Assembly: GCA_017543905.1 (NCBI GenBank)
Contig: JAFYFC010000040.1
Location: 114,824 to 178,823, forward strand
Source of the DNA: Clostridia bacterium
GTDB taxonomy: Bacteria; Bacillota; Clostridia; Christensenellales; Aristaeellaceae
Direction of reading: 5' to 3'
DNA: 64,000 nt
Below the pieces are notes generated by a model, which was not told where the DNA came from, made no database searches, and saw only the letters and a program-made list of their open reading frames with translations. Of the stretch, positions 1 through 64,000 are shown piece after piece; positions within the stretch are counted from its first letter, which is position 1, and every line of letters begins with the position of its first letter. Made by a program: the position numbers and the translations under genes.

Positions 1-427
1 GCGAGAAGCACGCCATATGCGCGTCAGGCGAAATGACGCCGAGCTCGGTCAGCGGTCTTACCAGCGCGATAAAGCCGCTTGCGTGACAGCCCGGATTTGC
101 TACGCGCTTTGACGCGGCGATTTTTTCGCGCTGTGCGCGGATTTCGGGGAAGCCGTACGTCCACGCCTCGTCCGTTCTGTGTGCGGTGGAGGCGTCTATC
201 ACGCGCACCGCGGGGTTTTTGACAAGGCTCGCGCTTTCCCGCGCCGCGTCGTCCGGCAGGCACAGAAATACGATGTCCGCGTCGTTTATCGCCTGTGCGC
301 GGGCAGAGGTATCCCGGCGCAGATCGTCCGTAATGGAAATCAGCTTAATGTCCGCACGAGAGCTCAGGCGTTCTCTTATTCTGAGCCCGGTAGTGCCGCT
401 GCTGCCGTCAATAAAAACCGTATACAT
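1..427 (-). CDS. argC: N-acetyl-gamma-glutamyl-phosphate reductase, N-terminal part (C-terminus runs off the window edge)
   Basis: Absent from the ORF track because it is open at the window edge. My translation of the minus strand from ATG 427-425 gives MYTVFIDGSSGTTGLRIRERLSSRADIKLISITDD...KRVANPGCHASGFIALVRPL. It has a Rossmann-type G-rich start and the NPGC(H/Y)A active-site Cys motif typical of ArgC. Confidence 0.75.
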   Translation of the reverse strand, partial: MYTVFIDGSSGTTGLRIRERLSSRADIKLISITDDLRRDTSARAQAINDADIVFLCLPDDAARESASLVKNPAVRVIDASTAHRTDEAWTYGFPEIRAQREKIAASKRVANPGCHASGFIALVRPLTELGVISPDAHMACFS

Positions 428-477
428 TTTTGCTCCGACTTAACAATGTATTTTTATGCGAACGATTATACGCCTTT

Positions 478-516
478 TATGCATAAAAGTCAATTTATAT
501 TTGTATTTATTCATTG
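478..516. promoter_or_regulatory. Candidate tandem ARG boxes (ArgR/AhrC operator-like) upstream of argC
   Basis: TTATGCATAAAAGTCAAT (478-495) and the reverse complement of TTTGTATTTATTCATTG (500-516, CAATGAATAAATACAAA) both resemble the AT-rich TGAATAAAAATTCA-type ARG box. Matched by eye only. Confidence 0.3.
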
Positions 517-589
517 TTAAGGCATTTTTATACATTTCGCCCCCATGCCTGCGCGCGGCGTTAAATGCATGTGACGAGCGTCAAAGCAG

Positions 590-618
590 TTGACAACAAA
601 TCCGTAAAGTGGTAAGAT
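590..618 (+). promoter_or_regulatory. Sigma-A type promoter TTGACA-17-TAAGAT with TGn extended -10
   Basis: -35 TTGACA at 590-595, 17-nt spacer, TGG then TAAGAT at 613-618, placed just upstream of the T-box leader. Confidence 0.55.
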
Positions 619-624
619 GCTTAT

Positions 625-866
625 AATTAAATACAGATGCGATGAGGGAGAGAGTCCGGACAGAAGCGTGTTCAGAGAGACGCCGGTGGGTGCAAGGCGT
701 TCGCGCGGAGAAGGACCGTAGCTCCTTAGCAGAGGGAAGAAAGCCCTGAGGCAAGTAGAACCCTCCGTCAGCCCGCGCAGGGGCAAAACAAGCGCATTCC
801 TTCGGGAGTGAATTTGAGTGGTACCGCGGTATATCCGTCTCAAAGCCTTGCTTTGGGGCGTTTTTA
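625..866 (+). promoter_or_regulatory. T-box riboswitch leader (tRNA-sensing transcription attenuator)
   Basis: Stem I GA/K-turn motif TGCGATGAG (638-646). AGAGAG bulge (674-679) and distal loop GGTGGGTGCAA (685-695) closed by ACGCC/GGCGT. Specifier-loop 3' side GAAGGACCGTAG (710-721). Conserved T-box AATTTGAGTGGTACCGCGG (811-829). The antiterminator TTTGAG/CTCAAA with a TGGT bulge competes with the terminator. Confidence 0.8.
836..866 (+). terminator. Intrinsic terminator of the T-box leader
   Basis: CGTCTCAAAG (836-845) pairs with CTTTGGGGCG (851-860) over 10 bp including two G-U pairs, loop CCTTG, then TTTTTATTT. The 5' arm overlaps the 3' strand of the antiterminator. Confidence 0.7.
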
Positions 867-884
867 TTTGCTGGAGGCGTAAAT

Positions 885-3203
885 ATGGCAATAACGACAG
901 GTCTTGAATACAAGCTTAAGGAGATGTCGGGGCGCATAAAAGAGCTGCGCGAGATAGAGAACATATCCATAGAGGATATGGCGCTGAAAACCGGCGTGAG
1001 CCTTGAGGAGTACATAAGCTGCGAGGAAGGCAAAAGCGATCTGAACTTCGCGTTCATATATCGCTGCGCGCTGGTGCTGGGCGTGGACGTGACCGATATC
1101 ATCGAGGGCGCGAGCCCGCGTCTGTCGTCGTACACCGTGACGCGCCGCGGCGCCGGACAGCGCATAGAGCAGGCGCACGGCATGGTTTATTATAACCTCG
1201 CCTCGCAGTTCAAAAACCGTATCGCCGAGCCGCTGTACGTAAACGCCGCCTACAGCGAGGAAGCGCAGTACAGGGATATCGAGCTGACCTCCCACGCCGG
1301 GCAGGAATGCGATATTATCATAAAGGGCAAGCTCAAGGTGCAGGTCGGCACGCACTGGGAGATACTCGAAGAGGGCGACAGCATCTATTACGACTCCTCT
1401 TCCCCGCACGGCATGATCGCCGTGGGCGGAGAGGACTGCCTGTTCTACGCGATCGTGCTCAATCCCAGCGGCGAGCCCGTGCCGGAGCTGACCGAGAACT
1501 ATTCCATGACGCTGCCCAAGCAGGCTGAAATCCAGGCCGTGAAGCCGACTGTGCCCGCGCGCGAGCATATCTGGCAGCGCTATATAGACGTCGAGGAAAA
1601 TCCGGACGGCTCCTGCAGGAGCATATCTTTCAAAAATACCGAGCATTTCAATTTCGCCTTCGACGTGGTGGACGAGATGGCGCGCCTGTATCCGGACAAG
1701 CTCGCGATGCTGCACATTTCACGCGACAAAACCGAACGCCGCTTTACCTTCGCCGACATGTCGCGCCTGTCCAACCGGGCGGCCAATTATTTCAAATCCC
1801 TCGGCATACGCAAGGGCGACCGCGTGCTGATGATGCTCAGGCGGCACTATCAGTTCTGGATAGCGATGCTCGCGCTTAATAAAATCGGCGCGGTAGGCAT
1901 ACTCGCCACCAACCAGCTGCTCAAAAAGGACCTCGTTTACCGCTTCGAAAAAGCGGGAGTTACGGCGGTGCTGTGCACCTCTACCGGCGACTGCGCCAAT
2001 CAGGTGGAGCAGGCGGCAGCGGAATGCCCGAACGTACGCACGCTGATACTCGTAGACGGCGAGCGCGAGGGCTGGCATAATTTCGACGAGGAATACCGGA
2101 TGTTCCGTTCCACGTACACTCCTGCCAAGGGCGATACCCGTCCCGAAGGCGAGGACCTGCTGCTTATGGTGTTCACCTCCGGCACGACCGGCTATCCCAA
2201 GATCGCGACTCACACGCACACTTATCCTCTCGGGCACTTCTATACCGCGCATTACTGGCACTGCGTCGATCCCGAGGGGCTGCATCTTACGATTTCGGAC
2301 ACCGGCTGGGCGAAGAGCATGTGGGGCAAGCTGTACGGTCAGTGGCTGAGCGAGGGCGCGATATTCGTATACGATTTCGACCGTTTCGACGCGAACGACA
2401 TACTGCCGATGTTCAAAAAATACAACGTCACCACCTTCTGCGCTCCGCCCACGATGTACCGCTTCATGATAAAGGAGGACCTGGCCAGGTTCGATCTATC
2501 CAGCATAAAGCACGCGACCATAGCGGGCGAGGCGCTGAACCCCGAGGTGTTCAACCAGTTCAAAAAGGCGACCGGGCTTTCGGTTATGGAGGGCTTTGGT
2601 CAGAGCGAAACCACGGTAATGATCGCAAACTCCGTCGGCATGACGCCGAAGGTCGGCTCCATGGGCAAGCCCGTGCCGCAGTATGACGTGGATATAGTCG
2701 ACGCGGACGGCAAAAGCGTGGGCGTAGGCGAAACAGGCGAGATAGTGATACGCGTTTCAGGCGGACTGCCCTGCGGATTGTGCCGCGGCTATTACGACAA
2801 CGAGCTCGGCAAGCCGCTGCTCGACGTCCACGACGGGCTGTATCACACCGGCGATACCGCCTGGCGCGACGAGGACGGCTATTTCTGGTATGTAGGCCGC
2901 GTGGACGACGTCATCAAGTCCTCCGGCTACAGGATCGGCCCGTTCGAAATAGAAAACGTTATTATGGAGCTGCCCTACGTGCTCGAATGCGGCGTCTCAG
3001 CCGCGCCGGACGAAATACGCGGGCAGGTCGTCAAGGCAAGCATAGTGCTCACCAAGGGCACGCAGGCAAGCGAAGAGCTCAAAAAGGAAATACAGAATTA
3101 CGTAAAGCACCGCACCGCGCCCTACAAATACCCGCGCATAGTCGTATTCAGGGACGAGCTTCCCAAGACCACGAGCGGAAAAATCATACGAAAACAGCTG
3201 TAA
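885..3203 (+). CDS. Fusion protein: XRE-family HTH + cupin domain + AMP-dependent (acyl-CoA) synthetase
   Basis: 772 aa, RBS GGAGG 7 nt upstream. N-terminal HTH_3-like segment (IEDMALKTGVSLEEYISCEEGK), cupin (HAGQECDIIIKGKLKVQVG...SPHGM), AMP-binding motif FTSGTTGYPK, then YHTGD...GRVDDVIKSSGYRIGPFEIE and a terminal LPKTTSGKIIR. Confidence 0.85.
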   Translation: MAITTGLEYKLKEMSGRIKELREIENISIEDMALKTGVSLEEYISCEEGKSDLNFAFIYRCALVLGVDVTDIIEGASPRLSSYTVTRRGAGQRIEQAHGMVYYNLASQFKNRIAEPLYVNAAYSEEAQYRDIELTSHAGQECDIIIKGKLKVQVGTHWEILEEGDSIYYDSSSPHGMIAVGGEDCLFYAIVLNPSGEPVPELTENYSMTLPKQAEIQAVKPTVPAREHIWQRYIDVEENPDGSCRSISFKNTEHFNFAFDVVDEMARLYPDKLAMLHISRDKTERRFTFADMSRLSNRAANYFKSLGIRKGDRVLMMLRRHYQFWIAMLALNKIGAVGILATNQLLKKDLVYRFEKAGVTAVLCTSTGDCANQVEQAAAECPNVRTLILVDGEREGWHNFDEEYRMFRSTYTPAKGDTRPEGEDLLLMVFTSGTTGYPKIATHTHTYPLGHFYTAHYWHCVDPEGLHLTISDTGWAKSMWGKLYGQWLSEGAIFVYDFDRFDANDILPMFKKYNVTTFCAPPTMYRFMIKEDLARFDLSSIKHATIAGEALNPEVFNQFKKATGLSVMEGFGQSETTVMIANSVGMTPKVGSMGKPVPQYDVDIVDADGKSVGVGETGEIVIRVSGGLPCGLCRGYYDNELGKPLLDVHDGLYHTGDTAWRDEDGYFWYVGRVDDVIKSSGYRIGPFEIENVIMELPYVLECGVSAAPDEIRGQVVKASIVLTKGTQASEELKKEIQNYVKHRTAPYKYPRIVVFRDELPKTTSGKIIRKQL

Positions 3204-3221
3204 GCGATCAGTTTATAACAG

Positions 3222-3262
3222 AAAACTCCACGGCTTGCGCTTCGCGTACCGTGGAGTTTTTT
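3222..3262 (+). terminator. Intrinsic terminator after the synthetase gene
   Basis: AAAACTCCACGG (3222-3233) pairs with CCGTGGAGTTTT (3249-3260), followed by further T residues. Confidence 0.75.
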
Positions 3263-3292
3263 ACTGCATATCCTGTAGGCGTGAATTTTATA

Positions 3293-3321
3293 TTGATTAA
3301 TCGACGGCAAAATGCTATACT
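3293..3321 (+). promoter_or_regulatory. Promoter TTGATT-17-TATACT
   Basis: Hexamers at 3293-3298 and 3316-3321, 34 nt upstream of the ATG at 3355. Confidence 0.5.
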
Positions 3322-3354
3322 TTAAGCAGCAGTTAAGGTTGGGAGGCTTGCCGT

Positions 3355-4260
3355 ATGTTCGATATTTCCATAGGTACGATCGTTCCCGTGCGTTGCGCCG
3401 CAGATATGATTCCCATACTTGAGCCCAAGGGGTTCGAATGCTTCGAGCTCGACTTCTTGGGCGAAAACCCTGCGCAACTCGACTGGAGCCGCCTTTCGGA
3501 CAGCATTAACTCGAAGCTGCAGGGCGCGCGCATTTCAGCGCTCGGGTTTTACGCAAATCCTATACTTCGGGAAGAGGACAGGAATAATCTCACGGTCATG
3601 ATAAAAAACGCGCGCCGGTTCGGCTGCAATGTAATAGGAGCTTTCGCGGGCGGAGACCCCGAAAAGTCAGTGCCGGAAAATATACCGGATTTCAAGCGTG
3701 TCTGGACGCCGTTAGTGCAAATGGCGGAGGACGAAGGCGTAAAGATCGGACTTGAGGGCTGCGGGGGCGGCTGGCGTCACGGAAGCAGGAACATAGGCTT
3801 CTGTTCGGACGCGTGGGAGCTAATACTTGACGCCGTGCAATCGCCCGCACTCGGTCTGGAATGGGAGCCCTGCCACGCACTGGAAAAGCTTGCCGACCCG
3901 ATCATACAGCTGCGCAGATGGGCTGACAAAGTCGTGCATGTGCATGGCAAGGACGGAACCGTCGCCTGGGACGTGATCGCAGAGCACGGCATAGACAGCG
4001 GAGCGATCTACTGCTGGAACCGCACGCCCGGCTTCGGCGATACGAACTGGGCAGACCTGTTCACGATACTGCTGCAGAGCGGCTTCAGGGGCGCGTGCGA
4101 TATCGAAGGGTATCACGACCCTGTTCATTTGGACGATATGGAATGGTCGGCGCAATTGACAGCGCTGGATTATCTGAAACGCTGCCGCGGCGGCGTAAGC
4201 TGGTTCGACGGGCCGGAATACAAGGGCTATGCCAAGCGCATACGAAAGGCGCATATCTGA
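3355..4260 (+). CDS. Sugar phosphate isomerase/epimerase (xylose-isomerase-like TIM barrel, AP endonuclease 2 superfamily)
   Basis: 301 aa, RBS GGGAGG. Family-like blocks GLEGCGG, LEWEPCH, VVHVHGKDG. Confidence 0.6.
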   Translation: MFDISIGTIVPVRCAADMIPILEPKGFECFELDFLGENPAQLDWSRLSDSINSKLQGARISALGFYANPILREEDRNNLTVMIKNARRFGCNVIGAFAGGDPEKSVPENIPDFKRVWTPLVQMAEDEGVKIGLEGCGGGWRHGSRNIGFCSDAWELILDAVQSPALGLEWEPCHALEKLADPIIQLRRWADKVVHVHGKDGTVAWDVIAEHGIDSGAIYCWNRTPGFGDTNWADLFTILLQSGFRGACDIEGYHDPVHLDDMEWSAQLTALDYLKRCRGGVSWFDGPEYKGYAKRIRKAHI

Positions 4261-4484
4261 CGCGCAGACTCAGCCGGCAGGATGCGCCGACAGCACTGAA
4301 AACACGGTTGGACAAGCGGCGGCGCGTCGCATAAGAGTACGTCTTGCAAACCGCGCGAAAGCTGACAGCTTGCCGTCAAAAATCCACGAGACAGATTCCT
4401 GTCGTGATATGGCGGAAGCTTCCTTTGAGCTCATGGCTTTTGACGCGAGCCGTCAGCAGCTTTCCCGCTTTGCGGTTCCGCTAT

Positions 4485-5162
4485 TCAGGGCACGTCCTGC
4501 CACATGACGATCAGCGTGCCGTCTCCGACCGACAGCTCGGCTGCGTCTGCGTCTGACGCGAAGAAGTTTGAAACGCCCAGCGGGAATTCGGGCGTGAGCA
4601 CGGCATGCTCCAAGGTATAAAGCGCCCCCCGCACGCACACGTCTTTTGCGTCTCCTCCGAAGGCAAACACCGCAAGGCGCGGTTCGTCCTCGGGCGTCCC
4701 GGCAGGCGCTGCGTTCGTGCCCGGCTTAAGCAGCGTCATTTCGCCGTTATGCAGCGCGGTGACCGCCAGTTTGTCGCAGTACATGATTACGCGGCGGCCG
4801 CGCGCGGCGTGATACGCGAGCATCTGTACATTTGCAAGCGTGTGATCGAAGCGCCCGCCGGCGCCTGCATACAGGCGTATGTCGTCAAAGCCGCGCCGCA
4901 CCGCTGTATCGAGCGCCGCCCATGTATCCGTTACGTCCTTGTGCACCGGCAGACGCTCGATTTCCGCCTGCGTTTCAGGGCGCGGCGCGGAGTCGAAATC
5001 CCCCACGAGCAGATCGTAGCGTATGCCCTGTTCGTCGCAGTAACGCCAGCCTGCGTCTGCCGCGATCACAAAATCGTCCGGCTGCACGTCTATTTTTCTG
5101 CCGAACAGCTCGCCCGCCGCAACCACGACGCAGCGGCGTTTTAAAACGGCTTGCTTATTCAT
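4485..5162 (-). CDS. thiN: Thiamine diphosphokinase
   Basis: 225 aa: VVAAGE..VIAADAG..LLVGDFDS..KDVTDTWAAL..YAGAGGRFDHTLANVQML, the typical TPK catalytic and B1-binding layout. Confidence 0.8.
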   Translation of the reverse strand: MNKQAVLKRRCVVVAAGELFGRKIDVQPDDFVIAADAGWRYCDEQGIRYDLLVGDFDSAPRPETQAEIERLPVHKDVTDTWAALDTAVRRGFDDIRLYAGAGGRFDHTLANVQMLAYHAARGRRVIMYCDKLAVTALHNGEMTLLKPGTNAAPAGTPEDEPRLAVFAFGGDAKDVCVRGALYTLEHAVLTPEFPLGVSNFFASDADAAELSVGDGTLIVMWQDVP

Positions 5163-5208
5163 ATATCCATGTGCATGAAAGCTGGGGCCGCCTGACAGCC
5201 CCAGCTGT

Positions 5209-5610
5209 TCATATATTAATCGTCTCAGGCGCGCTGACGAAGGAGCTGAAGGTCGCCGTGGCGTTTTTAAAATACAGCACCTGCGTGTTGTCGTCGTCGG
5301 CGGAATACATGCCCTTCAGCGACGGATGCTTGTCCAGCATGGCCTGCTTTACTTCACGGCGGTCGTCGTTTATCAGCTCGCCCGTCACGCGCAGCCATTT
5401 GCCGCCGCTGAAGGCGCAGATTTCGGCTTTGGGATTGAGCGCGAGCTGTTTGGATACGTTTTTGACCTTACCCGTCTGTATGTACAGCCTGCCCTCATAA
5501 ACCAGCGCCGTACCGAAGGGACGCACCCTTGGCTGATCGCCCTCGACCGTAGCCAGATAGTATGTCTGCGCCTCCTCTAAAAAACTGCACACTCTTTCGA
5601 TATCGCTCAT
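5209..5610 (-). CDS. Pyridoxamine 5'-phosphate oxidase family (FMN-binding split barrel) protein
   Basis: The track ORF is 5209..5724. I prefer the internal ATG at 5610 (MSDIERVCSFLEEAQTYYLATVEGDQPRVRPFG...) because AAAGGAGAAATACC precedes it. 133 aa. Confidence 0.7.
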   Translation of the reverse strand: MSDIERVCSFLEEAQTYYLATVEGDQPRVRPFGTALVYEGRLYIQTGKVKNVSKQLALNPKAEICAFSGGKWLRVTGELINDDRREVKQAMLDKHPSLKGMYSADDDNTQVLYFKNATATFSSFVSAPETINI

Positions 5611-5758
5611 GGTATTTCTCCTTTCGCCTGCGCGTATGCCGCGCAGGAACGCTTTGTTATCATCATACTCCCGCGGCAGCCGGGTGTCAATACACGCGTA
5701 CAAATATTTTGCGCAGTCATGCAAGCCAAATCATACCGCCTGCGCAACGCATATAAGG

Positions 5759-5792
5759 AAACAGCACCGGGACCTGCGTCCTGATGCTGTTT
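5759..5792 (-). terminator. Hairpin immediately 3' of tRNA-Ser (possible terminator)
   Basis: Minus-strand AAACAGCATC/GGTGCTGTTT, 10 bp with one G-U, starting 4 nt after the tRNA 3' end. The U residues lie inside the stem, so the U-tract is weak. Confidence 0.4.
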
Positions 5793-5795
5793 TCA

Positions 5796-5885
5796 CGGAG
5801 AAGGAGGGATTCGAACCCTCGAACGGATTTTGGCCGTTACACGATTTCCAGTCGTGCGCCCTCGACCAAGCTAGGCGACTTCTCC
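5796..5885 (-). tRNA. tRNA-Ser (anticodon GGA)
   Basis: Hand-folded. Acceptor GGAGAAG/CTTCTCC plus discriminator G; anticodon stem CACGA/TCGTG with loop CTGGAAA; long variable arm AACGG/CCGTT; T-arm GAGGG-TTCGAAT-CCCTC. CCA is not encoded. Confidence 0.9.
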
Positions 5886-5922
5886 GCATGGCCGAAAGTA
5901 GAGCTGCTGCTCAACAGGCGAT

Positions 5923-5951
5923 ATTATAACAGAAGACTCTCCCTAATGCAA
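5923..5951 (-). promoter_or_regulatory. Promoter TTGCAT-17-TATAAT for tRNA-Ser
   Basis: Minus-strand hexamers at 5951-5946 and 5928-5923, about 38 nt upstream of the mature tRNA 5' end. Confidence 0.6.
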
Positions 5952-6069
5952 GTATCCGCGCACGATTTTTCATTAAAATTACACGCCTTTCGGCGCTTTA
6001 CTTAGCTGCCTTTCTCATTCCGGCTCAAACTGCGCTTCTTTTTGAGGTCAATTTGCGAGCCCGTTCGGT

Positions 6070-6585
6070 TCACGCTTTCCAGACGCTCTTGCTGATTTCG
6101 TAAACCCCGCCGTGGTACACGCTCTTTCCGGTAAAGACAGTCTGAAACCCGCTTTTTTCCAGAACCCGACCGGACGCGGTGTTCTCCAAAAGGCGGATAC
6201 CGTATACCTCTGTCGCGGCGACCTGTTTCGTTATCACCGGAAGAAACGCTGTCACCGCCTCTGTCGCATAGCCCTTTTTCGTGAAAGCTTTAGCTATATG
6301 GTATCCGATCTCCCAATTACCGTTTTCGAGATGTACCAGCTGAACGTAGCCGATGTTTTTGTGTTCGTCTTTCGTGATAAGCGCGTAGACCAGCGGGCCG
6401 TCCGCGGTGCCGTAACGGGATATCAGGAATTCCAGCGTCTGTTTTGCGTGTTCCGGCGTTTTGAATACTTCGTCGGGTACGAATCTTTTTATGTCTTCAT
6501 CCAAAGAATTCTTATAGACGTCCGCCGCCATGTCCGTCGTCATTTCGGTTATGAGCAATCTGTCTGTTTCTGTCAATACGCTCAC
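6070..6585 (-). CDS. GNAT family N-acetyltransferase (RimJ/RimL-like)
   Basis: 171 aa, GTG start. WEIGYHIAKAFTKKGYATEAV is an acetyl-CoA binding block typical of Acetyltransf_3. Confidence 0.75.
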   Translation of the reverse strand: MSVLTETDRLLITEMTTDMAADVYKNSLDEDIKRFVPDEVFKTPEHAKQTLEFLISRYGTADGPLVYALITKDEHKNIGYVQLVHLENGNWEIGYHIAKAFTKKGYATEAVTAFLPVITKQVAATEVYGIRLLENTASGRVLEKSGFQTVFTGKSVYHGGVYEISKSVWKA

Positions 6586-6858
6586 GGCTTTTCTCTCTTA
6601 GATATAGTTTTCACGCAGCCAGCTTACAGTCTTTCGCATGGAGGCTCTCGGTCGCCGCCGTCAAAGTGTCGCTTCTTATCGTCACACTGCTAAGCCCGCG
6701 CAGTACGTAAAGAGCGGAGCAAGGATAAATGCACCGTCTTCAGAAGCCGCGGACTTTAGCGCCTGGACGAGCAGTTGAGGAACGCTGTATAAGCGGACTT
6801 TCCGGCGGCAGATTTGGCGGCAAGCAGCGTGCTAACGCGCCTGTCACGGTGTCTGCGC

Positions 6859-7689
6859 TTATTCGCCGTTCCCGGCGTTCAGAAAGCCCTTTACGGCCAG
6901 CCAATCCATCGAGCGCTCTATAGCCGCGCTTTCGAGCGTCAAGGTCACGTCGTCTTTCCGCTCACGCAGCGTTTTGAGTATGCCTTCAACATCTATCACG
7001 CCGTCGTCGAGAGCCGAGTGCGTATCCGCCGCTGCGGGGAATTCCGCTGCGGCAGTGCCCTTGTTGTTGTGTATATGCAGATGGGACAGGTACGGCATTT
7101 CCTGTTCAAGCCAGATTTCCGGCGCGGTCTTCGAGAGATTTGCGTGGCCTATGTCGAGGCACAGGCGCAGTCTCGCGTCGTCTACACGCGTTACTATATC
7201 CGTAAGCAGCGCGGGCTCAGACTCCATCACGTTTTCGATACAAATCACCGTATCGCCTTCATGCTTGTTCAGAAAACGCTTCCAGAACTCGACCTGCCTG
7301 TTTACGAACCATAAGGGATGGTACAAGGCAGACACGAAGTTTGCGTGCACCACCATTTTTTCAAGACCGAAGCGGGTGCATATCCCGTAAGCTGACGCGT
7401 ACTGCCTTTCCGCCACGCGCATTACCTCCGGCTCTATCGCATGCGGATAAAGCTCGTTGTACGGCGCGTGCATAATACAGGGCAAGCCGCTTTTCACGTT
7501 CAGGTCAAAAAACGGGAACTCCCCTCTCTCATATGCGGCAAGGTTGCCCGCTATGCAGAGATCCGCAAGCTCGAGCCCCACGCCGTATTTTCTTGCGAGC
7601 GGCGCGGTTATCTGTTTGTAGCCAAGCTCGATGTGGTTTTCGTCTTCCTCGTAAACCACGTCCGTTATGGTAGAAATAAAGTATCTCAT
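6859..7689 (-). CDS. Xylose-isomerase-like TIM barrel / AP endonuclease 2 family protein (possible CbiR-like phosphodiesterase)
   Basis: 276 aa with blocks MHAPY, MVVHAN, ICIENV, CLDIGHAN, HIHNN..DTH. Its ATG overlaps the stop of the upstream gene (ATGA at 7686-7689). Confidence 0.65.
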   Translation of the reverse strand: MRYFISTITDVVYEEDENHIELGYKQITAPLARKYGVGLELADLCIAGNLAAYERGEFPFFDLNVKSGLPCIMHAPYNELYPHAIEPEVMRVAERQYASAYGICTRFGLEKMVVHANFVSALYHPLWFVNRQVEFWKRFLNKHEGDTVICIENVMESEPALLTDIVTRVDDARLRLCLDIGHANLSKTAPEIWLEQEMPYLSHLHIHNNKGTAAAEFPAAADTHSALDDGVIDVEGILKTLRERKDDVTLTLESAAIERSMDWLAVKGFLNAGNGE

Positions 7690-9278
7690 TGCCTCACAAA
7701 ATCCTTTACGTCCTCTCCCAGCGAGAGCGTGTACAGCCAGTCGACCTCATCGCCGTCCGCAAGCAGATAATCCCCGCAGCTGACGTTCGGAGACACGCCG
7801 TTTACGTGATAAATCCAGCCGGACATATCTCCGAATTCACGCTCGTACAGGTAATTGATACCCGCTATGTATACCATGCCGTGCGCGTTCAGCGCCCCGC
7901 CGCGGTTTTCGACCTGCAGACTGTGCTCACGCGCGGCGCGGGTAAGCGCGTCAAATACCGAGTCCCCTTCGTACAGCTTTACTTCCGTGACCGGCAGGAT
8001 CACTCCATCGGCAGGTATGTATTCCTTGTCCGTCGTTCCCGCGACGATATCGCAGCGCACGGTCAGCGTTACCGTGCCGATATACTGTTTGTTCGAGTTG
8101 TCCTCGGGCGAGTAATAACTGCGCACGCTTTCAAAATCCGTGAGCAGCGTCAAGCCCCCGAGCACTATTGCCGCCGCCAGCACGAAAACGTAATTCTTTA
8201 CGTGCCGTTTGCCTTTTATCGTAAGCGCGATACACGCCGCGAGCGCGCACGCGCCAACAGAAATCAATACTATCGCTTTATACGAAAGGCCGCCGTCTTC
8301 GCTTTCAGCGCTCAGCAGCGCTTCCGCCCTTGTGTTTGGGACGATCTGGCTGTCCAGGTTATAAAACGCTCCGCGCCCGCTTCTGAGCCTCCATACGGAC
8401 ACCAAAGCGTAAAACGCCTGCGTAACGGCGCTGTTGTTCGCCGGACCGTCCTTGACGTGGCGAAACGCGCCCTCGGCTGTGCGATACGACAGCAGCGCGT
8501 CGACGGCGCTGTTCCCGTTTTTTATGAAACGCGCGTCTTTTTCGGGCTCGATGCCAAGGTTCGTCAGCGCCATTATTACCTGAGCGCAGGATTCGCAGTT
8601 TTCGCTGCCGTAGCTCGCAAAGCCGCCGTTTTCAAGCTGTCGGGACGACAGCAGCTCAAGCGCTTCGTCCACAGCTTCGTGCACGCGGAGATCGGAAGCA
8701 TACGCTGGCGCCAGCGCCTGCAGCGCCATCGCGGTGACGTCCACGTCCGGATTGCTGCCTGTAACAGCCCAGCCCCCGCCCTTGCGCAGGGAGAGCAGGG
8801 TGTCTGTCACCTCTTTGACGTCAGCGGCGTCTCCGGAAGCGCAATTATTTAACAGATGCAGCCCGTAAATATACGACATCACGCCCATTTGGCCGATCGA
8901 GTCGCTCAGCGTGCGCTTTACGAATTCGTTCTCACGCTCGCCGCAGGATATATACACCAAAGCGATTTTCTGTCTCTCCGTAGCGCTGCTTATCGTGTTT
9001 TCAGATACGTATTTATTTAGCGCCGCGAGGTAAGCAGCAGGATCAAATGCGAAACCGTACTGACGCAGCGTGATCACGTACCATTCCGCGCCGCGCCCCG
9101 CGTTTTCGGCAAGATATGTGTCCGCAAGCTCCTGCACGCTTTCGGCGCCTGCTTCTATGAGTCTTAAAGAGATGATTCCATCCGCACTTGCGGATACGTC
9201 TGTAAGGAATCTGCCCTCCGCTGTGCACGATGCAAGCAGCAGCACCAGCGCGATAAGCGCACACGCGATTCTTCTCAT
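7686..9278 (-). CDS. Lipoprotein with alpha/alpha-toroid (prenyltransferase/transcobalamin-alpha-like) repeats, two TM helices and a C-terminal DUF4430 (transcobalamin-beta-like) domain
   Basis: 530 aa, RBS AGGAGG. Lipobox LLASC. Repeats GGWAVTGSNPDVDVTAMALQAL, ENGGFASYGSENCESCAQVIMAL, AEGAFRH..NNSAVTQAFYAL. Hydrophobic helices IVLISVGACALAACIALTI and VFVLAAAIVLGGLTLL. DUF4430-like tail VTLTVRCD...GWIYHVNG..GDYLLADGDEVDWLY. Confidence 0.7.
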   Translation of the reverse strand: MRRIACALIALVLLLASCTAEGRFLTDVSASADGIISLRLIEAGAESVQELADTYLAENAGRGAEWYVITLRQYGFAFDPAAYLAALNKYVSENTISSATERQKIALVYISCGERENEFVKRTLSDSIGQMGVMSYIYGLHLLNNCASGDAADVKEVTDTLLSLRKGGGWAVTGSNPDVDVTAMALQALAPAYASDLRVHEAVDEALELLSSRQLENGGFASYGSENCESCAQVIMALTNLGIEPEKDARFIKNGNSAVDALLSYRTAEGAFRHVKDGPANNSAVTQAFYALVSVWRLRSGRGAFYNLDSQIVPNTRAEALLSAESEDGGLSYKAIVLISVGACALAACIALTIKGKRHVKNYVFVLAAAIVLGGLTLLTDFESVRSYYSPEDNSNKQYIGTVTLTVRCDIVAGTTDKEYIPADGVILPVTEVKLYEGDSVFDALTRAAREHSLQVENRGGALNAHGMVYIAGINYLYEREFGDMSGWIYHVNGVSPNVSCGDYLLADGDEVDWLYTLSLGEDVKDFVRQ

Positions 9279-9305
9279 GCGATTCCTCCTTGCAGCGTTT
9301 TGCCA

Positions 9306-9334
9306 ATTATACCACTCATACGCTTATAGCGCAA
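9306..9334 (-). promoter_or_regulatory. Promoter TTGCGC-17-TATAAT (TGn extended -10)
   Basis: Minus-strand hexamers at 9334-9329 and 9311-9306. Only about 25 nt separate the -10 from the RBS of the 9278 gene. Confidence 0.45.
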
Positions 9335-9496
9335 ACCCGGCGGGATTGTTTGCATTCTATTAACACTGATGCACTGCTGCAGCTTTATACTCATGTTCGT
9401 GCGAAACCGGATCAGTCTTACGATTCTATGTAGTAAGACCTTAATATGCAGTTCCAAAGGCAATTGATATTCTGAGTAAATCGCTTATATGGGGAT

Positions 9497-9883
9497 TTAC
9501 CAGCGTGTCATATTCGTATGGAACTTTTGCACGTATGCTTTTTTCAGTTCGTCCGCAGATATTCCATAGCACAGCAAAACATCGTTATAATACATCAATA
9601 CGTCCGCCAATTCTTCAACCAAACGCTCGCGCTGATTGCTTTCCTGGCTTGCTGCTTCAGCACCGTTCTTTTTTATTATATCTATTACCTCGCCAATCTC
9701 CCCAATCATCCACAGCAACTGGTTTGTGCAAATTTCAGGCGATAGACCGCCCCACTTGTCTTCATATCTCTTCTGCAGAGACCTTTGCATTTCAAGCATT
9801 TCATTGATCCAAAATCGCTCATCGTTCCGCCTCTCAGCGTTAATCTGTCTGTCCGGCACTAATACATTTGATATCCGGTTCAT
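9497..9883 (-). CDS. MazG-like nucleoside triphosphate pyrophosphohydrolase
   Basis: 128 aa: MIGEIGEVIDIIKK ... LVEELADVLMYYNDVLLCYGIS (EExxE/D metal-binding helices). The gene is visibly more AT-rich than its neighbours. Confidence 0.75.
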   Translation of the reverse strand: MNRISNVLVPDRQINAERRNDERFWINEMLEMQRSLQKRYEDKWGGLSPEICTNQLLWMIGEIGEVIDIIKKNGAEAASQESNQRERLVEELADVLMYYNDVLLCYGISADELKKAYVQKFHTNMTRW

Positions 9884-9894
9884 GCTGCTTTCCC

Positions 9895-10779
9895 CTACTT
9901 CTCGAAATGCAGCACCGACTTGTCCGTGTGCTTCAGGTCTTTACAGCCGGTGAAGGCCATATATTTGCGCAGGGCGGCGGTTTCACGCCTGACCCAGTCG
10001 CTTACTCCCTGAGCGCCCGCTTCCTTGATCGCCGTCATAAGCGGTCTGCCGACACATACGCCCTGCGCGCCCAGACACAGATATTTGAACGCGTCGGCGC
10101 CGCTGTTTATCACGCAGTCAGCAAATACGCTTATACCGGAAAGCAGCGTTTCGTCCGTCTCGCGCAGAAAACGCGCAGGCGGAAGCGCGTAAGCTATGCG
10201 GTTGTTGTGATGCGAAATCACCACTCCGTCCGCGCCTGCGGCTTTGCAGGCTTTCAGATCGTATTCGCTCAGCACGCCTTTCACTATGAACGGAAGACGC
10301 GTCGAACGCTTAAGTTCTGTAAGCTCCGCGCTGTTCAGCGGCCGCATGTCACATCCGTTTACCACGTCGTTTTTGCCGTCGCTGCCGAACGAATGGTCTA
10401 TGTCCACGCCTACGGCGAGGAAGCCAAGTTCCTCGGCTTTGCGTATACGCGCGTATATGCATTCCCTGTCCGCGTAGGGCTTTATGATCTCCACTATACT
10501 CGCGCCCGTCGCAGCGCACATTTCCGCCTCGCGGTCGTTCGTCATTCCCAGCCACATAAGCGCGCCGGACGCCGCCATCCCCTCGGCATACAGCCTCATC
10601 GCTCCGTCGAACATGAACCTGTCTAAATGGCTGAGCGCCGCGGACATTATCGGCGTCGGAAAGCTGCGGCCGAAAAACTCGAACGTCGTATCCGGCTCAC
10701 AGCCGTTTATATAACGGGTTTCTATAAGTATGCTGTCAAGATATGCCCGCGTGATAAGATTGCTGTCAGAAGCGTTCAT
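9895..10779 (-). CDS. FMN-dependent alpha-hydroxy-acid dehydrogenase/oxidase family protein
   Basis: The track ORF extends to 11013. I prefer ATG 10779 (MNASDSN..., RBS GGGGGATAACT). Blocks LPFIVKGV, GADGVVISHHNNR, VFADCVINSGADAFKYLCLGAQGVCVGRP. 294 aa. Confidence 0.7.
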   Translation of the reverse strand: MNASDSNLITRAYLDSILIETRYINGCEPDTTFEFFGRSFPTPIMSAALSHLDRFMFDGAMRLYAEGMAASGALMWLGMTNDREAEMCAATGASIVEIIKPYADRECIYARIRKAEELGFLAVGVDIDHSFGSDGKNDVVNGCDMRPLNSAELTELKRSTRLPFIVKGVLSEYDLKACKAAGADGVVISHHNNRIAYALPPARFLRETDETLLSGISVFADCVINSGADAFKYLCLGAQGVCVGRPLMTAIKEAGAQGVSDWVRRETAALRKYMAFTGCKDLKHTDKSVLHFEK

Positions 10780-10799
10780 AGTTATCCCCCTTTTGCCGC

Positions 10800-11747
10800 T
10801 TAGTCGTATGCTGCGAACAGTCCGCCCGCGCCGCCGGTGTGCACGAAAAGCACGTTTTCGGAGGCAGCGAAGGCCCGTTCGCGCGCCAGCGCGATCAGCC
10901 CCGCGAACGCCTTGCCCGTATAGACGGGATCGAGAAAAATGCCCTCGTTTTCGGCCATAAGCCGTATGGCGGCATTGCCCTCCTCCGACGGCTTCGCGTA
11001 ACCCGGGCCGCACATGTCGCGCAGGGAAAAATCGTCCCCTGTTATTCTGATTTCAGTTTCCAGCATCGCTGCCGCTTCACGCATCAGGCGTAGCGTTATC
11101 ACGTCGAACGGGTCCGTGTCCACCATCATGCCGTGCACGCGCGTGCCGGGCAAAAACAGCTTAGCGCCCAGCGCGAGCCCCGCCATCGTCCCGCCGCTGC
11201 CTTCCGCGCAGACTATGTGGTCGAAGCGTACGCCCTGCTCGCTTATCTCCCGTACGCAGTCGACGTAGCCCAGCGTGCCCAGCGCGTTCGAGCCGCCGCA
11301 GGGGATTTTGTAATACACTGCGCCGAGGCTGCGTCCCACACTATCCATCTCCGCGTAAATATCGGCGTAGTCGTCGGTGTCGATGAAGCGCACGTCGGTG
11401 TTCATCAGGTGTTCGAGCAGGAGGTTGCCGCGCCGGGCCGTGACGCCGCGCTTTTTAAGCAGCAGTATCGGCGTCATGCCGAGCTTGCGCGCGGCGGCGG
11501 CTGTAAGCATAGCGTGGTTGGATTGCGCGCCGCCCGTAGTGAACACTACCTGCGCGCCTTTGTTTTGCGCGTCCGCAAGCAAAAACTCGAGCTTACGCAG
11601 CTTGTTTCCGCCCAGCCCCAGCCCCGTGAGATCGTCTCGCTTTATATACAGGTTTATTCCGAGCAGGCGGCTGAGATTGTCAAGATGCTGAACGGGCGTT
11701 GGAAAAATACCGAGGCTTACGCGCGGGAACGTACTCAAAGCCTTCAT
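10800..11747 (-). CDS. PLP-dependent D-cysteine desulfhydrase / ACC deaminase family protein
   Basis: 315 aa: GGNKLRKLEFLLADAQNKGAQVVFTTGGAQSNH with the PLP lysine block. The ATG abuts the stop of the upstream gene (TAAATG). Confidence 0.8.
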   Translation of the reverse strand: MKALSTFPRVSLGIFPTPVQHLDNLSRLLGINLYIKRDDLTGLGLGGNKLRKLEFLLADAQNKGAQVVFTTGGAQSNHAMLTAAAARKLGMTPILLLKKRGVTARRGNLLLEHLMNTDVRFIDTDDYADIYAEMDSVGRSLGAVYYKIPCGGSNALGTLGYVDCVREISEQGVRFDHIVCAEGSGGTMAGLALGAKLFLPGTRVHGMMVDTDPFDVITLRLMREAAAMLETEIRITGDDFSLRDMCGPGYAKPSEEGNAAIRLMAENEGIFLDPVYTGKAFAGLIALARERAFAASENVLFVHTGGAGGLFAAYD

Positions 11748-12596
11748 TTATGCCTCCCTGCGGTACAGAAGTCCGCTCTCAGAAAGATAGTTTTTAAGCA
11801 TCAGCGGCCAGTCGGTCTGTATGAAATCGAAGCCGCGCCGCGCCAGCCAGCCCCAGTGCGCGTCCATCCCCTGCGTAAGCGCCGCGTCGTCGCTGTGTCC
11901 GCCCGCGAGCACCGCGTGATAGTCGTACACGATGGAATTCACCCAGCTGAGTATGCCGTCCCTGCGCAGAGCGTCCAGATATTCCCTCTGGCACAGCTCG
12001 CTCGATTCGTCCGAAAACAGCAGCTCCTGCCCCATATAGTTGAGCTTGCGGCGCTTTAAGCTTTCGTGCGCCTCACGGGCGTTTTTCGTGAGAATCACCA
12101 CATACTGTACGTCCTGCGCGTACTCTTCTATAAGGTCTAAAAGCACGCCGTGCGGAGACGTTTTGACGAGTACCTGCTCCATCATGCCGTGCGCGCGGAT
12201 ACGCTCGGTGATCTCGCGCGGATGCTCCCAGAATTTGTCGCAGTTTATGTAGCAGCATCCCTTGAAGCGCTCCAGCACCTCGTCCAGCGTGTTAAGCCCA
12301 AACTGCGTGGCAGAGTCGTCCTGATTTACGAATCTCAGCTTTTTTACCTCGCACGAGGGCAGCGCGCTTATATGAACGCCCGGGCTGTTAAGGTGGGCGT
12401 GCTCCATGCCCGGATGGAATATGAACAGCTCTCCGTCCGCGCTCATGGTCACGTCGATTTCTATCATGTCCGCGCCCTGACGAAGCGCAATTTCATACGC
12501 GGATATCGTGTTGCAGGGAATGTTTCCGCCGCTCACGCCGCGGTGCGCCACTATTATAAGCTTCTCCCGCGCAGTTTTGCGCAGATCAAAATCCAT
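11748..12596 (-). CDS. Glycerophosphodiester phosphodiesterase family protein
   Basis: IVAHRGVSGG..NT..AYE..GADMIEIDV..DGELFIFHP. The track start is 12611. The second ATG at 12596 has the better RBS (GGAGGACGGCTTT). Confidence 0.75.
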   Translation of the reverse strand: MDFDLRKTAREKLIIVAHRGVSGGNIPCNTISAYEIALRQGADMIEIDVTMSADGELFIFHPGMEHAHLNSPGVHISALPSCEVKKLRFVNQDDSATQFGLNTLDEVLERFKGCCYINCDKFWEHPREITERIRAHGMMEQVLVKTSPHGVLLDLIEEYAQDVQYVVILTKNAREAHESLKRRKLNYMGQELLFSDESSELCQREYLDALRRDGILSWVNSIVYDYHAVLAGGHSDDAALTQGMDAHWGWLARRGFDFIQTDWPLMLKNYLSESGLLYRREA

Positions 12597-12629
12597 AAAG
12601 CCGTCCTCCATTTTAACAAAAATACTGCC

Positions 12630-13508
12630 TTACGGCAGCATGCTCTTGGTGACCTTGCCCGTCACGCGCCCGAAGCAGCGCACGGAAGCATATTCGCCCG
12701 GACGTATCACGTCGTAAGCGTTGTTGAGCGGATACAGACCGTCCGCGCGGTATTGCTTTATCATGCCCTCGCCGTCTATGACGAACACGCCTATTTCGCC
12801 CTCGCGCAGCGTCTGCGTATGCGTTACCAGCGCAAGGTCTCCGTCTGAATACATAGGCTCCATGCTGCTGCCGCTCACGCGCACGATCTCGTCGCACGCT
12901 TCAAGCTGCGCGCATCTGAGCAAGCGCAGGCGCTCGCCCTCGCTGCCGTCTGAAAGATACACGCCGTCGCCCGCGCACATCGCAAGCTCGTTGACCGGCA
13001 GTGTCACGTACCTGCGGGAGGACGTCTGCGCGGGGCGCGCGCTGCAGGGCGAAACGTCCTTTTCCGGCGCGGCCCTGCGCGCTTTTGCAAGCGGGATTAT
13101 TTCCGTCTGCGAGGCATCCGTCCGCACAGGTACCCCTGCGCTCGCTATGCGCATAAAGCGCGTCATTTCCGATATATATAAACGCTCGCGTTCGGGCAGT
13201 GCGCGGTAGCTGTCAAGCAGCGCGCGCTCCTCAGGCGTAAGCGTTTCCGTCTGTTTTAAGCCGAGCAATTCGTCGCTGCTTACGGAAAGCGCGGCGCACA
13301 GCCGCTTCACGCTGTCGAGGTCAGGGCGCGTACGGCCGTATTCCCACGCGGAAACGCCGCCCAGCGTCATGTGCATTTCGCGCGCGAGCTCGCTTCTGCT
13401 TATGCCCCTGAGCATGCGCAGACGAGCGATGTTCTCCCCCAGCGAGGCGGGCGATTCGGCGCCGCTTTGCGCGGGCATGTCCTTGCCGTATTCAGTCGTT
13501 CCGTTCAT
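12630..13508 (-). CDS. LexA/CI-like repressor: XRE HTH + S24 self-cleaving peptidase domain
   Basis: I prefer ATG 13508 (MNGTTEYGK.., RBS AAAGGAG). HTH LRGISRSELAREMHMTLGGVSAWEYG. Candidate Ala-Gly cleavage site MCAGDG. S24 Ser block VSGSSMEP and Lys block MIKQYR. 292 aa. Confidence 0.8.
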   Translation of the reverse strand: MNGTTEYGKDMPAQSGAESPASLGENIARLRMLRGISRSELAREMHMTLGGVSAWEYGRTRPDLDSVKRLCAALSVSSDELLGLKQTETLTPEERALLDSYRALPERERLYISEMTRFMRIASAGVPVRTDASQTEIIPLAKARRAAPEKDVSPCSARPAQTSSRRYVTLPVNELAMCAGDGVYLSDGSEGERLRLLRCAQLEACDEIVRVSGSSMEPMYSDGDLALVTHTQTLREGEIGVFVIDGEGMIKQYRADGLYPLNNAYDVIRPGEYASVRCFGRVTGKVTKSMLP

Positions 13509-13536
13509 TGCAGCGCTCCTTTTGCGGTTTGTATGC

Positions 13537-13565
13537 ATTATAGCACATTTACGCAGTTTTGTAAA
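13537..13565 (-). promoter_or_regulatory. Promoter TTTACA-17-TATAAT for the S24 repressor
   Basis: Minus-strand hexamers at 13565-13560 and 13542-13537. Confidence 0.55.
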
Positions 13566-13640
13566 CAGCGTTATGCAAACTCGATACAATTTGTATTGTT
13601 ATATTTGCGTAATATTGCATTTCTTGCACATTTTTAGTGG

Positions 13641-13670
13641 TTGACAGTTACTATCTGTATCGTTTATAAT
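13641..13670 (+). promoter_or_regulatory. Promoter TTGACA-18-TATAAT for the XRE-ImmA pair
   Basis: Hexamers at 13641-13646 and 13665-13670. Nearby palindrome TACAATTTGTA and several TTGCA/TGCAA repeats between the divergent promoters. Confidence 0.6.
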
Positions 13671-13694
13671 ATGCCCGTAAATCAGGAGGCAGAC

Positions 13695-14066
13695 ATGGAC
13701 GGCATCAGCTTCGGCAGGTTCATATCCGGCAAACGCAGGCGCGCGGGGCTCACGCTCAGGCAGCTTGCGGACAGGCTGGGCATAAGCACGGCGTATCTCA
13801 GCGACGTGGAGAAGGGCCGCCGTTACGCGTTCGACCTGGAAAGGCTGCGCGTTTTCGCGCACGAAACGGCGCTCGACCGCAAGGAGACAGAGCTTTTGTA
13901 CGATCTCGCGGGTCAGAGCCGCGGGCAGGTCTCGCCGGACATAAACGAGTACCTGTATTCAAACTCCTATATCTGCGCCGCCCTGCGCACGGTCAGGACC
14001 TTAAACGCCGACGCGGAGGACTGGAAGCTGCTGCTGGATGAGCTCAAGAAAAGAAAGGGTGTGTAG
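13695..14066 (+). CDS. XRE family (Cro/ImmR-like) transcriptional regulator
   Basis: I prefer ATG 13695 (MDGISFGRFISGKRRRAGLTLRQLADRLGISTAYLSDVEKGRR), RBS AGGAGG 6 nt upstream. 123 aa. Confidence 0.8.
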   Translation: MDGISFGRFISGKRRRAGLTLRQLADRLGISTAYLSDVEKGRRYAFDLERLRVFAHETALDRKETELLYDLAGQSRGQVSPDINEYLYSNSYICAALRTVRTLNADAEDWKLLLDELKKRKGV

Positions 14067-14067
14067 A

Positions 14068-14799
14068 ATGAATTACTCATATATAGATACCGAGCCTGCA
14101 TGCGTGCCGTATCTGAGCAGCGCGTATATAGACAGCCGCTGCGGCGAGCTCGTACGCAAATTCGATCCGAAGGCCGCGCTGGGTCTGCGTCCGCTGAATA
14201 TAGAGCAGTTCATCACCGGCTTTTTAGGCTTAAGGCTCGAATTCGAGCATCTTTCAAGCGACCATAGCGTGCTCGGCGCAGCCGTGTTCGCGGACGGAGA
14301 GCTGCCCGTGTACGACAGGGAACGCGGGTCTGCAGTCTACAGGCGCGTGCGCGAAGACAGCGTGTTTATAGACCCCTTCCTCACCCGCGCGGGCAAAAAC
14401 AACCTCTACCGCTTCACGCTTGCGCACGAGGCGGGACACGCACTGTGGCACGGCATGTACCAGAGAGCGCGTCTGCGCGCGGGCAAAACCATTAAACCAT
14501 ACCTCTCGTGCGAACGGCAAAACGTGACGTCCGCGGGCGCGGACACGGATCGCTTATCTGACCGCCGCAGCTTATTGGAGTATCAGGCGAACCGTTCCGC
14601 CGCCGCACTGCTTATGCCCGAAAGCGCGATAAACAAGCTTGTCTCGTCGTTTGGCGAATACCGCACAACAGACGAAATCGCAGACCTCGTAATCTTCATA
14701 GCGGGCGCGTGCCGCGTAAGCGACAAAGCCGCCGCCTGCAGGCTAAAGCAGCTGGGGCTGATTTCGGAAAGCGGAGAAAGAGAAAAAATATTAGCTTAA
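14068..14799 (+). CDS. ImmA/IrrE family zinc metallopeptidase (COG2856)
   Basis: I prefer ATG 14068, 1 nt after the XRE stop. HExxH motif in TLAHEAGHALWHG, downstream EYQANRSAAALLMP. 243 aa. Confidence 0.8.
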   Translation: MNYSYIDTEPACVPYLSSAYIDSRCGELVRKFDPKAALGLRPLNIEQFITGFLGLRLEFEHLSSDHSVLGAAVFADGELPVYDRERGSAVYRRVREDSVFIDPFLTRAGKNNLYRFTLAHEAGHALWHGMYQRARLRAGKTIKPYLSCERQNVTSAGADTDRLSDRRSLLEYQANRSAAALLMPESAINKLVSSFGEYRTTDEIADLVIFIAGACRVSDKAAACRLKQLGLISESGEREKILA

Positions 14800-14811
14800 G
14801 CGGCAGAGCCC

Positions 14812-15121
14812 TTCGATTGAAATGAAGCTGCGCTTCATTTCAATCGGGTGGGGTTGGTGTAGCGGAATAAGGTGCTTGGATAAAACGTTCGGCTTTTGGA
14901 TGGGCCGAGGCGGGTTTTGCAATTTTTGCTGAAAATCCTGCGGGATTTTCCGGGCGCAAAAATTGTAAGGTAGCGATTATTTGCTCCGGTCGTCTTCGCT
15001 GCGCTGCGCTCCCTGCGCAAAAATCGCGTCCTCGCGCCGTACATGCCGCCGCTGCGGAATGAAGTTGGACGGGCAAGCCCCTCCAAGCCACCCCTCGGGC
15101 TTGTTTGCTTCGCTGAAGCCC
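14812..15121. repeat. Intergenic repeat family, copy 1 (about 310 bp, multi-hairpin)
   Basis: Aligns by eye over its whole length with 21472-21851. Opens with the perfect hairpin TCGATTGAAATGAAGC-TGCG-CTTCATTTCAATCG and ends GGGCTTGTTTGCTTCGCTGAAGCCC. Lies between convergent genes. Confidence 0.8.
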
Positions 15122-15157
15122 CTTTTATTTGTTTATCTCCAATGTATAATATCAGCT

Positions 15158-16774
15158 TTACGGCGTTACCGCAATTACCGGGCGGACTGCTGTGTTTGTC
15201 ATGGTGATCAGGATATTATTCTGAAACATCACAGTGCCTTTAGCGGTTACGTAGTCGGCAAAGTAAAAACCGTTGTAGGGTGAGCGCAGCCACCAGCCGC
15301 ACTCGCTCATGCCTTTAACGCCGTACCGTTTTATCAGTCCCTGAGTAGAGGCATATTGCGTAGACAAGCACTTTCTTGACGTATCGTCCTTAAAATAACT
15401 GTACTGCTTGTCTTTTCCGAAGGTATCGCAAACCTCGCTTGCGCTAAGCAGCCAGACCTTATCGAAGGTATCGCTGCCGCCCGGAAGGCCGTTTATCGGG
15501 TGGTCTTCGTTTTCGACCTTCGTGGTCATGATTTTTGCTTTCTCTGCGGTACTAAACGCTTCCTCGTAAAAGCTGCCGTTCAGCCATTTTCGCAGCGAGC
15601 TGTTTTCCCACGTGGTATTCAGCACACTTGCGTATTCGAGGTCCTTCATATCGAGCGCGTACTTGCTGAGCAGCACCAGGCTGCCGTCCTCGTTCACACT
15701 TATGACTATCCAGTCTATGGGCTCCTTGCCGTTCTTTTTATCGTCGTCCTGCTCGTAGGAGCCGAAGGTGAATATGTCCCCCACCGCGAAGGCAGGCGCA
15801 GGCGTGGGGCTCGGCGTGGGCACAGGCGTGGGCGCAGAGGCGGCAGTCAGCACGTTTTCAAGCAGCGCGCCTTCGGTTTTAAAGCTCGCGGCGCACGCGG
15901 TCACGCGAAAATCGTACAGGCTGTTTACGGTAAGCCCTGTCACCTTGCAGATTATATTCGCAGTACTGCCCGCAAGCTTCCACGCGCTCTCGCCGCTCAG
16001 CCTGTACTCCACGGTATAGCTCGTCGCGTGCGCGGGCATGTTCCAGATGAGCGAAACGTACGTGTCGCCCGTTTCAAACAGCATTACGCTCTGCACGCTG
16101 CCCGGATTGTCCAGCTCGTTTTCAGGAATATATCCGATCATGGCTATTACGGCGTTCGCTCTTTCAGCGGCGTCGGAATAATTTCCCGCGCTTTGGAACG
16201 CCCAGTACGCGGCGGCGGGATTATTGCCGCGCAGATACGTACTGCCGCGCTCGTAGAGCGTGCGCAGGTTCTGACCAAGCAAAGTATCGTAGCGATCCGT
16301 GGAGTCGAAAAAGTCCATGCATTCAAGGTAGTATTCCAGCGCGGCTTCGGTATTCGAGTCGCGTTCGGCGCGGCGCGCGTTCACGTACGCGGTCAGCTTT
16401 TCGACGCTGCCTATGGGACTGTTGTCGAGCTTGTCTAAAAACTGACTGAACGAGGCCGTTTGGGTGAGTATAAACAGCGAATTTTCGAGCTCGAAATCGA
16501 ATTCGCCGGTCGCCACCTTCAAAAGTACGTTCACGTAATACCAGAACTGGCGGCTCTGCGGGATGCCGCCCAGCTCGTAAAACCGGAGCGCGATAGAGTT
16601 GAGCCGCGCGGGATCTTCCTTGAGCTCCGAGAGATATGCTTCCAGCTCGCTTAGCGTTTTGTTGAATAAATCCTGCTTTTGGGACGAGGTCAGCACCTCG
16701 GCGGACGCGCATTCGAAGCATACGACCAGCGCGAGCAGCAGGCAGAGGGTTATGACGCGTTTAATATGGTTCAT
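15158..16774 (-). CDS. Secreted protein: N-terminal helical domain + fibronectin type III + Pro/Thr linker + DUF6273-like C-terminal domain
   Basis: I prefer ATG 16774 (MNHIKRVITLCLLLALVV.., RBS GGAGG). FN3 block YTVEYRLSGESAWKLAG..YDFRVTA; linker APTPVPTPSPTPAP; C-terminal GSYEQDDD..KEPIDWIV...SLRKWLN...WWLRSP. 538 aa. Confidence 0.75.
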   Translation of the reverse strand: MNHIKRVITLCLLLALVVCFECASAEVLTSSQKQDLFNKTLSELEAYLSELKEDPARLNSIALRFYELGGIPQSRQFWYYVNVLLKVATGEFDFELENSLFILTQTASFSQFLDKLDNSPIGSVEKLTAYVNARRAERDSNTEAALEYYLECMDFFDSTDRYDTLLGQNLRTLYERGSTYLRGNNPAAAYWAFQSAGNYSDAAERANAVIAMIGYIPENELDNPGSVQSVMLFETGDTYVSLIWNMPAHATSYTVEYRLSGESAWKLAGSTANIICKVTGLTVNSLYDFRVTACAASFKTEGALLENVLTAASAPTPVPTPSPTPAPAFAVGDIFTFGSYEQDDDKKNGKEPIDWIVISVNEDGSLVLLSKYALDMKDLEYASVLNTTWENSSLRKWLNGSFYEEAFSTAEKAKIMTTKVENEDHPINGLPGGSDTFDKVWLLSASEVCDTFGKDKQYSYFKDDTSRKCLSTQYASTQGLIKRYGVKGMSECGWWLRSPYNGFYFADYVTAKGTVMFQNNILITMTNTAVRPVIAVTP

Positions 16775-17062
16775 TTCGGCCTCCGGAAGAAGTATGCGGC
16801 TGCACACTTATCCTGTAAATGTTATTCCGTCGTAGAGCCGCAAGGCTTCGCGACAAAGGCTGCTTTCGCGCGCTTAGCGGCGTGCGCAGGAAGCGCTGAT
16901 GGGGTTTTCATATTCAGCGGCAGCGCGTAATCCGCCAGCCGTTTCGCTTATGTTATAACAGCAAGATCGCTTTTTGTAACAGCCATAATTTTTTTCGGCC
17001 ATTGTATGCGCCAAAGGCGCGTACAATGGCGGGGTCACGCGGGATTTCTTGGTTTCGGACTC

Positions 17063-17154
17063 GGGTTACGGGATTAGGGTTACGTGGGATTGGGATTTAG
17101 GTTACGGGATTTGGATTTGGGTTTCGGGATTAGGATTACGGGATTAGGGGATTT
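17063..17154. repeat. Degenerate G-rich heptamer tandem repeat (GGGATTA/GGGTTAC, telomere-like)
   Basis: About 13 units: GGGTTAC GGGATTA GGGTTACGT GGGATT GGGATTTA GGTTAC GGGATTT GGATTT GGGTTTC GGGATTA GGATTAC GGGATTA GGGGATTT. Ends 3 nt before the stop codon of the 17158 gene. Confidence 0.85.
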
Positions 17155-17157
17155 ATT

Positions 17158-18786
17158 TTAGAAAAGCCGGGCACGCACTGCGGGGACGACGCTGCTGAAA
17201 GTGTCGCTGACACTGCTGCCATCGACGTCGACATCGCCATAGTCGAAGACACGAGCGGCGTTCACGGAGGCGGAGCCGGGGGACCGAAGCCACCAGTAAC
17301 ACGCGCCGTTATTGCTCCTCGCTCCCTGAGCCTTGGCGTACGCAGTGGGCTGCTTTATCAGCCTGTCTTCGCCGTTCCAGCGATAATTAGATCCCGTATT
17401 CTTGTCTATGCTGTAATACTTTTCTATCTCTTCAAGGCTGAGCAGGAACACGTAATCGCTCGTGTCGTTTCCGCCCTGCGTGCCGTAATTGGGGTTATTC
17501 GCGTTTTTGTTCTTCGTGACCACTATCTTTCCGCGCTCGCTCGTGTTGAAGGCGTTATTGTAAAAGGTGTTTTTGAGCCAGCTTCTGAGCGAGCAGGTCT
17601 CCCACGTCACGTCTTTTCTATCTTTATTGTACGGTCTGCAGTCCAGCGCGTATCTGCTTATAAGCAGGCAGGTGCTGTCGCTTTCGACGTTCAGTACCTC
17701 CCACTCGATGGGTTCCTTGCCGTTTGAGGTATTGTTATCCTGCTCGTACGCGCCGAAGGTGACTATATCCCCTACCTTTACCTTGGGAGCGGGCGTAGGC
17801 GTGGGTGTGGGCTTCGGGGTGGGTTTAGGCGTGGGCGTTGGTGTGGGCGCAGCGGTGAGCACGGAGGTAAGCTGCGCGCCTGTGGTTTTAAGACCGGAGG
17901 AATAGGCGGTAACCAAAAAGTCGTAAGACTGAGCGGGAACGAGGTCATTTACGGGATAAGAGGTGTTCGCAGTCTCTCCCGCCTGTAGCCACGCGGAATC
18001 GCCGGTCACGCGGTACTCCACGGTATAGCGGGTGGCGTGCGCGGCCTTGTCCCAGGAAAGGGTGACGGAGGAGGTATTTACGGATTTTACCTTCAGGTTT
18101 TTTACGCTGCCGGGGTTGTCCTGCGCGTTTTCGGGCGTGTAGCCGATAAAAAGCTCTATATTTTCGATACGCGCTTTGGCGTCGCTATAGTTGTTGCTCT
18201 CCAGGTAATAAAAATACGCAGCTGCGAAGTCTCCCGCGGTAAGCGCGGCGGCGGCGGCTTCGTAGGCTTCCCTGTCGCCCTGCATGCGGATCTCGCGGTA
18301 GCGCTGGGGCGCGTCGAAGAACGAGCCCAGAGTGGCGTATATTTCCGCAGCGGCGCCTACGTCGCCGTCGTATTCCGCGCTGCGGGCGTCGTAATACTGC
18401 CTGAGCTTTGCGACCGAGCCGATCGGGCTGTCGTCGTAGTTTTTGGCAAGATGCTGCTCGAAGTCCTGATTGCGGGCGAGCATGTCCATATCGAAGAGGG
18501 ACATATAGCCGAAATCGTCCTGCGCGATGTATAAGAGGATGGCGGTATAGGCGGAGAACTCGCGGCTTTTCGCGTGCCCGCCCAGCGCGTCGAATTCCGA
18601 CTTTATGGCGGCAAGCAGGCGCAGGTCCTCCTGAGCGTTTTCGAGGTAATCCTCGAGCGCCTGCACTGCGATGATGTACTTGTTTTCTTTTTCGGTTCTG
18701 CTCATGGCGGCATGCGCCGTAAGCGCGGGCAGCGCCAGCGTAAGAACGAGCAAAAGCGGAATTATCCTGAATACGAGCCTTTTCAT
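17158..18786 (-). CDS. Secreted protein, paralog of 15158..16774 (helical domain + FN3 + PT linker + DUF6273-like domain)
   Basis: 542 aa, signal peptide MKRLVFRIIPLLLVLTLALPALTAHA. YTVEYRVTGDSAWLQAG..YDFLVTA; PTPTPTPKPTPKPTPTPTPAP; GAYEQDNN..KEPIEWEV...SLRSWLK...WWLRSPG. Confidence 0.75.
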   Translation of the reverse strand: MKRLVFRIIPLLLVLTLALPALTAHAAMSRTEKENKYIIAVQALEDYLENAQEDLRLLAAIKSEFDALGGHAKSREFSAYTAILLYIAQDDFGYMSLFDMDMLARNQDFEQHLAKNYDDSPIGSVAKLRQYYDARSAEYDGDVGAAAEIYATLGSFFDAPQRYREIRMQGDREAYEAAAAALTAGDFAAAYFYYLESNNYSDAKARIENIELFIGYTPENAQDNPGSVKNLKVKSVNTSSVTLSWDKAAHATRYTVEYRVTGDSAWLQAGETANTSYPVNDLVPAQSYDFLVTAYSSGLKTTGAQLTSVLTAAPTPTPTPKPTPKPTPTPTPAPKVKVGDIVTFGAYEQDNNTSNGKEPIEWEVLNVESDSTCLLISRYALDCRPYNKDRKDVTWETCSLRSWLKNTFYNNAFNTSERGKIVVTKNKNANNPNYGTQGGNDTSDYVFLLSLEEIEKYYSIDKNTGSNYRWNGEDRLIKQPTAYAKAQGARSNNGACYWWLRSPGSASVNAARVFDYGDVDVDGSSVSDTFSSVVPAVRARLF

Positions 18787-18815
18787 ATGCGCCTCCGTGC
18801 TGGTTTTATATACAT

Positions 18816-18844
18816 ATTATAGCACAGTAAACAGACGAAGGCAA
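18816..18844 (-). promoter_or_regulatory. Promoter TTGCCT-17-TATAAT (TGn) for the 18786 gene
   Basis: Minus-strand hexamers at 18844-18839 and 18821-18816. Confidence 0.5.
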
Positions 18845-18958
18845 GCGGAGAGAAGGCGGCGAGTACTGAAAAACGAATATTTTTAATCGGTGGATTTAAT
18901 TACCTTAGCGGACGCGCAGCCGACATACGGGCGTTCAGTTTTGAGTTTTCGGCTTGCC

Positions 18959-19648
18959 TCAGCAGGATGAGGCGGCGAGGACGCCCGTTTCAAGCAGCCT
19001 GCCTACCTCGCGGGTGATCACGGCGTGCCCGGATTCGTTGGGGTGGATGCCGTCCGCACACATCAGGCTGTCCAGATTTCTTTCGAAGAGGAAGGCGCTG
19101 CGCAGGTCGAACACGGGACAGCGCGTCTCGTCTGCGGCGGACTGCGCGGCGTAGGCGTATCTCTCCTGCCAGCGGTAGATGTACTCGGTGGTGCCCAGAT
19201 AGCGCATAAGCGCGTCCGAATCCAGACCGCGCGAGAACCACTCGAAGTATCTCTGAGCGCGCACGGGCACGGGCAGTGTGACCAGCGGCTTAAGCCCGCA
19301 CGCGCGCGCCTTTATTATAAGCGCACGCAGGGCATGCCTGAACATGTCCAGCGGCACGCGCGCGTCGTGGAACACGTCCGGACGCGCGGCGACGTCCGCC
19401 CAGACGAGGTCGGAATCGTTGCTGCCCGTCTCTATGACCAGATACGCGCCGTCCGGCTTTTCACATTTTTCGAACAAATCGGCGGCGTCCAGTACCGTGC
19501 CGCCCACGCGCGCAAGGTTTTTGACCCGCGCGCCCGCGTTTTTGAGCACGTTCATAAACGTATCGCGGCAGATACGGTAACGCGCCTGCGCTTCGTCGTA
19601 AACGAGACCCCGCGCAATGGAATCTCCCAGAATAATAATATCGTTCAT
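18959..19648 (-). CDS. SGNH/GDSL family hydrolase
   Basis: 229 aa: block I IIILGDSIARG, block III ETGSNDSD, block V DGIHPN. Confidence 0.8.
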   Translation of the reverse strand: MNDIIILGDSIARGLVYDEAQARYRICRDTFMNVLKNAGARVKNLARVGGTVLDAADLFEKCEKPDGAYLVIETGSNDSDLVWADVAARPDVFHDARVPLDMFRHALRALIIKARACGLKPLVTLPVPVRAQRYFEWFSRGLDSDALMRYLGTTEYIYRWQERYAYAAQSAADETRCPVFDLRSAFLFERNLDSLMCADGIHPNESGHAVITREVGRLLETGVLAASSC

Positions 19649-19734
19649 AATACCTCCGGCGTCCGGTTAAGGAGCAGATGAAATGTTTTCTTTTCGCGGC
19701 GCACTCATATGAAGGCGGCAAGTCCGCGGCGCGT

Positions 19735-19788
19735 TCACGTGCTGGTGGAAAGCCCGCAGCGTGCTCACGTGCTGGCGGAAAGCCCGCA
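19735..19788. repeat. Two tandem 30-bp units with core TCACGTGCTGG(T/C)GGAAAGCCCGCA
   Basis: 19735-19758 and 19765-19788 match at 23 of 24 positions. Each contains a CACGTG palindrome. Confidence 0.8.
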
Positions 19789-19835
19789 CACGCGCGGCGT
19801 GAATCAGGGCGCGAGGCAGCGAATTCTGCGCAAGC

Positions 19836-19929
19836 GCGGCTTTTAATGCGCGCGCTTTAGGAGCCTGCGTCGCTTGCGGCGGGAAAGCTGCCGTCGCCTT
19901 TGCAGCGGCTTTCAATGCACGCGCTTTGA
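19836..19929. repeat. Direct repeat pair GCGGCTTT(T/C)AATGC(G/A)CGCGCTTT(A/-)GAG, 69 bp apart
   Basis: 19836-19860 versus 19905-19929, in the same 480-bp divergent intergenic region. Confidence 0.7.
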
Positions 19930-20030
19930 GCGCCCATTTACGTCATTATAACGCGGAGCGCGGCGGGTGTCACGCTACAGACGGGGCTTTCGGCTCTACG
20001 CTTTAAAAAGCGCCAAATAGATGCGAACGC

Positions 20031-20059
20031 TTGACAATTTGAGTTTTAACGCGTAAAAT
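20031..20059 (+). promoter_or_regulatory. Promoter TTGACA-17-TAAAAT
   Basis: Hexamers at 20031-20036 and 20054-20059, 70 nt upstream of the ATG at 20129. Confidence 0.65.
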
Positions 20060-20069
20060 AGAGGCGGTT

Positions 20070-20082
20070 CTACTCTGAGTAG
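20070..20082. promoter_or_regulatory. Operator-like palindrome CTACTC-T-GAGTAG just downstream of the -10
   Basis: Perfect 6-1-6 inverted repeat. The half-site GTAGAG recurs at 20111-20116 next to the RBS. A plausible autoregulatory site for the downstream XRE protein. Confidence 0.3.
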
Positions 20083-20128
20083 AGCGCAAAAACACACGAT
20101 TATACCCGCAGTAGAGTTCGGAGGCGGC

Positions 20129-20719
20129 ATGGAGAGCGAGTTACTGAAAAAACGGCTGGGCGAAAGCCTGAGTGCGCACAGGAAAAAAGCCGGTTACACG
20201 CAGAGCGAGCTGGGCGAGAAGCTGAATTATTCAGACAAATCGATATCTAAATGGGAGCGCGGGGACGGGCTGCCCGACGTAGGCGTGATAATCGCGCTGG
20301 CGCAAATGTACGGTGTGACGACGGACGAGCTGCTGGGGCTGTCGCCCGCAGAGAAAAAGGCCGTCGAGCCTACCGCAAGGCGCGCGACCAAGCTGCTGAC
20401 GTTCAGCGGGCTTATATGGCTGTGTGCATCGGTGATTTTTATAATACTGGTGCTGTTTGCGCCCAATATGCACAACAAATGGCTGTGCTTCGTGGTGGCG
20501 CTGCCGATAAACGCGGCGGCGTTATGCGCGCTGTTTTTGAAATGGCGCTCGTACGGCTGGGCGTTCGGCGCGCTGTGCGCGGCCATATGGACGGCGTGCG
20601 TGAGCGTACATCTGGTATTCGGCATACGCAATCCACTGATAGTGTACGCCGCGGGGGTTCTGTTGCAGCTGGCCGCGTTCACGGTAAGCGGAATAACGCT
20701 TCTGCACAAGCAGAAATAG
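20129..20719 (+). CDS. Membrane-anchored XRE family transcriptional regulator (HTH + about 4 TM helices)
   Basis: 196 aa: HRKKAGYTQSELGEKLNYSDKSISKWERG, then the hydrophobic segments LLTFSGLIWLCASVIFIILVLF, WLCFVVALPINAAALCALFL, WAFGALCAAIWTACVSV, LIVYAAGVLLQLAAFTVSGI. Confidence 0.75.
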   Translation: MESELLKKRLGESLSAHRKKAGYTQSELGEKLNYSDKSISKWERGDGLPDVGVIIALAQMYGVTTDELLGLSPAEKKAVEPTARRATKLLTFSGLIWLCASVIFIILVLFAPNMHNKWLCFVVALPINAAALCALFLKWRSYGWAFGALCAAIWTACVSVHLVFGIRNPLIVYAAGVLLQLAAFTVSGITLLHKQK

Positions 20720-20731
20720 GCGGAGGCGGTT

Positions 20732-21448
20732 ATGAAAACTGTTTTGATTTCGGGAGGCTCGCGCGGAATAGGCGCAGCGGCGGTTAGAGAGCTTACGAAA
20801 AGCGGCATATGCGTAAGCTTTCTGTACGAAAAAAACGCGTCCGCCGCGGACAAGCTCGCGCACGAAACCGGCGCGTACGCGATACGCTGCGACGTCTCAG
20901 ACCCCTATGCCGTGCGGCAGGCTTATACCGAGGCCGCGCGCAGGATGGGACGCGTGGAGGGGCTCGTGTGCTGCGCGGGGATAGCGCTCAAGGGGCTGTT
21001 TACGGACGTTACGCCCGAAAACTGGCAGCATCTGTGCGGCGTGGATCTGTCCGGAGCGATATATCTGGCGCAGGCGGCGCTGCCGGACATGATACGCCGC
21101 CAAAGCGGCAGCATAGTGTTCGTATCGAGCGTGTGGGGCAGCGTAGGCGCAAGCTGCGAAGCGCATTATTCCGCCGCGAAGGCCGCGCTGCACGGGCTGA
21201 CGCGCGCGCTCGCAAAGGAAGCAGGGCCTTCCCGCGTGCGCGTGAACGCGGTGGCGCCCGGCGTTATAAACACGGAAATGAACGCCGATTTGACGGACGA
21301 GGACGTAAATGCGTTAAACGACGCGACCCCGCTGTGCCGCATGGGCGAGCCGGACGAGGTCGCAAGGGCGATAAAATTTTTACTGAGCGAGGACGCCTCC
21401 TTCATAACCGGCCAGATACTCGGCGTGGACGGAGGGTTTACGGGATAA
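20732..21448 (+). CDS. SDR family oxidoreductase (FabG-like)
   Basis: 238 aa: ISGGSRGIGAA, NAG-like CCAGI, catalytic YSAAKAA, PGVINTEM. Confidence 0.85.
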   Translation: MKTVLISGGSRGIGAAAVRELTKSGICVSFLYEKNASAADKLAHETGAYAIRCDVSDPYAVRQAYTEAARRMGRVEGLVCCAGIALKGLFTDVTPENWQHLCGVDLSGAIYLAQAALPDMIRRQSGSIVFVSSVWGSVGASCEAHYSAAKAALHGLTRALAKEAGPSRVRVNAVAPGVINTEMNADLTDEDVNALNDATPLCRMGEPDEVARAIKFLLSEDASFITGQILGVDGGFTG

Positions 21449-21471
21449 AAAAACGGCTGCTTGCGCAGCGA

Positions 21472-21851
21472 TTCGATCGAAATGAAGCTTCGCTTCATTT
21501 CGATCGGGTGGGTTGCTGCAGCTGATTAAGGTGCTTGGATAAAACGTTCGGCTTTTGGATGGGATGCAGCAGGTTTTGCAGTTTTTTCTGAAATCTCTGC
21601 GGAAATTTCCGGGCGCAAGGCGCACCGCCTCAAATCGCAGATTTGAGCCGATGTGTCCCGTCGAAGGCGGGGTTGATTTGCCAATGGCAAATCAACCTCA
21701 AACTGCAATGTAGCGATTATTTGCTCCGGTCGTCTTCGCTCCCTGCGCAAAAATCGCTCCTCGCGGCGTGCATGCCGCCGCTGCGGATTGAAGTTGGAGG
21801 GGTTCGCCCCTCCAAGCCTCCCCTGCGGGCTTGTGCGCTTCGCTGAAGCCC
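21472..21851. repeat. Intergenic repeat family, copy 2 (about 380 bp; carries an about 80-bp internal insertion at about 21619-21697)
   Basis: Collinear with 14812-15121: same opening hairpin TCGATCGAAATGAAGC-TTCG-CTTCATTTCGATCG, same GGTGCTTGGATAAAACGTTCGGCTTTTGGATGGG block, same tail. The insertion consists of two perfect hairpins. Also lies between convergent genes. Confidence 0.8.
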
Positions 21852-22005
21852 GCGGGGTTGCTGCGCGGTATAATGATTATGTTCTGAAACGGCAGGATTT
21901 TTGCGGCGGATTTGGCGGTTTTTGCCATGTCGTCCCCGCGGCGGCAAAGCCGCCCCTGCGGATTGTCGTAAAATTGCGCAGCGGTTTGCGCCTTTGCAGA
22001 TGCGT

Positions 22006-24441
22006 TTATACTTCCGTATGCACGAACTTCAGCTTATCGCCGTCTGGCAGCATCCTGACGCGCTGGCCGAGGGCTATGTTTCCCGACAGGATTTCTTCGC
22101 TGAGCGCGTCCTCCACGAGACGCTGTATAGAGCGTCTTAACGGGCGCGCGCCGTACTGCAGATCGTAGCCCGCCTTCGCGGCTACCTGCGCCGCCTCGTT
22201 CGTCACCTCGAGCTCTATGCCGCGCTCCTTTATGCGCTTGGCGACGTCGTTCATCATGTGCAGCGCAATTTTGTTTATGTGCTCCTGCTCGAGGGCGTGG
22301 AACACGATTATCTCGTCCACGCGGTTTATAAACTCGGGGCGAAAGGTCTTTTTGACCTCTCCCATGACCGCTTCCTTCATGCTCTCGTAGCTCTTTTCGC
22401 TCTCCGCCGCGCTGCCGAAGCCCACCGAGCGCTGCTTGCCTATGGTGCGCGCGCCGGTGTTTGAGGTCATGACGATTATGCAGTTTTTAAAGTCCACCAC
22501 ACGTCCCTGTCCGTCCGTGAGGCGGCCGTCCTCAAGCACCTGCAGGAGTATATTGAATACGTCCGGGTGCGCCTTTTCGATCTCGTCCAGTAGCAGCACG
22601 CTGTAGGGCTTGCGCCTGACCTTTTCGGTAAGCTGTCCGCCCTCGTCGTAGCCCACGTAGCCGGGCGGCGAGCCTATCATGCGCGAAACAGAGAACTTCT
22701 CCATATATTCGGACATGTCCACGCGCACGACGCAGTTTTCGTCTCCGAACAACGCTTCGCCCAGCGCCTTGCACAGCTCCGTTTTGCCCACACCAGTCGG
22801 ACCGAGGAAAATGAACGAGCCGATCGGGCGGCGAGGGTCCTTGAGCCCCGCGCGCGCCCTTCTGACGGCGCGCGACACCGCCTTTATCGCCTCCTCCTGC
22901 CCCACCACGCGGCGGTGCAGTATCTCCTCCATGTTAAGCAGCCGCGCGGCCTCGTCCTCCGTCATCTGCGATACGGGGATGCCCGTCCAGATGGACACGA
23001 CCTGCGTGATCTCCTCTTCGTTTACGGTTTCGAGCTTTTCGAGGCGCTGCTTTTCCCAGTCCTTTTTCATGTCCTCCATCTGTCTGGTAAGCTGCTTTTT
23101 GCTGTCGCGCTTGTCGGCGGCGAGCTCGAAATTCTCGTCCGCTACGGCGCGGCGTATCTCCTCGTCCAGCTCCTCCAGCCGCTTTTGCTGCTCGAGCATG
23201 TCCGGCGGGGCCGAAAACGTGCGTATGCGCACGCGCGAAGCCGCCTCGTCCAGCAGGTCTATCGCCTTGTCCGGCAGGAACCTGTCGGATATGTAGCGGG
23301 AGGACAGGCGCACCGCCGCCTCTATCGCGTCGTCGGTTATGCGCACGTGGTGATGGTTTTCATATCTTTCGCGCAGTCCCTTGAGTATCTCTACGCTTTC
23401 GTCCTTGCCGGGCTCGCCGACTGTAACGGGCTGAAAGCGGCGTTCGAGCGCGGTGTCCTTTTCTATGTATTTATGATATTCCCTCAAGGTGGTGGCGCCG
23501 ATGCACTTTATGTCGCCGTTTGAGAGCGCGGGCTTCATAATCGCGGCGGCGTCTATCGAGCTTTCGCCCGCGCCCGCGCCGACGATCGTGTGTATCTCGT
23601 CTATGAAGAGTATGACGTTGCCTGAGGTTTTGACCTCGTTTATCATGTCCTTCAGGCGTTCCTCGAACTCGCCGCGGTACTTCGCGCCCGCAAGCATCCC
23701 GGGGATGTCCAGCGAAAGTATGCGCATGCCGTTCAGTATTCCCGGTATGCTGCCGTCGCTTATGCGCTGCGCAAGCCCCTGCGCGATCGAGGACTTGCCC
23801 ACGCCCGGCTCGCCTATGAGCACGGGATTGTTTTTCGTGCGGCGGGAGAGTATCTGTATTATGCGCTCCATCTCGGCGTCCCTGCCGATAACGGGATCGA
23901 GCTCGCCGTTCGCGGCGGCAGATACGAGATCGCGCGCGTATTTGTCCAGCATCGGCGTAGGCCCCTTGCCCCCGCGCGCGTTTTCCTGTATTCCCGCGTA
24001 TTGCTTCGGCTTTTTGCCGCCCAGTGCGCTTATCAGTTCCTCGCGCGCCTTGTTTAAATCAAGCCCCATTTTGGTAAGCGTATGCGCCGCCACACCCGCG
24101 CGCTCGCGCATAAGCGCCAGAAGGATATGCTCAGTGTCTATATAATCCTGCCCCAGCTCACGCGCCTCGCGCGCGCTGGCTTCGATAACGGTTTTGGAAC
24201 GTATGGTGTATATAAGTTCGCTCGGATCGGGCGTGTCCTCTCCCCTGCCGACCAGCTGGATTATTTCGCTTCTGGCGTCCTCGAGCGTTATGCCTTCAAG
24301 CACGATCGACGCCTTGCCCGGATCGTTCAATATACCCAGAAGCAAATGCTCTGTGCCTATATAGCTTCTGCCCATCAGAGCCGCTTCGCGTTTGGCGGCC
24401 TCCAGCGCTTTATTTCCGTGTTCGTTGCATCTTGCCAGCAT
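22006..24441 (-). CDS. clpC: ATP-dependent Clp protease ATP-binding subunit ClpC
   Basis: 811 aa: Clp_N repeats, two Walker A motifs (GEPGVGKS, GPTGVGKT), UVR-like middle domain, GARPLRR. Confidence 0.95.
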   Translation of the reverse strand: MLARCNEHGNKALEAAKREAALMGRSYIGTEHLLLGILNDPGKASIVLEGITLEDARSEIIQLVGRGEDTPDPSELIYTIRSKTVIEASAREARELGQDYIDTEHILLALMRERAGVAAHTLTKMGLDLNKAREELISALGGKKPKQYAGIQENARGGKGPTPMLDKYARDLVSAAANGELDPVIGRDAEMERIIQILSRRTKNNPVLIGEPGVGKSSIAQGLAQRISDGSIPGILNGMRILSLDIPGMLAGAKYRGEFEERLKDMINEVKTSGNVILFIDEIHTIVGAGAGESSIDAAAIMKPALSNGDIKCIGATTLREYHKYIEKDTALERRFQPVTVGEPGKDESVEILKGLRERYENHHHVRITDDAIEAAVRLSSRYISDRFLPDKAIDLLDEAASRVRIRTFSAPPDMLEQQKRLEELDEEIRRAVADENFELAADKRDSKKQLTRQMEDMKKDWEKQRLEKLETVNEEEITQVVSIWTGIPVSQMTEDEAARLLNMEEILHRRVVGQEEAIKAVSRAVRRARAGLKDPRRPIGSFIFLGPTGVGKTELCKALGEALFGDENCVVRVDMSEYMEKFSVSRMIGSPPGYVGYDEGGQLTEKVRRKPYSVLLLDEIEKAHPDVFNILLQVLEDGRLTDGQGRVVDFKNCIIVMTSNTGARTIGKQRSVGFGSAAESEKSYESMKEAVMGEVKKTFRPEFINRVDEIIVFHALEQEHINKIALHMMNDVAKRIKERGIELEVTNEAAQVAAKAGYDLQYGARPLRRSIQRLVEDALSEEILSGNIALGQRVRMLPDGDKLKFVHTEV

Positions 24442-24453
24442 ATTTTCACTCCG

Positions 24454-25485
24454 TCATATGTACTTAGGGCGTATGCTCTCCGTCAGCATACGTCCGGTTT
24501 CGTCCGCGCGTATTATTTCCTCGTCGCGTTTGCTTATGTCCCCGTACGCCGCGTGCAGACGCTCCGGCGACATATCCGCCATAAACGCGTCCAGCGCTTT
24601 ATAATCGCCCGCCAGAAAGCCGTCCGCAAGGCCCGCGCGCAGGTCCGAATACATCTCTGCAAGCTCCTCGTAGCCCAGCAGGCGGGCGTGCGTGAGTATG
24701 CCGAGCGAGCGCATCACGTCGTCTGCGAACGCGTCCGTGTCGTCGTCTATATGCTCGCACCTTGCGCTGCGTTCGAGCAGCGCCGCCTCCGCTATGGCCT
24801 CGTTTGCCTGCGCGAGCGCGTCCTGCTCGCTTATGCCCAGCTGCTGCTGAGTGTAGGCGCAGAAAAACTCACAGCCATCGCTCCCGTCGTCGTCCGCAAA
24901 CAGCGGCGCTAAAGCCATATGCCTGCCGCCGAGCAGCTTTTCGCACTCGTTTATGCGTTCGAGACGCTTGAGCCCGTACAGGTGCAATAGAAAAACCGCC
25001 GTGAGCGCGTTCCCCGTGCGGCGTATTTCCGAAACGAGATAGCCGCGGTTTTTGTCGAACGCAAATCCGCCCGCGGACGCGAGCGCGCTCTCTGCCGGGC
25101 GGCATAGCGCGTAGGCGGAACGCGCGTCGCAGCCGGATACATACGCGCTTACGTTTATGTGGTCGCCGCGCATCAGCGTTACCCGTACGCGCCCCGACGT
25201 GCCTATCGCCGCGCTTTCGTCGCCGCGCGCCTCGCCGGGTGCTGAAAACGCCGCTTTTTCAATCAGGTCTCCCAGCGAATACGACGCGTCCTCGTCAAGT
25301 ACGCGCCTTTCGCCGAGCGCGCCCGGCAGCTCGCTTTCAAGCGCAGCGTACGCGCGCTGCCTGATTTCTGTTTTGTGTTCCTCAGTCAGCTTTTGTGTGA
25401 ACGCGTATCCCGCGTAATTGCGCTTCACGTTCACGCCGCAGGCGAGCACTACGTCGCTCAGATCGTTTTCGTCCGGTTTTATCAT
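24454..25485 (-). CDS. mcsB: Protein arginine kinase McsB
   Basis: 343 aa, phosphagen-kinase-like core (NEDHI-equivalent RGDHINV, SNLGTG-like IRRTGNAL). Located between mcsA and clpC. The ATG lies 1 nt after the mcsA stop. Confidence 0.8.
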   Translation of the reverse strand: MIKPDENDLSDVVLACGVNVKRNYAGYAFTQKLTEEHKTEIRQRAYAALESELPGALGERRVLDEDASYSLGDLIEKAAFSAPGEARGDESAAIGTSGRVRVTLMRGDHINVSAYVSGCDARSAYALCRPAESALASAGGFAFDKNRGYLVSEIRRTGNALTAVFLLHLYGLKRLERINECEKLLGGRHMALAPLFADDDGSDGCEFFCAYTQQQLGISEQDALAQANEAIAEAALLERSARCEHIDDDTDAFADDVMRSLGILTHARLLGYEELAEMYSDLRAGLADGFLAGDYKALDAFMADMSPERLHAAYGDISKRDEEIIRADETGRMLTESIRPKYI

Positions 25486-25486
25486 G

Positions 25487-25999
25487 CTACGCCTGCCTGC
25501 CCTCCAGCTCGCGAATACTGTCGCGGATAAGCGCGGCGCTCTCGTAATCCTCTTCGCCTATCGCCTTGGCGAGCTGCTCGCGCAGCTTTTTGAGCTTGTA
25601 GATTTCCGCATTCACGCCCTCTCCACCGTCGGGGTCTCTGCCGGTATAAACGGCCGTGCCGTTGCCTCTGACCAGCGCTTCCTCTATAGGCTCGTGAAAT
25701 TCCTTATAGCATTCGGGGCAGCCCACGCAGCCGGTTTTGCGGATATCGTCCCAGCTGCTGCCGCAGACCGCGCACGTGCCTTCGTAGGTCTCCGTTTCGC
25801 GCGCCCGCCGTGAGGACTGCAGCATATTGATAAGCTCGCTTATAAAGCCGGTAACGTCCAGGGCGCGAATTCCGTTCCTGCCGGCGCGCAGTTTGTTTAC
25901 GCACTCGCTGCAGAGCATACGGTCAGTGCCGCTCCCGTCGGGCGCTATCATATGTATTTGTACGGCGGCCTCGTTTTTGCCGCATTCTTCGCACAGCAT
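25487..25999 (-). CDS. mcsA: McsA (zinc-finger/UVR domain activator of McsB)
   Basis: I prefer ATG 25999 (MLCEECGKNEA.., RBS GGAGG 7 nt upstream). CxxC pairs CEECG, CSECV, CAVCG, CPEC. C-terminal UVR motif LKKLREQLAKAIGEEDYESAALIRD. Confidence 0.8.
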   Translation of the reverse strand: MLCEECGKNEAAVQIHMIAPDGSGTDRMLCSECVNKLRAGRNGIRALDVTGFISELINMLQSSRRARETETYEGTCAVCGSSWDDIRKTGCVGCPECYKEFHEPIEEALVRGNGTAVYTGRDPDGGEGVNAEIYKLKKLREQLAKAIGEEDYESAALIRDSIRELEGRQA

Positions 26000-26001
26000 C
26001 G

Positions 26002-26466
26002 TCAATCCTCCCGCAGGTTTTTGAAAACCTGCACAAGCGCGTTTTTAAGTATCTGAGCTCTGAGCATATCGCACGCCCTGCCGGACAAGGCCACGTTGTC
26101 GCATCTTACAGCCGACGCGAGTATCCTCGCTTCGTTCAGGGTGATCAGGCTGAGCTCGTACAATCTGTGGATGATCGCGTTCGCGCTGTCTTTGTCTATC
26201 TCGTCCCCCACGCGCGAAATCAGCACGCTCAGCAGATCGCTGTCCGACTGGGTGATCCTGATCACCTTGACGTAACCGCTGCCTCCGCGGCGCGACTCGA
26301 CTATATAGCCCCTGTCGACCGAAAAGCGCGTGGCGAGCACATAATTTATCTGGCTGGGCGCGCAGCCGAAATGCTGCGCGAGCTCGTTGCGTCTTAATTC
26401 AATTTTGGTATCCTCGTCCATCAGCTGCTTTATAAAACGTTCAATGTTATCGCTGAGAGCCGCCAC
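26002..26466 (-). CDS. ctsR: Class III stress gene repressor CtsR
   Basis: AALSDNIERFIKQLM...LAQHFGCAPSQINYVLATRFSVDRGYIVESRRGGSGYVKV. I prefer the GTG start at 26466 (RBS AGAGGAG 8 nt upstream); 26475 is also possible. The track TTG at 26514 would run through the gene's own operator. Confidence 0.85.
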   Translation of the reverse strand: MAALSDNIERFIKQLMDEDTKIELRRNELAQHFGCAPSQINYVLATRFSVDRGYIVESRRGGSGYVKVIRITQSDSDLLSVLISRVGDEIDKDSANAIIHRLYELSLITLNEARILASAVRCDNVALSGRACDMLRAQILKNALVQVFKNLRED

Positions 26467-26482
26467 ATACGTCACTCCTCTC

Positions 26483-26499
26483 TTTGACCATTTTTGACT
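26483..26499 (-). promoter_or_regulatory. CtsR operator (direct heptad repeat AGTCAAA-AAT-GGTCAAA)
   Basis: The minus strand reads AGTCAAAAATGGTCAAA, matching the (A/G)GTCAAA NAN (A/G)GTCAAA CtsR box. It sits immediately downstream of the -10. Confidence 0.85.
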
Positions 26500-26528
26500 A
26501 TTATATAACAGCAAAAACCAAATTGCAA
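26500..26528 (-). promoter_or_regulatory. Promoter TTGCAA-17-TATAAT of the ctsR operon
   Basis: Minus-strand hexamers at 26528-26523 and 26505-26500, abutting the CtsR box. Confidence 0.7.
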
Positions 26529-26554
26529 GTATTTAAACAAATTATTTACGTTGC

Positions 26555-26583
26555 AAAAAACAGGCCTGTCCGGCGGGCAGACC
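26555..26583 (-). terminator. Intrinsic terminator after mtnN
   Basis: Minus strand GGTCTGCCC-GCC-GGACAGGCC (9 positions: 7 Watson-Crick pairs, one G-U wobble, one mismatch) followed by TGTTTTTT. Confidence 0.65.
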
Positions 26584-26605
26584 GTCTTAGTGCCGTTTGA
26601 GTGTT

Positions 26606-27289
26606 TCAGGCGCCGAGGTATTCCATAAGTACCTTTACGGACATTTTCGCGGCCTTACCGGCAAACTCCGTATAGCTCATGCCCGCGTCCTCGTCCGCGC
26701 CGTCGGATACCGCGCGCAGTATGGCGCAGGGCTTTTTGAACATATAGCACGCGTGCGCGATCGCCGCGCCCTCCATTTCGCAGATGCGGCAGGAGAAGGT
26801 ATCGCGTATATAGCTTTTATCCTCGGCTTTGCATACGAAGCGGTCTCCGCTGGCGACGCCGCCGCGCTTCGGCTGCACGCCCGCGCGCTGCATAGCCGCG
26901 CAGAGCCGGGCAGAGAGTTCTTCGTCTACCGGAAAGCGCAGCGTATTTACCGTGCTCACAAAGCCCGGCGGGTCCCCAAGCGCCGTGGTATCCATATCGT
27001 GCTGCACGGCATATTCCGCGCATACCACGTCGCAGACGTGTAATTCTTTATCCAGCGCGCCGCCCACGCCGGTATTGATTATTTCGTCGGGATCGTATTT
27101 AAGTATCATCGTGCCTGCGCACACTGCGGCGTTGACCTTGCCTATACCGCAGACCGCGCACACGACGTCCTTGCTGCTTATGCTCCCGCTGACGAAGCGT
27201 ATCCCGGCGATTTCCTCGCTCATGGGTTTCTTTATATGCGCAAGCAGCCCCTCGAGCTCCTTGTCCATTGCCGCGATTATTCCGGTCAT
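26606..27289 (-). CDS. mtnN: 5'-methylthioadenosine/S-adenosylhomocysteine nucleosidase
   Basis: I prefer ATG 27289 (MTGIIAAMDKELEGL.., RBS GGAGGAAAAGGC). GIGKVNAA, ASGDRFV, CEMEGAAIA. ATGA overlap with the luxS stop. Confidence 0.85.
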   Translation of the reverse strand: MTGIIAAMDKELEGLLAHIKKPMSEEIAGIRFVSGSISSKDVVCAVCGIGKVNAAVCAGTMILKYDPDEIINTGVGGALDKELHVCDVVCAEYAVQHDMDTTALGDPPGFVSTVNTLRFPVDEELSARLCAAMQRAGVQPKRGGVASGDRFVCKAEDKSYIRDTFSCRICEMEGAAIAHACYMFKKPCAILRAVSDGADEDAGMSYTEFAGKAAKMSVKVLMEYLGA

Positions 27290-27753
27290 GCCTTTTCCTC
27301 CGGATAAGCAAGCTGCGCCTGCGTCCAATCCTTTACGTATTCGAGATAGCGCGCAGCCTCGGTCTTGGCTTTTTCAAGCGAAAGGTTGATGTAATTTCCG
27401 CATTCCAAGCGGCTTGCGCCGAATACCGGGCCGTCATATGCAAGTATCTGCCTGAGCGTATCCTTTATCAGCGTTAACACATTTGCGTCGTCGGCGTTTC
27501 TGACCAGCAGATAAAACCCGGTCTGGCAGCCCATCGGGCCGAAATAGATTATGCTTTCGCCAAGCGCGCTGTTTCGCACGAACGTGGCGAACATATGCTC
27601 CATGCTGTGCATGGCGGCGTTGTCCATAATATCGCCCGTGTTCGGCTTTCTGGTGCGCAGGTCGTATGTGGTTATGTCGCCGTCGACGCGCGAAATATAT
27701 ATGCCGGGCACGATCAAGTCGTGATTTACCGAAAAGCTCGCGATTCTGTTCAT
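27286..27753 (-). CDS. luxS: S-ribosylhomocysteine lyase LuxS
   Basis: 155 aa: metal site HSMEHMFA and GPMGCQTGFY. ATGA overlap with the ispDF stop. Confidence 0.9.
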   Translation of the reverse strand: MNRIASFSVNHDLIVPGIYISRVDGDITTYDLRTRKPNTGDIMDNAAMHSMEHMFATFVRNSALGESIIYFGPMGCQTGFYLLVRNADDANVLTLIKDTLRQILAYDGPVFGASRLECGNYINLSLEKAKTEAARYLEYVKDWTQAQLAYPEEKA

Positions 27754-28913
27754 TGTGTCACCTTCTTTAAAAGCACTGCCGCCTGCGCGGATATGCCCGC
27801 GCCTTCTCCCTCAAAGCCCAGACGCTCCGTCGTGGTGGCCTTTACGCTCACGCGTGAAACATCCGTTTGCAGGCAGATTGCGATATTCTGGCGCATCCTG
27901 TCTATGTACGGCGCAAGCTTAGGCCTTTGGCATACGATGGTTACGTCGCAGTTTTCGAGCGTGAAGCCCGCTTTATTTATCGCCCTGTTGGTTTCTTCGA
28001 GCAATACGAGCGAGGAAATCCCCTCGTATCGGGCGTCCGTATCCGGAAACAGCCTGCCTATATCGCCGAGCGCCGCCGCGCCCAGCATCGCGTCCATCAG
28101 CGCGTGCAGCGCGACGTCGGCGTCGCTGTGTCCCAGCAGCCCTTTTTCATAGGGTATGCATTCTCCGCACAGCACAAGCCTTCTGCCTTCTGTCAATCTG
28201 TGTACGTCGTAGCCTGTGCCTGTGCGGTATTCATAGTTGAATCTTGCTTCCGCAGCCAAGAAGTCCTCCATTACGGTAAGCTTTATGTTGTCCCGCGTAC
28301 CTGCGGCCTCGGTCAGATGCACGTTTCCGTATGCCTTTTCAAACAGATACGCGTCATCCGTAGCGGCGGCGTCGTCCGCGCCGGACGCATATGCGTCAAG
28401 CAGCATTTTATAATTGAACGCCTGAGGCGTCTGCACGCTTCTGAGATACGCGCGGTCGAGCGTACGCACGTGTCCGTCCGCGTCCGTCTGCTTCACGGTA
28501 TCGGTAACGGGCGCAGAAATCACGCCGGATGCGTAGATTTCCGCGTCTTTTATAACGCTCGTGATTATTTCTTCTGTAACGAAGGGACGCGCGGCGTCGT
28601 GCACGAGCACGATATCCGTATCCGCATCCAGCGCCTTGAGCCCCGCGTATACGCTGCGCGCGCGGGTGCTTCCGCCCTGGACCGGCGGCAGCAAAAACGC
28701 GGGCCGGCCTTCGCGCGGCAGAAGCTTTTCATAAGCCTCGAAATCACACGCGTTCAGCACCGGCACGCATATATCTATATGACCTCCGGCCGCCAGCGCG
28801 TCAAGCGTGCGCATGAGCACGCTTTTGCCCGCCAGAGGATAGAATACTTTATTATAGCCCAAACCGGCCCGCTCGCCGCGGCCGGCGGCGACTACGACGC
28901 AGCCGACCTTCAT
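27750..28913 (-). CDS. ispDF: Bifunctional IspD/IspF (MEP cytidylyltransferase / MEcPP synthase)
   Basis: 387 aa. N-terminal VVAAGRGERAG..NKVF..VHDAARP. C-terminal RTGTGYDVHRL..GHSDADVALHALMDAMLGAAALGDIG. Confidence 0.9.
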   Translation of the reverse strand: MKVGCVVVAAGRGERAGLGYNKVFYPLAGKSVLMRTLDALAAGGHIDICVPVLNACDFEAYEKLLPREGRPAFLLPPVQGGSTRARSVYAGLKALDADTDIVLVHDAARPFVTEEIITSVIKDAEIYASGVISAPVTDTVKQTDADGHVRTLDRAYLRSVQTPQAFNYKMLLDAYASGADDAAATDDAYLFEKAYGNVHLTEAAGTRDNIKLTVMEDFLAAEARFNYEYRTGTGYDVHRLTEGRRLVLCGECIPYEKGLLGHSDADVALHALMDAMLGAAALGDIGRLFPDTDARYEGISSLVLLEETNRAINKAGFTLENCDVTIVCQRPKLAPYIDRMRQNIAICLQTDVSRVSVKATTTERLGFEGEGAGISAQAAVLLKKVTQ

Positions 28914-29197
28914 TTGAGCATTCTGTACATTTCGCCCGCTTCGTCCTTGCGGGCGTGCTCGTTCAAGCTGAGCACTTCGAAGTCGTTTGCCGATTCGCCG
29001 AAGCGCAGCGTTATCACGTCTCCGACCTTAAGCCTGAGGCCGGGCTTCGCGGGACGGCCGTTAACGGATACATGATCCGTATCGCACGCGTCGTTTGCGA
29101 CGCTCCTGCGCTTTATTATGCGCGAAACCTTCAGAAACTTGTCAAGCCTCATGCCCGCCTCTCCCTGCGGAGAAGCGGGCCTGTCCTTATTTGCCAT
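28910..29197 (-). CDS. S4 domain RNA-binding protein (YabO/Hsp15-like)
   Basis: 95 aa: MRLDKFLKVSRIIKRRSVANDACDTDHVSVNGRPAKPGLRLKVGDVI. Confidence 0.75.
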   Translation of the reverse strand: MANKDRPASPQGEAGMRLDKFLKVSRIIKRRSVANDACDTDHVSVNGRPAKPGLRLKVGDVITLRFGESANDFEVLSLNEHARKDEAGEMYRMLK

Positions 29198-29222
29198 TTA
29201 AGCGGTTTTCTCCTGCCTAAGC

Positions 29223-29492
29223 TCAGAACTTCTTGGCGTAAGCCTTGCTGAAGGTGAACACGGGCTTTTTGTGCGCCTTGATGGTTATCTTCTTGCCGGT
29301 TGCGGGATTGCGCGCCTCGCGCTGCTTGACTTCCTTCACGGCAAAGGTGCCGAAGCCCAGCAGGTTTACGTTACCGCCGTTCTCGAGCTCGGCTTTGACA
29401 GTCTCCTCCAGCGCGTCAAGTATAGCCTTGGTCTGGGTCTTCGGCAGAGCGATCTTCTGCGCAAGTGCTGCTGTAAGTTCGGTTCTATTCAT
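29223..29492 (-). CDS. hup: HU family DNA-binding protein
   Basis: 89 aa: MNRTELTAALA...LLGFGTFAVKEVKQREARNPATGKKITIKAHKKPVF. Confidence 0.9.
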   Translation of the reverse strand: MNRTELTAALAQKIALPKTQTKAILDALEETVKAELENGGNVNLLGFGTFAVKEVKQREARNPATGKKITIKAHKKPVFTFSKAYAKKF

Positions 29493-30312
29493 AACTGGTA
29501 TCTCCTTCTTTTATAATCTGCGCCGCAAGTCTGGTTATGTCGCTCAGCGTATATTCTCCGTGAGCCTCTCCGGCACAAATATATTCTACCATACTGATCA
29601 TATGCTTTGCAACCGTTTCTTCGGCTTCAGGAACACATTCTGTATGCTTTTTTCGTAAAAATAAACGTTTTAAGGACTCAAAATCGTAAAATTCCGCGTC
29701 TTCTGCGTCCGCAGGCGGATTCACGAGGCACGCGCAGCGGTGATCGTAGCTTTTGAGTCTGTCCAGATTTTCAAGCGGCAGGCTTATTATCCTGCCCTCC
29801 GGCAGACGCACGAACGCCTGCGCGCCGTCCCCGAACACTTCGGACAGGCGGAGCTTGACCTCTCCCGCCAGCAGACGGTTGTCGATCTCGGCGGCGAGCA
29901 CGCCTGTGAACGCAGGGATGTCGGCGTATGCGATATCCTGCGCGCTTATGCGCATCAGAGTCTCCCCTGCACGCAGCTCGAGCCCCGCGTATATGCCGCC
30001 TCCGACGACATGCGTGTCCGGGTGCAGACGCAGATACGCCGCGGCGGTTTTGTCAGAGGTATCCAGCACGCAAAACACGCTGTTCTCTTGCGCGTTTTCC
30101 AGGCAGTCAAGGCACAGGCGTATGTGCTCGTCAAAGCTGTCTGCACGCTCGTAAAGCTCGTCGAGCGTAGTAAACTCTCTGCCCGCTGCCTTTAGATACT
30201 CACCCAGCGCGCAGCGTCCGGTATGAAGTATGATACTCTCCGCCCTGTCAAGCGCTTCGAGCGCATCCTGCGTCATATCTCCCATTTCGAAGCCGGAAAC
30301 CAAGATCAGCAT
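29485..30312 (-). CDS. Tetrapyrrole-methylase-like (YabN N-terminal-like) protein lacking a MazG domain
   Basis: 275 aa: ILVSGFEMGDMTQDALEALDRAESIILHTGRCALGEYL, with gene order like Bacillus yabN-yabO. I see no EExxE MazG helices in the C-terminal half. Confidence 0.5.
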   Translation of the reverse strand: MLILVSGFEMGDMTQDALEALDRAESIILHTGRCALGEYLKAAGREFTTLDELYERADSFDEHIRLCLDCLENAQENSVFCVLDTSDKTAAAYLRLHPDTHVVGGGIYAGLELRAGETLMRISAQDIAYADIPAFTGVLAAEIDNRLLAGEVKLRLSEVFGDGAQAFVRLPEGRIISLPLENLDRLKSYDHRCACLVNPPADAEDAEFYDFESLKRLFLRKKHTECVPEAEETVAKHMISMVEYICAGEAHGEYTLSDITRLAAQIIKEGDTSYE

Positions 30313-30342
30313 GTCGTACCTCTTTCGCTGCTTCGGCTGCGT

Positions 30343-31620
30343 CTACGCCGGCAGCGCGTCCGTTTCTATAAGCGTGCAGACGCTGTCTGCAAATACGCTG
30401 TCCGCCCACGCGAACCATTCGCGCGTGAACTTTTCAGGCTTATTGGGGTCGAAGCTCTCGTGCATGCGCCCGGTACCCGCGTGGGTCGAAATCAGCATGC
30501 GCAGCGTCTGCTCCGCTTCATCGCGCGACTCCGCAGTCATCATGCGCGCGCACAGCGCCAGCGGCCAGATATAGCCCTCCGGAGTATGCGGACTGCCTAC
30601 GCCGCGCGCGTATGCGCCCTCGTAATAATACTTATTGTCGGGGCTTAGCACGAACGCGCGCGTATTCCGGTAAAGCGTATCGTCTTTTCCGCATATTCCA
30701 AACAGCGGCAGCGAGAGCAGGCTGGGCATGTTGGCGTCGTCCATAAGCACGTGCTGTCCAAGCCCGTCCGTTTCGTATGCGTATATGCGGCCGCAGCGTT
30801 TATGCTCGACGAGGGCGTATTTTTGTATGCCCTCGTGTATGCCGGAAGCCAGCGCGCGGCATTTTGCGGCGTATGCCGCGTCGCCTTTGGCTTCGAACAC
30901 TCGCGCCGCGAAGCCCATCACCTTTTTCGCCAGGAGATTTGAATATACCGGATAATGCAACGCGCATCTGTCGTCGCTGGGGCGGAAGCCGCTCCATACC
31001 ATGCCGGTGTAGCCCACTTGCGCTCCGTGACCGCCGTTGTCCAGCGTGTCCCGGCTGCCCGAGCGCAGGAAATAGTACTCGCTGCGTTCGTGACGCGTTT
31101 CGAGCTCGCACAGATCGACTATTGTTTTTAGCGCGCGCATATATGTGTCCGTCGCAAACGAGAGATCGCCCGTCTTTTCGTAATACCTGCCCGCAAGATG
31201 CAGCGGCCAGCACAGCGAGTCGAGCTCGTACTTGCGCTCCCACACCTGATCTCCGGGCGCGGGCGTGTCTTTGTTGGCATGACAATGCCTGCCGTTGGCG
31301 CTTATGTTGAACGAGTTGGCGTACGGATCGACGAGTATCAGGCGCGCCTGAGTTTCGAGCAGACGCTTTATCGCGTCCGCGACATACGCGTCGTCCGCAA
31401 AGCGCACGTAATGCATAAGCTGCGCACTCGAATCCCGCAGCCACATCGCGGGTATGTCGCCTGTTATCACGAACAGACCGCCGTCCTCGGTGGGCGTGAG
31501 CGTGGTGTCGCAGGTGCACATGAAGCACGAGCGGAACATCTCCGCGTCGACTATGCTCCCCTTAAGCGCGTCTGTATACGGCTTAAGTCTTTCGTTAAGC
31601 ACGTTTGAAAGCGAGCGCAT
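30343..31620 (-). CDS. Glycoside hydrolase family 125 (exo-alpha-1,6-mannosidase-like, DUF1237)
   Basis: I prefer ATG 31620 (MRSLSNVL.., RBS AGAGGTG). TGDIPAMWLRDSSAQL, WERKYELDSL, 425 aa. Confidence 0.8.
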   Translation of the reverse strand: MRSLSNVLNERLKPYTDALKGSIVDAEMFRSCFMCTCDTTLTPTEDGGLFVITGDIPAMWLRDSSAQLMHYVRFADDAYVADAIKRLLETQARLILVDPYANSFNISANGRHCHANKDTPAPGDQVWERKYELDSLCWPLHLAGRYYEKTGDLSFATDTYMRALKTIVDLCELETRHERSEYYFLRSGSRDTLDNGGHGAQVGYTGMVWSGFRPSDDRCALHYPVYSNLLAKKVMGFAARVFEAKGDAAYAAKCRALASGIHEGIQKYALVEHKRCGRIYAYETDGLGQHVLMDDANMPSLLSLPLFGICGKDDTLYRNTRAFVLSPDNKYYYEGAYARGVGSPHTPEGYIWPLALCARMMTAESRDEAEQTLRMLISTHAGTGRMHESFDPNKPEKFTREWFAWADSVFADSVCTLIETDALPA

Positions 31621-31677
31621 GAAAATCACCTCTTGCACATTGTTTTCAGGGCACGGAGCGCTGCGCAGATCCGGATG

Positions 31678-31710
31678 ATTGAAACGAAGCTATTTTCATT
31701 TCAACCGGGT
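31678..31710. repeat. Degenerate solo copy of the repeat-family opening hairpin
   Basis: GATTGAAACGAAGCTATTTTCATTTCAACCGGG compared with GATTGAAATGAAGCTGCGCTTCATTTCAATCGGG at 14815. Confidence 0.55.
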
Positions 31711-31730
31711 ATCTGCCGGGCACATCCGTT

Positions 31731-32429
31731 TTATCTGACGCGGTTTATTATCCTGCTGATGCATTTATGGCTCTTCATATCCGTCTGTCTGACCCAGAGC
31801 GATACCCGGCTGGCCGGATTCAGGTTTTCCCAGATATCGGCTACCATATCGAAAATCGAGCCCTCTATATGCACCGCCGCCGGTTCCCCTGTAAAGGCGG
31901 TATCGCCGTCCGGGGCGTACATCGTAAGCAGCGCGCCGCAGCCCTCCGGCAGCTCAGAAAACTTGAAGGCGTTTCTGAGTATGCCCCTGCCCTCCGCGTC
32001 CGCAGCCTTGGTCAGACGCATGTCCATGAAGAAATCGTTTTCAGCCATGTCGATAAGCGCGGTTATGCGCGGCATATACTCCGGCCCGTCGTCAAGGCAC
32101 ACCTGTTCGCGCACGGCGCGGCCGAAGCTTTTGCCCTCGGCAAGGTCCGAGAATATATGCTCCGTATGCGTGCCGTTGCCTATCAGTATCTTGTTTTCAA
32201 ACGCAAGCACCGGCTGATAGATCAGATTTGCCCGCGTGATGCTTCCGGAGGGCTCGATAACCACTCCGCCGCCTTCCTCCACGAACCTGCGGGACATGCT
32301 TTCGTCGTCCCTGCCGCAAATAAAGCAGGCTGTAAGGATGTTGGAAGAATCCTCGCTTTTGCCCGCAAGTATCCCCGCTCCGGGATAACTGTACTTGGAA
32401 ATCGCCTCCGATATCGAAATAAATGCCAT
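31731..32429 (-). CDS. IMP cyclohydrolase-like (PurO-type) protein
   Basis: 232 aa: YPGAGILAGKSEDSSNILTACFICGRDDESMSRRF...ANLIYQPV...GNGTHTEHI resembles the bacterial IMP_cyclohyd family pattern (YPGRG..G....YFIMGRS..S.NR). Recognised from memory only. Confidence 0.5.
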   Translation of the reverse strand: MAFISISEAISKYSYPGAGILAGKSEDSSNILTACFICGRDDESMSRRFVEEGGGVVIEPSGSITRANLIYQPVLAFENKILIGNGTHTEHIFSDLAEGKSFGRAVREQVCLDDGPEYMPRITALIDMAENDFFMDMRLTKAADAEGRGILRNAFKFSELPEGCGALLTMYAPDGDTAFTGEPAAVHIEGSIFDMVADIWENLNPASRVSLWVRQTDMKSHKCISRIINRVR

Positions 32430-32440
32430 ATCAGCCTCCG

Positions 32441-33229
32441 CTAAAGCATGAAGCGCCTGTCTGGCTCAAGCTTTAGATAGTCCAGAAATCTGCGTATGTG
32501 TTCGTCCCAGTATTCCCAGGTATGCGAGCCCGGATCCTCCTCGTATTTATAATCGAAAGGATTGTCCGGGAAGGCCTGGAAGAAATCGCGCGTTTTATGC
32601 GCGTTTTCAAGCAGGAAATCCTCGCTGCCGCAGGAATGGTATATCCTCGGCAGCAGTCTGCCCGCCTCGCAGGCGCGGCTCGCGTTTCCGAAAACGTCCT
32701 CCTCGGTGTCGGCAAGCTTTCTACCCTCGTACAGCATACGCTTTTTCTCACGGAAGCGCGGATCGTCGTTTTCGCCCATATACATACCGTACGCGCCGGC
32801 CGAGAGGCAGCAGATCGCCGCGTATTTGTCCGGGTTCGCAAGGCCGATTTTAAGCGCGCCCGCGCCGCCCATCGAAAGCCCCGCGATGAAGTTGTCCTCA
32901 CGCTTTTCGCTTAACGGGAAAAACGTCCGCATGAGCCGCGGAAGCTCGCTTGATATATAAGTGTAGTACCTCGCGCCGTGCGCCATGTCGGCATAGGATG
33001 AAAGGCTTACCGCGGGCATTACCACCGCCAGACCGTAAGCGGATACATAGCGTTCTATCGAGGTGCGTCTTTGCCATATCGTCTCGTCGTCGCTCGAGCC
33101 GTGAAGCAGGTACAGGGTTTTGAATTTCTCGTCCCCGGGACGCCCGCCGCGAAGCTGCGGGAGTATCACGTCGCAGGATACGCAGCGCACCAGCGCGTCC
33201 GAGAAAAAGTTTATATGAGTGAGCGCCAT
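32441..33229 (-). CDS. Esterase family protein (esterase D / putative esterase fold)
   Basis: I prefer ATG 33229 (MALTHINFFSDAL.., RBS GGAGGGAG), giving a TAATG overlap with the upstream paralog. Nucleophile elbow GLSMGGAGA. 262 aa. Confidence 0.75.
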   Translation of the reverse strand: MALTHINFFSDALVRCVSCDVILPQLRGGRPGDEKFKTLYLLHGSSDDETIWQRRTSIERYVSAYGLAVVMPAVSLSSYADMAHGARYYTYISSELPRLMRTFFPLSEKREDNFIAGLSMGGAGALKIGLANPDKYAAICCLSAGAYGMYMGENDDPRFREKKRMLYEGRKLADTEEDVFGNASRACEAGRLLPRIYHSCGSEDFLLENAHKTRDFFQAFPDNPFDYKYEEDPGSHTWEYWDEHIRRFLDYLKLEPDRRFML

Positions 33230-34020
33230 TATACTCCCTCCTCTCCAAGCGGCAGCCATTTAAGCACGCTCTGTATCTTTCTGTCCCACAGTCCCCATTC
33301 GTGTACGCCGGGCTCCTCCTCGTACGTAAGGTCGAGCCCCAACTTTTTAATGTGGTTTCTGAGCTTTACGTTCTGCAGATACAGAAAATCCTCCGTTCCG
33401 CAGCACATGTAGAGTCTGGGCGCCTGAGGCGCGTCCCTAAGGTTTTCGGCTAAAGTGAACAGATCGTGATTAGAGCCCGGGACGTCTTCGGCCCTGCCGA
33501 ATATGTCCTCCATCTCGCGTTTTTCCGCAAACGCCGGGCGCGCGCAGATCTCCGCTATGTCCACCGCGCCGGACAGGCTTGCGGCGTGAGAATAGATATC
33601 CGGTCTGCTCATTCCGAGCTTGAGCGCGCCGTAACCGCCCATCGAAAGTCCTGCCACGAAAGTGTCCTCACGGTTTAAGGATATGTTCGGAAAGAAGCTC
33701 TTGCACACGCGCGGCAGCTCCTCCGTAAAGTACGTAAACCATTTGAAGCCGATTTTCATGTCCGTGTACCAGCCGCGCTGCGTGGTGGGCATGATAACCG
33801 CAAGGGGCTTATTGGACACGTAGCGTTCTATGGACGTGCGCCTTTGCCAGATAGTGTGGTCGTCGCTGAGTCCGTGCAGGAGATACAGCGTTTTCCACGC
33901 GCCGGAAGAAACGTTCGAGCTCATGCCTATCTGGCCGCTCACGCGCTCAGGCAGGATAACGTAAAGCTGCGTATGCATGCCCAGCGTCTCGGAAAAGAAA
34001 TCCGTCTGTAAAAGTGCCAT
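33229..34020 (-). CDS. Esterase family protein, paralog of 32441..33229
   Basis: 263 aa: MALLQTDFFSETL.., YLLHGLSDDHTIWQRRTSIERY (nearly identical block in the paralog), GLSMGGYGA. Confidence 0.75.
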   Translation of the reverse strand: MALLQTDFFSETLGMHTQLYVILPERVSGQIGMSSNVSSGAWKTLYLLHGLSDDHTIWQRRTSIERYVSNKPLAVIMPTTQRGWYTDMKIGFKWFTYFTEELPRVCKSFFPNISLNREDTFVAGLSMGGYGALKLGMSRPDIYSHAASLSGAVDIAEICARPAFAEKREMEDIFGRAEDVPGSNHDLFTLAENLRDAPQAPRLYMCCGTEDFLYLQNVKLRNHIKKLGLDLTYEEEPGVHEWGLWDRKIQSVLKWLPLGEEGV

Positions 34021-34036
34021 ACAGCGCCTCCGTGCG

Positions 34037-35134
34037 TCAGTCGATCATTTCAAGCTTGACCGTAAGCTCGAGTATCTCTATCTTTTTGAGCGCTTCCCCG
34101 TCCTTGTCGAAGTAACGCGCGATGGTCACGGTGAAGGTGTCGCCCGCGGAGAGCTTGTCGATTATCTTGGTGTACTCGCGGAAATTGTACACGCGCGTGC
34201 CGTTTATATGAGTTATAACGTCGCCCACGCGCAGACCCGCCTTCGCGCCGGAGCCGCCCTTTTCGACCTCGGATATCTTGAGTCCGGCAGGCGGATAATT
34301 CTTGAGCGCTTCCTCGGGACCGTTGTTGTCCATGACGGACACTCCGATGCGCGGACGGTTATAAACGCCAGTGTTTATAATGCTTTCGGCGATCGGCCAC
34401 GCCACGTCCATCGGCACCGCGAAGGCAAGGTTTTCATATACTATCAGCTCTTCGCCGTTTGCGTCCTTGTAGTAGTAGCCCATGTATTTCATAAACGGTA
34501 TGCCTACCAGCTCGCCCTGCATGTTGAGCAGCGCGCCGCCCGAATTGCCGGGGTTGACCGCCGCGTCCACCTGTATGAGGCCTACGGCGCGCTGCGCGTC
34601 ATAATCCGCGTCTTCGCGGTTAAGACCGGCGACGATACCCGACGTAAGCGTATTGTACATGGCTTTCTCGTCGACCGGCGTACCGATCACGCAGATCAGC
34701 TCGCCCACCCGCAGAGCAGAGGAGGAGCCGATTTTTACAGGCTCGATGTTCAGTTCCTCGTCGACCTTCACGACCGCCACGTCGCTTGCCGCGTCGAAGC
34801 CGACTACGAGCGCCTCGTACGTAACACCGCCGCCGAAGCGGATCTCGAGCTCGTCACAGTCCTCGACCACGTGATAGTTGGTAAGGAAATAGCCGCGCAC
34901 GTCGACAAGCACCGCGCTGCCACCGCCCTCCTCCTTCTTGGTGACCGTATCGGTATTTGCGTCCCATACGTTCGACACTCTCGCGAGCACGGCCACCGCC
35001 GGAGATACCTTTTCGTATATTTCCGGCAGAGGGTTGCTGTTTGCAAGCACGTTCAGGTTTATGTCCGCGCATGCGGTCAATACGCAGGCGCACAGGAGTA
35101 CCGCGGTGAGTATCAGAGCAATCAGTCTTTTCAT
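34037..35134 (-). CDS. S1C (HtrA/DegP-like) serine protease with PDZ domain
   Basis: 365 aa: signal/anchor helix, TNYHVV, DVAVVKV, GNSGGALLN, C-terminal PDZ (GLRVGDVITHINGTRV). Confidence 0.85.
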   Translation of the reverse strand: MKRLIALILTAVLLCACVLTACADINLNVLANSNPLPEIYEKVSPAVAVLARVSNVWDANTDTVTKKEEGGGSAVLVDVRGYFLTNYHVVEDCDELEIRFGGGVTYEALVVGFDAASDVAVVKVDEELNIEPVKIGSSSALRVGELICVIGTPVDEKAMYNTLTSGIVAGLNREDADYDAQRAVGLIQVDAAVNPGNSGGALLNMQGELVGIPFMKYMGYYYKDANGEELIVYENLAFAVPMDVAWPIAESIINTGVYNRPRIGVSVMDNNGPEEALKNYPPAGLKISEVEKGGSGAKAGLRVGDVITHINGTRVYNFREYTKIIDKLSAGDTFTVTIARYFDKDGEALKKIEILELTVKLEMID

Positions 35135-35185
35135 GTGTATACCTCGTTTATCATAGTTTCGGCTGCTTCCGGGCAGCCGGAGGGT

Positions 35186-37558
35186 TCATTTGAGCGTCAC
35201 TATCGTCACGCCGTCCTCGCCTTCGCCGTAGCGGCCGGAACGGAACGAATCGACGTCCTTGATTTGCTTGAGTCGCGCCTGTACGGCGGCTCTCAGCGTG
35301 CCGGTGCCCTTGCCGTGGATGATCGTCAGGTTTTTAAGATTCGACAGCCGCGCGCCGTCTATGAACAGCTCCATTTGAGTGAGCGCTTCCTCTGTGCTCA
35401 TACCGCGCAGATCGCATTCGGTGGAGCCGCTGCGCGCGGAAACCTGTACGGAGGAGCCCGTCTGCGTTCTGGGCGTATAGCGCCCGACCGGCTTGGGCTT
35501 GGGCTCGCTCGTATCCATGCGTACCTCGCTTATGTTCGCCTTGAGCTTAAGCGCGCCTGCCTGCACGGTCATGTCTCCCTTGCTGTCAGGCGCGGTCACG
35601 ACGCTCGCGCTCGTTCCCAGACGCAGCAGCACGATACGGTCGCCCGGCTTAAGACTCTTCGGACGTTCTCCTTCCCGCTGCACCTCCGGCCTGACCGTAT
35701 CCGTAAGCTCGTCCAGCCCGTTTTGAAGCTCGCCCCGCAGCGCATGCAGCTCGTGCTCCTTGATAGAATTCTGCTTCGCCTTTTTTAGCTCCGAAATGAT
35801 GCGTTCGGAATCGTCCTGCGCCTTTTTGATAACCCGTCTTGCGTCCTCGCGCGCTTTTTTGAGCATCTGCTCGCGCTGCTGCTCGAGCTCGCGCCTTTCC
35901 TTTTCAGCCTGCGCGCGGATATGCAGGGTTTCGATATGCGCGCTTTCAGCGAGCTTGCGTTCCTTTTCTGCGATCTGGCGATGGTATTCGGCGTTGGCGA
36001 TAACGTCCTCAAAGCGTATCTGATCGTGCGTGAGGTGCTCGGCGGCGTTCTTTATAACGTTTTCTGGCAGTCCCAGCTTGCGCGAGATTTCAAACGCGTT
36101 CGACTTGCCCGGCACGCCGATAGAAAGGCGGTACGTGGGGCGCAGCGTCTCCACGTCAAATTCCACCGACGCGTTCTCGACGCCCTTCGTGCTTAACGCG
36201 AACACCTTAAGCTCGCTGTAGTGAGTCGTCGCGAGCGTGCTTATACCCTGCGATAGCAGGTTTTCAAGTATGCTCATGGCGAGCGCGGCTCCCTCTGTGG
36301 GGTCCGTGCCCGCGCCGAGCTCGTCGAACAGCACGAGGGAGCGCCGCGTCACGTTTCCGAGTATACGCACGATATTCGTCATGTGTGACGAAAACGTCGA
36401 AAGGCTCTGCTCTATCGACTGCTCGTCGCCTATGTCCGCGAACACCTCGTCGTATATGCTTATCTCGCTTCCGAAGGACGCGGGTATCTGCATGCCGGCC
36501 TGCGCCATAAGCGTGAGCAGGCCCACCGTTTTGAGCGTGACCGTCTTGCCGCCGGTATTCGGGCCGGTTATCACGAGCGTTGTAAACTCTCCGCCCATCC
36601 ACAGATCGGTCGGCACCACGCGCGCCGGGTCTATTAGCGGATGCCTTGCGCGGATAAGCTTTATCCGTCCCTCCGTGTTTAGCGCGGGCGGCACCGCGTT
36701 CATTTCTCTGGCCAGATACGCCCTTGCGAATATCACGTCCAGCGCGGCCATCGTGCGCATGGAGGAGAGTATGAGCCCCGCCTCCGGCGCGACGCGCGCG
36801 GTGAATTCCGCAAGTATGCGCTCGATTTCCTTCTTTTCCTTCAGCGTAAGCTCCTTAAGCTCGTTCCCCGCCTCCACTACGCTCATCGGTTCTATGAACA
36901 CCGTGGAGCCGCTGCCGCTCTGGTCGTGCACGAGACCGGGCACATACTGTCTGTATTCGCTTTTTACAGGCAGCACGTAGCGGCCGTTTCTGACGGTGAT
37001 TATCGTGCCCATCAGATACTTCTGCATAGACGCGGAATGTATGAAGCTGTTCAGCTTGTCGCGCACCTTGTCGTTTACGACGCGTATATGGCGGCGTATG
37101 TCGTAAAGCTCCGGCGAGGCGTGGTCGCTCATCTCGTCCTCGGAGATTATCGCGTTCGTGATCTCCTCCTCAAGCATGCGGTCTGTAGTGATGGTCGAGG
37201 CAAGCTCCGTTATGATGGGCGTGTCCTCACGGTCTGTGACCAGCGCGCGGCGCACGTTACGGCACGCGCACAAAACTCCCGCTATCTCGAGCAGTGCCTT
37301 CATCGTCAGCACGCTGCCCATTTCAGACAGCCGCAGATATTCGCTCACGTCCCTGAAGGCGCTTATCGGATTTCCGCCCGTATACGCGATCACGTCGAGT
37401 GCTTCTTCGGTTTCCGCCTGCAGGCGCTTTACCTGCTCAGGCTCGCCGGAGGGCGCAAGCTCAAGCGCAAGCGCCTTACCCATCTCGGACACCGCGAAGT
37501 CCTTCAGGCGCTCGAGTATTTTGTCGTATTCAAGTATATGTCTGTATTTTGCGTCCAT
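35186..37558 (-). CDS. mutS2: Endonuclease MutS2
   Basis: 790 aa: Walker A ITGPNTGGKT, DELGAGTDP, C-terminal Smr domain (LRGMSTEEAL...IIHGKGTGTLR). Confidence 0.92.
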   Translation of the reverse strand: MDAKYRHILEYDKILERLKDFAVSEMGKALALELAPSGEPEQVKRLQAETEEALDVIAYTGGNPISAFRDVSEYLRLSEMGSVLTMKALLEIAGVLCACRNVRRALVTDREDTPIITELASTITTDRMLEEEITNAIISEDEMSDHASPELYDIRRHIRVVNDKVRDKLNSFIHSASMQKYLMGTIITVRNGRYVLPVKSEYRQYVPGLVHDQSGSGSTVFIEPMSVVEAGNELKELTLKEKKEIERILAEFTARVAPEAGLILSSMRTMAALDVIFARAYLAREMNAVPPALNTEGRIKLIRARHPLIDPARVVPTDLWMGGEFTTLVITGPNTGGKTVTLKTVGLLTLMAQAGMQIPASFGSEISIYDEVFADIGDEQSIEQSLSTFSSHMTNIVRILGNVTRRSLVLFDELGAGTDPTEGAALAMSILENLLSQGISTLATTHYSELKVFALSTKGVENASVEFDVETLRPTYRLSIGVPGKSNAFEISRKLGLPENVIKNAAEHLTHDQIRFEDVIANAEYHRQIAEKERKLAESAHIETLHIRAQAEKERRELEQQREQMLKKAREDARRVIKKAQDDSERIISELKKAKQNSIKEHELHALRGELQNGLDELTDTVRPEVQREGERPKSLKPGDRIVLLRLGTSASVVTAPDSKGDMTVQAGALKLKANISEVRMDTSEPKPKPVGRYTPRTQTGSSVQVSARSGSTECDLRGMSTEEALTQMELFIDGARLSNLKNLTIIHGKGTGTLRAAVQARLKQIKDVDSFRSGRYGEGEDGVTIVTLK

Positions 37559-37569
37559 TTATGCTCCGT

Positions 37570-39879
37570 TTATTCGGTTTTTCTGAAATAATGCCCCGTG
37601 GTTATGCTTTCCGGCAGCACGCTCGTATCCGTGCGTTCTCCGCGCGCGAGGCTTGCGTAGGCAAGCGTGATTCTGCGTGCAGCCGCATAGTCTGCGCGGT
37701 CGAATATAAGTCTCCAGGATTCGCACGCGGGCAGCTTCTCTGTATGCTGCGCGAGGCTCAGCGGCACGGAGTTCAGTACGTCTATTGTGCAGCCATCGTC
37801 TGACGCAAGCCGCCTTAACGGAAAGCGCACGTTCATCCGGTCAGTCAGCGTGCAGTCGTCGAGCCGTTTTCCGTTTTTCGCCGTGTCGCACGCGCGGCAC
37901 GCTGTATGCAGTCCCCCGCGCCGCGCCGCGTTAAGCGGACAGTGCCGCAGATGCATAAGCGGCAGACGTCCGTATACGAGCAGCTCCTTGCGCCCGCCGA
38001 AGGCCGCGATCTCACGCGAGGTCAATTCCGGCGAAGGGGTGTATATCCGGTTTCCGACATCCAGAAACTCAAGCGCGGGCGAATTTGCGATGTTCAGCGC
38101 GAAATCGAAGCGGTTTTCGCCCGGCCAGTTCTTAAGCAGCTGTCCTATATTCGTTATATATACGCCCTTCAGCCTGTCCGCGTTCTTTACCGCAAACTCA
38201 TATAAGACGTCGAGCGTCCGCGTCTGCGCGACCGGCGGAAGGTACAAAAACATGCCGTCGATATCCGCGCCTTCAAGCGCGCTCGCGCGCAGATCCGCCG
38301 GGAAATACACCCCGTCGTCCGCTCCCGCGGAAAGAAGCTCGCGCAGCAGCGACGCGTTGTCGCTCTGAACTGTTATGCGCGGCGCACGCGCGGCGCTCAT
38401 AGCGTATTCCGGTACGGTATACGGTTTAAGTACGGCTGCGTCGTGCGCGGCGCGGATGCGCTTGGCGCGCAGCGTATCGATGCATTCGCGCCTAAGCGTG
38501 TTTACAGCCGATATCGGCATAAACGCGTCCGCATCCGTATCCAGCGACACGTTTTTTATATAATAAGGCGTTCCGCCCGTCTTCGAAAGCTGTGCGCGCA
38601 GACGTTCAGTATCAAGAGGCGACTTCTGCGCTTTCTCGGCAGCTTCGCCCTGCGCGCTTACGGTATGTATGCCGTCCGTCATCGTGAGGCGCGTATTTTC
38701 GCCTGTATGCACGTACATATGCGCGTCGACGCCCACGCACTGCGCTTCGCACTGCATGCTGCGCGCCGCTTCGCTCAGCTGAGCCTCGCTCGCCATGCGG
38801 TATAGCTCTCCGGGTTTGCCCGCAGGATTCGGGAGGCTGTCTCCGGCGCGTCCGGACAGCCTTACAGGCTCGTCTTCACCGTTTGCCGTGCGCAGCGCGA
38901 GCGCGTCGGCGCTTGAAACGTCCTTTTCCAGAAGCGCCGCTTTGGGCGTGCACTCACCTACCCTGACGCCGTAATGCGAGGGGCGCTCTTTTGAGATGAA
39001 ATCGCCGTCGCGTATCCCGACGGCATAGCCGTCCGTAAAGCCGCCGCGGTTGAAAATCTGCTTAAGCGCTTCCTCGTCGGCGCGCGTGAATTTCCCGCCG
39101 TCGAGCAGGCTTCTGTATATCCGCGTGACCACCGCCACGTATTCCGGGCGCTTCAGGCGGCCTTCGATTTTAAGGCTGGCGACTCCCGCACCGCGCAGCA
39201 AGTCCAAAAAGCCCGCCGTCATAAGGTCCTTGGGCGAAAGCAGATACCCGCTTGCGTCCGCCGCGCCGGAAAGAGTATACGGCAGACGGCAGGGTTGGGC
39301 GCATTGCCCGCGGTTGCCGCTGCGGCCTCCCACGAGGCTCGAAAACAGGCACTGTCCCGAGCAGGCGACGCACAGCGCGCCATGGCAGAATACTTCGGTT
39401 TCGATGCCGCAAGCGCTACACTGCCCGATTTCGTCAAGGCTCATTTCCCGCGCAAGCACCACGCGCTCGAAGCCGCGCTTTTTAAGATACGCCGCGCCCT
39501 GTGCGTTGTGCACCGCCATCTGGGTGCTCGCGTGCAGTCTGAGACGCGGCAGCATACCGCTAAGCAGCGCGCATACGCCGAAATCCTGAACTATCGCCGC
39601 GTCGGCCGCGCAGTCGTAAAGCTCCCGCGCGATCTCCTCCAGGTGAGAAAGCTCCTCCTGCTTTACCACGGTATTGACCGTGACGTAGAGCTTTTTCCCG
39701 CGTTCGTGCAGATAGTCGGCTGCTCTCAAAAGCCCGTCCGCGTCGAAGTTTCCGGCGCCGCGCCGCGCGTTCAGCGTTTTGCCGCCCAGATATACCGCGT
39801 CCGCGCCGTTTTGCACTGCGGCGACGAGCGAGTCCCACTGACCCGCCGGCGCAAGCAGCTCCGGTTTGCAGCGCTTCAT
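37570..39879 (-). CDS. U32 family peptidase (long form)
   Basis: 769 aa: ELLAPAG..AAVQNGADAVYLGG, Cys-rich segment CHGALCVACSGQCLFS..GNRGQCAQPCR, EGRLKRPEY. Confidence 0.8.
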   Translation of the reverse strand: MKRCKPELLAPAGQWDSLVAAVQNGADAVYLGGKTLNARRGAGNFDADGLLRAADYLHERGKKLYVTVNTVVKQEELSHLEEIARELYDCAADAAIVQDFGVCALLSGMLPRLRLHASTQMAVHNAQGAAYLKKRGFERVVLAREMSLDEIGQCSACGIETEVFCHGALCVACSGQCLFSSLVGGRSGNRGQCAQPCRLPYTLSGAADASGYLLSPKDLMTAGFLDLLRGAGVASLKIEGRLKRPEYVAVVTRIYRSLLDGGKFTRADEEALKQIFNRGGFTDGYAVGIRDGDFISKERPSHYGVRVGECTPKAALLEKDVSSADALALRTANGEDEPVRLSGRAGDSLPNPAGKPGELYRMASEAQLSEAARSMQCEAQCVGVDAHMYVHTGENTRLTMTDGIHTVSAQGEAAEKAQKSPLDTERLRAQLSKTGGTPYYIKNVSLDTDADAFMPISAVNTLRRECIDTLRAKRIRAAHDAAVLKPYTVPEYAMSAARAPRITVQSDNASLLRELLSAGADDGVYFPADLRASALEGADIDGMFLYLPPVAQTRTLDVLYEFAVKNADRLKGVYITNIGQLLKNWPGENRFDFALNIANSPALEFLDVGNRIYTPSPELTSREIAAFGGRKELLVYGRLPLMHLRHCPLNAARRGGLHTACRACDTAKNGKRLDDCTLTDRMNVRFPLRRLASDDGCTIDVLNSVPLSLAQHTEKLPACESWRLIFDRADYAAARRITLAYASLARGERTDTSVLPESITTGHYFRKTE

Positions 39880-41360
39880 TATTTGCCGTATATGAAGCGG
39901 TGAAGCTCTTTGGTGTTCTCCGCTACGTCCATATCGTAGAGCATCGCTTCCTCGCCGCGTTTTTCGTCCTTGTACGTGCCGTTTGCGGGCAGTCTAAGCT
40001 CAGACAGGCCGCTGAAGTCGGCGTTTGAAAGCACCTTGCCGGCGAGGTCGTATATCGTCTTTATGTCGAGATTGGTCTTGCAGTACTGGATATTGTTCGT
40101 TACCAGCGGTATTATCTGCGACGCCGATAATTTCATCGCCTTGCCGAGCAGCGCGTTCAGCACGTCTCTCTGCCTGCGCGTGCGTTCGTAGTCGCCGCCG
40201 TCCAGCTTTCTTATGCGCGCGTAGCCAAGCGTCTGCATGCCGTTTAAATGAATGCCCTTGCCGAAGGCTTTGAGCTCTGTTTCGTAATACTCTTTTTCCG
40301 CAGAGTCGTAATCCATCTTTTTCTGGTTTATCAGAATGTGATACTGTTCTGCTACGTTATGATTAATATGCTTCATTTCGGCTTCGCTTATGTCCATGTC
40401 TATGCCGCCGAGCTGACTGGCGATAGACGCAAAGCCGTCGAAATCCACAAATACGTATTTGGTTATGTTCATGCCGAAATAACGGTTCACGGTTTTCATC
40501 GCGAGGTTCGCTTCGCCGAGGAAATACGCGCTGTTGATACGCGTGGTGCGCCCGTTTATCGAAACGGCGGTGTCGCGCATTATGGACGTGAGCTTGACTT
40601 CTCCGCTAACCGTGTTCACGGAGCAGATCATCATCGTGTCGGTCCGGCAGGGCTCGCTGAGCACGCGTCTGTCCGCGCCGAGCAGCAGTATGTTCATCCA
40701 TTCGGGATCGAGCCCCGCCGTAACGTCGAGCTCGTCCGCGCTCACGCTCACGCTGCCGCCGAGCGCCGCGTCGAGACCGTCGCCCGCGCCTTCAGCCTCG
40801 ACCGTGGCGAAGTAACCATCGTTTTCGTATTTGGGGCTTTCGCGCACCGGGTCGCTGCGCGTGTCCTTCCCTTTGCCCACAAGCTGCTTCGCATCGAGCT
40901 TCGGCACGTCGTATACGTCGAAGTAGTCGAGCGCGAACGCCGCGCCGCAAAGCGATACGAGTACGAGCAGCACCGAAAGCAGCACGGCTGGTACCGCAGA
41001 TTTTTTCTTTTTGGAGCCGCGTCCCGCTTTTGAGGCCGAGGACGCGCGGCGGTTTGCGGCGTCACGCGCCTTTGCCCCGTCCGGTCTGCGCGCAGACGCC
41101 TTGCCTGAGGCGGAGCTTTTTTTCTTTTTGGGCTTTTCCTCTTCGTCGAGATATACGTACGGCAGCTCCCGCTCGGAATCGCCCGCCGCGCGCCCGGAGG
41201 CTGCTTTTTTCTTTTTGGCAGGCTTCTCGTCGTCTAAGTATACGTAAGGCAATTCACGCTCGGAATCGCCGGAAGCACGTTTATCAGGCGAAGCGCTTTT
41301 CTTCTTTTTGCGCTTGCCCTCGTCTTCGTCTATATAGGTATAAGGCAGATCGTCCCGCAT
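39879..41360 (-). CDS. LCP (LytR-CpsA-Psr) family protein with a repeat-containing cytoplasmic N-terminus
   Basis: 493 aa: TM helix AVLLSVLLVLVSLCGAAFAL, LLGADRR..RTDTMMICSVN, DFDGFASIASQLGGIDMDI. The N-terminus has three ELPYVYLD..KKKK units. Confidence 0.85.
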   Translation of the reverse strand: MRDDLPYTYIDEDEGKRKKKKSASPDKRASGDSERELPYVYLDDEKPAKKKKAASGRAAGDSERELPYVYLDEEEKPKKKKSSASGKASARRPDGAKARDAANRRASSASKAGRGSKKKKSAVPAVLLSVLLVLVSLCGAAFALDYFDVYDVPKLDAKQLVGKGKDTRSDPVRESPKYENDGYFATVEAEGAGDGLDAALGGSVSVSADELDVTAGLDPEWMNILLLGADRRVLSEPCRTDTMMICSVNTVSGEVKLTSIMRDTAVSINGRTTRINSAYFLGEANLAMKTVNRYFGMNITKYVFVDFDGFASIASQLGGIDMDISEAEMKHINHNVAEQYHILINQKKMDYDSAEKEYYETELKAFGKGIHLNGMQTLGYARIRKLDGGDYERTRRQRDVLNALLGKAMKLSASQIIPLVTNNIQYCKTNLDIKTIYDLAGKVLSNADFSGLSELRLPANGTYKDEKRGEEAMLYDMDVAENTKELHRFIYGK

Positions 41361-41528
41361 CGGTTTTCTCCCACAGATATAGTTTTATAGGATAGTATTA
41401 TACATGGTATAACAAAGTTTTACAAGTGGCTTTTGTGTTATAACGGTTAAAGCGTAATAAACATGCTTGACCGGCCCGAAGGTTTGTGCTATAGTCCACC
41501 AAAATGAAAATTGTACGGAGGGGCATTT

Positions 41529-42620
41529 ATGTGGTTCGCGCTTTTGACCGTGCTCTGGGCACTCGCTCTGGCGGGTCTGTTTTATATGACAGTGCGCTTT
41601 CATTCCTTCGGCTTCATACGCAGGCTCGTCGAAAAAAGCAGGCTGCTGTCGTGGTGCGCAGCGTTTGGTCTGCTTTCGCCCCTGGCGCTGTTTTTGCTGT
41701 TCAATATATACACTCTCGTCATCGTGCTTCTGCATCTGGTCATATTTACCGCGCTCGTGCAGCTTGCCGCGCGCGCCCTGCGCGCTCTGCGCAAGCGTCC
41801 CGTCAGCCCGAACGCGGTCAATATAACCGCGCTCTGCCTGACGGCCGTGTACGTCGGCTGCGGGTTTTTCGCGGCGTTTCACGTATTCGAAACGGATTAT
41901 TCGTTTAAAACGGACAAGAACATCGGCGGCAGTCTGCGTATAGTCGAAATCGCGGATCTGCACGTCGGCATTACGCAGACGGGCGAAAGCTTCGCCAGAC
42001 AGATACAGCGTGTGAACGCGCTTGATCCCGACGCGGTCATGATAGTGGGCGATTTCGTGGACGACGACAGCTCTAAAGAGGACATGCTGCGCGCGTGCGA
42101 GGCGCTGGGCGAGGTCAAGAGCACATACGGCGTGTATTTCGTGCTCGGCAACCACGACGACGGGTATTTCAATTACAGAGAATTCAGCGGTTCTGAGCTC
42201 AGGCGGCAGCTTGCCGCGCACAACGTGGTCGTGCTCGAAGACGAAGCAGTGTTGGTGGACGGCCGCTTTTACGTGGTCGGCCGCCTGGACAAAAGCATGC
42301 TCAATCGCAAAAGCGCCGCCGAAATAACCGCCGGACTTGACGAAAGCATATACACCGTCATACTCGACCACCAGCCGAACGACTATGCAAACGAAGCCGA
42401 AACGTGCGCGGATCTGGTGCTGTCCGGGCATACGCACGGCGGGCATATTTTTCCGGCAGGCTATATCGGGCTGTGGACGGGCGCTAACGACAGGGTTTAC
42501 GGCACCGAAAACCGAAACGGGGTCGATTTCGTGGTGACCAGCGGAATATCCGGCTGGGCGCTGCCCATAAAAACGGGTACGTTTTCCGAAATCGTGGTCA
42601 TAGACGTCACGCAAATCTGA
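41529..42620 (+). CDS. Membrane-anchored metallophosphoesterase
   Basis: I prefer ATG 41529 (MWFALLTVLW.., RBS GGAGGGG). IADLHVG, GDFVDD, GNHD, GHTHGG. The antisense ORF 41385..42629 is rejected. Confidence 0.8.
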   Translation: MWFALLTVLWALALAGLFYMTVRFHSFGFIRRLVEKSRLLSWCAAFGLLSPLALFLLFNIYTLVIVLLHLVIFTALVQLAARALRALRKRPVSPNAVNITALCLTAVYVGCGFFAAFHVFETDYSFKTDKNIGGSLRIVEIADLHVGITQTGESFARQIQRVNALDPDAVMIVGDFVDDDSSKEDMLRACEALGEVKSTYGVYFVLGNHDDGYFNYREFSGSELRRQLAAHNVVVLEDEAVLVDGRFYVVGRLDKSMLNRKSAAEITAGLDESIYTVILDHQPNDYANEAETCADLVLSGHTHGGHIFPAGYIGLWTGANDRVYGTENRNGVDFVVTSGISGWALPIKTGTFSEIVVIDVTQI

Positions 42621-42632
42621 ACAGCGCACGCA

Positions 42633-42664
42633 AAAACCGCGCCGAAGCGACCCGGCGCGGTTTT
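42633..42664. terminator. Bidirectional intrinsic terminator between convergent genes
   Basis: AAAACCGCGCCG-AAGCGACC-CGGCGCGGTTTT, with an A-tract on one side and a T-tract on the other. Confidence 0.75.
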
Positions 42665-42685
42665 GTGTCTGTCTGATCTATATGC

Positions 42686-42970
42686 TTACTGCTGACGCAG
42701 GGCTGCGAAGCACTCGCTGCAATAGATGGGACGGTCGGACTTGGGAATGAAAGGTACGCGAGTGGGCTTGCCGCACTTTGCGCACACAGTTTCAAACGTT
42801 TCGCGCTCGCCGGAGGCGGTGTTGCGTGCAGCCTTGCGGGCAGCGCGGCAGTCCTTGCAGCGGGTGGGCTCGTTCTGGAAACCCTTCTCGGCGTAGAAAG
42901 CCTGTTCACCGGCAGAGAAGATGAATTCCTTACCGCAGTCCTTGCAAATCAGAGTCTTGTCCTCGTACAT
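42686..42970 (-). CDS. Small zinc-ribbon protein (two CxxC pairs twice)
   Basis: I prefer ATG 42970: MYEDKTLICKDCGKEFIFSAGEQAFYAEKGF.NEPTRCKDCRAARK...VCAKCGKPTRVPFIPKSDRPIYCSECF. 94 aa. Confidence 0.7.
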   Translation of the reverse strand: MYEDKTLICKDCGKEFIFSAGEQAFYAEKGFQNEPTRCKDCRAARKAARNTASGERETFETVCAKCGKPTRVPFIPKSDRPIYCSECFAALRQQ

Positions 42971-43199
42971 GAAATGATACCCCCAAATATTAATGGCCGC
43001 GCGCATCGGCTGACCTGATCTTTGACCCCACACTCGCCGGCTGGGACGTTCGCTCCTAAGCAGCTGCTCCCCACTACTTGCCCTCTCGGTTTTACCGGCC
43101 GGACTTACTTCTAAGCCGCACCATGCTCGCCTGATGTTTCATCTGGTTTACGTGGATCGTTTTGCCTGCGACTGGCTTCGACTTTCAACCACAGACCCG

Positions 43200-43239
43200 A
43201 AAAACGCGCGATTACAGCAATTATACTATAATGCGCGCG
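43200..43239 (-). terminator. Intrinsic terminator after the MBL-fold gene
   Basis: Minus strand CGCGCGCATTA...TAATCGCGCG (10 bp with one bulge) followed by TTTTT. Confidence 0.55.
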
Positions 43240-43248
43240 TATTTTCAA
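43220..43248 (-). promoter_or_regulatory. Candidate promoter TTGAAA-17-TATAAT embedded in the terminator hairpin
   Basis: Minus-strand hexamers at 43248-43243 and 43225-43220. It would give an about 240-nt leader to the zinc-ribbon gene. Confidence 0.45.
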
Positions 43249-43311
43249 GAGTTTTTTTAATGGTTTGCAAAAAAATTTGTCGCTATTTGACCGTATGCGC
43301 GGTAAATCAGC

Positions 43312-43938
43312 TCACTTGCCGGCTATCTTCATAACCGTTACGCCGCTCATTTTCGCTACGTCGAGCTCCTCCTGTTGAGCGTACACGGCGTGAGTAAGCC
43401 GCACGAACTCGCTTTCGTCGGATATGGGGAAACCGCAGTACGCGTTTTTGAAATGCATAGGCACAGCGGCGCGGGGGCGCGCGGCGGACAGTATCTTTAC
43501 CGCTGTCGGCGTGTCTATGGTATAATAGCCTCCCACGGGTATCAGTATCAGATCCGCGCCCGCAATGAACTTAAGCAGCGCGCCGGTTGGATAGTGACCA
43601 AGATCGCCCAAATGCGCGACGCTCTGTCCGTCCGCTTCTATACGGAACACGAGGTTCGCTCCGCGTTTTTTGCCGCCCGCGTCGTCGTGAAACGCCGGAA
43701 AGCTCCTTACTGTAAAGCCGTTTGCGGTCTCGCTGAGCTCGGAGTCGTATACCGAAGGGCTGCCCTTCACCGCATACAGACAGTCGTGGTCGTGATGGTG
43801 ATGGCTTATGCAGACCGCCTCGGCGCTGACGCTGAGCGGCCCGTACCCCACGCTGTCGTCATAAGGATCAGTTACAAGGCGCGTTCCCGCGTTCGACGTA
43901 AGCATGAAACATGCGTGCCCGAGCCACTTTATCTTCAT
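43312..43938 (-). CDS. MBL-fold metal-dependent hydrolase
   Basis: 208 aa: MKIKWLGHACF.., ISHHHHDHD motif. Confidence 0.75.
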   Translation of the reverse strand: MKIKWLGHACFMLTSNAGTRLVTDPYDDSVGYGPLSVSAEAVCISHHHHDHDCLYAVKGSPSVYDSELSETANGFTVRSFPAFHDDAGGKKRGANLVFRIEADGQSVAHLGDLGHYPTGALLKFIAGADLILIPVGGYYTIDTPTAVKILSAARPRAAVPMHFKNAYCGFPISDESEFVRLTHAVYAQQEELDVAKMSGVTVMKIAGK

Positions 43939-43956
43939 CTGATATGCACCCTTTCC

Positions 43957-44319
43957 TTACTGAGTATCGTTTGGGATTTTCCTTAACAGTGTTTCAAGGT
44001 ATTTGGCCTCGTTTGTGCTTTTCGCGCGCAGGCACAGCGCGAGGCACTGTCTGAGCGCTTTTTCCTTTTCGTATCCGCGCGCTTTGAGGTATTTTATATA
44101 CAGCGCGCGCGCTTCGCTTTTAAGCTCATTGAGCGCCGGACTTATATGCATAAGGCCGCCTTTCGCAGATATCTCATAGCCGTCAAGCCTCAGCTCAAAG
44201 TCCTTTTGTCTTGCGGGCGCGTCCGTTACGAACAGCGCCTTTCCCCTGTCCGTACGCAGAAACGCGCTTTCCGGCAGGCGCGGACGTATTTCCGCCGCGT
44301 ATTCGTCAAGCGTCCGCAT
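43957..44319 (-). CDS. Hypothetical protein
   Basis: 120-aa ORF overlapping the nnr 3' end by 14 nt. Codon usage matches the neighbours. No motif recognised. Confidence 0.45.
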   Translation of the reverse strand: MRTLDEYAAEIRPRLPESAFLRTDRGKALFVTDAPARQKDFELRLDGYEISAKGGLMHISPALNELKSEARALYIKYLKARGYEKEKALRQCLALCLRAKSTNEAKYLETLLRKIPNDTQ

Positions 44320-45796
44320 CGTTTATCGCGCGGCCTATGCACTCGATGATATCCTGCGGCAGCATCGAGACCGCCCCGTGCATGCTCTGCGCGAGCTCGC
44401 CCGCCCTGCCGTGCAGCTGGCTTGCCGTCCAGAGCGCCGTCTCAGGTTCAACACCCTGCGCGAGGAGCGCGCCCGTCATGCCTGTGAGCACGTCGCCGCT
44501 GCCGCCCTTCGCCATTCCCACGCAGCCTGAAGCGCTGACGAACAGCCCTTCGCCCTCGATCACGCTCGACGCTCCCTTTACAAGCACGTTAGCGCCAAGC
44601 CTGCTTATTTTCTGCGTATACGTCACGCTGTCAAGGCCCGTCTGGCCCGTAAGGCGCGCGCATTCGCCCGGATGCGGCGTGAGCGCGTGGCGCGCGGAAA
44701 GCAGCTGCTTAAGCTCCGCGCGGGCTGAGATTATGTTGAGCGCGTCCGCGTCCAGCACTGCGGGCAGTGCGCTTTCAAGTACAGCCTTAAGGCATTTTAC
44801 GGACGCGCCCCTTGAAAGCCCCGGGCCCGCCGCTATCGCCGTTTTGCCCTTGAGCGCGCTCAGGAGCGTGTCGAGTGCGGCGTCTGACACGTGTCCGTTT
44901 TCTTCCGCAAGCGGCACGCACATCGCCGAAGGCGCTGAAATCTGGACTATGTCCGTAATCGACGCAGGGCACGCGGCCGTGACCAGTCCCGCGCCCATGC
45001 GCAGCGCCGCCCTTACGCAGAGCACCGCCGCGCCCGCCATGCCGCGCGAGCCGGCGAAAACCAGCAGATGCCCAAAATCGTTTTTGTGCGCCGTGCGCGG
45101 TCTTGCGGGCAGCGCAGACAGCGCGTCGGCGTCCTCGATAAGACGCATGTAGTCGTTTGGCAGCACGGCATCCGGAAGACCTATGTCCCTTACGCGCACG
45201 TCTCCGCATACGTCCGGTCCCCTGCCGAGCAGATGTCCGCGCTTAAGGTACTGAAACGTCACCGTGACGTCCGCGCGCACGCATTCGCCCAAAATCTCTC
45301 CCGTGTCTGACGAAAGACCTGATGGGATATCGCAGCTGACGACGCGCGTGCCGCGCGCCCGGTCTGCATTCATGCGCCGGATAAGCTTTGCAAATTCCCC
45401 CTCGGGCGCGCTTTTGAGCCCCGTGCCGAACACGCAGTCCGCCCAAACCGCCGGGCACGGCAGCGTATCGAGGCACCGGCTGTCTGTCAGCGCAAATACC
45501 GCGTCCTTCGCGAGCTCTCTGTTGGTCAGCGCGTCGGCGTGCTTTGGAAGTCCGCACTCGACGACTACGCAGCGCACGCCTCTTTTCGCAAGCAGCCGCG
45601 CCGCCGCATAGCCGTCGCCGCCGTTTCCGCCCTTACCGCACGCGAAAGCGCAGGTGCCGCCCTCCGGCATCAGCGCGGTGAGCTCGTCCGCCAGCGCCTT
45701 TGCCGCGCGTTCCATAAGCGCAAGAGAGCTTTCTCCCGCTGCAAAAAACCTTTGCTCGCTTTCGCGCATCTGCGCGGCGGTAAGTACCGGCTTCAC
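44306..45796 (-). CDS. nnr: Bifunctional NAD(P)H-hydrate repair enzyme (epimerase + ADP-dependent dehydratase)
   Basis: 496 aa: YjeF_N block CGKGGNGGDGY and carbohydrate-kinase-like C-terminal half with GSGDVLTG. GTGA overlap with the upstream gene. Confidence 0.85.
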   Translation of the reverse strand: MKPVLTAAQMRESEQRFFAAGESSLALMERAAKALADELTALMPEGGTCAFACGKGGNGGDGYAAARLLAKRGVRCVVVECGLPKHADALTNRELAKDAVFALTDSRCLDTLPCPAVWADCVFGTGLKSAPEGEFAKLIRRMNADRARGTRVVSCDIPSGLSSDTGEILGECVRADVTVTFQYLKRGHLLGRGPDVCGDVRVRDIGLPDAVLPNDYMRLIEDADALSALPARPRTAHKNDFGHLLVFAGSRGMAGAAVLCVRAALRMGAGLVTAACPASITDIVQISAPSAMCVPLAEENGHVSDAALDTLLSALKGKTAIAAGPGLSRGASVKCLKAVLESALPAVLDADALNIISARAELKQLLSARHALTPHPGECARLTGQTGLDSVTYTQKISRLGANVLVKGASSVIEGEGLFVSASGCVGMAKGGSGDVLTGMTGALLAQGVEPETALWTASQLHGRAGELAQSMHGAVSMLPQDIIECIGRAINDADA

Positions 45797-46443
45797 TTAT
45801 CCTCGTCCCTTATAACCGTATATCCGCCCAGTATATCGGGCTTGTTCAGCATAGAGTCGCTTTCGTCTATAGCGCGTATCACGCGGCAGGGCACGCCCGC
45901 GGCAAAGCTGTCGTCCGGGATGTCCCGCGTTACCACGCTGCCCGCGCCTATCACGCAGCGGCTGCCTATGGTGACGCCCGGGCACACCACCACGTTCGCG
46001 CCCAGCCAGCAGTCGTCGCCTATATGCACGGGCTTTGCGTAGCACACGTGCTTTTTCTCGCCTTCGGGCGAAAGCATGAACTTGCGCTCGTCCGCACGCA
46101 GCGGATGCACCGGCGTTACTATCGTCACGTTCGGACCGAAATTGCAGTCGTCGCCGATATATACGGGCGCGTCGTCCTGCACTGTCAGGTTAAAGTTGCC
46201 GAAAAAGCGCTTGCCTATGTGCGTATGCACGCCGTAATGAAACGCTATCGGCCCCTGAATAAAGCTGCCCTCGCCGAAATCGCCCAGCAGCGCGCTCAGG
46301 ATTTCGGCGCGCTTTTCCGTTTCGAATTCGTATGTTTTGTTGTAATCCGTGTCGAGATCGTGCGCGCGCAGCTTGATTTTGCGCAGCTCAGTATCCCCCG
46401 GCGCGAACAGCACGCCCTTGAATATCCTGCTTTCCTCGTTCAT
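45793..46443 (-). CDS. Sugar (maltose/galactoside-type) O-acetyltransferase, left-handed beta-helix
   Basis: 216 aa: hexapeptide repeats IGDDCNFGPNVTI, IGDDCWLGANVVVCPGVTIGSRCVIGAGSVV. Confidence 0.85.
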   Translation of the reverse strand: MNEESRIFKGVLFAPGDTELRKIKLRAHDLDTDYNKTYEFETEKRAEILSALLGDFGEGSFIQGPIAFHYGVHTHIGKRFFGNFNLTVQDDAPVYIGDDCNFGPNVTIVTPVHPLRADERKFMLSPEGEKKHVCYAKPVHIGDDCWLGANVVVCPGVTIGSRCVIGAGSVVTRDIPDDSFAAGVPCRVIRAIDESDSMLNKPDILGGYTVIRDEDK

Positions 46444-46461
46444 AATAAGTCTCCGTATTCC

Positions 46462-48012
46462 TTATCTGTTGTACTCGATCCGCGCGGCGGCGCTTTTGTA
46501 GTATGACTTTGCAAGCTCCTCGCGCTTTATTTCGTTGCCCTGCGCGTCGTGATACACGCGGTACGCGACCGCCCTGTAGCCCGTGCGCGCCTCGGACACC
46601 TCGACCTCCGTACCTGCGGGAAGCGAGGTATTCAGTACATACACCGGATCGCCGGGCTTTATGGTATTCGTGGTTTTGGCTTCTACGGTGATCGTCACGC
46701 CGTCCGCAAGCAGCTTTCCGTATATCTCGCAGTACAGCCGCCTGTTTTCGTTGGTATAGCACACGATGTACATAGGCATGTCCGAGGTGTTTTTGAACTT
46801 CATGTCCTGCACGCCCCAGCTTACGGTGGCGTCCTTGCCTCTGTCCACATATGCCACGGGAAGCGAATGCTCGTGCCTTTCGACGTTTTCGCAGTCCGCC
46901 TTCATCGCCGCGTTCCACAGCGTCGTGGACACCTGGCATATGCCGCCGCCCACGTCTTTTGATACCTCGCCGGACGAGTACACGGTAGCTATCTGGTAGC
47001 CCGCCGCCTTCGTGCGCTTGCCGACGGTATCGTTGAAGGAAAACGTCTCTCCCGGGTACAGTATCGTGCCGTTTATCGCGGCGCAGGCAAGCTGGATGTT
47101 GGTTTCCCTTTCCTTGCTGGAGCCGGTCGTGCGCGTTACCGCCTGCGTTATCATACCCACGTGCGAAGCAAGCTCGCTCGTCGTCTGGCTCGGCTCGACG
47201 CGCAGCGTTTCGACCGCCAGCACGCCTCCTCCGCTTTCAAGAAGCGCCGCTGCGTTTTTATAAAGCTCGTCGGCATCGATATAGAAGCCGGGCGCGGACT
47301 GCTCGAACGTGAACTCCCGCCTGTCGAAATCGAAGCCCGTCACGCTCGCCTGCGATACATCTATAGTATACTTGCGTACGAGCGCGTCGATAAACTCACG
47401 CAGCTTCTCCGGGTCGTAGAGCGTGCGCTTTACCTCGTATACCGCGCCTTCTCCCGACGCGTTTATGGAGCGGTAGCGTTCCTCGAGCGTACCGCTTCTG
47501 CCCGCGTGCCACGCCCTTTCGAGCGTTTCGGCGTAATCGCTCTCATAGCCTAGATCCTGCGCGGAAACGAACTCCGTGATGCCCTGCACCTCGAAAAGTA
47601 TCGATCTTTCGGAATACTGCTTTTCGTATTTGTCCGCCCAGACCGCGAGCATGTCTGAATAGCTGTAGCCCGATACGTCTATATTGTCTATCACAGTGCC
47701 GGCATAGAAGCCTTCGTTCTGCACAGCGGTTTTCATTTTGCGAAATCTGTCGAAATTTCTGACCTCGCCCGCCGCAAGCAGACATACGAACATTACGATT
47801 ACCAGTCCCGAAACCGCGACGGGCAGCGCCCACCAGCAGCTTGGTTTTTTGTGTTTTTTTGAAGCGGTACGCGCGCGCTGCCTGCCGGACGCTTTGCCCG
47901 CGCGATTCCCTGTGGAACGCGTGCGCTTCGGCGCGAGCGTACCCGGTTTTTCATGCCGTTTATCAGAGCCTGCCGCTTCGTGCGGCGAATACTGTTTTGC
48001 GTTATCGGTCAT
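46462..48012 (-). CDS. VanW family protein (with G5-like C-terminal domain)
   Basis: I prefer ATG 48012 (MTDNAKQ.., RBS GGAG 6 nt upstream). TM anchor. VanW block GYQIATVYSSGEVSKDVGGGICQVSTTLWNAAM. Confidence 0.8.
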   Translation of the reverse strand: MTDNAKQYSPHEAAGSDKRHEKPGTLAPKRTRSTGNRAGKASGRQRARTASKKHKKPSCWWALPVAVSGLVIVMFVCLLAAGEVRNFDRFRKMKTAVQNEGFYAGTVIDNIDVSGYSYSDMLAVWADKYEKQYSERSILFEVQGITEFVSAQDLGYESDYAETLERAWHAGRSGTLEERYRSINASGEGAVYEVKRTLYDPEKLREFIDALVRKYTIDVSQASVTGFDFDRREFTFEQSAPGFYIDADELYKNAAALLESGGGVLAVETLRVEPSQTTSELASHVGMITQAVTRTTGSSKERETNIQLACAAINGTILYPGETFSFNDTVGKRTKAAGYQIATVYSSGEVSKDVGGGICQVSTTLWNAAMKADCENVERHEHSLPVAYVDRGKDATVSWGVQDMKFKNTSDMPMYIVCYTNENRRLYCEIYGKLLADGVTITVEAKTTNTIKPGDPVYVLNTSLPAGTEVEVSEARTGYRAVAYRVYHDAQGNEIKREELAKSYYKSAAARIEYNR

Positions 48013-49330
48013 TATCGTCTCCGCTTTGTTTGCGAGCATTCATGCTTTCTTTTATATGTTTTTCGTTTCCCATTTCGCTCGGCTCGTAATATGGGAAGCC
48101 GCCCGCGTCTATGGGTTTGTATACCTGATTTATCCAGTGCCCCGGGAAATCGTGCGGATACAGATACCCCACTCCGCTTCCCAGCCGCGTGTGTCCTTTA
48201 TAGCTGGTGTCGCGCAGATGCACGGGCACCTGCTCGTAGCCGCCCTTCTGCGCGTCTGCCTGAGCCCTGTCTATAGCCATTACGACCGAATTCGATTTCG
48301 GGCTTTCGCAAACCGTGATTATCGCCTGCGTTATCGGCAGCCGCGCCTCCGGCATACCTATCGCCTCCAGCGCCGTCCATGCAGCAGCGGCGGTCAGCAT
48401 GGCGTTCGGATTTGCAAGCCCCACGTCCTCGCTTGCGTGCGCGATGACGCGCCTTACGATTATCCTGGGGTCCACTCCCGCGTACAGCATGCGCGCAAAC
48501 CACGCCAGTGCCGCGTCGCTGTCGCTGCCGCGCAGAGATTTGCAAAATGCGCTGAGCATGTCGTAATACAGGCTCTCGTCCATGCGCATTACGGGCTTCT
48601 GTATAGAGTCCTCCGCGACGGACAGGTCTATGTGTATGCTGCCGTCGCGGTTTACGGGCGTAGACAGCACCGCGATCTCAAGCGCGTTAAGGGCGCTTCT
48701 GACGTCTCCGCCAGCGACAATAGCTATATGGCGCGCCGCGTCCTCGTCCAGCGTCACTACGCGGTCGCCGTAGCCGTTTTCCCTGTCGCTTACGGCGTTG
48801 TACAGCGCCTTTATAACCTGCTCGTCCGTAAGCGCCTCGAACCTGAACAGGCGGCAGCGGCTCACGATCGCGGGCGTCATAGCTATCATGGGGTTTTCCG
48901 TGGTGGAGCCGATAAAGCGCACCACGCCCTGCTCTATCGCCGGAAGTATCGAATCCGACTGCGCCTTATTCCAGCGGTGACATTCGTCGAGCAGGAGATA
49001 CGTGGGACGTCCGTACATCCTGCGCCTGTCCTCCGCGCGCGCGAGCACCTCTCTTACGTCGCTTACGCCGCTGGTTACGGCGTTCAGCTTTTCAAAAGCG
49101 GCGCTGGTGGTCTGCGCTATTATATACGCGAGCGTCGTCTTGCCCGTGCCGGGCGGTCCCCAGAAAATCGCGCTCGTAAGGCGGTCGGCCTCTATCGCGC
49201 GGCGCAGCAGCTTTCCCCTGCCGACGATTTGCTCCTGCCCCAAAAAGCCGTCGAGGGTTTTGGGGCGCATCCGGTCGGCGAGCGGCGACAGGCGCTTCGT
49301 ATCCATCGCCGCACTGAACAGATCATCCAT
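48002..49330 (-). CDS. rarA: Replication-associated recombination protein A (AAA+ ATPase)
   Basis: 442 aa: FWGPPGTGKTTLA, LLLDECHRWNK, MgsA C-terminal region with YLYPHD. Confidence 0.9.
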   Translation of the reverse strand: MDDLFSAAMDTKRLSPLADRMRPKTLDGFLGQEQIVGRGKLLRRAIEADRLTSAIFWGPPGTGKTTLAYIIAQTTSAAFEKLNAVTSGVSDVREVLARAEDRRRMYGRPTYLLLDECHRWNKAQSDSILPAIEQGVVRFIGSTTENPMIAMTPAIVSRCRLFRFEALTDEQVIKALYNAVSDRENGYGDRVVTLDEDAARHIAIVAGGDVRSALNALEIAVLSTPVNRDGSIHIDLSVAEDSIQKPVMRMDESLYYDMLSAFCKSLRGSDSDAALAWFARMLYAGVDPRIIVRRVIAHASEDVGLANPNAMLTAAAAWTALEAIGMPEARLPITQAIITVCESPKSNSVVMAIDRAQADAQKGGYEQVPVHLRDTSYKGHTRLGSGVGYLYPHDFPGHWINQVYKPIDAGGFPYYEPSEMGNEKHIKESMNARKQSGDDNDR

Positions 49331-50180
49331 TTATTCCATCCTCCGGCAGCGCGCTGTACACGCTTACCGTTACGAGCACCAGCGCGCAGCCTATAAGTCC
49401 CAGCGTATCGGGCCGCTCTCCCACGATGAGGAACACCCATACCGGGTTCAGCACCGGCTCGAGGTTTTCAAGCACGGCCGCGCTCACGGGCGAGGCGTAC
49501 TTAAGCCCTATGCCGAGCAGTAAATACCCCAGTCCCAGCGATACGCCCATTGCGGCTGCAAGCAGCCAGTCGCTTATGTGCGCAGCGTCCGCCTTTACCG
49601 CCGGATCGAAAAACGCGCTTGCCGCGAACAGCACCGCCAGCAGGTTTCCAAGGTACGTATAATCCACGCTGTCGGCGTCCTTCATGCGCGAGGCTATGAA
49701 CACGAACGCATACGTCAGTCCCGATATAAGCCCGATTATGTTGCCAAGCGCCGCTTTGGGCAGCTTTTCCGCGCCCGCGTTTTCGCCCGCGCAGCAGAGT
49801 ATCACGCCCGCAAGCAGTACAGGCACCGTTATTATCTGCTTGATGGACGGCTTTGTCCGAAACAGCAGATAATTGAGTATTATCACGTACACCGGCATGG
49901 AGTACTGCAGCACTATCGCGTTCGCGGAGGTGGTAAACTGCAGCGCCGTCATGTACAGAAGGCTCGTCGCCGTAACGCCGACGGCGCCTGTCAGCGTGCC
50001 CCGCGTCAGCTTTACTTTAAAGCTTCTGCGCGCGGCTGCGTATATGAACACCGCCACCACCGCGCGCACTCCCGCCTTTGAAAACGCGTTCCATGCGAAA
50101 TTTTTGCTGAGCACGCCCGAAAAGCTCCAGCACACTGCGGACGCGACGACTATCAGCGCGCCTTTGGTCGTTTTACGCAT
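49323..50180 (-). CDS. DMT superfamily (EamA-like) transporter
   Basis: 285 aa, about 10 hydrophobic helices in two EamA-like halves. Confidence 0.75.
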   Translation of the reverse strand: MRKTTKGALIVVASAVCWSFSGVLSKNFAWNAFSKAGVRAVVAVFIYAAARRSFKVKLTRGTLTGAVGVTATSLLYMTALQFTTSANAIVLQYSMPVYVIILNYLLFRTKPSIKQIITVPVLLAGVILCCAGENAGAEKLPKAALGNIIGLISGLTYAFVFIASRMKDADSVDYTYLGNLLAVLFAASAFFDPAVKADAAHISDWLLAAAMGVSLGLGYLLLGIGLKYASPVSAAVLENLEPVLNPVWVFLIVGERPDTLGLIGCALVLVTVSVYSALPEDGING

Positions 50181-51108
50181 CTACTCTGTTCAATCTTTCT
50201 CCGTTTATGAACGCTCTTATGTTGTTGACCGCCGTGTTCATGAGCCGCACTCTCGCTTCGTAGGGCGCCCACGCTATATGCGGCGTAAGCAGCACGTTCG
50301 GCGCTTTGAGCAGCGGATTTGTTCCGAGTATGGGCTCGCGGCTGACTACGTCCGCGCAGAAATACGCGATCTTTCCGCTTGCAAGCGCGTCGCAGACCGC
50401 CTGCTCGTCTATAAGACCGCCCCGCGCCGTGTTTATAAGCCATACGCCCGGCTTCATGCGGTTTATCGCGTCCGCGTTTATCATGCCCGCGTTGTCCGGC
50501 TTGAGAGGGCAGTTTAATGAGATTATGTCGCTGTCGCATATGATGCCCTCCAGCACGCTTTTGTCGCATTTTGAGGGCGAATAGCCCGTTACCTGCATAC
50601 CGAAGGCGCGTCCTATTTCGGCTACGCGCGAGCCTATCGCGCCCATGCCTATTATGCCCAGCTTCTTTCCGCTAATTTCGGTGAGCGGTTCGTTCCAGAA
50701 GCAGAAATCCGCCGAGCGTTCCCACTGTCCCGCTCTGACGGCGCGCGCGTGCGCGCCCACGTGCGAAGCGCATTCGAGTATGAACGCGAATACGAGCTGC
50801 GCGACGCTTTCGGTGGAATACGCGGGTATGTTGGTGACCGCGATTTTGCGTCTGCCCGCGGCGGTAACGTCTATTACATTGTAGCCGGTAGCCAGCACGC
50901 CTATATACTTAAGAGACGGCAGCGCGTCCATAACGTCCGCACCGATCACGCATTTATTAGTAAGCACGGCGTCCGCGCCCGTGCAGCGCGGGATTATTTC
51001 TTCCGGTTTGGTTCTGTCGTAAACCGTAAGCTCCCCCATTTTCGCCATTTCGTCCCAGGATATGTCTCCGGGATTTGCTGCATATCCGTCCAGCACGCAT
51101 ATTTTCAT
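50173..51108 (-). CDS. D-isomer-specific 2-hydroxyacid dehydrogenase (glycerate dehydrogenase-like)
   Basis: 311 aa: NAD fold GIIGMGAIGSRVAEIG, INTARGGLID, TPHIAW. Confidence 0.85.
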   Translation of the reverse strand: MKICVLDGYAANPGDISWDEMAKMGELTVYDRTKPEEIIPRCTGADAVLTNKCVIGADVMDALPSLKYIGVLATGYNVIDVTAAGRRKIAVTNIPAYSTESVAQLVFAFILECASHVGAHARAVRAGQWERSADFCFWNEPLTEISGKKLGIIGMGAIGSRVAEIGRAFGMQVTGYSPSKCDKSVLEGIICDSDIISLNCPLKPDNAGMINADAINRMKPGVWLINTARGGLIDEQAVCDALASGKIAYFCADVVSREPILGTNPLLKAPNVLLTPHIAWAPYEARVRLMNTAVNNIRAFINGERLNRVDA

Positions 51109-51323
51109 AAATAAAGTCTCCTGCCGAATTATGCATATATTATCACAGTCTCCATTTTACCGCGTAAAGCCGCCCGTGTCAATAATCCCGAAAAAAACAT
51201 TTGCATGCGGCGGCGAACGGGGGCAGTTTCCGGTTGCAGACGCAACGCGCAATGTTATTTACATATGACAAATCGTTCAAATTTTTCTGTCGCATTGTTC
51301 ATAGATTTTTAGCCGCTTTGAAT

Positions 51324-51352
51324 TTGATTTTGGCACAGCGCGCACTTATAAT
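51324..51352 (+). promoter_or_regulatory. Promoter TTGATT-17-TATAAT upstream of nrdD
   Basis: Hexamers at 51324-51329 and 51347-51352. Confidence 0.5.
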
Positions 51353-51416
51353 TTGTCATACGATGACGCGCAGGAATTGCGCGTTACATTTGTCAGTATA
51401 ATGTCGAGGTAACAGT

Positions 51417-53735
51417 ATGATAGAGATGATCATAAAGCGCGACGGTCGGAAGGTGCCTTTTAATCAGGAAAAAATCAGTGCCGCCATAAACAAGGCGTTT
51501 CAGGCCAGCGGCAGCGCAAAAACGTCAAACGTCGCGGAGGAGCTTGCCCGCCAGGTCGTATCGCGCATAAACGCGGACGAAAGCATAGGCACGCCCACCG
51601 TCGAAGAGGTGCAGGACATAGTCGAGCGCGTGCTGCTCGACAACGGCTTCGTCAATACCGCCAAAAGCTATATAGTCTACCGCGCCGAGCGCAGCCGCGT
51701 AAGGCAGATGAACACGCGCCTCATGCGCATTTACGACGACATCACGAACAAGGCTGCGCGCGACAGCGACATAAAGCGCGAAAACGCCAACATCAACGGC
51801 GACACGGCGATGGGCGCGATGCTCAAATACGGCTCTGAAGGCGCCAAGCAGTTCAACTCCATGTTCATCCTTAAGCCCGAGCACGCCGCGGCGCACAACA
51901 ACGGAGACATCCATATCCACGATATGGACTTCTACACCCTTACCACCACCTGCACGCAGATCGACCTTATAAAGCTGTTCGACGGCGGCTTTTCGACCGG
52001 TCACGGCGTGCTCAGGGAGCCGAACGACATTTCGTCCTATTCCGCGCTCGCCTGCATCGCCATTCAGGCCAACCAGAACGATCAGCATGGCGGTCAGAGC
52101 ATAGTCAATTTCGACTACTCCATGGCGGAAGGCGTAAAAAAGACGTTCATAAAGCGCTACCGCGACAACATGGTGCGCGCGCTCGAGCTCAGATGCGGCA
52201 TGGAGGACGCGAGCACTCCCGTAAAGGCGTACATGCAGGCGCTTGCAGACAAGGGCCTCAAGCCCACGCTCGTCGCCCGGCCCGAGTTCGCCGAAGCAGA
52301 AAAAGAAGAGCTCCTTAAGCTGGGCGTATCCGGGGACGAGATCGCGACGCTGCAGGCGTTCGCGCACAAAAAAGCCGAAAAGGAGACCGACCGCGCCACA
52401 TATCAGGCGATGGAAGCGCTGGTGCACAACCTGAACACCATGAACTCCCGCGCGGGCGCTCAGGTACCCTTCTCCTCCATAAACTACGGAACCGACACCT
52501 CCGACGAAGCGCGCATGGTTATGAAAAACCTGCTGCTCACCACCGAGGCGGGCCTCGGTCACGGCGAAACGCCCATATTCCCTATACAGATATTCCGCGT
52601 GAAGGAAGGCGTGAACTACAATCCCGGAGATCCGAACTACGATCTGTTCAAGCTCGCGATGCGCGTGAGCGCCAAGCGTCTGTTCCCGAACTTCTCGTTC
52701 CAGGACGCTCCGTACAACCTGCAGTACTATAAGCCCGGACATCCGGAGACCGAAATAGCCTACATGGGCTGCCGCACGCGCGTTATCGGAAACGTCTACG
52801 ATCCCACGCGGCAGATCTCGAACGGACGCGGCAATCTTTCCTTCACCTCTATAAACCTGCCCCGCATAGCGATAAACGCGAACCACAATATAGACCTGTT
52901 CTTCCGCGAGCTGGACAGGATGCTGGATCTTGCGATAGATCAGCTTACGGAGAGATTTGCGATACAGTGCAAAAAGAAGGTGCGTAACTTCCCCTTCCTG
53001 ATGGGACAGGGCGTATGGCTGGACAGCGAGAAGCTGGACTGGGACGACGAGGTCGGCGAGGTACTCAAGCACGGCACGCTTTCGGTCGGCTTCATAGGTC
53101 TTGCCGAAACCCTGAAGGCGCTGATCGGCGAGCATCACGGCGAAAGCGAGCACGCACAGAATCTGGGGCTTGAGATAATCCAGTACATGCGCAAAAAGAT
53201 GGACGATACCAGCAAGGCGCGCGGGCTGAACTACACGCTGCTGGCTACCCCCGCGGAGGGACTGTCGGGCCGCTTCGTGCGCATCGACCGCGAAAAGTAC
53301 GGCTCCATACCCGGCGTAACGGACAGGGATTACTACACCAACTCCTTCCACATCCCGGTATACTACAACATCTCCGCCATCAAGAAGATAAAGCTCGAAG
53401 CGCCGTATCACGCTCTTACGAACGCGGGCCACATCTCCTACGTCGAGATGGACGGCGATCCCACGCAGAACCTTGAAGCGTTTGAAAAAATCGTGCGCGT
53501 GATGAAGGAAAGCGGCATAGGCTACGGCTCGATTAACCACCCCGTCGACCGCGACCCCGTATGCGGCTTCAACGGCATAATCGGCGACAGCTGCCCCTCC
53601 TGCGGCAGAAGCGAGGGCGACGTGCACTTCGAGCGCATACGCCGCATAACCGGCTATCTGGTGGGCACGATGGACAAGTGGAACAACGCAAAACGCGCCG
53701 AGGAGCACGACCGCGTCAAACACACCGTGGAATAA
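51417..53735 (+). CDS. nrdD: Anaerobic ribonucleoside-triphosphate reductase (class III) with N-terminal ATP-cone
   Basis: 772 aa: ATP-cone IIKRDGRKVPFNQEKI, C-terminal zinc site CPSCG and glycyl-radical motif RRITGYLVG. Confidence 0.95.
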   Translation: MIEMIIKRDGRKVPFNQEKISAAINKAFQASGSAKTSNVAEELARQVVSRINADESIGTPTVEEVQDIVERVLLDNGFVNTAKSYIVYRAERSRVRQMNTRLMRIYDDITNKAARDSDIKRENANINGDTAMGAMLKYGSEGAKQFNSMFILKPEHAAAHNNGDIHIHDMDFYTLTTTCTQIDLIKLFDGGFSTGHGVLREPNDISSYSALACIAIQANQNDQHGGQSIVNFDYSMAEGVKKTFIKRYRDNMVRALELRCGMEDASTPVKAYMQALADKGLKPTLVARPEFAEAEKEELLKLGVSGDEIATLQAFAHKKAEKETDRATYQAMEALVHNLNTMNSRAGAQVPFSSINYGTDTSDEARMVMKNLLLTTEAGLGHGETPIFPIQIFRVKEGVNYNPGDPNYDLFKLAMRVSAKRLFPNFSFQDAPYNLQYYKPGHPETEIAYMGCRTRVIGNVYDPTRQISNGRGNLSFTSINLPRIAINANHNIDLFFRELDRMLDLAIDQLTERFAIQCKKKVRNFPFLMGQGVWLDSEKLDWDDEVGEVLKHGTLSVGFIGLAETLKALIGEHHGESEHAQNLGLEIIQYMRKKMDDTSKARGLNYTLLATPAEGLSGRFVRIDREKYGSIPGVTDRDYYTNSFHIPVYYNISAIKKIKLEAPYHALTNAGHISYVEMDGDPTQNLEAFEKIVRVMKESGIGYGSINHPVDRDPVCGFNGIIGDSCPSCGRSEGDVHFERIRRITGYLVGTMDKWNNAKRAEEHDRVKHTVE

Positions 53736-53742
53736 GCAGGAT

Positions 53743-54249
53743 ATGGATATAAGAATCGCGGGGCTGGTCGACGATTCCATAGTGGACGGCCCCGGCTTCA
53801 GGCTCGCAGTATTCACGCAGGGCTGCCCGCATAATTGTCCCGGCTGCCACAATCCCGAGACGCACGATTTCGCAGCCGGAAAAACGGACGATACCGAGCG
53901 TATCATTTCGGTAATGCGCGAAAACGCGCTGCTGGACGGCGTGACGCTGACCGGCGGCGATCCGTTCTGCCAGAGTCTGCCCTGCGCGCTTATCGCGGAA
54001 GCCGCGCACGAAAGCGGGCTGAACGTATGGGCCTACAGCGGCTGGACGTTCGAAGAGCTTATGAAGAAGGCAGACGCCGACGCAAGCGTCATGCGCTTTC
54101 TGAAAAGCACAGACGTGCTCGTGGACGGCCCATTCATACTAAGCGAACGCACGCTCGAACTGCGCTTCCGCGGCAGCCGCAATCAGCGTCTGATAGACGT
54201 GCCCGCCTCGCTGGCAGCGGGACGTGCGGTCAGCAAGGAAAACGCGTAG
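53743..54249 (+). CDS. nrdG: Anaerobic ribonucleotide reductase activating protein (radical SAM)
   Basis: 168 aa: FTQGCPHNCPGCHNPET cluster motif. Confidence 0.9.
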   Translation: MDIRIAGLVDDSIVDGPGFRLAVFTQGCPHNCPGCHNPETHDFAAGKTDDTERIISVMRENALLDGVTLTGGDPFCQSLPCALIAEAAHESGLNVWAYSGWTFEELMKKADADASVMRFLKSTDVLVDGPFILSERTLELRFRGSRNQRLIDVPASLAAGRAVSKENA

Positions 54250-54265
54250 ACAAGCACACGAAACT

Positions 54266-54291
54266 CCGCCCGCATCGCGGGCGGTTTTTTT
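54266..54291 (+). terminator. Intrinsic terminator after nrdG
   Basis: CCGCCCGC-ATC-GCGGGCGG followed by TTTTTTT. Confidence 0.85.
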
Positions 54292-54849
54292 ACAGACGAT
54301 TGAGCTTCCTTCATAAAATATCCATGCCGCTTTTTGAAACGGCGGCGCAGTGCCGCAGCGTCACATGAATGCTGCCATATTTCATTTGATTGCAGAGCAG
54401 ACGAGTGGGTGTGTTCGTTTTAGTCTGCCCCAGTATTTGAACAGCAGACAAAACGCCATAGGCAGCGCCGGCTGCGTCTGCAGCGGTCAGCAGCGGCCCA
54501 TGCGCGCGCCAGACTTTAGGAATCTCTGATTAATTCGGCGGCACATCCGGCGGTGCCTTTTCCGCCATCTACTTCTTGCAAATTCTTTGATTTACCTCCA
54601 GTAAACCTTCAGAATTTGCAATCGTATCTGACGAAAAATTCACTCGCCGGCTGACCATCTCATTTAATCAGTGGTTCCTTTGTTTTATGCCCAGAAACAG
54701 CCCGGCAGCTCGCAGTCGCAGCGGGCGCTTCCCTTCACTCGCTGGAAATCGCACTCATCAAGTTAATTTTCTGTTATCCGGCAAAATGCCGTGCTTTTAT
54801 TGTCTGTGCACGCTATACTATAAAAAAACGAGTGAAGGCAGGTCGGCTC

Positions 54850-56976
54850 ATGAAGGAAAACAGACTGTATTACGACGCGCCCGCACAGGACTGGCACGAG
54901 GCGCTGCCGCTGGGGAACGGACGTCTCGGAATGATGGTGTTCGGCGGCATCAGCGAAGAACACGTTCAGCTGAACGAAGAAAGCGTATGGTCGGGCTGGG
55001 AATGTCCGGAATACAACAATCCGCATACGTACGAGCATCTGGAAGAGATCCGGCGTCTCGTTTTTTCCGGCAAGTACAGCTCCGCCCAGGAGTTATGCGA
55101 TAAATACCTGGTCTGCCGCGGGCTCGGACATAACGATATAACCGGTGCCTTCGGCTCCTACCAGACGGCCGGAGATCTGTACATACAGCTGCCCGAAGCG
55201 CACGCGCAGGAATACAGCCGCGAGCTTATACTGGACGAGGGCCGCGCGGAGGTCTGCTTTAGCGGCGTCAAGCGCGAATACATCGTTTCGTATAAATACA
55301 ATACCGCCGCGATAAAGCTGCCGGGAGTACGGGACGCGCGCGTCAGGTACGAGAGGCAGAATGCCGCCGTCATAGAAGGCGACGGCGAGATAAGCGCGCG
55401 CGCGTTTCTGCCCACGGAATTCGCGCTGCTCGTCAAATACGAATATGCGCCGGACGCTATGTACATATATATAACCGCCGCGACCTCGTATAAAACAGAC
55501 GAAAAACCGATGGCCGCATGCAGGCGGACGCTCGCCCGCGCAATGGAAGCCGGTTACGAGCGTCTGAAGGCCGAAACGAAGGATTACTTCACCGAAATGC
55601 TGGGACGCGCCGGCGTGAGCTTTGGCGTGTCCGGCACGAAGGCGGGCGTGCCGACCGACAAGCGCATACTCGCGCCGGAGGACGATCCTGAACTCGCTGA
55701 ATTGTATTTCAATTACGGGCGGTATCTGCTGATCGCCTCCTCGCGCGGAAAGCTGCCCGCAAATCTGCAGGGCATCTGGTGCAAGGATTACAGGCCCGCC
55801 TGGAGCGCGGACTACCACATCAACATAAACATACAGATGAATTACTGGTTCGCGGAGCAGGTGAACCTGCCGGAGCTGATGGAGCCGTTTTTTGATCTGA
55901 TCAGGCTCATAGCCAAAAGCGGAGAAACGACCGCGCGCGAAATCTATCACTGTCCGGGCTGGGCGGCGCATTTCGATACGAATCCATGGGGATACACGGC
56001 GCTTGGCCTGAACCCCTTATACGGAGCGTTCGTGACCGCCGGAGCATGGTGTCTGAGGCACGTAAAGGAAAGATACCTATTCAGCTGCGATACAGGCATA
56101 CTGCGGGAATTCTATCCGATAATCAGGGGCGCGTGCGAATTCTTCCTTGCGTATCTGTGCACGGATCCGCGCACGGGGTATCTGGTCGCCGCGCCCGCAA
56201 GCTCGCCCGAAAACACCTTCGTAAGCCCCGAGGACGGCAGGAGGATAAACATCTGCGCAGGCACCGCGATAGATACGAGCATAATACGGGAGCTGTTCAC
56301 ATTCGCGGCGGACACCATGCGCATGTTATCGCTCGACTCAGAGCTTGCCGGAAAAATCTCTGCCGCGCTTAAAAAGCTGCCCCCGCTTAAAACTGGCAGG
56401 CACGGTCAGGTCGTGGAATGGAACGAGGACTTCGAGGAATACGAGCCCGGACACAGACACATGTCCCAGCTTTACGGCCTGTACCCCGCAAACGAAATTA
56501 CGTCCGCAGAGCCGGAGCTGTTTGCTTCTGCCAAACGCACGATAGCGCGCAGGCTCGCTCACGGCGGAGGCCATACGGGCTGGAGCCGCGCATGGATAAT
56601 AAACTTTTTCGCCCGACTCAGGGACGGCGAAAACGCGCACCGCAATCTGCTCGCGCTGTTTTAAAACAGCACGCTGCCGAATATGTTCGACAACCATCCC
56701 CCATTCCAGATAGACGGCAACTTCGGCGGCACGGCAGGCATAGCGGAAATGCTTATGCAAAGCCACGAGGGCTTTATACACATACTGCCCGCGCTTCCAA
56801 GCGCATGGCCTGACGGCGTATTTTACGGCTTGCGCGCGCGCGGCGGCTTCAGCGTGTCCGCAAAGTGGAAACAAGGCCGCGTGACGGAGCTGCGCGTCGA
56901 GGGCAGGCCCGGACAGAAGGGACGCGTGCGCTTTAACAAACGCGAAGAAGAATTCGAGGGCAGCTTCTGCCTGTGA
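54850..56976 (+). pseudogene. Glycoside hydrolase family 95 (alpha-L-fucosidase-like) interrupted by one in-frame TAA at 56662-56664
   Basis: Track ORFs 54832..56664 and 56683..56976 are in the same frame (56683-56665=18). N-terminal LYYDAPAQDWHEALPLGNGRLGMMVFGG and the fragment after the stop, ..[42 protein letters not shown], together form one GH95-like protein. Confidence 0.7.
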
Positions 56977-57060
56977 CGCACTGCACGCAAGGGCAAGTAA
57001 AGAGCGATACCGCGCCTTTAAGTACCCTGCACTGCTTATCAAATAAAACACAGTAAAATT

Positions 57061-57090
57061 TGCACCCGCATTTCGCCTAATGCGGGTGCA
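57061..57090. terminator. Hairpin between convergent GH95 and sigma-factor genes
   Basis: GCACCCGCATT-TCGCC-TAATGCGGGTGC (11 bp). The flanking A/T tracts are short, so terminator function is uncertain. Confidence 0.45.
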
Positions 57091-57117
57091 AAGCATAAGA
57101 GAATCCTTGATCTGTTT

Positions 57118-57597
57118 TCAGTCCGAAAACTGCTCTCTGAGCAGCATGAGCGCGTTTTGGTGGCGGAGCTTCACTGCGCCGTAGCTCAGGTTCATCATCT
57201 CCGCGATTTCGGTTAGCGGCTTGCCGTCATAGTATCTGAGCACTATGATATCGCGCAGCTGCTCGGGGAGCTTTGTAAGCGCGTTTGCAAGCTGCGTAAG
57301 CGTCTCGCTGTTTAGAAGTCCCTCGTCTACCCCGCTATCGTCCACAAGATTCTCGTCAAGCTCGCTACCCGGTCTGCCGCGGCGGAAATGGTCTATTACC
57401 GTGTTGCGCGTTATCGTGAACACCCAGGTGCTGACGCTCGCTTTAGTATCGTCGAACGTGGATAAACGCCGCATTATTTTTTCGAACACGTCCGCGCATA
57501 AATCCTCAGCGTCCGCGTGATTGTTCACGCGCGCCGAAATGTATCCCATCACCTTGCCCTTGTACTGTGCGTATATTTGAGCGATATCCGGAGTCAT
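57118..57597 (-). CDS. ECF-type sigma-70 family RNA polymerase sigma factor
   Basis: 159 aa: region 2 EDLCADVFEKIMRRL..STWVFTITRNTVIDHFRR and region 4 LPEQLRDIIVLRYYDGKPLTEIAEMMNLSYGAVKLRHQNAL. Confidence 0.85.
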   Translation of the reverse strand: MTPDIAQIYAQYKGKVMGYISARVNNHADAEDLCADVFEKIMRRLSTFDDTKASVSTWVFTITRNTVIDHFRRGRPGSELDENLVDDSGVDEGLLNSETLTQLANALTKLPEQLRDIIVLRYYDGKPLTEIAEMMNLSYGAVKLRHQNALMLLREQFSD

Positions 57598-57788
57598 TTA
57601 AGCTTATCGTCCGCTTCGGGCAGTTTTTTGCCGACTTCAGGCGCGCCCGCGGCTGTGACCAAGTCCAGCTCTTCGTCCGTCAGCATCCGCGCGCCGTAAC
57701 GACGGTGCACGGAATCTATAACGCTTTGAAGCGCAGGATTGGACTCAAATTTCTGATAATCGAACAGGCTTTTGAGCTTTTTTTCCAT
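57594..57788 (-). CDS. Small protein (64 aa) translationally coupled to the sigma factor
   Basis: I prefer ATG 57788 (RBS AGGAGG 6 nt upstream): MEKKLKSLFDYQKFESNPALQSVIDSVHRRYGARMLTDEELDLVTAAGAPEVGKKLPEADDKLK. Its stop overlaps the sigma ATG (ATGA). Confidence 0.6.
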   Translation of the reverse strand: MEKKLKSLFDYQKFESNPALQSVIDSVHRRYGARMLTDEELDLVTAAGAPEVGKKLPEADDKLK

Positions 57789-57870
57789 TTTTTGCCTCCT
57801 TTTCCTCATACTTCATATGTATATACGCACGTCTGAGGCATATGTCAGGCTCAGTGATTCAGACAGGGAT

Positions 57871-57899
57871 ATTTTAACACGTATGAAGTGCGATTGCAA
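57871..57899 (-). promoter_or_regulatory. Promoter TTGCAA-17-TAAAAT for the small-ORF/sigma operon
   Basis: Minus-strand hexamers at 57899-57894 and 57876-57871. Confidence 0.55.
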
Positions 57900-57931
57900 T
57901 ACATCCGTAAAGATTATTTCTGTATGTATGT

Positions 57932-58747
57932 TCAGCGCGTGCTGTCAATAAAGCCGAGCTGCGGCTGCGGCTGCGGTTCCGAAAGCGGCTTTTTTTCCAC
58001 GCCGCCCTTCGTTAGTATGCTGTTTATAAACGCGCGGGTACGTTCGCGCGCGGGATTATTAAAGAAATCCTCGGACGACGCGGTTTCGATCACCTCGCCC
58101 TTATCCATGAACAGCACCTTATTCGAGACGCTGCGCGCGAATTCCATCTCGTGCGTTACGACTATCATCGTCATGCCGTCGTCTGCGAGCGAACGCATCA
58201 CGTTAAGCACCTCGCCTATCAGCTCCGGGTCCAGCGCGCTGGTGGGTTCGTCGAAGTATATTATTTCCGGCTTGGCAGCCAGCCCTCGCGCTATCGCCAC
58301 GCGCTGCTGCTGACCGCCTGACAATTGCGACGGATACGCGTTCAGCTTATCGGCCATGCCCACGCGCTCAAGCGCCGAAAGCGCGGCTTCTTTTGCAAGC
58401 GCCCGCGGCATGCCGAGACCGTGCACGAGTCCCAGCATTACATTCTTAAGTACGGTTTTGTTAAGAAACAGGTTATAGTTTTGAAATACGAACGCCGTTT
58501 TCCTGCGCACTGCGGCAATGTCGCGCTTTTTGATACTGTGCATGTCGTATACATTCCCGTCGAACACCATTTGGCCGCTGTCCGCCCGTTCGAGGAAGTT
58601 TATGCAGCGGAGAAACGTCGTTTTGCCTGAGCCAGAGGGCCCGAGTATCGCGACCACGTCCCCTTTGTCCACCGACAGGCTAACGCCCTTCAGCACTTCT
58701 CCGTCCTTGCCGAAGCTCTTGCGGACGTCCTTTATCTCAAGCATCAT
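57932..58747 (-). CDS. Amino acid ABC transporter ATP-binding protein
   Basis: I prefer ATG 58747 (MMLEIKDVRKSF..). GPSGSGKTT, LSGGQQQRVAIARGL, IIYFDEPTSALD. ATGA overlap with the permease stop. The longer track ORF to 59248 is rejected. Confidence 0.9.
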   Translation of the reverse strand: MMLEIKDVRKSFGKDGEVLKGVSLSVDKGDVVAILGPSGSGKTTFLRCINFLERADSGQMVFDGNVYDMHSIKKRDIAAVRRKTAFVFQNYNLFLNKTVLKNVMLGLVHGLGMPRALAKEAALSALERVGMADKLNAYPSQLSGGQQQRVAIARGLAAKPEIIYFDEPTSALDPELIGEVLNVMRSLADDGMTMIVVTHEMEFARSVSNKVLFMDKGEVIETASSEDFFNNPARERTRAFINSILTKGGVEKKPLSEPQPQPQLGFIDSTR

Positions 58748-59415
58748 CTGGCACCTCCGTAAGCGCCCAGCAGCTTTTCGCCCAGGCGCTGCAAAAGCGT
58801 CAGCAGCGAGCAGAACACAAGGTATATCAGCGCGACCTCTATATACAGCGGCAGCACCTCGTAATGCCTGCCGATTATGTCGAGCGCCTCCTTGAACATA
58901 TCCACCACAGTTATCGCGGACACTATCGACGTGCCCTTGACCATCGAGATCAGCGAATTTGCAAACGACGGGAATACCGTGCGCAGCGCCTGCGGAAGTA
59001 TCACGTGCCACATCGTGGAGGTATAACTCATGTTTACGCAGTAGCCGGCCTCGAGCTGCCCGGAGGGCACGGATTCCAGCGCGCCGCGCATCGCTTCCGC
59101 CATGTACGCGCCTTCGTTTAAGCCGAACACGAGCACGCCTGTCGGAAACGGATCGAGCACTATTCCGACGTCGGGCAGCCCGTAGAATACCAGATACAGC
59201 TGGACCATGAGCGGCGTGCCGCGGATTATCCAGATATACACCCGGCACAGATCTTTGAGCACGGGCACCTTGGCGTACTGTATCATCGCAACCAGCACTG
59301 AAATCAAAAGCGCCAGCAAAAATGAAAGCGCCGTCAGGGGCAGCGTTACATTGACGAACGCCTTAAGCAGGAACGGCAGCGCGTCCTTTACTATGGCAAG
59401 CTGTCGGGCGGTCAT
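58744..59415 (-). CDS. Amino acid ABC transporter permease (HisM/GlnP-type)
   Basis: I prefer ATG 59415 (MTARQLAIV..), with an ATGA overlap with the M20 stop. IRGTPLMVQLYLVFYGL, EAMRGALESVPSGQLEAG (EAA loop). Confidence 0.85.
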   Translation of the reverse strand: MTARQLAIVKDALPFLLKAFVNVTLPLTALSFLLALLISVLVAMIQYAKVPVLKDLCRVYIWIIRGTPLMVQLYLVFYGLPDVGIVLDPFPTGVLVFGLNEGAYMAEAMRGALESVPSGQLEAGYCVNMSYTSTMWHVILPQALRTVFPSFANSLISMVKGTSIVSAITVVDMFKEALDIIGRHYEVLPLYIEVALIYLVFCSLLTLLQRLGEKLLGAYGGAR

Positions 59416-60818
59416 GCGTGCAGGCTCTCCTCCATACATGTAGTTTCCATGAGTTCAGTTATAACCCTTATGCCCTGCGCGAACGCTCGTACCGATATGC
59501 GCTCGTTCGTGCCGTGGACTCCCTCCGCGGAAATCTCTTCTTCCTCGAGGAAGGGCCCAAAGCGCAGGCAGCAGCGGCTAATCTGCTCGTATGAACGGCA
59601 GTCCGTCGCGCCTTTGTTCTGCGCGGGTATGAATATAAGGCGGTCAAAGTAATGCTCAAGTACCATTCTGAGCGTTTTGAAGCCGAGGCTGTCCGTTTCG
59701 GACGGACGCGACGCGCCGATCTGCTGATCCCAATTAAGCTCGCATTCAGGCGGTATCAGCTTTTTTATATGCGCAAGTACGCTTTCCGGCGTATCCTGCG
59801 GCGCGAAGCGCAGGTTTATAACAGCGTACATATCCTGCGGCAGTACGTTCGCGGCGGGCGAACCGCCGTTTATGACGGTCGGCGCGATAGTAGTGCTCAC
59901 CTGATGATACAAGGACCGCTTCGTCATGAAATAATCAAGCAGCTCGTTTTCGTATAAGTCTGTATCGTTTACCCATGTGCGCAGCGGCTCTTCTGATATA
60001 TAAGGGGTAAGCAGCTTGAGCGCGTCTTTTAGAGCAGCGTTCAATTTCGGCGGCGGGGGATTTTCGACTATCGCAGCGATGGCCCGCGCGAGCGTTCCAA
60101 GCGACGTGCCGCCGAAGGGGTCTGACGAGTGTCCGCCCCGCGAGCGCACGCCTATGCGCAGATCCCCGTAGCCCTTTTCGTATATGCCGATCGGGCAGAC
60201 GAGCGCGCCCGGAGCGCCGTAATCAGCGGCGTCTGTCACCTCGCCCGCGCCTTCGTCCAGCACGTATTCCGCTTCGATACCGCGGTTTTTGAGTATGTCG
60301 CTTATGCGGCGCGCGCCGCAGCTGAGCGTCTCCTCGTCCTCGGCAAAGGCAAATATAATGCTTCGCGCCGGAGTTTTGCCGCGCGAAAGCAAATATTCCG
60401 CCGCCTCGAGATGCGCGATCAGCATTTGCTTTATGTCCATCGCGCCGCGTCCCCAGATGTAGCCCTCCGCGAGGTCGCCATTAAATGGCTCATGCCGCCA
60501 GTTTTGAAACGTGCCGGGCTTTACGGGCACCACGTCCTGATGCGCCATGAATACTGCGGGCTTAAGCCCTTCGTCGCTGCCCGGCAGGGTTATAAGCAGG
60601 GAGTACCCCGTGGTTTCCCACGTCGCAGCGGAAACGATGCGCGGATACGCGCGCTTAAGCACGTCGTGCAGCCTGTCAAACTCACTGTAATCGGTTTTCG
60701 CCGTGTCGGTATAGCTTACCGTTTTACAGCGAAGCGCCTGCCGCAGATGCTCGACAGCGTCCGCAACAGGCAAATCCGGATAATCTGTTTCGTTGATGAA
60801 CAAATCCGCGTTGGACAT
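59412..60818 (-). CDS. M20 family metallopeptidase (dipeptidase/carboxypeptidase-like)
   Basis: I prefer ATG 60818 (MSNADLF..). MAHQDVVPV, GRGAMDIKQ, FAEDEE, GATDCR. 468 aa. Confidence 0.8.
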   Translation of the reverse strand: MSNADLFINETDYPDLPVADAVEHLRQALRCKTVSYTDTAKTDYSEFDRLHDVLKRAYPRIVSAATWETTGYSLLITLPGSDEGLKPAVFMAHQDVVPVKPGTFQNWRHEPFNGDLAEGYIWGRGAMDIKQMLIAHLEAAEYLLSRGKTPARSIIFAFAEDEETLSCGARRISDILKNRGIEAEYVLDEGAGEVTDAADYGAPGALVCPIGIYEKGYGDLRIGVRSRGGHSSDPFGGTSLGTLARAIAAIVENPPPPKLNAALKDALKLLTPYISEEPLRTWVNDTDLYENELLDYFMTKRSLYHQVSTTIAPTVINGGSPAANVLPQDMYAVINLRFAPQDTPESVLAHIKKLIPPECELNWDQQIGASRPSETDSLGFKTLRMVLEHYFDRLIFIPAQNKGATDCRSYEQISRCCLRFGPFLEEEEISAEGVHGTNERISVRAFAQGIRVITELMETTCMEESLHA

Positions 60819-60954
60819 GTTTTCCCCAAATTCACTGAAAAAGTCGTCGCACAAGGGCAAAAGCCCGGAGAGACCAGGATGGGCCGCATACAGCAATCGA
60901 ATGAAGCACGGCCTTATTTAAAACGAGGGGCTGCGCCGGCAGCCCCTTCAGGCT

Positions 60955-61785
60955 TTACTCTGCCGCCGCTTCCGTTTCCTCTGCAGCTTCTGCGGAGTCC
61001 CTGCTCAGGTCCAGCCCGTTAAAGAACCGCATGGAAAGCTCCGAAAGCCTGCCGTCCTCGCGCATCATCTCAAGCACCTCGTTGATCGCGGCAAGCAGCG
61101 TAGCGCTGTCGTCGCCCTTGCGTACGGGTATGACCACGAGATCGCCTTCAGTCTCCGCGACCACCTTTAACGGCGCGTCGGGATGCTCGGTGAAATAATC
61201 GTTTATCGTGACCTGTGAGTTTATCGTCGCGTCCACGCGTCTTTGTATGACGAGCTGGATAGTGTTCGCCAGCGTGTCTACGCCCACGACCTCGGCGCCG
61301 TATTTCTCGCCCAGCGCAGCATAAGTGCTGGCGGACGTGTTGGCGGTCTTCTTGCCCTTTAAATCCTCGAACGATTTGATGGAATCGTTGTCGATCCTCA
61401 CGACCAGCACCTTGCGGGTAAACGCGTACGGGGTCGAGAAATCGTATTTCTGCGCGCGCTCTTCGGTGATGCCTATACCGTTGCAGGCGATATCGAAGCG
61501 TTTTGAATCGATGCCTGCGAGTATCGCGTCGAATTTGGTTTCCGCAAAGCGCGCTTCCACGCCGAGATATTCGGCGATCGCTTTGCCGATTTCGATGTCG
61601 TAGCCGGTAAGCTCCTTGGTGGTTTCGTCGCGGTACGTCCACGGCGACCAGTCGCCCTCGGTAGCGATGACGATATAGCCGCGCGCCTTGATGTCTTCAA
61701 GCTGATCCGCGCCGGCAAAGGCGGCAAAAGACACAATAAGCGTCAGTGCGAGCACAAGGCTCAGAATGCGTGAGAGTTTTGACAT
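60955..61785 (-). CDS. Amino acid ABC transporter substrate-binding protein (family 3)
   Basis: I prefer ATG 61785 (MSKLSRILSLVLALTLIVSFAAFAG.., RBS AAGGAG). GYDIEIGKAIAEYLGV, FDIACNGIGITEERAQKYDFSTPY. Acidic tail AEAAEETEAAAE. Confidence 0.85.
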   Translation of the reverse strand: MSKLSRILSLVLALTLIVSFAAFAGADQLEDIKARGYIVIATEGDWSPWTYRDETTKELTGYDIEIGKAIAEYLGVEARFAETKFDAILAGIDSKRFDIACNGIGITEERAQKYDFSTPYAFTRKVLVVRIDNDSIKSFEDLKGKKTANTSASTYAALGEKYGAEVVGVDTLANTIQLVIQRRVDATINSQVTINDYFTEHPDAPLKVVAETEGDLVVIPVRKGDDSATLLAAINEVLEMMREDGRLSELSMRFFNGLDLSRDSAEAAEETEAAAE

Positions 61786-61842
61786 ATTCGTCTCCTTTAT
61801 ATTCCGTCGGTCGTGCTTGCTGATATGTACAGCCTTAATGCC

Positions 61843-61875
61843 AAAAACAGCATATGCCGTTTCCCGCATATGCTG
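61843..61875 (-). terminator. Intrinsic terminator after bioY
   Basis: Minus strand CAGCATATGC-GGGAAACG-GCATATGCTG followed by TTTTT. Confidence 0.7.
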
Positions 61876-61876
61876 C

Positions 61877-61905
61877 ATTATATTTTAATCTTTGACATTT
61901 GTCAA
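61877..61905 (-). promoter_or_regulatory. Promoter TTGACA-17-TATAAT for the ABC/M20 operon, abutting the terminator
   Basis: Minus-strand hexamers at 61905-61900 and 61882-61877. The -35 is half of the perfect palindrome TTGACATTTGTCAA (61892-61905). Confidence 0.6.
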
Positions 61906-61972
61906 CCCTGTTTGCGAATAATTCATACTCCCGCCTGTTAACTTTTATACCTAAGTAAACGGCAGCTTTCGC

Positions 61973-62518
61973 TCATACCAGGGGCAGCGCCCTTTTCAGC
62001 CTGCTTCCTACCACGACGGCAAGCGTGATTTTGGCCGCGTCGGGCAGTATAAACGGCAGCACGCACAGAGTTAAGGCTTTTCCGAGGCCGTATTGCGTGC
62101 CGCGCGCCGCGTACACCCCGACGAACCAGAGCGTGCCTAAAACGTAGCAAAGCAGCATGCCAAGCGCAAGCGACATGTATCTAACGAGCCTGCTTTTTTC
62201 GCCCGGCTTCTCGAGCGCCGTATAGCACAGACCCGCCAGCAGGAAGCCGATCATGTAGCCGCCCGTCGGGCCAAGTGCATATGCGATGCCGGCATTGAAG
62301 CCCGAAAACACAGGCACGCCCGCGCAGCCCAAAAGGATATACAGTGCTGTGGCGAGGGTGCCTCTGCGTCCGCCGAGTATTATGAGCGCGGCAAACACGC
62401 CGAAGGTCTGCATAGTAAACGGCACCGTAAACGGTACCGTTATCCATGAGCAGATCGCTATTACCACCGCCATCAGCGCGACGTACAGCATGCTTTTAAG
62501 CTTCAGCCTTTGCGTCAC
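61973..62518 (-). CDS. bioY: Biotin transporter BioY (ECF S-component)
   Basis: 181 aa: TMQTFGVFAALIILG..LLGCAGVPVFSGFNAG..ALGPTGGYMIGFLLAG. GTGA overlap with the degV stop. Confidence 0.8.
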   Translation of the reverse strand: MTQRLKLKSMLYVALMAVVIAICSWITVPFTVPFTMQTFGVFAALIILGGRRGTLATALYILLGCAGVPVFSGFNAGIAYALGPTGGYMIGFLLAGLCYTALEKPGEKSRLVRYMSLALGMLLCYVLGTLWFVGVYAARGTQYGLGKALTLCVLPFILPDAAKITLAVVVGSRLKRALPLV

Positions 62519-63411
62519 TGCTCTTCCAGCTCCCGGCTTTTGCCTGTAAAAAACAGCGCGACCGTGCCCGGCCCGGTGTGGCTGCCTATTACGGTGCCGA
62601 TGCTGTTTATCAGCACCTTGCCGTTAAGTTTCGGAAAACGCGCCTCCACGAGCTCCGCAACCGCGCGCGCGTCCTCGTAACAGCCGGAATTGCTTACAAA
62701 GCACTTGCCGGAATACTCTCTGCCTCCGTCCGCATATTCCTCCATCACGTCGACTATTCTCGATATTACCTTCTTTTTGGTGCGTATCTTTTCCATCGGG
62801 ATCAGTCTGCCCAGCTTGTCCACGTGCAGCAGCGGGCATATGCCGAGTATCCCTCCGAAGAAGCCGGCGGTTTTGGACACGCGTCCGCCCTTGATGTAGT
62901 ATTTGAGCGTGGTGGAGAAAAACCAGTGGTGCAGCTTTAACTTGTTCTGCTCGATCCACGCGTAAAGCTCGTCGATGCTCAGACCCTCGTCGCGCTTGTC
63001 GGCGATCAGCTCCATAAGCAGCCCGTATCCAGAGGACGCGGCCAGCGAATCGATTATGTAAAGCTTCCTGTCCGGATATTTGGCTCTCAGCCCCTCCGCG
63101 GCTATATTGGCGGAGTTGTAGGAGCCGGAAAGTCCGCTTGAAAAATCCACGTGCAGCAAATCGCTGCCCTGCTTAAGGACGCTTTCAAAAAACGCCTCGT
63201 ATTCTTCTACATTTATCTGGCTCGTGCGCGTATCCGCGCCCTCGTCCATAGCTTTGTAGAATTTATCGAAGGGCATCGACTCTCCGAGATCGTCCGGATA
63301 CTTTTTGCCGTCCAGCTCGAACTGGAAGCAGATATATTTTATATTCCGTCTGTCGAAATGCTCCTTTGACAAATCCGCCGTGGAACAGCAGCTTATTATG
63401 TAATCGCTCAT
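62515..63411 (-). CDS. DegV family fatty-acid-binding protein
   Basis: 298 aa: IISCCSTADL, TSQINVEEY, SSGLSGSYNSA, HTGPGTVALFF. Confidence 0.85.
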   Translation of the reverse strand: MSDYIISCCSTADLSKEHFDRRNIKYICFQFELDGKKYPDDLGESMPFDKFYKAMDEGADTRTSQINVEEYEAFFESVLKQGSDLLHVDFSSGLSGSYNSANIAAEGLRAKYPDRKLYIIDSLAASSGYGLLMELIADKRDEGLSIDELYAWIEQNKLKLHHWFFSTTLKYYIKGGRVSKTAGFFGGILGICPLLHVDKLGRLIPMEKIRTKKKVISRIVDVMEEYADGGREYSGKCFVSNSGCYEDARAVAELVEARFPKLNGKVLINSIGTVIGSHTGPGTVALFFTGKSRELEEQ

Positions 63412-63485
63412 ACGCTAATCCGTCCTTCCGCGCCTTTATTAACATTCAGAGAAAAAATCCGGCGCATTTTTTAACAGCAGCAGTA

Positions 63486-63514
63486 TTGACTTGAAATAAA
63501 AACGGTGCTATACT
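63486..63514 (+). promoter_or_regulatory. Promoter TTGACT-17-TATACT of the DAHP synthase leader
   Basis: Hexamers at 63486-63491 and 63509-63514. Confidence 0.6.
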
Positions 63515-63589
63515 TCCGCCATTCAAGGGCATTCTAACATAGGCAGGTTACTTTTTCAAGCGTACGAATGCCGACATACGGAGTTTAAC

Positions 63590-63670
63590 ATGAACGAGCG
63601 CAAACACATAACCGAAATGTATTACTTTTACTTTAGCTTTACCGGCGCGGACGGTAAGGTCGGTTTGTGA
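63590..63670 (+). CDS. Candidate Tyr/Phe-rich leader peptide (26 aa) of an attenuator
   Basis: GGAG lies 6 nt upstream of the ATG. MNERKHITEMYYFYFSFTGADGKVGL: six of seven consecutive codons (63620-63640) are Tyr or Phe. Too short for the ORF track. Confidence 0.55.
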   Translation: MNERKHITEMYYFYFSFTGADGKVGL

Positions 63671-63697
63671 TTGAGTGTTTGTGATAATAAAGTCATA

Positions 63698-63738
63698 AAG
63701 GCGCCGCACAGATTGACCTGTACGGCGCCTTGATTTTT
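63698..63738 (+). terminator. Intrinsic terminator (attenuator) 27 nt upstream of the DAHP synthase ATG
   Basis: AAGGCGCCG-c-ACAG-ATTGAC-CTGT-a-CGGCGCCTT (9+4 bp) followed by GATTTTT. Confidence 0.75.
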
Positions 63739-63764
63739 AAAATGCATTTTCGGAGGACATATTT

Positions 63765-64000
63765 ATGATCGTTATACTTAAGCCGAATATCGCACAGCAA
63801 AAGCAGGCGCAGCTCATCGACTGGCTCAAAAGTATGGGACTCGGCGTCCACATATCCGTGGGCGAGTTCCAAACCGTACTTGGCCTTATCGGCGACACCA
63901 CCAAGGTCGACATCGATCTTATCAGCAGTCTCGACATAGTCGAGGCCGTAAAGCGGGTAACGGAGACCTTCAAGTGCTGCAACCGCAAATTCCATCCCGA
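63765..64000 (+). CDS. aroF: 3-deoxy-7-phosphoheptulonate (DAHP) synthase, type I-beta with N-terminal ACT/ferredoxin-like regulatory domain (partial, runs off window)
   Basis: My translation from ATG 63765 (RBS GGAGG): MIVILKPNIAQQKQAQLIDWLKSMGLGVHISVGEFQTVLGLIGDTTKVDIDLISSLDIVEAVKRVTETFKCCNRKFHP. It matches the MIVVLK...G..VH.S.G...TVIG.IGD...VD......L..VE.V.R...P.K...R.FHP pattern of Thermotoga-type DAHPS. Confidence 0.75.
   Translation, partial: MIVILKPNIAQQKQAQLIDWLKSMGLGVHISVGEFQTVLGLIGDTTKVDIDLISSLDIVEAVKRVTETFKCCNRKFHP

What the first reader, a model, noticed from the sequence alone, without database searches (positions are those of the whole stretch)
590..884. T-box leader placed in front of a non-canonical target gene
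Seen in sequence: a complete T-box architecture. It has a promoter, a Stem I K-turn (TGCGATGAG), an AGAGAG bulge with a GGTGGGTGCAA distal loop, the conserved AATTTGAGTGGTACCGCGG box, and an antiterminator (TTTGAG/CTCAAA with TGGT bulge) that excludes a 10-bp terminator plus T-run. The terminator ends 19 nt before the ATG at 885. Established: T-boxes sense uncharged tRNA and normally control aminoacyl-tRNA synthetases, amino-acid biosynthesis genes or transporters. Here the only gene between the leader and the next terminator (3222) is an adenylate-forming acyl-CoA-synthetase-like enzyme fused to a DNA-binding domain and a cupin. Inference: this enzyme may act on an amino acid or a derivative of one. 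The Specifier-loop 3' side reads GAAGGACCGUAG (710-721). GGA (Gly) directly after the GAA is my best guess, but GAC (Asp), ACC (Thr) and CGU (Arg) cannot be excluded by eye.
Basis: partly seen in the sequence, partly recalled or inferred. Interest (0 to 1): 0.65.

Follow-up and report, generated by a model that had tools for sequence, protein, structure and literature searches.

The report
Valine T-box controlling branched-acid CoA ligase
A genuine tRNA-sensing RNA switch that reads valine (not glycine, as first guessed) sits in front of an enzyme that most likely activates the fermentation acid isobutyrate, so that this gut/rumen-type anaerobe, which appears to lack the normal valine pathway, can rebuild valine when it runs short.

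Summary
The T-box leader is real. RF00230 matches window 633-845 over the full model (79.7 bits, E 1e-17), below Rfam's gathering score of 93, with promoter, antiterminator and 11-bp terminator in place.

In 68 orthologous leaders that position reads GUA or GUC plus a purine while the preceding base varies. The UGGU bulge fits the A73 of this genome's tRNA-Val; its tRNA-Gly and tRNA-Thr carry U73.

The gene (885-3203) fuses an XRE-HTH and a cupin to an acyl-CoA synthetase. Its nearest characterised relatives, MacsMa (PDB 3ETC) and MbcS, activate 2-methylbutyrate or isobutyrate.

- A 65%-identical paralog elsewhere in the genome sits behind an Ile (AUC) T-box.
- On a 58-protein tree, codon type tracks protein clade exactly.
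- One residue beside the substrate tryptophan separates the clades: Ala476 in the Val clade, Gly in the Ile clade.
- In 66 of 80 orthologous loci the ligase is followed by VorBAC, sometimes with IlvE.
- ilvB, ilvC, ilvD and leuB were not detected in this genome.

Most likely function: Val-starvation-induced isobutyrate activation for reductive carboxylation to valine. The scan reached the same reading earlier on at least 86 other genomes. No paper I could search reports it.

The parts
590..618 (+). Sigma-70-type promoter: -35 TTGACA (590-595), 17-nt spacer, TG-extended -10 TAAGAT (613-618)
   Evidence: Consensus scan, 10 of 12 matches.
639..730 (+). T-box Stem I. Base pairs 639-640/729-730; K-turn 641-646 with 726-728; helix GGAG 647-650/CUCC 722-725; extra helix GUCC 654-657/GGAC 713-716; AG bulge 674-680; distal helix 679-684/696-701; distal loop 685-695
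   Evidence: Rfam alignment and single-sequence fold. RNAalifold on 69 leaders shows compensatory changes in the basal and distal helices. Constrained folds give the same compact loop in 67 of 69 leaders.
718..721 (+). Specifier codon GUA (Val, 718-720) plus the conserved purine G721
   Evidence: Of 69 Val-type leaders at this column: NGUAG 59 (U 55, C 3, G 1), UGUAA 6, UGUCG 2, UGUCA 2. The own-genome paralog reads UAUCA. Calibration on 13 other T-boxes of this genome.
731..810 (+). Stem II, the IIA/B region and Stem III (Stem III 795-800/805-810, loop UUCG)
   Evidence: Rfam alignment to model positions about 104-185; single-sequence fold.
811..845 (+). T-box sequence and antiterminator: helices 813-818/839-844 and 826-829/835-838; 7-nt bulge UGGUACC 819-825, whose UGGU pairs with tRNA 3'-ACCA
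   Evidence: Rfam alignment. The core AGUGGUACCGCG is present in 68 of 73 orthologous upstream regions. All three tRNA-Val genes carry A73.
836..869 (+). Intrinsic terminator: 11-bp stem 836-846/850-860, loop CUU, then UUUUUAUUU. It shares 836-844 with the antiterminator
   Evidence: Terminator scan; minimum-free-energy fold; conserved with sequence variation in orthologs.
873..877 (+). Ribosome-binding site GGAGG, 7 nt before the ATG
   Evidence: Read directly from the sequence.
885..3203 (+). CDS of 772 aa. XRE HTH (aa 17-76, nt 933-1112), cupin (aa 133-190, nt 1281-1454), AMP-binding (aa 264-637, nt 1674-2795), AMP-binding_C (aa 688-766, nt 2946-3182). Pocket landmarks: A476 (nt 2310-2312), W480 (nt 2322-2324), G572 (nt 2598-2600)
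   Evidence: Pfam; NCBIfam best hit MbcS; PDB 3ETC at E 6e-182; clade-discriminating residues.
3239..3266 (+). Terminator-like hairpin plus T run that ends the monocistronic unit
   Evidence: Terminator scan. The next ORF, 3355-4260, has its own promoter-like site at 3293-3321.

Best explanation
Window 633-869 is a class-I transcriptional T-box riboswitch specific for tRNA-Val.

RNA mechanism (inferred from the family's established mechanism):
- Transcription starts at the 590-618 promoter.
- Stem I presents the Specifier GUA (718-720) to the anticodon UAC of tRNA-Val.
- If the tRNA is uncharged, its 3'-ACCA pairs with the UGGU bulge (819-822) and stabilises the antiterminator (813-844). RNA polymerase then reads through into the gene at 885.
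- If the tRNA is charged, the terminator (836-860 plus U run) forms and transcription stops.

Gene product (function inferred):
- A MacsMa/MbcS-type short branched-chain acyl-CoA synthetase of the 'Val clade', which most likely converts isobutyrate + ATP + CoA to isobutyryl-CoA.
- 2-oxoisovalerate:ferredoxin oxidoreductase (VorBAC, on contig C17) would reductively carboxylate isobutyryl-CoA to 2-oxoisovalerate.
- IlvE would transaminate that to valine.
- In this organism, where ilvB, ilvC, ilvD and leuB were not detected, this route would be the only endogenous source of valine.

Shown by computation: the RNA's identity, its codon and its conservation; the protein's family; the tracking of codon type by protein clade; the operon linkage to VOR and IlvE in relatives.

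Inferred: tRNA-dependent antitermination, the substrate, and the direction of flux. The role of the fused XRE-HTH/cupin module is unresolved.
For: RNA:
- RF00230 full-length match, E 1e-17.
- Promoter and terminator found by scan, with the terminator and antiterminator mutually exclusive.
- 68 of 73 orthologous loci keep the T-box core.
- Every Val-type leader reads GUA or GUC plus a purine at the Specifier column, while the 5' neighbour varies.
- Helices show compensatory changes.
- All three tRNA-Val genes carry A73, including anticodon UAC on the same contig. tRNA-Gly and tRNA-Thr carry U73.
- In known-target leaders of this genome the codon sits at the stem-proximal end of the loop even when the loop is enlarged: pheS GAAGGGUUCG and valS GAAGGUCG.

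Enzyme:
- Best NCBIfam hit is MbcS. Best structure is 3ETC MacsMa, E 6e-182.
- MacsMa prefers 2-methylbutyrate (PMC10455477). MbcS selectively activates 2-methylbutyrate and isobutyrate (PMC10026030).
- W480 corresponds to MacsMa Trp259, and G572 occupies the position of Acs Trp416.

Specificity logic:
- The paralog on C17 (65% identity) has an AUC T-box.
- 20 loci from the paralog search (own copy included) read AUC. Tandem second genes read GUA.
- On the tree, 34 of 34 Val-labelled proteins fall in one clade (SH-aLRT 100). The label needs 2 changes, the minimum possible, against a shuffled mean of 21.
- Ala476 is found in 37 of 37 Val-clade proteins and Gly in 16 of 16 Ile-clade proteins.

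Pathway:
- 66 of 80 orthologous loci have a P-loop gene and then VorB, VorA and VorC directly after the ligase, with IlvE in 7.
- The own genome has VorBAC and IlvE but no detectable ilvC, ilvD, ilvB or leuB.
- 24 of 31 genomes with the fused gene lack ilvC, against 61 of the other 120.
- Valine synthesis from isobutyrate is established physiology in rumen anaerobes (Allison & Peel 1971, as cited in PMC7356843).
Against: - There is no experimental or transcript evidence for this locus.
- The Rfam score is below the curated gathering score. The Specifier loop lacks the usual S-turn next to the codon, so codon presentation may differ from studied T-boxes.
- The NCBIfam MbcS score (424) is far below the equivalog cut-off (850), so substrate identity is not transferable by homology alone.
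- In this genome the ligase is monocistronic. VOR and IlvE lie only behind a Leu T-box on another contig, so co-regulation with the ligase is not evident here.
- The genome is 94.8% complete. The apparent absence of ilvBCD and leuB could reflect one missing contig, because these genes often cluster.
- 7 of 31 genomes with the fused gene do have ilvC, so the route is not restricted to auxotrophs.
- That residue 476 lines the acyl pocket is inferred from its spacing to W480. It was not measured.
Confidence: 0.75

Rival explanations
1. The ligase makes branched acyl-CoA primers for branched-chain fatty-acid (membrane lipid) synthesis, as MbcS does in Staphylococcus aureus, rather than feeding valine synthesis.
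For: MbcS is the best-scoring NCBIfam model, and its role is primer supply for branched-chain fatty acids (PMC10026030). In this genome the ligase is monocistronic, with no VOR next to it.
Against: - Induction by uncharged tRNA-Val makes sense for making valine, not lipids.
- In 66 of 80 orthologous loci the gene is co-directional and almost contiguous with VorBAC, and sometimes with the transaminase IlvE.
- Separate Val-, Ile- and Leu-coded paralogs mirror the amino acids, not lipid classes.
- The two uses are not mutually exclusive.
Confidence: 0.08
2. The T-box is real, but the enzyme's substrate is another short acid (acetate, propionate or butyrate) or an unrelated carboxylate. The Val codon would then reflect a looser regulatory link.
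For: Scores against every equivalog model are below cut-off. MacsMa adenylates C3-C8 acids broadly (PMC10455477). No assay exists for this family.
Against: - Gly at the Acs Trp416 position argues against an acetate-specific enzyme.
- Codon type tracks protein clade exactly, with a clade-specific Ala/Gly beside the substrate tryptophan.
- Operon linkage to VorB, which scores over the curated cut-off (521 against 399), and to IlvE.
Confidence: 0.1
3. The Specifier is a different codon in the enlarged loop: GGA (Gly) directly after GAA, CGU (Arg) one base upstream, or two overlapping codons as in dual-specificity T-boxes.
For: - The 12-nt stretch GAAGGACCGUAG offers several frames.
- In two leaders of this genome (thrS ACC-G-C; the L002 leader UAC-A-G) one extra base separates the purine from the stem. 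That spacing would allow CGU-A-G here.
Against: - The base before GUA is U in 65, C in 3 and G in 1 of the 69 Val-type leaders. The NGU frame would therefore read Cys, Arg or Gly inconsistently, whereas GUN is always Val.
- GGA and the GAA are not conserved in orthologs.
- tRNA-Gly and tRNA-Thr carry U73 and tRNA-Arg(ACG) carries G73, against the invariant UGGU bulge.
Confidence: 0.02
4. The leader is a decayed, non-functional T-box remnant, and the gene is constitutively terminated or read through.
For: The Rfam score is below the gathering score, and the Specifier loop lacks the S-turn.
Against: - Every conserved element is intact.
- The score is similar to this genome's ileS (81.2) and above its aspS (72.8) and thrS (68.0) leaders.
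- The same architecture is conserved with compensatory changes across 68 species-level genomes.
Confidence: 0.03

Closest known systems
Class-I transcriptional T-box riboswitches of Firmicutes (Rfam RF00230), e.g. Bacillus subtilis tyrS and glyQS, and Val-specific valS leaders
   Same: - K-turn at the base of Stem I, a Specifier codon followed by a purine, and an AG bulge plus distal loop.
- Stem II, the IIA/B region and Stem III.
- The 14-nt T-box sequence with a UGGN bulge.
- Competing terminator and antiterminator.
   Different: - The target is an acyl-CoA synthetase fusion, not a synthetase, classical biosynthetic gene or transporter.
- The Specifier loop is compact, with no AGUA/GAA S-turn next to the codon.
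- It uses GUA (tRNA-Val UAC), whereas this genome's valS leader uses GUC.
- It scores below Rfam's gathering score.
MacsMa, the medium-chain acyl-CoA synthetase of Methanosarcina acetivorans (PDB 3ETC)
   Same: - Alignment at E 6e-182 over residues 252-770.
- Trp259 is conserved (our W480), and Gly occupies the Acs Trp416 position (our G572).
- It prefers a branched short acid, 2-methylbutyrate (PMC10455477).
   Different: - MacsMa has no HTH-cupin N-terminus.
- MacsMa has Gly where the Val clade has Ala476, so it resembles the Ile clade at that position.
- It is archaeal and has no T-box.
MbcS, the methylbutyryl-CoA synthetase of Staphylococcus aureus (NCBIfam NF047394)
   Same: It is the best-scoring curated family (424 bits). 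It selectively activates 2-methylbutyrate and isobutyrate and does not use acetate (PMC10026030).
   Different: - Our score is far below the equivalog cut-off (850).
- MbcS feeds fatty-acid primers, is not fused to HTH-cupin, and is not reported to be T-box controlled.
XRE-HTH + cupin transcription regulators (Pfam HTH_19/HTH_3 + Cupin_2; solved example 1Y9Q)
   Same: - The same two-domain order at the N-terminus, with a weak match to 1Y9Q (E 4e-5).
- In other genomes of the order the module is a separate gene, either adjacent to or divergent from the ligase gene. That placement is typical of local regulators.
   Different: Here the module is covalently fused to an enzyme. DNA binding and the ligand are untested.
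Reductive carboxylation of branched-chain acids to branched-chain amino acids in rumen anaerobes (Allison & Peel 1971; Robinson & Allison 1969; Allison et al. 1966)
   Same: The predicted chemistry is isobutyrate to Val, 2-methylbutyrate to Ile and isovalerate to Leu. The habitat matches: the orthologs come from rumen, hindgut and faecal MAGs.
   Different: The classical work is physiological. In the literature I could search, no genes, no T-box control and no ligase fusion were assigned to the route.

Membership tests
T-box leader (RF00230) | Full-length match to the covariance model at the curated gathering score | tested here: not met
   79.7 bits against a gathering score of 93. The match covers the full model 1-219 at E 1.1e-17. 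Ten of this genome's 14 T-boxes, including the ileS, valS, aspS and thrS leaders, also fall below 93.
T-box leader (RF00230) | Stem I with a K-turn at its base, an AG bulge and a distal loop (the tRNA elbow platform) | tested here: met
   GAUGAG 641-646; AGAGA 674-678; GGUGGGUGCAA 685-695. The AGAGA and GGUG columns are invariant or nearly so in 69 leaders. Flanking helices show 9-32 sequences with compensatory changes.
T-box leader (RF00230) | Specifier codon at the 3' side of the Specifier loop, followed by a purine | tested here: met
   GUA-G at 718-721. All 69 Val-type leaders read GUA or GUC plus a purine.
T-box leader (RF00230) | S-turn (AGUA / GAA) in the Specifier loop, adjacent to the codon | tested here: not met
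   Constrained folds give a compact loop in 67 of 69 leaders: 1-4 nt on the 5' side, and 0-4 nt plus codon plus purine on the 3' side, with no conserved GAA. This rests on thermodynamic prediction only.
T-box leader (RF00230) | Conserved T-box sequence whose UGGN bulge matches the discriminator base of the cognate tRNA | tested here: met
   AGUGGUACCGCG at 817-828, so N = U. All three tRNA-Val genes carry A73. The same core occurs in 68 of 73 orthologs.
T-box leader (RF00230) | Mutually exclusive antiterminator and intrinsic terminator | tested here: met
   The antiterminator (813-844) and the terminator (836-860 plus U run) share 836-844. The arrangement is conserved in orthologs.
T-box leader (RF00230) | Readthrough dependent on uncharged tRNA | not testable with these tools
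   This needs in vitro transcription or reporter assays.
MacsMa/MbcS-type short branched-chain acyl-CoA synthetase | ANL adenylate-forming fold (AMP-binding plus the C-terminal domain) | tested here: met
   PF00501 at E 6.6e-65 and PF13193 at E 6.4e-21.
MacsMa/MbcS-type short branched-chain acyl-CoA synthetase | Gly in place of the acetate-restricting Trp416 of Acs, together with the alternate pocket Trp (MacsMa Trp259) | tested here: met
   G572 and W480, from the alignment to 3ETC. Residue roles are taken from PMC10455477. Both residues are invariant in alignment A1.
MacsMa/MbcS-type short branched-chain acyl-CoA synthetase | Score at or above the NCBIfam MbcS equivalog cut-off | tested here: not met
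   424.3 bits against a cut-off of 850. It is a relative of MbcS, not an equivalog.
MacsMa/MbcS-type short branched-chain acyl-CoA synthetase | Measured preference for isobutyrate or 2-methylbutyrate | not testable with these tools
   Needs enzyme kinetics.
XRE-HTH / cupin transcription regulator | N-terminal HTH_3/HTH_19 domain followed by a Cupin_2 domain | tested here: met
   HTH_19 at aa 17-76 (35 bits against a cut-off of 30.2) and Cupin_2 at aa 133-190 (42.9 against 27.2).
XRE-HTH / cupin transcription regulator | Sequence-specific DNA binding modulated by a small ligand | not testable with these tools
   Only context evidence is available: the module occurs as a separate adjacent or divergent gene in other genomes.

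The most novel reading that the evidence does not exclude
The fused XRE-HTH/cupin module adds a second, ligand-sensing control layer on top of the T-box. The protein would then be a 'trigger enzyme' that both activates isobutyrate and senses a pathway metabolite (valine, isobutyrate or the acyl-CoA). It would do this either by binding DNA to regulate its own or the VOR operon, or by gating the ligase allosterically.

Supporting context:
- The module is inherited together with this ligase as a fused, adjacent co-directional or divergent gene across the order.
- It is strongly conserved.
- It carries two of the only four residues that separate the Val clade from the Ile clade (N54/P and L117/Y).
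Probability: 0.3. Interest if true: 0.7.

Novelty: new member of a known kind. Interest (0 to 1): 0.55.

Why it matters
Rumen and gut anaerobes have been known since the 1960s to need branched-chain volatile fatty acids and to carboxylate them into valine, isoleucine and leucine. In the literature I could search, neither the activating enzymes nor their regulation are assigned to genes.

This locus and its relatives supply:
- candidate genes (Val-, Ile- and Leu-coded ligase paralogs, plus VorBAC and IlvE);
- a control logic in which each ligase is gated by the charging state of the matching tRNA;
- a concrete, testable specificity determinant (Ala476 versus Gly).

It also shows that a T-box Specifier can be used to predict the substrate of an unannotated enzyme, and that Rfam's gathering score misses this class of T-box.

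Practical relevance: branched-chain acid supplementation in ruminant nutrition, and metabolic models of uncultured Oscillospiraceae that would otherwise be called branched-chain amino-acid auxotrophs.

Tried and rejected
- **Default Rfam scan.** The gathering-score scan of the window does not list the T-box. It needed the E-value mode.
- **Minimum-free-energy folding.** Folding Stem I alone is not distinguishable from shuffles (z = -0.2). Single-sequence energy is therefore no evidence here, and comparative data were needed.
- **ARAGORN 3' ends.** They were inconsistent. I re-derived discriminator bases from acceptor-stem pairing. A few non-Val values may still be off by one, and I did not rely on them.
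- **MAFFT and RNAalifold on the middle of Stem I.** They could not register the length-variable middle helix. I used per-sequence constrained folds instead.
- **Papers not held.** Shah 2009 (PMC2767475), Meng 2010 (PMC2976453) and Vitreschak 2008 (PMC2271356). I could therefore not confirm that MacsMa residue 255 lines the pocket, nor rule out that Vitreschak 2008 lists this target.
- **Literature searches.** Searches combining T-box with acyl-CoA synthetase, branched-chain, ferredoxin oxidoreductase or isobutyrate found nothing relevant.
- **Neighbouring TIM-barrel gene (3355-4260).** I compared it with the TIM barrel fused to the Leu-operon ligase. The similarity is only 23% identity at E 1e-4, so I draw no link.
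- **Inverted repeats near the promoter.** The scan found a palindrome at 559-576. Its conservation was not tested, and I make no operator claim.
- **Rejected readings.** The Gly, Asp, Thr and Arg Specifier readings, and a decayed-remnant reading (see the rival explanations).
Full report
**1. Observation**

- A promoter-like site, TTGACA-17-TAAGAT with an upstream TG, lies at 590-618. A terminator-like hairpin (836-860) with a T run follows.
- Rfam's T-box model RF00230 is not reported at its gathering score.
- In E-value mode it matches 633-845 over the whole model (positions 1-219) at 79.7 bits. E is 1.1e-17 for the region and 1.3e-17 against the whole 2.75-Mb genome.
- The genome holds 14 T-box matches. 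Ten fall below the gathering score of 93, among them the leaders of ileS, valS, aspS and thrS. The sub-threshold score is therefore a property of T-boxes in this organism, not a sign that this one is spurious.

The antiterminator consists of helices 813-818/839-844 and 826-829/835-838 with the bulge UGGUACC at 819-825. The 11-bp terminator is 836-846/850-860, followed by UUUUUAUUU. The two share 836-844 and cannot form together. GGAGG at 873-877 precedes the ATG at 885.

**2. Which amino acid?**

I calibrated on the other T-boxes of this genome whose downstream genes are known.
- pheS: GAAGGGUUC-G
- valS: GAAGGUC-G
- leuS: CUC-G
- ileS: AUC-A
- asnB: AAC-C
- aspS: GAC-A
- two Trp leaders, trpB-like and one with an unidentified target: UGG-A and UGG-G

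In the enlarged pheS and valS loops the codon sits at the stem-proximal end of the loop, not directly after GAA. Here that position reads GUA-G (718-721).

Next I fetched 80 orthologous loci from named genomes. They come from rumen, hindgut and faecal MAGs of Oscillospiraceae, Acutalibacteraceae and relatives.
- 68 of the 73 loci with enough upstream DNA carry the exact core AGUGGUACCGCG.
- Of the 69 Val-type leaders (the window's own included), the Specifier column reads NGUAG in 59 (N = U 55, C 3, G 1), UGUAA in 6, UGUCG in 2 and UGUCA in 2.
- These are synonymous Val codons plus a purine. The preceding base varies, so the overlapping NGU frame would read Cys, Arg or Gly inconsistently.

The bulge is UGGU, which calls for a discriminator A73. 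This genome's three tRNA-Val genes all carry A73, including anticodon UAC on the same contig. tRNA-Gly and tRNA-Thr carry U73, and tRNA-Arg(ACG) carries G73. The Specifier is therefore Val.

**3. RNA anatomy**

RNAalifold on 69 Stem I sequences supports three helices with many compensatory changes:
- the basal helix, with 9-10 sequences changed on both sides;
- the helix above the K-turn, with 11, 2 and 14;
- the distal helix, with 18, 32, 11 and 17.

The middle helix varies in length and could not be aligned. Per-sequence constrained folds give a compact Specifier loop in 67 of 69 leaders. The 5' side is A, AG or AGU. The 3' side is 0-4 mostly U residues, then GUN, then a purine.

In the window this loop is AGA / C-GUA-G, closed by GUCC 654-657/GGAC 713-716. 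The same pairing appears in the unconstrained fold. The usual AGUA/GAA S-turn next to the codon is absent. That is consistent with the low Rfam score in this part of the alignment. This point rests on thermodynamic prediction only.

**4. The gene**

ORF 885-3203 encodes 772 aa: an XRE HTH, a cupin, an AMP-binding domain and its C-terminal domain.
- At least 8000 database proteins share the architecture. They are named only 'AMP-binding protein'.
- The best curated family is MbcS, at 424 bits against an equivalog cut-off of 850.
- The best solved structure is 3ETC (MacsMa), at E 6e-182 over residues 252-770.
- MacsMa prefers 2-methylbutyrate (PMC10455477). MbcS selectively activates 2-methylbutyrate and isobutyrate and does not use acetate (PMC10026030).

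GYK459-461 serves as a landmark for the 23-residue offset of the PDB chain. With it, MacsMa's substrate-critical Trp259 corresponds to W480. The Gly that replaces the acetate-restricting Trp416 of Acs corresponds to G572. Both are invariant in the family alignment.

**5. Codon type tracks enzyme type**

The genome has a 65%-identical paralog on contig C17. Its T-box reads AUC-A, with the same compact loop.

A search of 150 genomes of the order found relatives in 94 (63 of 96 genera), often as tandem pairs. A covariance model of Stem I read AUC in 20 loci from the paralog search (this genome's own copy included), CUC in one, and GUA in front of the tandem second genes.

On a maximum-likelihood tree of 58 proteins:
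- all 34 Val-labelled proteins form one clade (SH-aLRT 100), which includes the window's protein;
- all 16 Ile-labelled proteins and the one Leu-labelled protein lie outside it;
- the labels need 2 changes, the minimum for three states, against a shuffled mean of 21.2 (0 of 200 shuffles as low).

Related sequences share labels, so the shuffle only shows clustering. The clean split of two old paralog lineages, each spanning the same bacterial families, is the meaningful point.

Only four alignment positions separate the clades strictly. One is residue 476: Ala in 37 of 37 Val-clade proteins and Gly in 16 of 16 Ile-clade proteins. The Leu-type protein and MacsMa also have Gly. The residue lies four positions before W480.

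My inference is that it sits on the same helical face as W480 and narrows the pocket for the smaller C4 acid. I could not confirm that it lines the pocket, because the MacsMa structure papers are not held.

**6. Pathway context**

I used this genome's own VorB, VorA, VorC, IlvE and a 222-aa P-loop protein as tblastn queries against the fetched loci.
- 66 of the 80 orthologous loci have the P-loop gene starting 10-30 nt after the ligase stop.
- It is followed by VorB (62 loci), VorA (50) and VorC (42). The remainder are cut off by the locus end.
- IlvE is inserted in 7 loci.

In most relatives, therefore, one Val T-box heads a complete isobutyrate-to-valine module. The window and its nearest kin (L015, L018, L056) lack this arrangement. 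Here the ligase is monocistronic and ends at the hairpin at 3239-3257.

In this genome VorB (521 bits against a cut-off of 399), the beta and gamma subunits and IlvE (474 against 307) lie on C17. They sit behind a Leu (CUC) T-box, together with a leuA-like gene and a different ligase fused to a TIM barrel.

ilvC, ilvD and ilvB were not found, and leuB gave only a 20.8-bit hit. All four families were found in 14 of 14 control genomes. The genome is 94.8% complete. Because these genes often cluster, one missing contig could hide them.

Across the order, 24 of 31 genomes with the uninterrupted fused gene lack ilvC, against 61 of the other 120. Related genomes are not independent, so this is only suggestive.

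Valine synthesis from isobutyrate, isoleucine from 2-methylbutyrate and leucine from isovalerate are established in rumen anaerobes (Allison & Peel 1971; Robinson & Allison 1969; Allison et al. 1966, as cited in PMC7356843).

**7. The HTH-cupin module**

It matches a solved XRE-cupin regulator only weakly (1Y9Q, E 4e-5). I sampled 20 'ligase-only' homologs.
- Six have their own T-box, all reading AUC.
- Ten have a separate HTH-cupin ORF directly upstream on the same strand, at 37-53% identity to our N-terminus.
- Three of the T-box-bearing ones have a divergent HTH gene.
- In 4 of the 10 split forms a T-box precedes the HTH-cupin gene. The three that the Stem I model could align all read AUC.

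The module is thus a persistent partner of this ligase, whether fused, adjacent or divergent. That pattern is what one expects of a local regulator, but I have no evidence on DNA binding or on a ligand. My context data keep the question open.

**8. Comparison and novelty**

The RNA works like, and by most tested features is, a class-I transcriptional T-box. It fails two membership features: the curated score and the S-turn.

The enzyme is a relative of MacsMa and MbcS, not an equivalog of either.

In the literature I could search I found no report of a T-box controlling an acyl-CoA synthetase or VOR. Vitreschak 2008 could not be read.

The scan itself has reached the same reading on at least 86 other genomes. 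I formed the hypothesis before that look-up (note) and tested its parts independently here.

- the Ala476/Gly discriminator;
- the three-T-box layout of this genome (Val, Ile and Leu, each with a ligase) together with undetectable ilvBCD and leuB;
- the split and divergent forms of the HTH-cupin gene;
- the finding that the ligase leader monitors tRNA-Val(UAC) while the valS leader uses GUC.

**9. Verdict**

- Confidence that this is a Val T-box is above 0.95.
- Confidence in the whole mechanism, including isobutyrate activation for valine synthesis, is about 0.75.

Noticed in passing
G000 contig C17:147699-150210 (-), loci L014/L099: A paralog of the window's gene (758 aa, 65% identity) sits behind its own T-box with Specifier AUC-A (Ile), a UGGU bulge and the same compact loop. 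It falls in the Ile clade of the protein tree. It is a candidate 2-methylbutyrate-CoA ligase.
   Followed up: yes
G000 contig C17:122187-130671 (-), locus L004: A Leu (CUC) T-box heads an operon of seven genes: a leuA-like gene (far below the LeuA cut-offs), an 836-aa TIM-barrel::acyl-CoA-ligase fusion, IlvE, a 222-aa P-loop protein, VorB, VorA and VorC. It holds the genome's only VOR set of this type. How VOR is supplied under Val-only starvation is unclear.
   Followed up: partly
G000 contig C23:9002-13277 (+), locus L002; also C40:24543-24742 (-), locus L006: A T-box with loop GAAUACAG (UAC, Tyr; UGGU bulge) precedes a 544-aa acyl-CoA ligase followed by IorA and IorB (indolepyruvate:ferredoxin oxidoreductase, both over their cut-offs). 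A second Tyr T-box precedes an aminotransferase. This may be an arylacetate route to aromatic amino acids under T-box control.
   Followed up: partly
G000 whole genome: ilvB, ilvC and ilvD gave no match, and leuB gave only a 20.8-bit hit, in a genome that is 94.8% complete. All four families were found in 14 of 14 control genomes. The canonical branched-chain amino-acid pathway appears to be missing.
   Followed up: partly
loci L149-L178 (genomes G001-G145 of the same order): The HTH-cupin module and the ligase also occur as two separate genes, either adjacent and co-directional or divergent. About 24 hits in the order search span both parts with exactly one in-frame stop. T-boxes reading AUC precede some split pairs.
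   Followed up: partly
locus L143 (G092:C6): One fused homolog inside the Ile clade carries a CUC (Leu) Specifier. This may be a third specificity, for isovalerate.
   Followed up: no
loci L135, L137, L139 (three genomes of one family, f25): A Val-clade gene follows the Ile-type gene after only about 25-30 nt with no T-box of its own. Both ligases would then be read from a single Ile T-box. In L139 no T-box was detected at all.
   Followed up: no
window 43001-43205 (-): A raiA motif RNA (RF03072) at 190.3 bits, well above its gathering score of 101.3.
   Followed up: no
window 5796-5885 (-): A tRNA gene with a long variable arm. ARAGORN calls it tRNA-Ser(GGA).
   Followed up: no
window 3355-4260 (+): The next gene encodes a xylose-isomerase-like TIM-barrel protein with its own promoter-like site. 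It is only distantly similar (23% identity, E 1e-4) to the TIM barrel fused to the Leu-operon ligase on C17.
   Followed up: partly
window 559-576 and 622-627: A palindrome, CGTTAAATGCATGTGACG, lies just upstream of the -35 box. A perfect TATAAT lies at 622-627 with no matching -35 box. Conservation was not examined.
   Followed up: no
locus L005 (G000 C14:31192-31389) compared with window 718-720: This genome's valS T-box uses GUC, whereas the ligase T-box uses GUA, as do about 94% of its orthologs. The two leaders would monitor different tRNA-Val isoacceptors.
   Followed up: no

Follow-up and report, generated by a model that had tools for sequence, protein, structure and literature searches.

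The locus and its leader region

The window analysed here, a 64-kb stretch of a Clostridia bacterium contig, ends within a DAHP synthase gene, whose assignment to type I-beta in the preliminary description is borne out by its domains (PF00793 and PF18152). This is the first gene of an eight-gene aro/tyrA/pheA operon (gene order read on locus L001), whose further products are prephenate dehydrogenase, DHQ synthase, EPSP synthase, chorismate synthase, chorismate mutase/prephenate dehydratase, shikimate dehydrogenase/kinase and dehydroquinase. The operon covers the shikimate (common) pathway together with the Phe and Tyr branches, and trp genes are absent.

The features upstream of this gene are collected in the table. 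The promoter, the GGAG six nucleotides before the ATG and the mini-ORF all lie where they had been placed earlier, and transcription is predicted to start at about 63521. Both minimum free energy and centroid folds contain a hairpin in the 5'-UTR, ahead of the mini-ORF, overlapping a minus-strand sequence that resembles a promoter (63559-63531) and faces degV. The count of six Tyr or Phe codons among seven consecutive ones in the mini-ORF was confirmed, and under a strict leader-ORF definition this ORF is the sole match on both strands of the window. Other homopolymeric leader ORFs were also sought throughout the 64 kb, and this search returned only background ORFs lying within genes.

The strong terminator reported between the mini-ORF and the synthase gene was recovered by folding and by a custom search, a simple terminator scan of the window having failed to detect it because its stem contains an internal mismatch. 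Its end lies 70 nt from the leader stop codon, and the gap from its U-tract to the synthase ATG, previously given as 27 nt, is actually 26 nt and includes a Shine-Dalgarno sequence (GGAGG, 63752-63756).

Table. Features of the leader region upstream of the DAHP synthase gene (positions in the window)
Feature	Position	Strand	Remarks
Promoter, sigma-70-type, TTGACT-17-TATACT	63486..63514	+	TTGACT 63486-63491, TATACT 63509-63514, spacer 17 nt; 10/12 consensus positions; TG preceding -10
5'-UTR hairpin, GGGCAUUC...GAAUGCC	63528..63572	+	MFE and centroid folds
Shine-Dalgarno GGAG	63580..63583	+	6 nt ahead of leader ATG at 63590
Leader peptide ORF, 26 codons + TGA, MNERKHITEMYYFYFSFTGADGKVGL	63590..63670	+	TGA at 63668; counterparts in related loci
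Segment 0, outer anti-antiterminator strand, ACA.AACCG	63606..63614	+	pairs with 63661-63668
Regulatory codon run Tyr-Tyr-Phe-Tyr-Phe-Ser-Phe	63620..63640	+	codons 11-17; candidate sensing element
Segment 1, GCUUUACCG	63636..63644	+	holds last Phe codon and a Thr codon; pairs with segment 2a
Segment 2a, CGGUAAGGU	63652..63660	+	partner of segment 1
Segment 2b, antiterminator 5' strand, GUAAGGUCGGUUUGUG	63654..63669	+	overlaps 2a and first two bases of TGA stop
Intrinsic terminator	63698..63738	+	stem-loop 63698-63731 (dG -23.1 kcal/mol), then U-rich tail UUGAUUUUU; folding, covariation
Segment 3, antiterminator 3' strand, CACAGAUUGACCUGUAC	63707..63723	+	spans upper 5' arm, loop and upper 3' arm of terminator
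DAHP synthase gene, 5' part, type I-beta	63765..64000	+	N-terminal ferredoxin-like domain; PF00793 + PF18152; runs off window

Mutually exclusive structures in the leader

The leader can adopt several alternative pairings. The hairpin of segments 1 and 2a was found as had been proposed, and it is the inner part of a more extensive 1:2 structure (63606-63668, dG -16.5 kcal/mol) closed by segment 0, a strand in the N-terminal coding region of the ORF that copies a terminator arm and that the preliminary description had missed. Likewise, the antiterminator proposed there, 63654-63661 with 63715-63723, is real but represents only the outer half of the helix: at full length it comprises 16 bp, formed by 63654-63669 with 63707-63723, with G63720 bulged. 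Its pairs cross those of the terminator, as had been claimed, and the two structures are hence mutually exclusive.

Conservation across related loci

For comparison, 80 species-level related DAHP synthase loci from Oscillospiraceae and their allies were assembled. A Tyr/Phe-rich mini-ORF with an ATG start is present 5' of the synthase in 74 of them, nearly always preceded by a Shine-Dalgarno-like motif. Strict leader criteria retain 65 of the 80 loci, against 0.1 expected from dinucleotide shuffles and none on the reverse strand. The element is absent from six relatives, among them the locus with the closest DAHP synthase (85% identity). Its carriers include the cultured Flintibacter faecis BX5, Pseudoflavonifractor sp. 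AF19-9AC, Hominicoprocola fusiformis CLA-AA-H269 and Oscillospiraceae bacterium 50-58. The predicted peptides range from 17 to 41 aa and vary at both termini, such that the run of five to eight mixed Tyr and Phe codons is the only part conserved as peptide; in the residue composition of 75 leaders, Phe accounts for 17%, Tyr for 15% and Trp for 0.4%. The content of the operon matches the amino acids that would be sensed: tyrA and pheA are present, trp genes are not, and the leaders are nearly devoid of Trp codons.

The RNA structures are conserved along with the ORF. A strong terminator lies between leader and synthase in 72 loci, and 89.8% of its cells are paired, with 92 double-change cells versus 22 in shuffles, none of 500 shuffles reaching as high. 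The 1:2 hairpin is 88-92% paired across loci, again with compensatory changes, and RNAalifold independently predicts the same hairpin. Complementarity of segment 0 is greater for native than for non-native partners (cross-locus permutation, p<=1e-4). The antiterminator core is 79% paired, as opposed to 24-58% when the partner is slid; the native duplex has an energy of -16.4 versus -12.5 kcal/mol for cross-locus combinations (p<=1e-4), and the loop-proximal 7 nt, taken in fixed register, form 4.71 pairs versus 3.85 (p=5e-5). Several loci display perfectly compensated antiterminator pairs, e.g. GGUCGGU/AUUGACC, GGUUAAU/AUUAACC, GGUUCAU/AUGAACC and GAGUAAU/GUUACUC. Of the features that the preliminary description had singled out for checking in aroF relatives, the codon run is conserved and compensatory changes are present. 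A further conserved element, (A/G)UUUGUG(C/A)UGC, lies within the ORF in some lineages and 3' of the stop codon in others, and therefore reflects a constraint on the RNA rather than on the peptide.

A covariance model of the leader, run over 611 kb, found a single copy at each locus, in every case immediately 5' of the synthase. A scan of metagenome contigs with the conserved core GTAAKRGNNRWTTTGTGMTGC returned 111 stretches, and among the 80 loci listed the covariance model recognized two true leaders; the one inspected (L130) is located 5' of a DAHP synthase. The other matches to the core are attributable to chance, and the scan is therefore uninformative on the distribution of the element.

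Folding of the nascent leader with ribosome positions

Equilibrium folds of the full-length leader under ribosome masks were dropped as a test of the switch, as they do not discriminate between ribosome states: the terminator dominates in every one of them (median probability ~0.96). It follows that switching has to be kinetic, like that of the E. coli trp operon, and a kinetic switch in turn implies that the ribosome keeps pace with the polymerase.

Nascent transcripts of 72 loci were instead folded with the ribosome absent, on the aromatic codons or at the stop codon. The mean antiterminator pair probability is 0.88-0.89 with the ribosome on the aromatic codons, a value that is partly built in since the antiterminator pairs were picked as the best duplex; the informative part is the contrast with the ribosome at the stop codon, where it falls to 0.15 (median 0.00) and is below 0.5 in 61 of the 72 loci. 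The pattern of an antiterminator formed upon stalling and lost upon termination of translation is accordingly seen in 61/72 loci, which bears out, as a prediction, the stall-versus-stop logic proposed at the outset and the expected placement of the stop codon. With no ribosome the value is 0.35 (median 0.07): the antiterminator is predicted to form in 26 of the 72 loci and to be sequestered in only 46. The leader of the window shows the same ribosome-dependent behavior as its relatives, though with weak contrast between the stalled and ribosome-free states: its antiterminator probability is ~0.6 when stalled, 0.44 without a ribosome and 0.00 when a ribosome occupies the stop codon.

A probable ribosome-mediated attenuator and the competing explanations

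Taken together, the sequence comparison and the folding models make it very probable that the element is a classical ribosome-mediated leader-peptide transcription attenuator sensing charged tRNA-Tyr and tRNA-Phe. The reading offered in the preliminary description thereby gains strong comparative support, from about 74 species, from covariation and from complementarity assessed locus by locus. The anatomy of the leader and the geometric fit of the ribosome positions to it are, like its conservation and the covariation of its helices, direct observations; that the leader is translated, that the ribosome stalls and is coupled to the polymerase, and that expression responds accordingly are predictions drawn from them.

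Under the proposed mechanism, a ribosome would begin to translate the 26-codon leader on a transcript initiated at about 63521 while the polymerase approaches the terminator. When Tyr- and Phe-tRNA are plentiful, it would proceed to the TGA and cover the 5' strand of the antiterminator, so that the terminator could fold and transcription would end ahead of the operon. If the ribosome has left, or the leader is not translated, the extended 1:2 structure would sequester that same strand. Scarcity of either amino acid would instead stall the ribosome at codons 11-17, melting or covering segments 0 and 1; segment 2b, thus freed, would pair with segment 3 as soon as it is transcribed, and the antiterminator would pre-empt the terminator and let the polymerase enter the eight-gene operon. 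Hence, the leader most likely serves to switch on the aromatic operon in gut Oscillospiraceae when Tyr or Phe is scarce.

Protein- and ligand-controlled attenuation is common in Firmicutes, and terminator/antiterminator alternatives, which are real here, would serve any mechanism of that type. One could accordingly envisage a TRAP- or PyrR-like protein, or a small molecule, acting on RNA rich in UAU, UAC and UUU, with the ORF being incidental; since segment 1 consists of UAUUACUUU sequence, pairing alone would indeed constrain part of the aromatic run. Against this, an in-frame ATG without an intervening stop is kept in 74 loci, with the Shine-Dalgarno-like motif nearly always in place; the aromatic run reaches beyond the paired segment on its 5' side and varies by synonymous and Tyr/Phe interchanges; and in 61 of 72 loci the stop codon is sited such that a ribosome terminating there would lie over the antiterminator strand. 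There is also no Rfam riboswitch or leader match and no regularly spaced TRAP-like repeat. We consider such control unlikely.

A somewhat smaller probability still attaches to the idea that the mini-ORF is no sensor and that its product is a small hydrophobic or aromatic peptide with a function of its own, made from a transcript shared with the operon or separately terminated upstream of it. The peptides are hydrophobic, and longer homologs of 32-37 aa have been called as genes, unnamed or as 'hypothetical protein', on hundreds to at least 1000 contigs. The variable length and ends of the peptide, with conservation confined to the Tyr/Phe run, speak against a function of this kind, as does the conservation of upstream and downstream blocks, such as UUUGUGCUGCA and GCNGCACAG, as nucleotides whatever the frame or stop, GCNGCACAG being a copy of the terminator arm. 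Moreover, the link to DAHP synthase and the terminator is invariant, and the leader peptide has no match in NCBIfam (E<=10) or Pfam (E<=1).

Identity as a T-box or riboswitch was rejected. Aromatic genes of Firmicutes are often under T-box control, and this organism does possess a T-box, so that a divergent T-box or another tRNA-sensing leader might be thought of; it is, however, highly improbable. The T-box previously noted in the same window, at 633-845, is full-length with a canonical UGGUACCGCG box and E = 1e-15, although its 79.7 bits fall short of the Rfam gathering cut-off of 93. The same library yields no match to the T-box model RF00230 in 63400-63800 even at E<=10, and none of its leader families (Phe_leader, leu/phe leader, Trp_leader and the rest) matches the leader at gathering score or E<=10. 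The leader further lacks a UGGUACCGCG box, a Stem I and a specifier architecture, and the stretch between predicted start and terminator is too short and is taken up by an ORF. Finally, a chance coincidence of ORF, codon run and hairpins, an a priori possibility only where a single sequence is considered, has a vanishingly small probability, being refuted by the excess of strict matches over shuffles (65/80 versus 0.1) and by covariation and permutation (p<=1e-4).

Significance

The element in front of this operon is real and conserved, and is judged a new, apparently unannotated member of a classical mechanism. We further regard it as reasonably likely, though with less assurance, that it represents a large attenuator family of which we found no description, spread over 74 or more species among Oscillospiraceae and related Clostridia of gut and rumen, which acts as a dual Tyr and Phe sensor for the common pathway together with its Phe and Tyr branches and implies a ribosome-polymerase synchrony adequate for classical attenuation in a lineage of Bacillota. 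For the Clostridia of gut and rumen, which are abundant, mostly uncultured and little studied as to gene regulation, it provides a further well-supported family of cis-regulatory RNA; it would explain how they adjust Phe and Tyr synthesis, and can be converted directly to a covariance model for genome annotation. It counts against the proposed mechanism that at phylum level Bacillota have been classed as showing 'runaway', uncoupled transcription (PMC13323073); ribosome-mediated attenuation is nevertheless documented in B. subtilis, bmrCD being one example (PMC4191407). As a natural system defined in sequence, the family lends itself to testing whether translation keeps up with transcription in Bacillota beyond antibiotic-resistance leaders; if the mechanism holds, synchrony would be sufficient for classical attenuation in a phylum regarded as uncoupled.

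Comparison with known systems

What is new is the RNA family and the lineage, whereas the principle is already known. The novelty suggested in the preliminary description was overstated, given the C. glutamicum aroR-aroF leader, the predicted Acholeplasma aroF uORF and the predicted His leaders of Firmicutes. Our searches of the literature on Clostridia, Ruminococcaceae and Clostridiales found analogs only, and no description of the leader element itself.

The four-segment logic is shared with pheL-pheA and trpL-trp of E. coli: regulatory codons in or near segment 1, a 2:3 antiterminator, a 3:4 terminator, and a stop codon so placed that a ribosome terminating there blocks segment 2. The 70 nt that separate the stop codon and the terminator end in the window are about the spacing of the trp attenuator. 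These leaders (Rfam Phe_leader and Trp_leader) belong to another phylum and show no sequence or structure match to the Clostridia leader, which, unlike them, mixes Tyr and Phe codons and has an extra outer segment 0 copying the terminator arm. We know of no Tyr-sensing leader in E. coli.

Regulatory logic and first target enzyme are shared with aroR-aroF of C. glutamicum, likened here by description only, where a leader peptide with Phe-Tyr-Phe is experimentally known 5' of the DAHP synthase gene, as related in accounts summarizing Neshat et al. 2014 (PMC11802643, PMC4046766). Ribosome stalling there raises operon transcription, reportedly in response to Phe and not to Tyr (PMC11802643, PMC4046766). 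The only other case of a Tyr-sensing leader peptide that we found reported is one itself reported as unresponsive to Tyr. The aroR leader is actinobacterial and has three aromatic codons, in contrast to the five to eight mixed Tyr/Phe codons of the Clostridia leader and its eight-gene operon including tyrA and pheA.

Within a Firmicutes-related lineage, the uORFC-13-1 motif of Acholeplasma and environmental sequences combines a predicted uORF with Phe codons and a terminator, exclusively 5' of aroF (Brewer et al. 2021, PMC8632094). Its 24 sequences are described as carrying a U run that encodes one Phe or more, and Tyr/Phe alternation is not among the features reported (PMC8632094). Both are uORF-terminator arrangements upstream of aroF/DAHP synthase, a likeness drawn from description only, and no match of uORFC-13-1 to the leader emerged from the Rfam scan. 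His leader-peptide attenuators have been predicted in the B. cereus group, Peptostreptococcaceae including C. difficile, and Erysipelotrichales (PMC9413887); they are likewise attenuators of amino-acid operons, found by comparative genomics in Firmicutes including Clostridia, but differ from the Tyr/Phe leader in amino acid, operons and lineages and are unrelated RNAs. The T-box (RF00230), in turn, occupies the same niche, that of a 5' terminator/antiterminator switch for amino-acid genes of Firmicutes, and responds to the same signal, tRNA charging; whereas it lacks an ORF and itself contacts the uncharged tRNA, the Clostridia leader would read the state of charging via the translating ribosome.

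Architecture of the leader and its operon

The promoter, ribosome-binding site, Tyr/Phe-rich mini-ORF and terminator that the preliminary description had placed upstream of the DAHP synthase gene are all found there by sequence inspection and folding (see table), with codons 11-17 of the mini-ORF reading Y Y F Y F S F. The leader is identical in five independent assemblies of the species except for one SNP, and the remainder of the 389-nt intergenic region shows no differences among them. The SNP, in the L004 contig, changes ATG to AGG (Met10 to Arg) directly before the aromatic run (window 63618; column 207 of alignment A1).

On contig L001 (104 kb, same species), the synthase combines Pfam DAHP_synth_1 with an N-terminal ferredoxin-like domain, and its gene leads a tightly packed run of eight. 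Genes 2-5 code for prephenate dehydrogenase, DHQ synthase, EPSP synthase and chorismate synthase, and genes 6-8 for chorismate mutase/prephenate dehydratase, shikimate dehydrogenase-kinase and type II dehydroquinase. Thus, the leader precedes the entire common pathway and both the Phe and Tyr branches, without trp genes. The neighbor on its other side, degV-bioY, is divergently oriented, and the terminator can therefore not be assigned to it. The aro promoter is crossed by a promoter-like site on the minus strand that faces degV; the predicted starts of the two lie a few bases apart. This minus-strand site falls inside the leader 5'-UTR hairpin, a possible reason why an unusually long 70 nt precede the mini-ORF.

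Features of the leader region and of other RNA-associated loci in the window
Feature	Position	Strand	Basis
Promoter TTGACT-17-TATACT	63486-91, 63509-14	+	sequence scan
Minus-strand promoter-like site, TTGAAA-17-TAGAAT with TG	63559-63531	-	
Leader 5'-UTR hairpin	63528-63572		
Ribosome-binding site GGAG	63580-83	+	sequence
Mini-ORF encoding MNERKHITEMYYFYFSFTGADGKVGL	63590-63670	+	translation
Extended 1:2 structure	63606-63668		folding, dG -16.5 kcal/mol
1:2 outer helix, ACA.AACCG x CGGUU.UGU	63606-14 x 63661-68	+	folding
1:2 inner helix, GCUUUACCG x CGGUAAGGU	63636-44 x 63652-60	+	folding
Whole antiterminator substructure	63651-63724		dG -31.0 kcal/mol
Antiterminator, 16-bp helix, G63720 bulged	63654-63669 x 63707-63723	+	folding
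Terminator, G+C-rich hairpin, then UUGAUUUUU	hairpin 63698-63731	+	folding, dG -23.1 kcal/mol
DAHP synthase gene start	63765	+	reading frame
T-box leader, canonical UGGUACCGCG	633-845	+	79.7 bits, E = 1e-15
ORF following the T-box, 772 aa	885-3203	+	
raiA RNA motif (RF03072)	43001-43205	-	190 bits

Conservation and turnover among relatives

Searching the full DAHP synthase against one genome per GTDB species recovered 80 loci with 65-85% protein identity, by record title mostly Oscillospiraceae (Faecousia, Lawsonibacter, Oscillibacter, Hominicoprocola), with other Clostridia (e.g. Flintibacter, Pseudoflavonifractor) and Acutalibacteraceae among the remaining titles. The upstream regions of 74 of these loci contain, 150-330 nt ahead of the synthase, a mini-ORF that begins with ATG and holds a Tyr/Phe run; an SD-like motif comes before nearly all of these ORFs. 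Under a strict definition, which requires an ATG, an SD-like motif, a length of 12-45 codons and 5 or more aromatic residues per 7-residue window, a leader ORF is detected in 65/80 loci; 50 dinucleotide shuffles average 0.1 and the reverse complement gives none. The leader is the sole match to this definition on either strand of the 64-kb window. Consistent with the operon content, the residues of 75 leaders are 17% Phe and 15% Tyr with only 0.4% Trp. A strong hairpin with a U-tract separates mini-ORF and synthase in 72 loci.

The leader is absent in six relatives: a coding region lies directly ahead of the synthase in L026, L068 and L073, while L007 (about 2550-3000), L012 and L077 possess an upstream untranslated region without a Tyr/Phe ORF. 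The synthase of L007 is the closest to that of the window (85% identity), and this pattern suggests that the mode of regulation turns over between closely related genomes. Separately, five MAGs titled Thermoguttaceae, Alloprevotella, Lentisphaerae or Kiritimatiellae (L014, L018, L064, L079, L086) carry the Clostridia-type operon and leader. Mis-binning of contigs or mislabelling of the MAGs is the probable cause, not a genuine presence beyond Bacillota.

The RNA family and its alternative structures

An alignment of 49 leaders (A2) displays conserved blocks comprising UAUUACUUU(ACN or UUU), which represents aromatic codons; (A)AGUAAGG or AAAGUAAUAG; NNAUUUGUG(C/A)UGCA followed by a variable spacer; and the terminator, GC(C/G)GCACAG, loop, CUGUGC(G/C)GC and U's. 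RNAalifold independently predicts both the terminator and the 1:2 hairpin, i.e. the anti-antiterminator. The covariance model built from A2 (R1), run on both strands of 611 kb, gives a single significant hit at each locus, invariably immediately upstream of the synthase, and recovers 11 leaders from outside the seed; it has no match in the six mini-ORF-less loci and hits the window only once. The same architecture with diverged sequence is seen in about 15 more loci (e.g. Oscillibacter-type). Long-ORF variants of 32-37 codons occur in Lawsonibacter/Flintibacter/Pseudoflavonifractor-type (L032, L036, L037, L049, L060) and Oscillibacter-type loci (L054, L065, L069, L070); their antiterminator 5' strand is embedded deep in the coding sequence and must be crossed by the translating ribosome. 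Public assemblies contain the Flintibacter-type peptide on at least 1000 contigs, and the longer leader peptides, found on as many as 1000 contigs or more, are only unnamed or 'hypothetical protein' in public collections.

The pairs of antiterminator and terminator cross in the window fold, making the two mutually exclusive as originally claimed. The 8-bp antiterminator of the preliminary description is real but constitutes just the outer half of a 16-bp helix. No part of the family is more strongly conserved than the inner half, GGUUUGUG x CACAGAUU, which that description missed. In the terminator 89.8% of cells are paired (24-49% in slid controls), with 92 double-change cells versus 22 in shuffles (0/500 as high). 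The antiterminator core is 79% paired (24-58% slid), and its covariation is modest (19 double-change cells versus 9.9; 1/500) since UUUGUG and CACAG hardly vary, as expected of bases pairing with two different partners. The outer part, whose partner is the variable terminator loop, covaries clearly: in fixed register, 7-nt segments form 4.71 native pairs versus 3.85 across loci (p=5e-5), with perfectly compensated cases such as GGUCGGU/AUUGACC, GGUUAAU/AUUAACC, GGUUCAU/AUGAACC, GAGUAAU/GUUACUC and GGAUAAU/GUUAUCC. In free register the native duplex energy averages -16.4 versus -12.5 kcal/mol for non-native pairs (p<=1e-4), a test free of best-duplex bias since non-native pairs were optimised identically.

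The 1:2 helix is 88-92% paired and occurs in two registers, type A (CUUUACN x NGUAAGG, including the window) and the Faecousia-like type B (CUAUUACUUUUU x AAAAAGUAAUAG); its compensatory changes include A-U to U-A, which turns the Tyr codon UAU into the Phe codon UUU. Segment 0, which lies in the N-terminal portion of the leader coding sequence, is likewise complementary to the antiterminator 5' strand (-12.45 native versus -10.13 kcal/mol, p<=1e-4), and in 25/72 loci it repeats 6 nt or more of the terminator 5' arm. Faecousia-type leaders (L031-L085, e.g. L038 2835-2900) show a recurrent 'AAQ' just before the aromatic run, encoded by GCC GCA CAG (GCN GCA CAG), which is this terminator-arm copy pairing with the antiterminator 5' strand; hence, 'AAQ' is an RNA anti-antiterminator strand and a peptide motif only in appearance. 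The UUUGUGCUGCA block lies within the ORF (as 'DLCC') in some lineages and after the stop codon in others. Together with segment 0, this indicates that constraint outside the aromatic run acts on the RNA and not the peptide. That the mini-ORF encodes a functional small protein is therefore unlikely: beyond these frame-independent constraints, only the aromatic run is conserved across peptides of 17-41 aa, and the leader peptide has no match in Pfam or NCBIfam.

Ribosome position and the folding decision

In nascent window transcripts cut at the terminator loop, the 1:2 structure is predicted to form and the antiterminator not to form without a ribosome; with the A site on any of Y11-F17 the antiterminator forms, and with the ribosome at the TGA it cannot, reproducing in modelled folds the stall-on, stop-off logic proposed earlier. 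Across 72 loci, folding only RNA 3' of the ribosome leading edge up to just after the terminator loop, antiterminator pair probability is 0.35 (median 0.07) without a ribosome and 0.15 (median 0.00) at the stop codon; the 0.88-0.89 (median about 0.94) obtained on aromatic codons is partly built in, because the pairs were defined as the best duplex, and the stop-codon contrast is the informative part. The stall-on, stop-off pattern is seen in 61/72 loci, and in 38/72 the antiterminator is additionally off without a ribosome. A looser fold, masking the footprint and keeping upstream RNA, moves in the same direction. Equilibrium folds of complete leaders always favor the terminator; accordingly the decision must be kinetic, as in E. 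coli trp.

An attenuator that ignores the ORF and is controlled by a protein or ligand is improbable; it would account neither for the open frame and the position of its stop nor for conservation of the start signals, an ATG that in most cases has an SD-like motif. A T-box or other Rfam family is excluded, with nothing relevant for the leader at E<=10, while the same library detects a T-box elsewhere in the window. That T-box is full-length, scores below the Rfam gathering score of 93 and precedes not an aminoacyl-tRNA synthetase but a fusion of HTH, cupin and AMP-binding (acyl/aryl-CoA ligase-like) domains. The window also holds a raiA motif, a structured RNA typical of Firmicutes and Actinobacteria.

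Comparison with known systems

Leader-peptide attenuation is a textbook mechanism (trpL, pheL). The comparative and folding data support the interpretation of the present element as a putative Tyr/Phe-sensing attenuator, with the structure model corrected and extended, and on this basis we consider it real, conserved and mechanistically coherent. Its novelty is moderate: our literature search found no description of a Tyr/Phe leader family of the Clostridia aro operon, in keeping with the preliminary claim, but experiments on C. glutamicum aroR (Phe-Tyr-Phe) have established that a leader peptide controls a DAHP synthase gene there, with a reported response to Phe and not Tyr (PMC11802643, PMC4046766), and predictions of His leader peptides exist for several Firmicutes, C. 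difficile among them (PMC9413887). Further, a Phe-coding uORF motif, uORFC-13-1, is predicted upstream of aroF in Acholeplasma (PMC8632094), and ribosome-mediated transcription attenuation operates at B. subtilis resistance genes (PMC4191407, PMC6851288). With its mixed codons, the leader described here could sense either Tyr or Phe. Its family is found widely among abundant Clostridia of the gut and rumen, and it would imply ribosome-polymerase synchrony in a phylum, Bacillota, classed as showing runaway transcription (PMC13323073).
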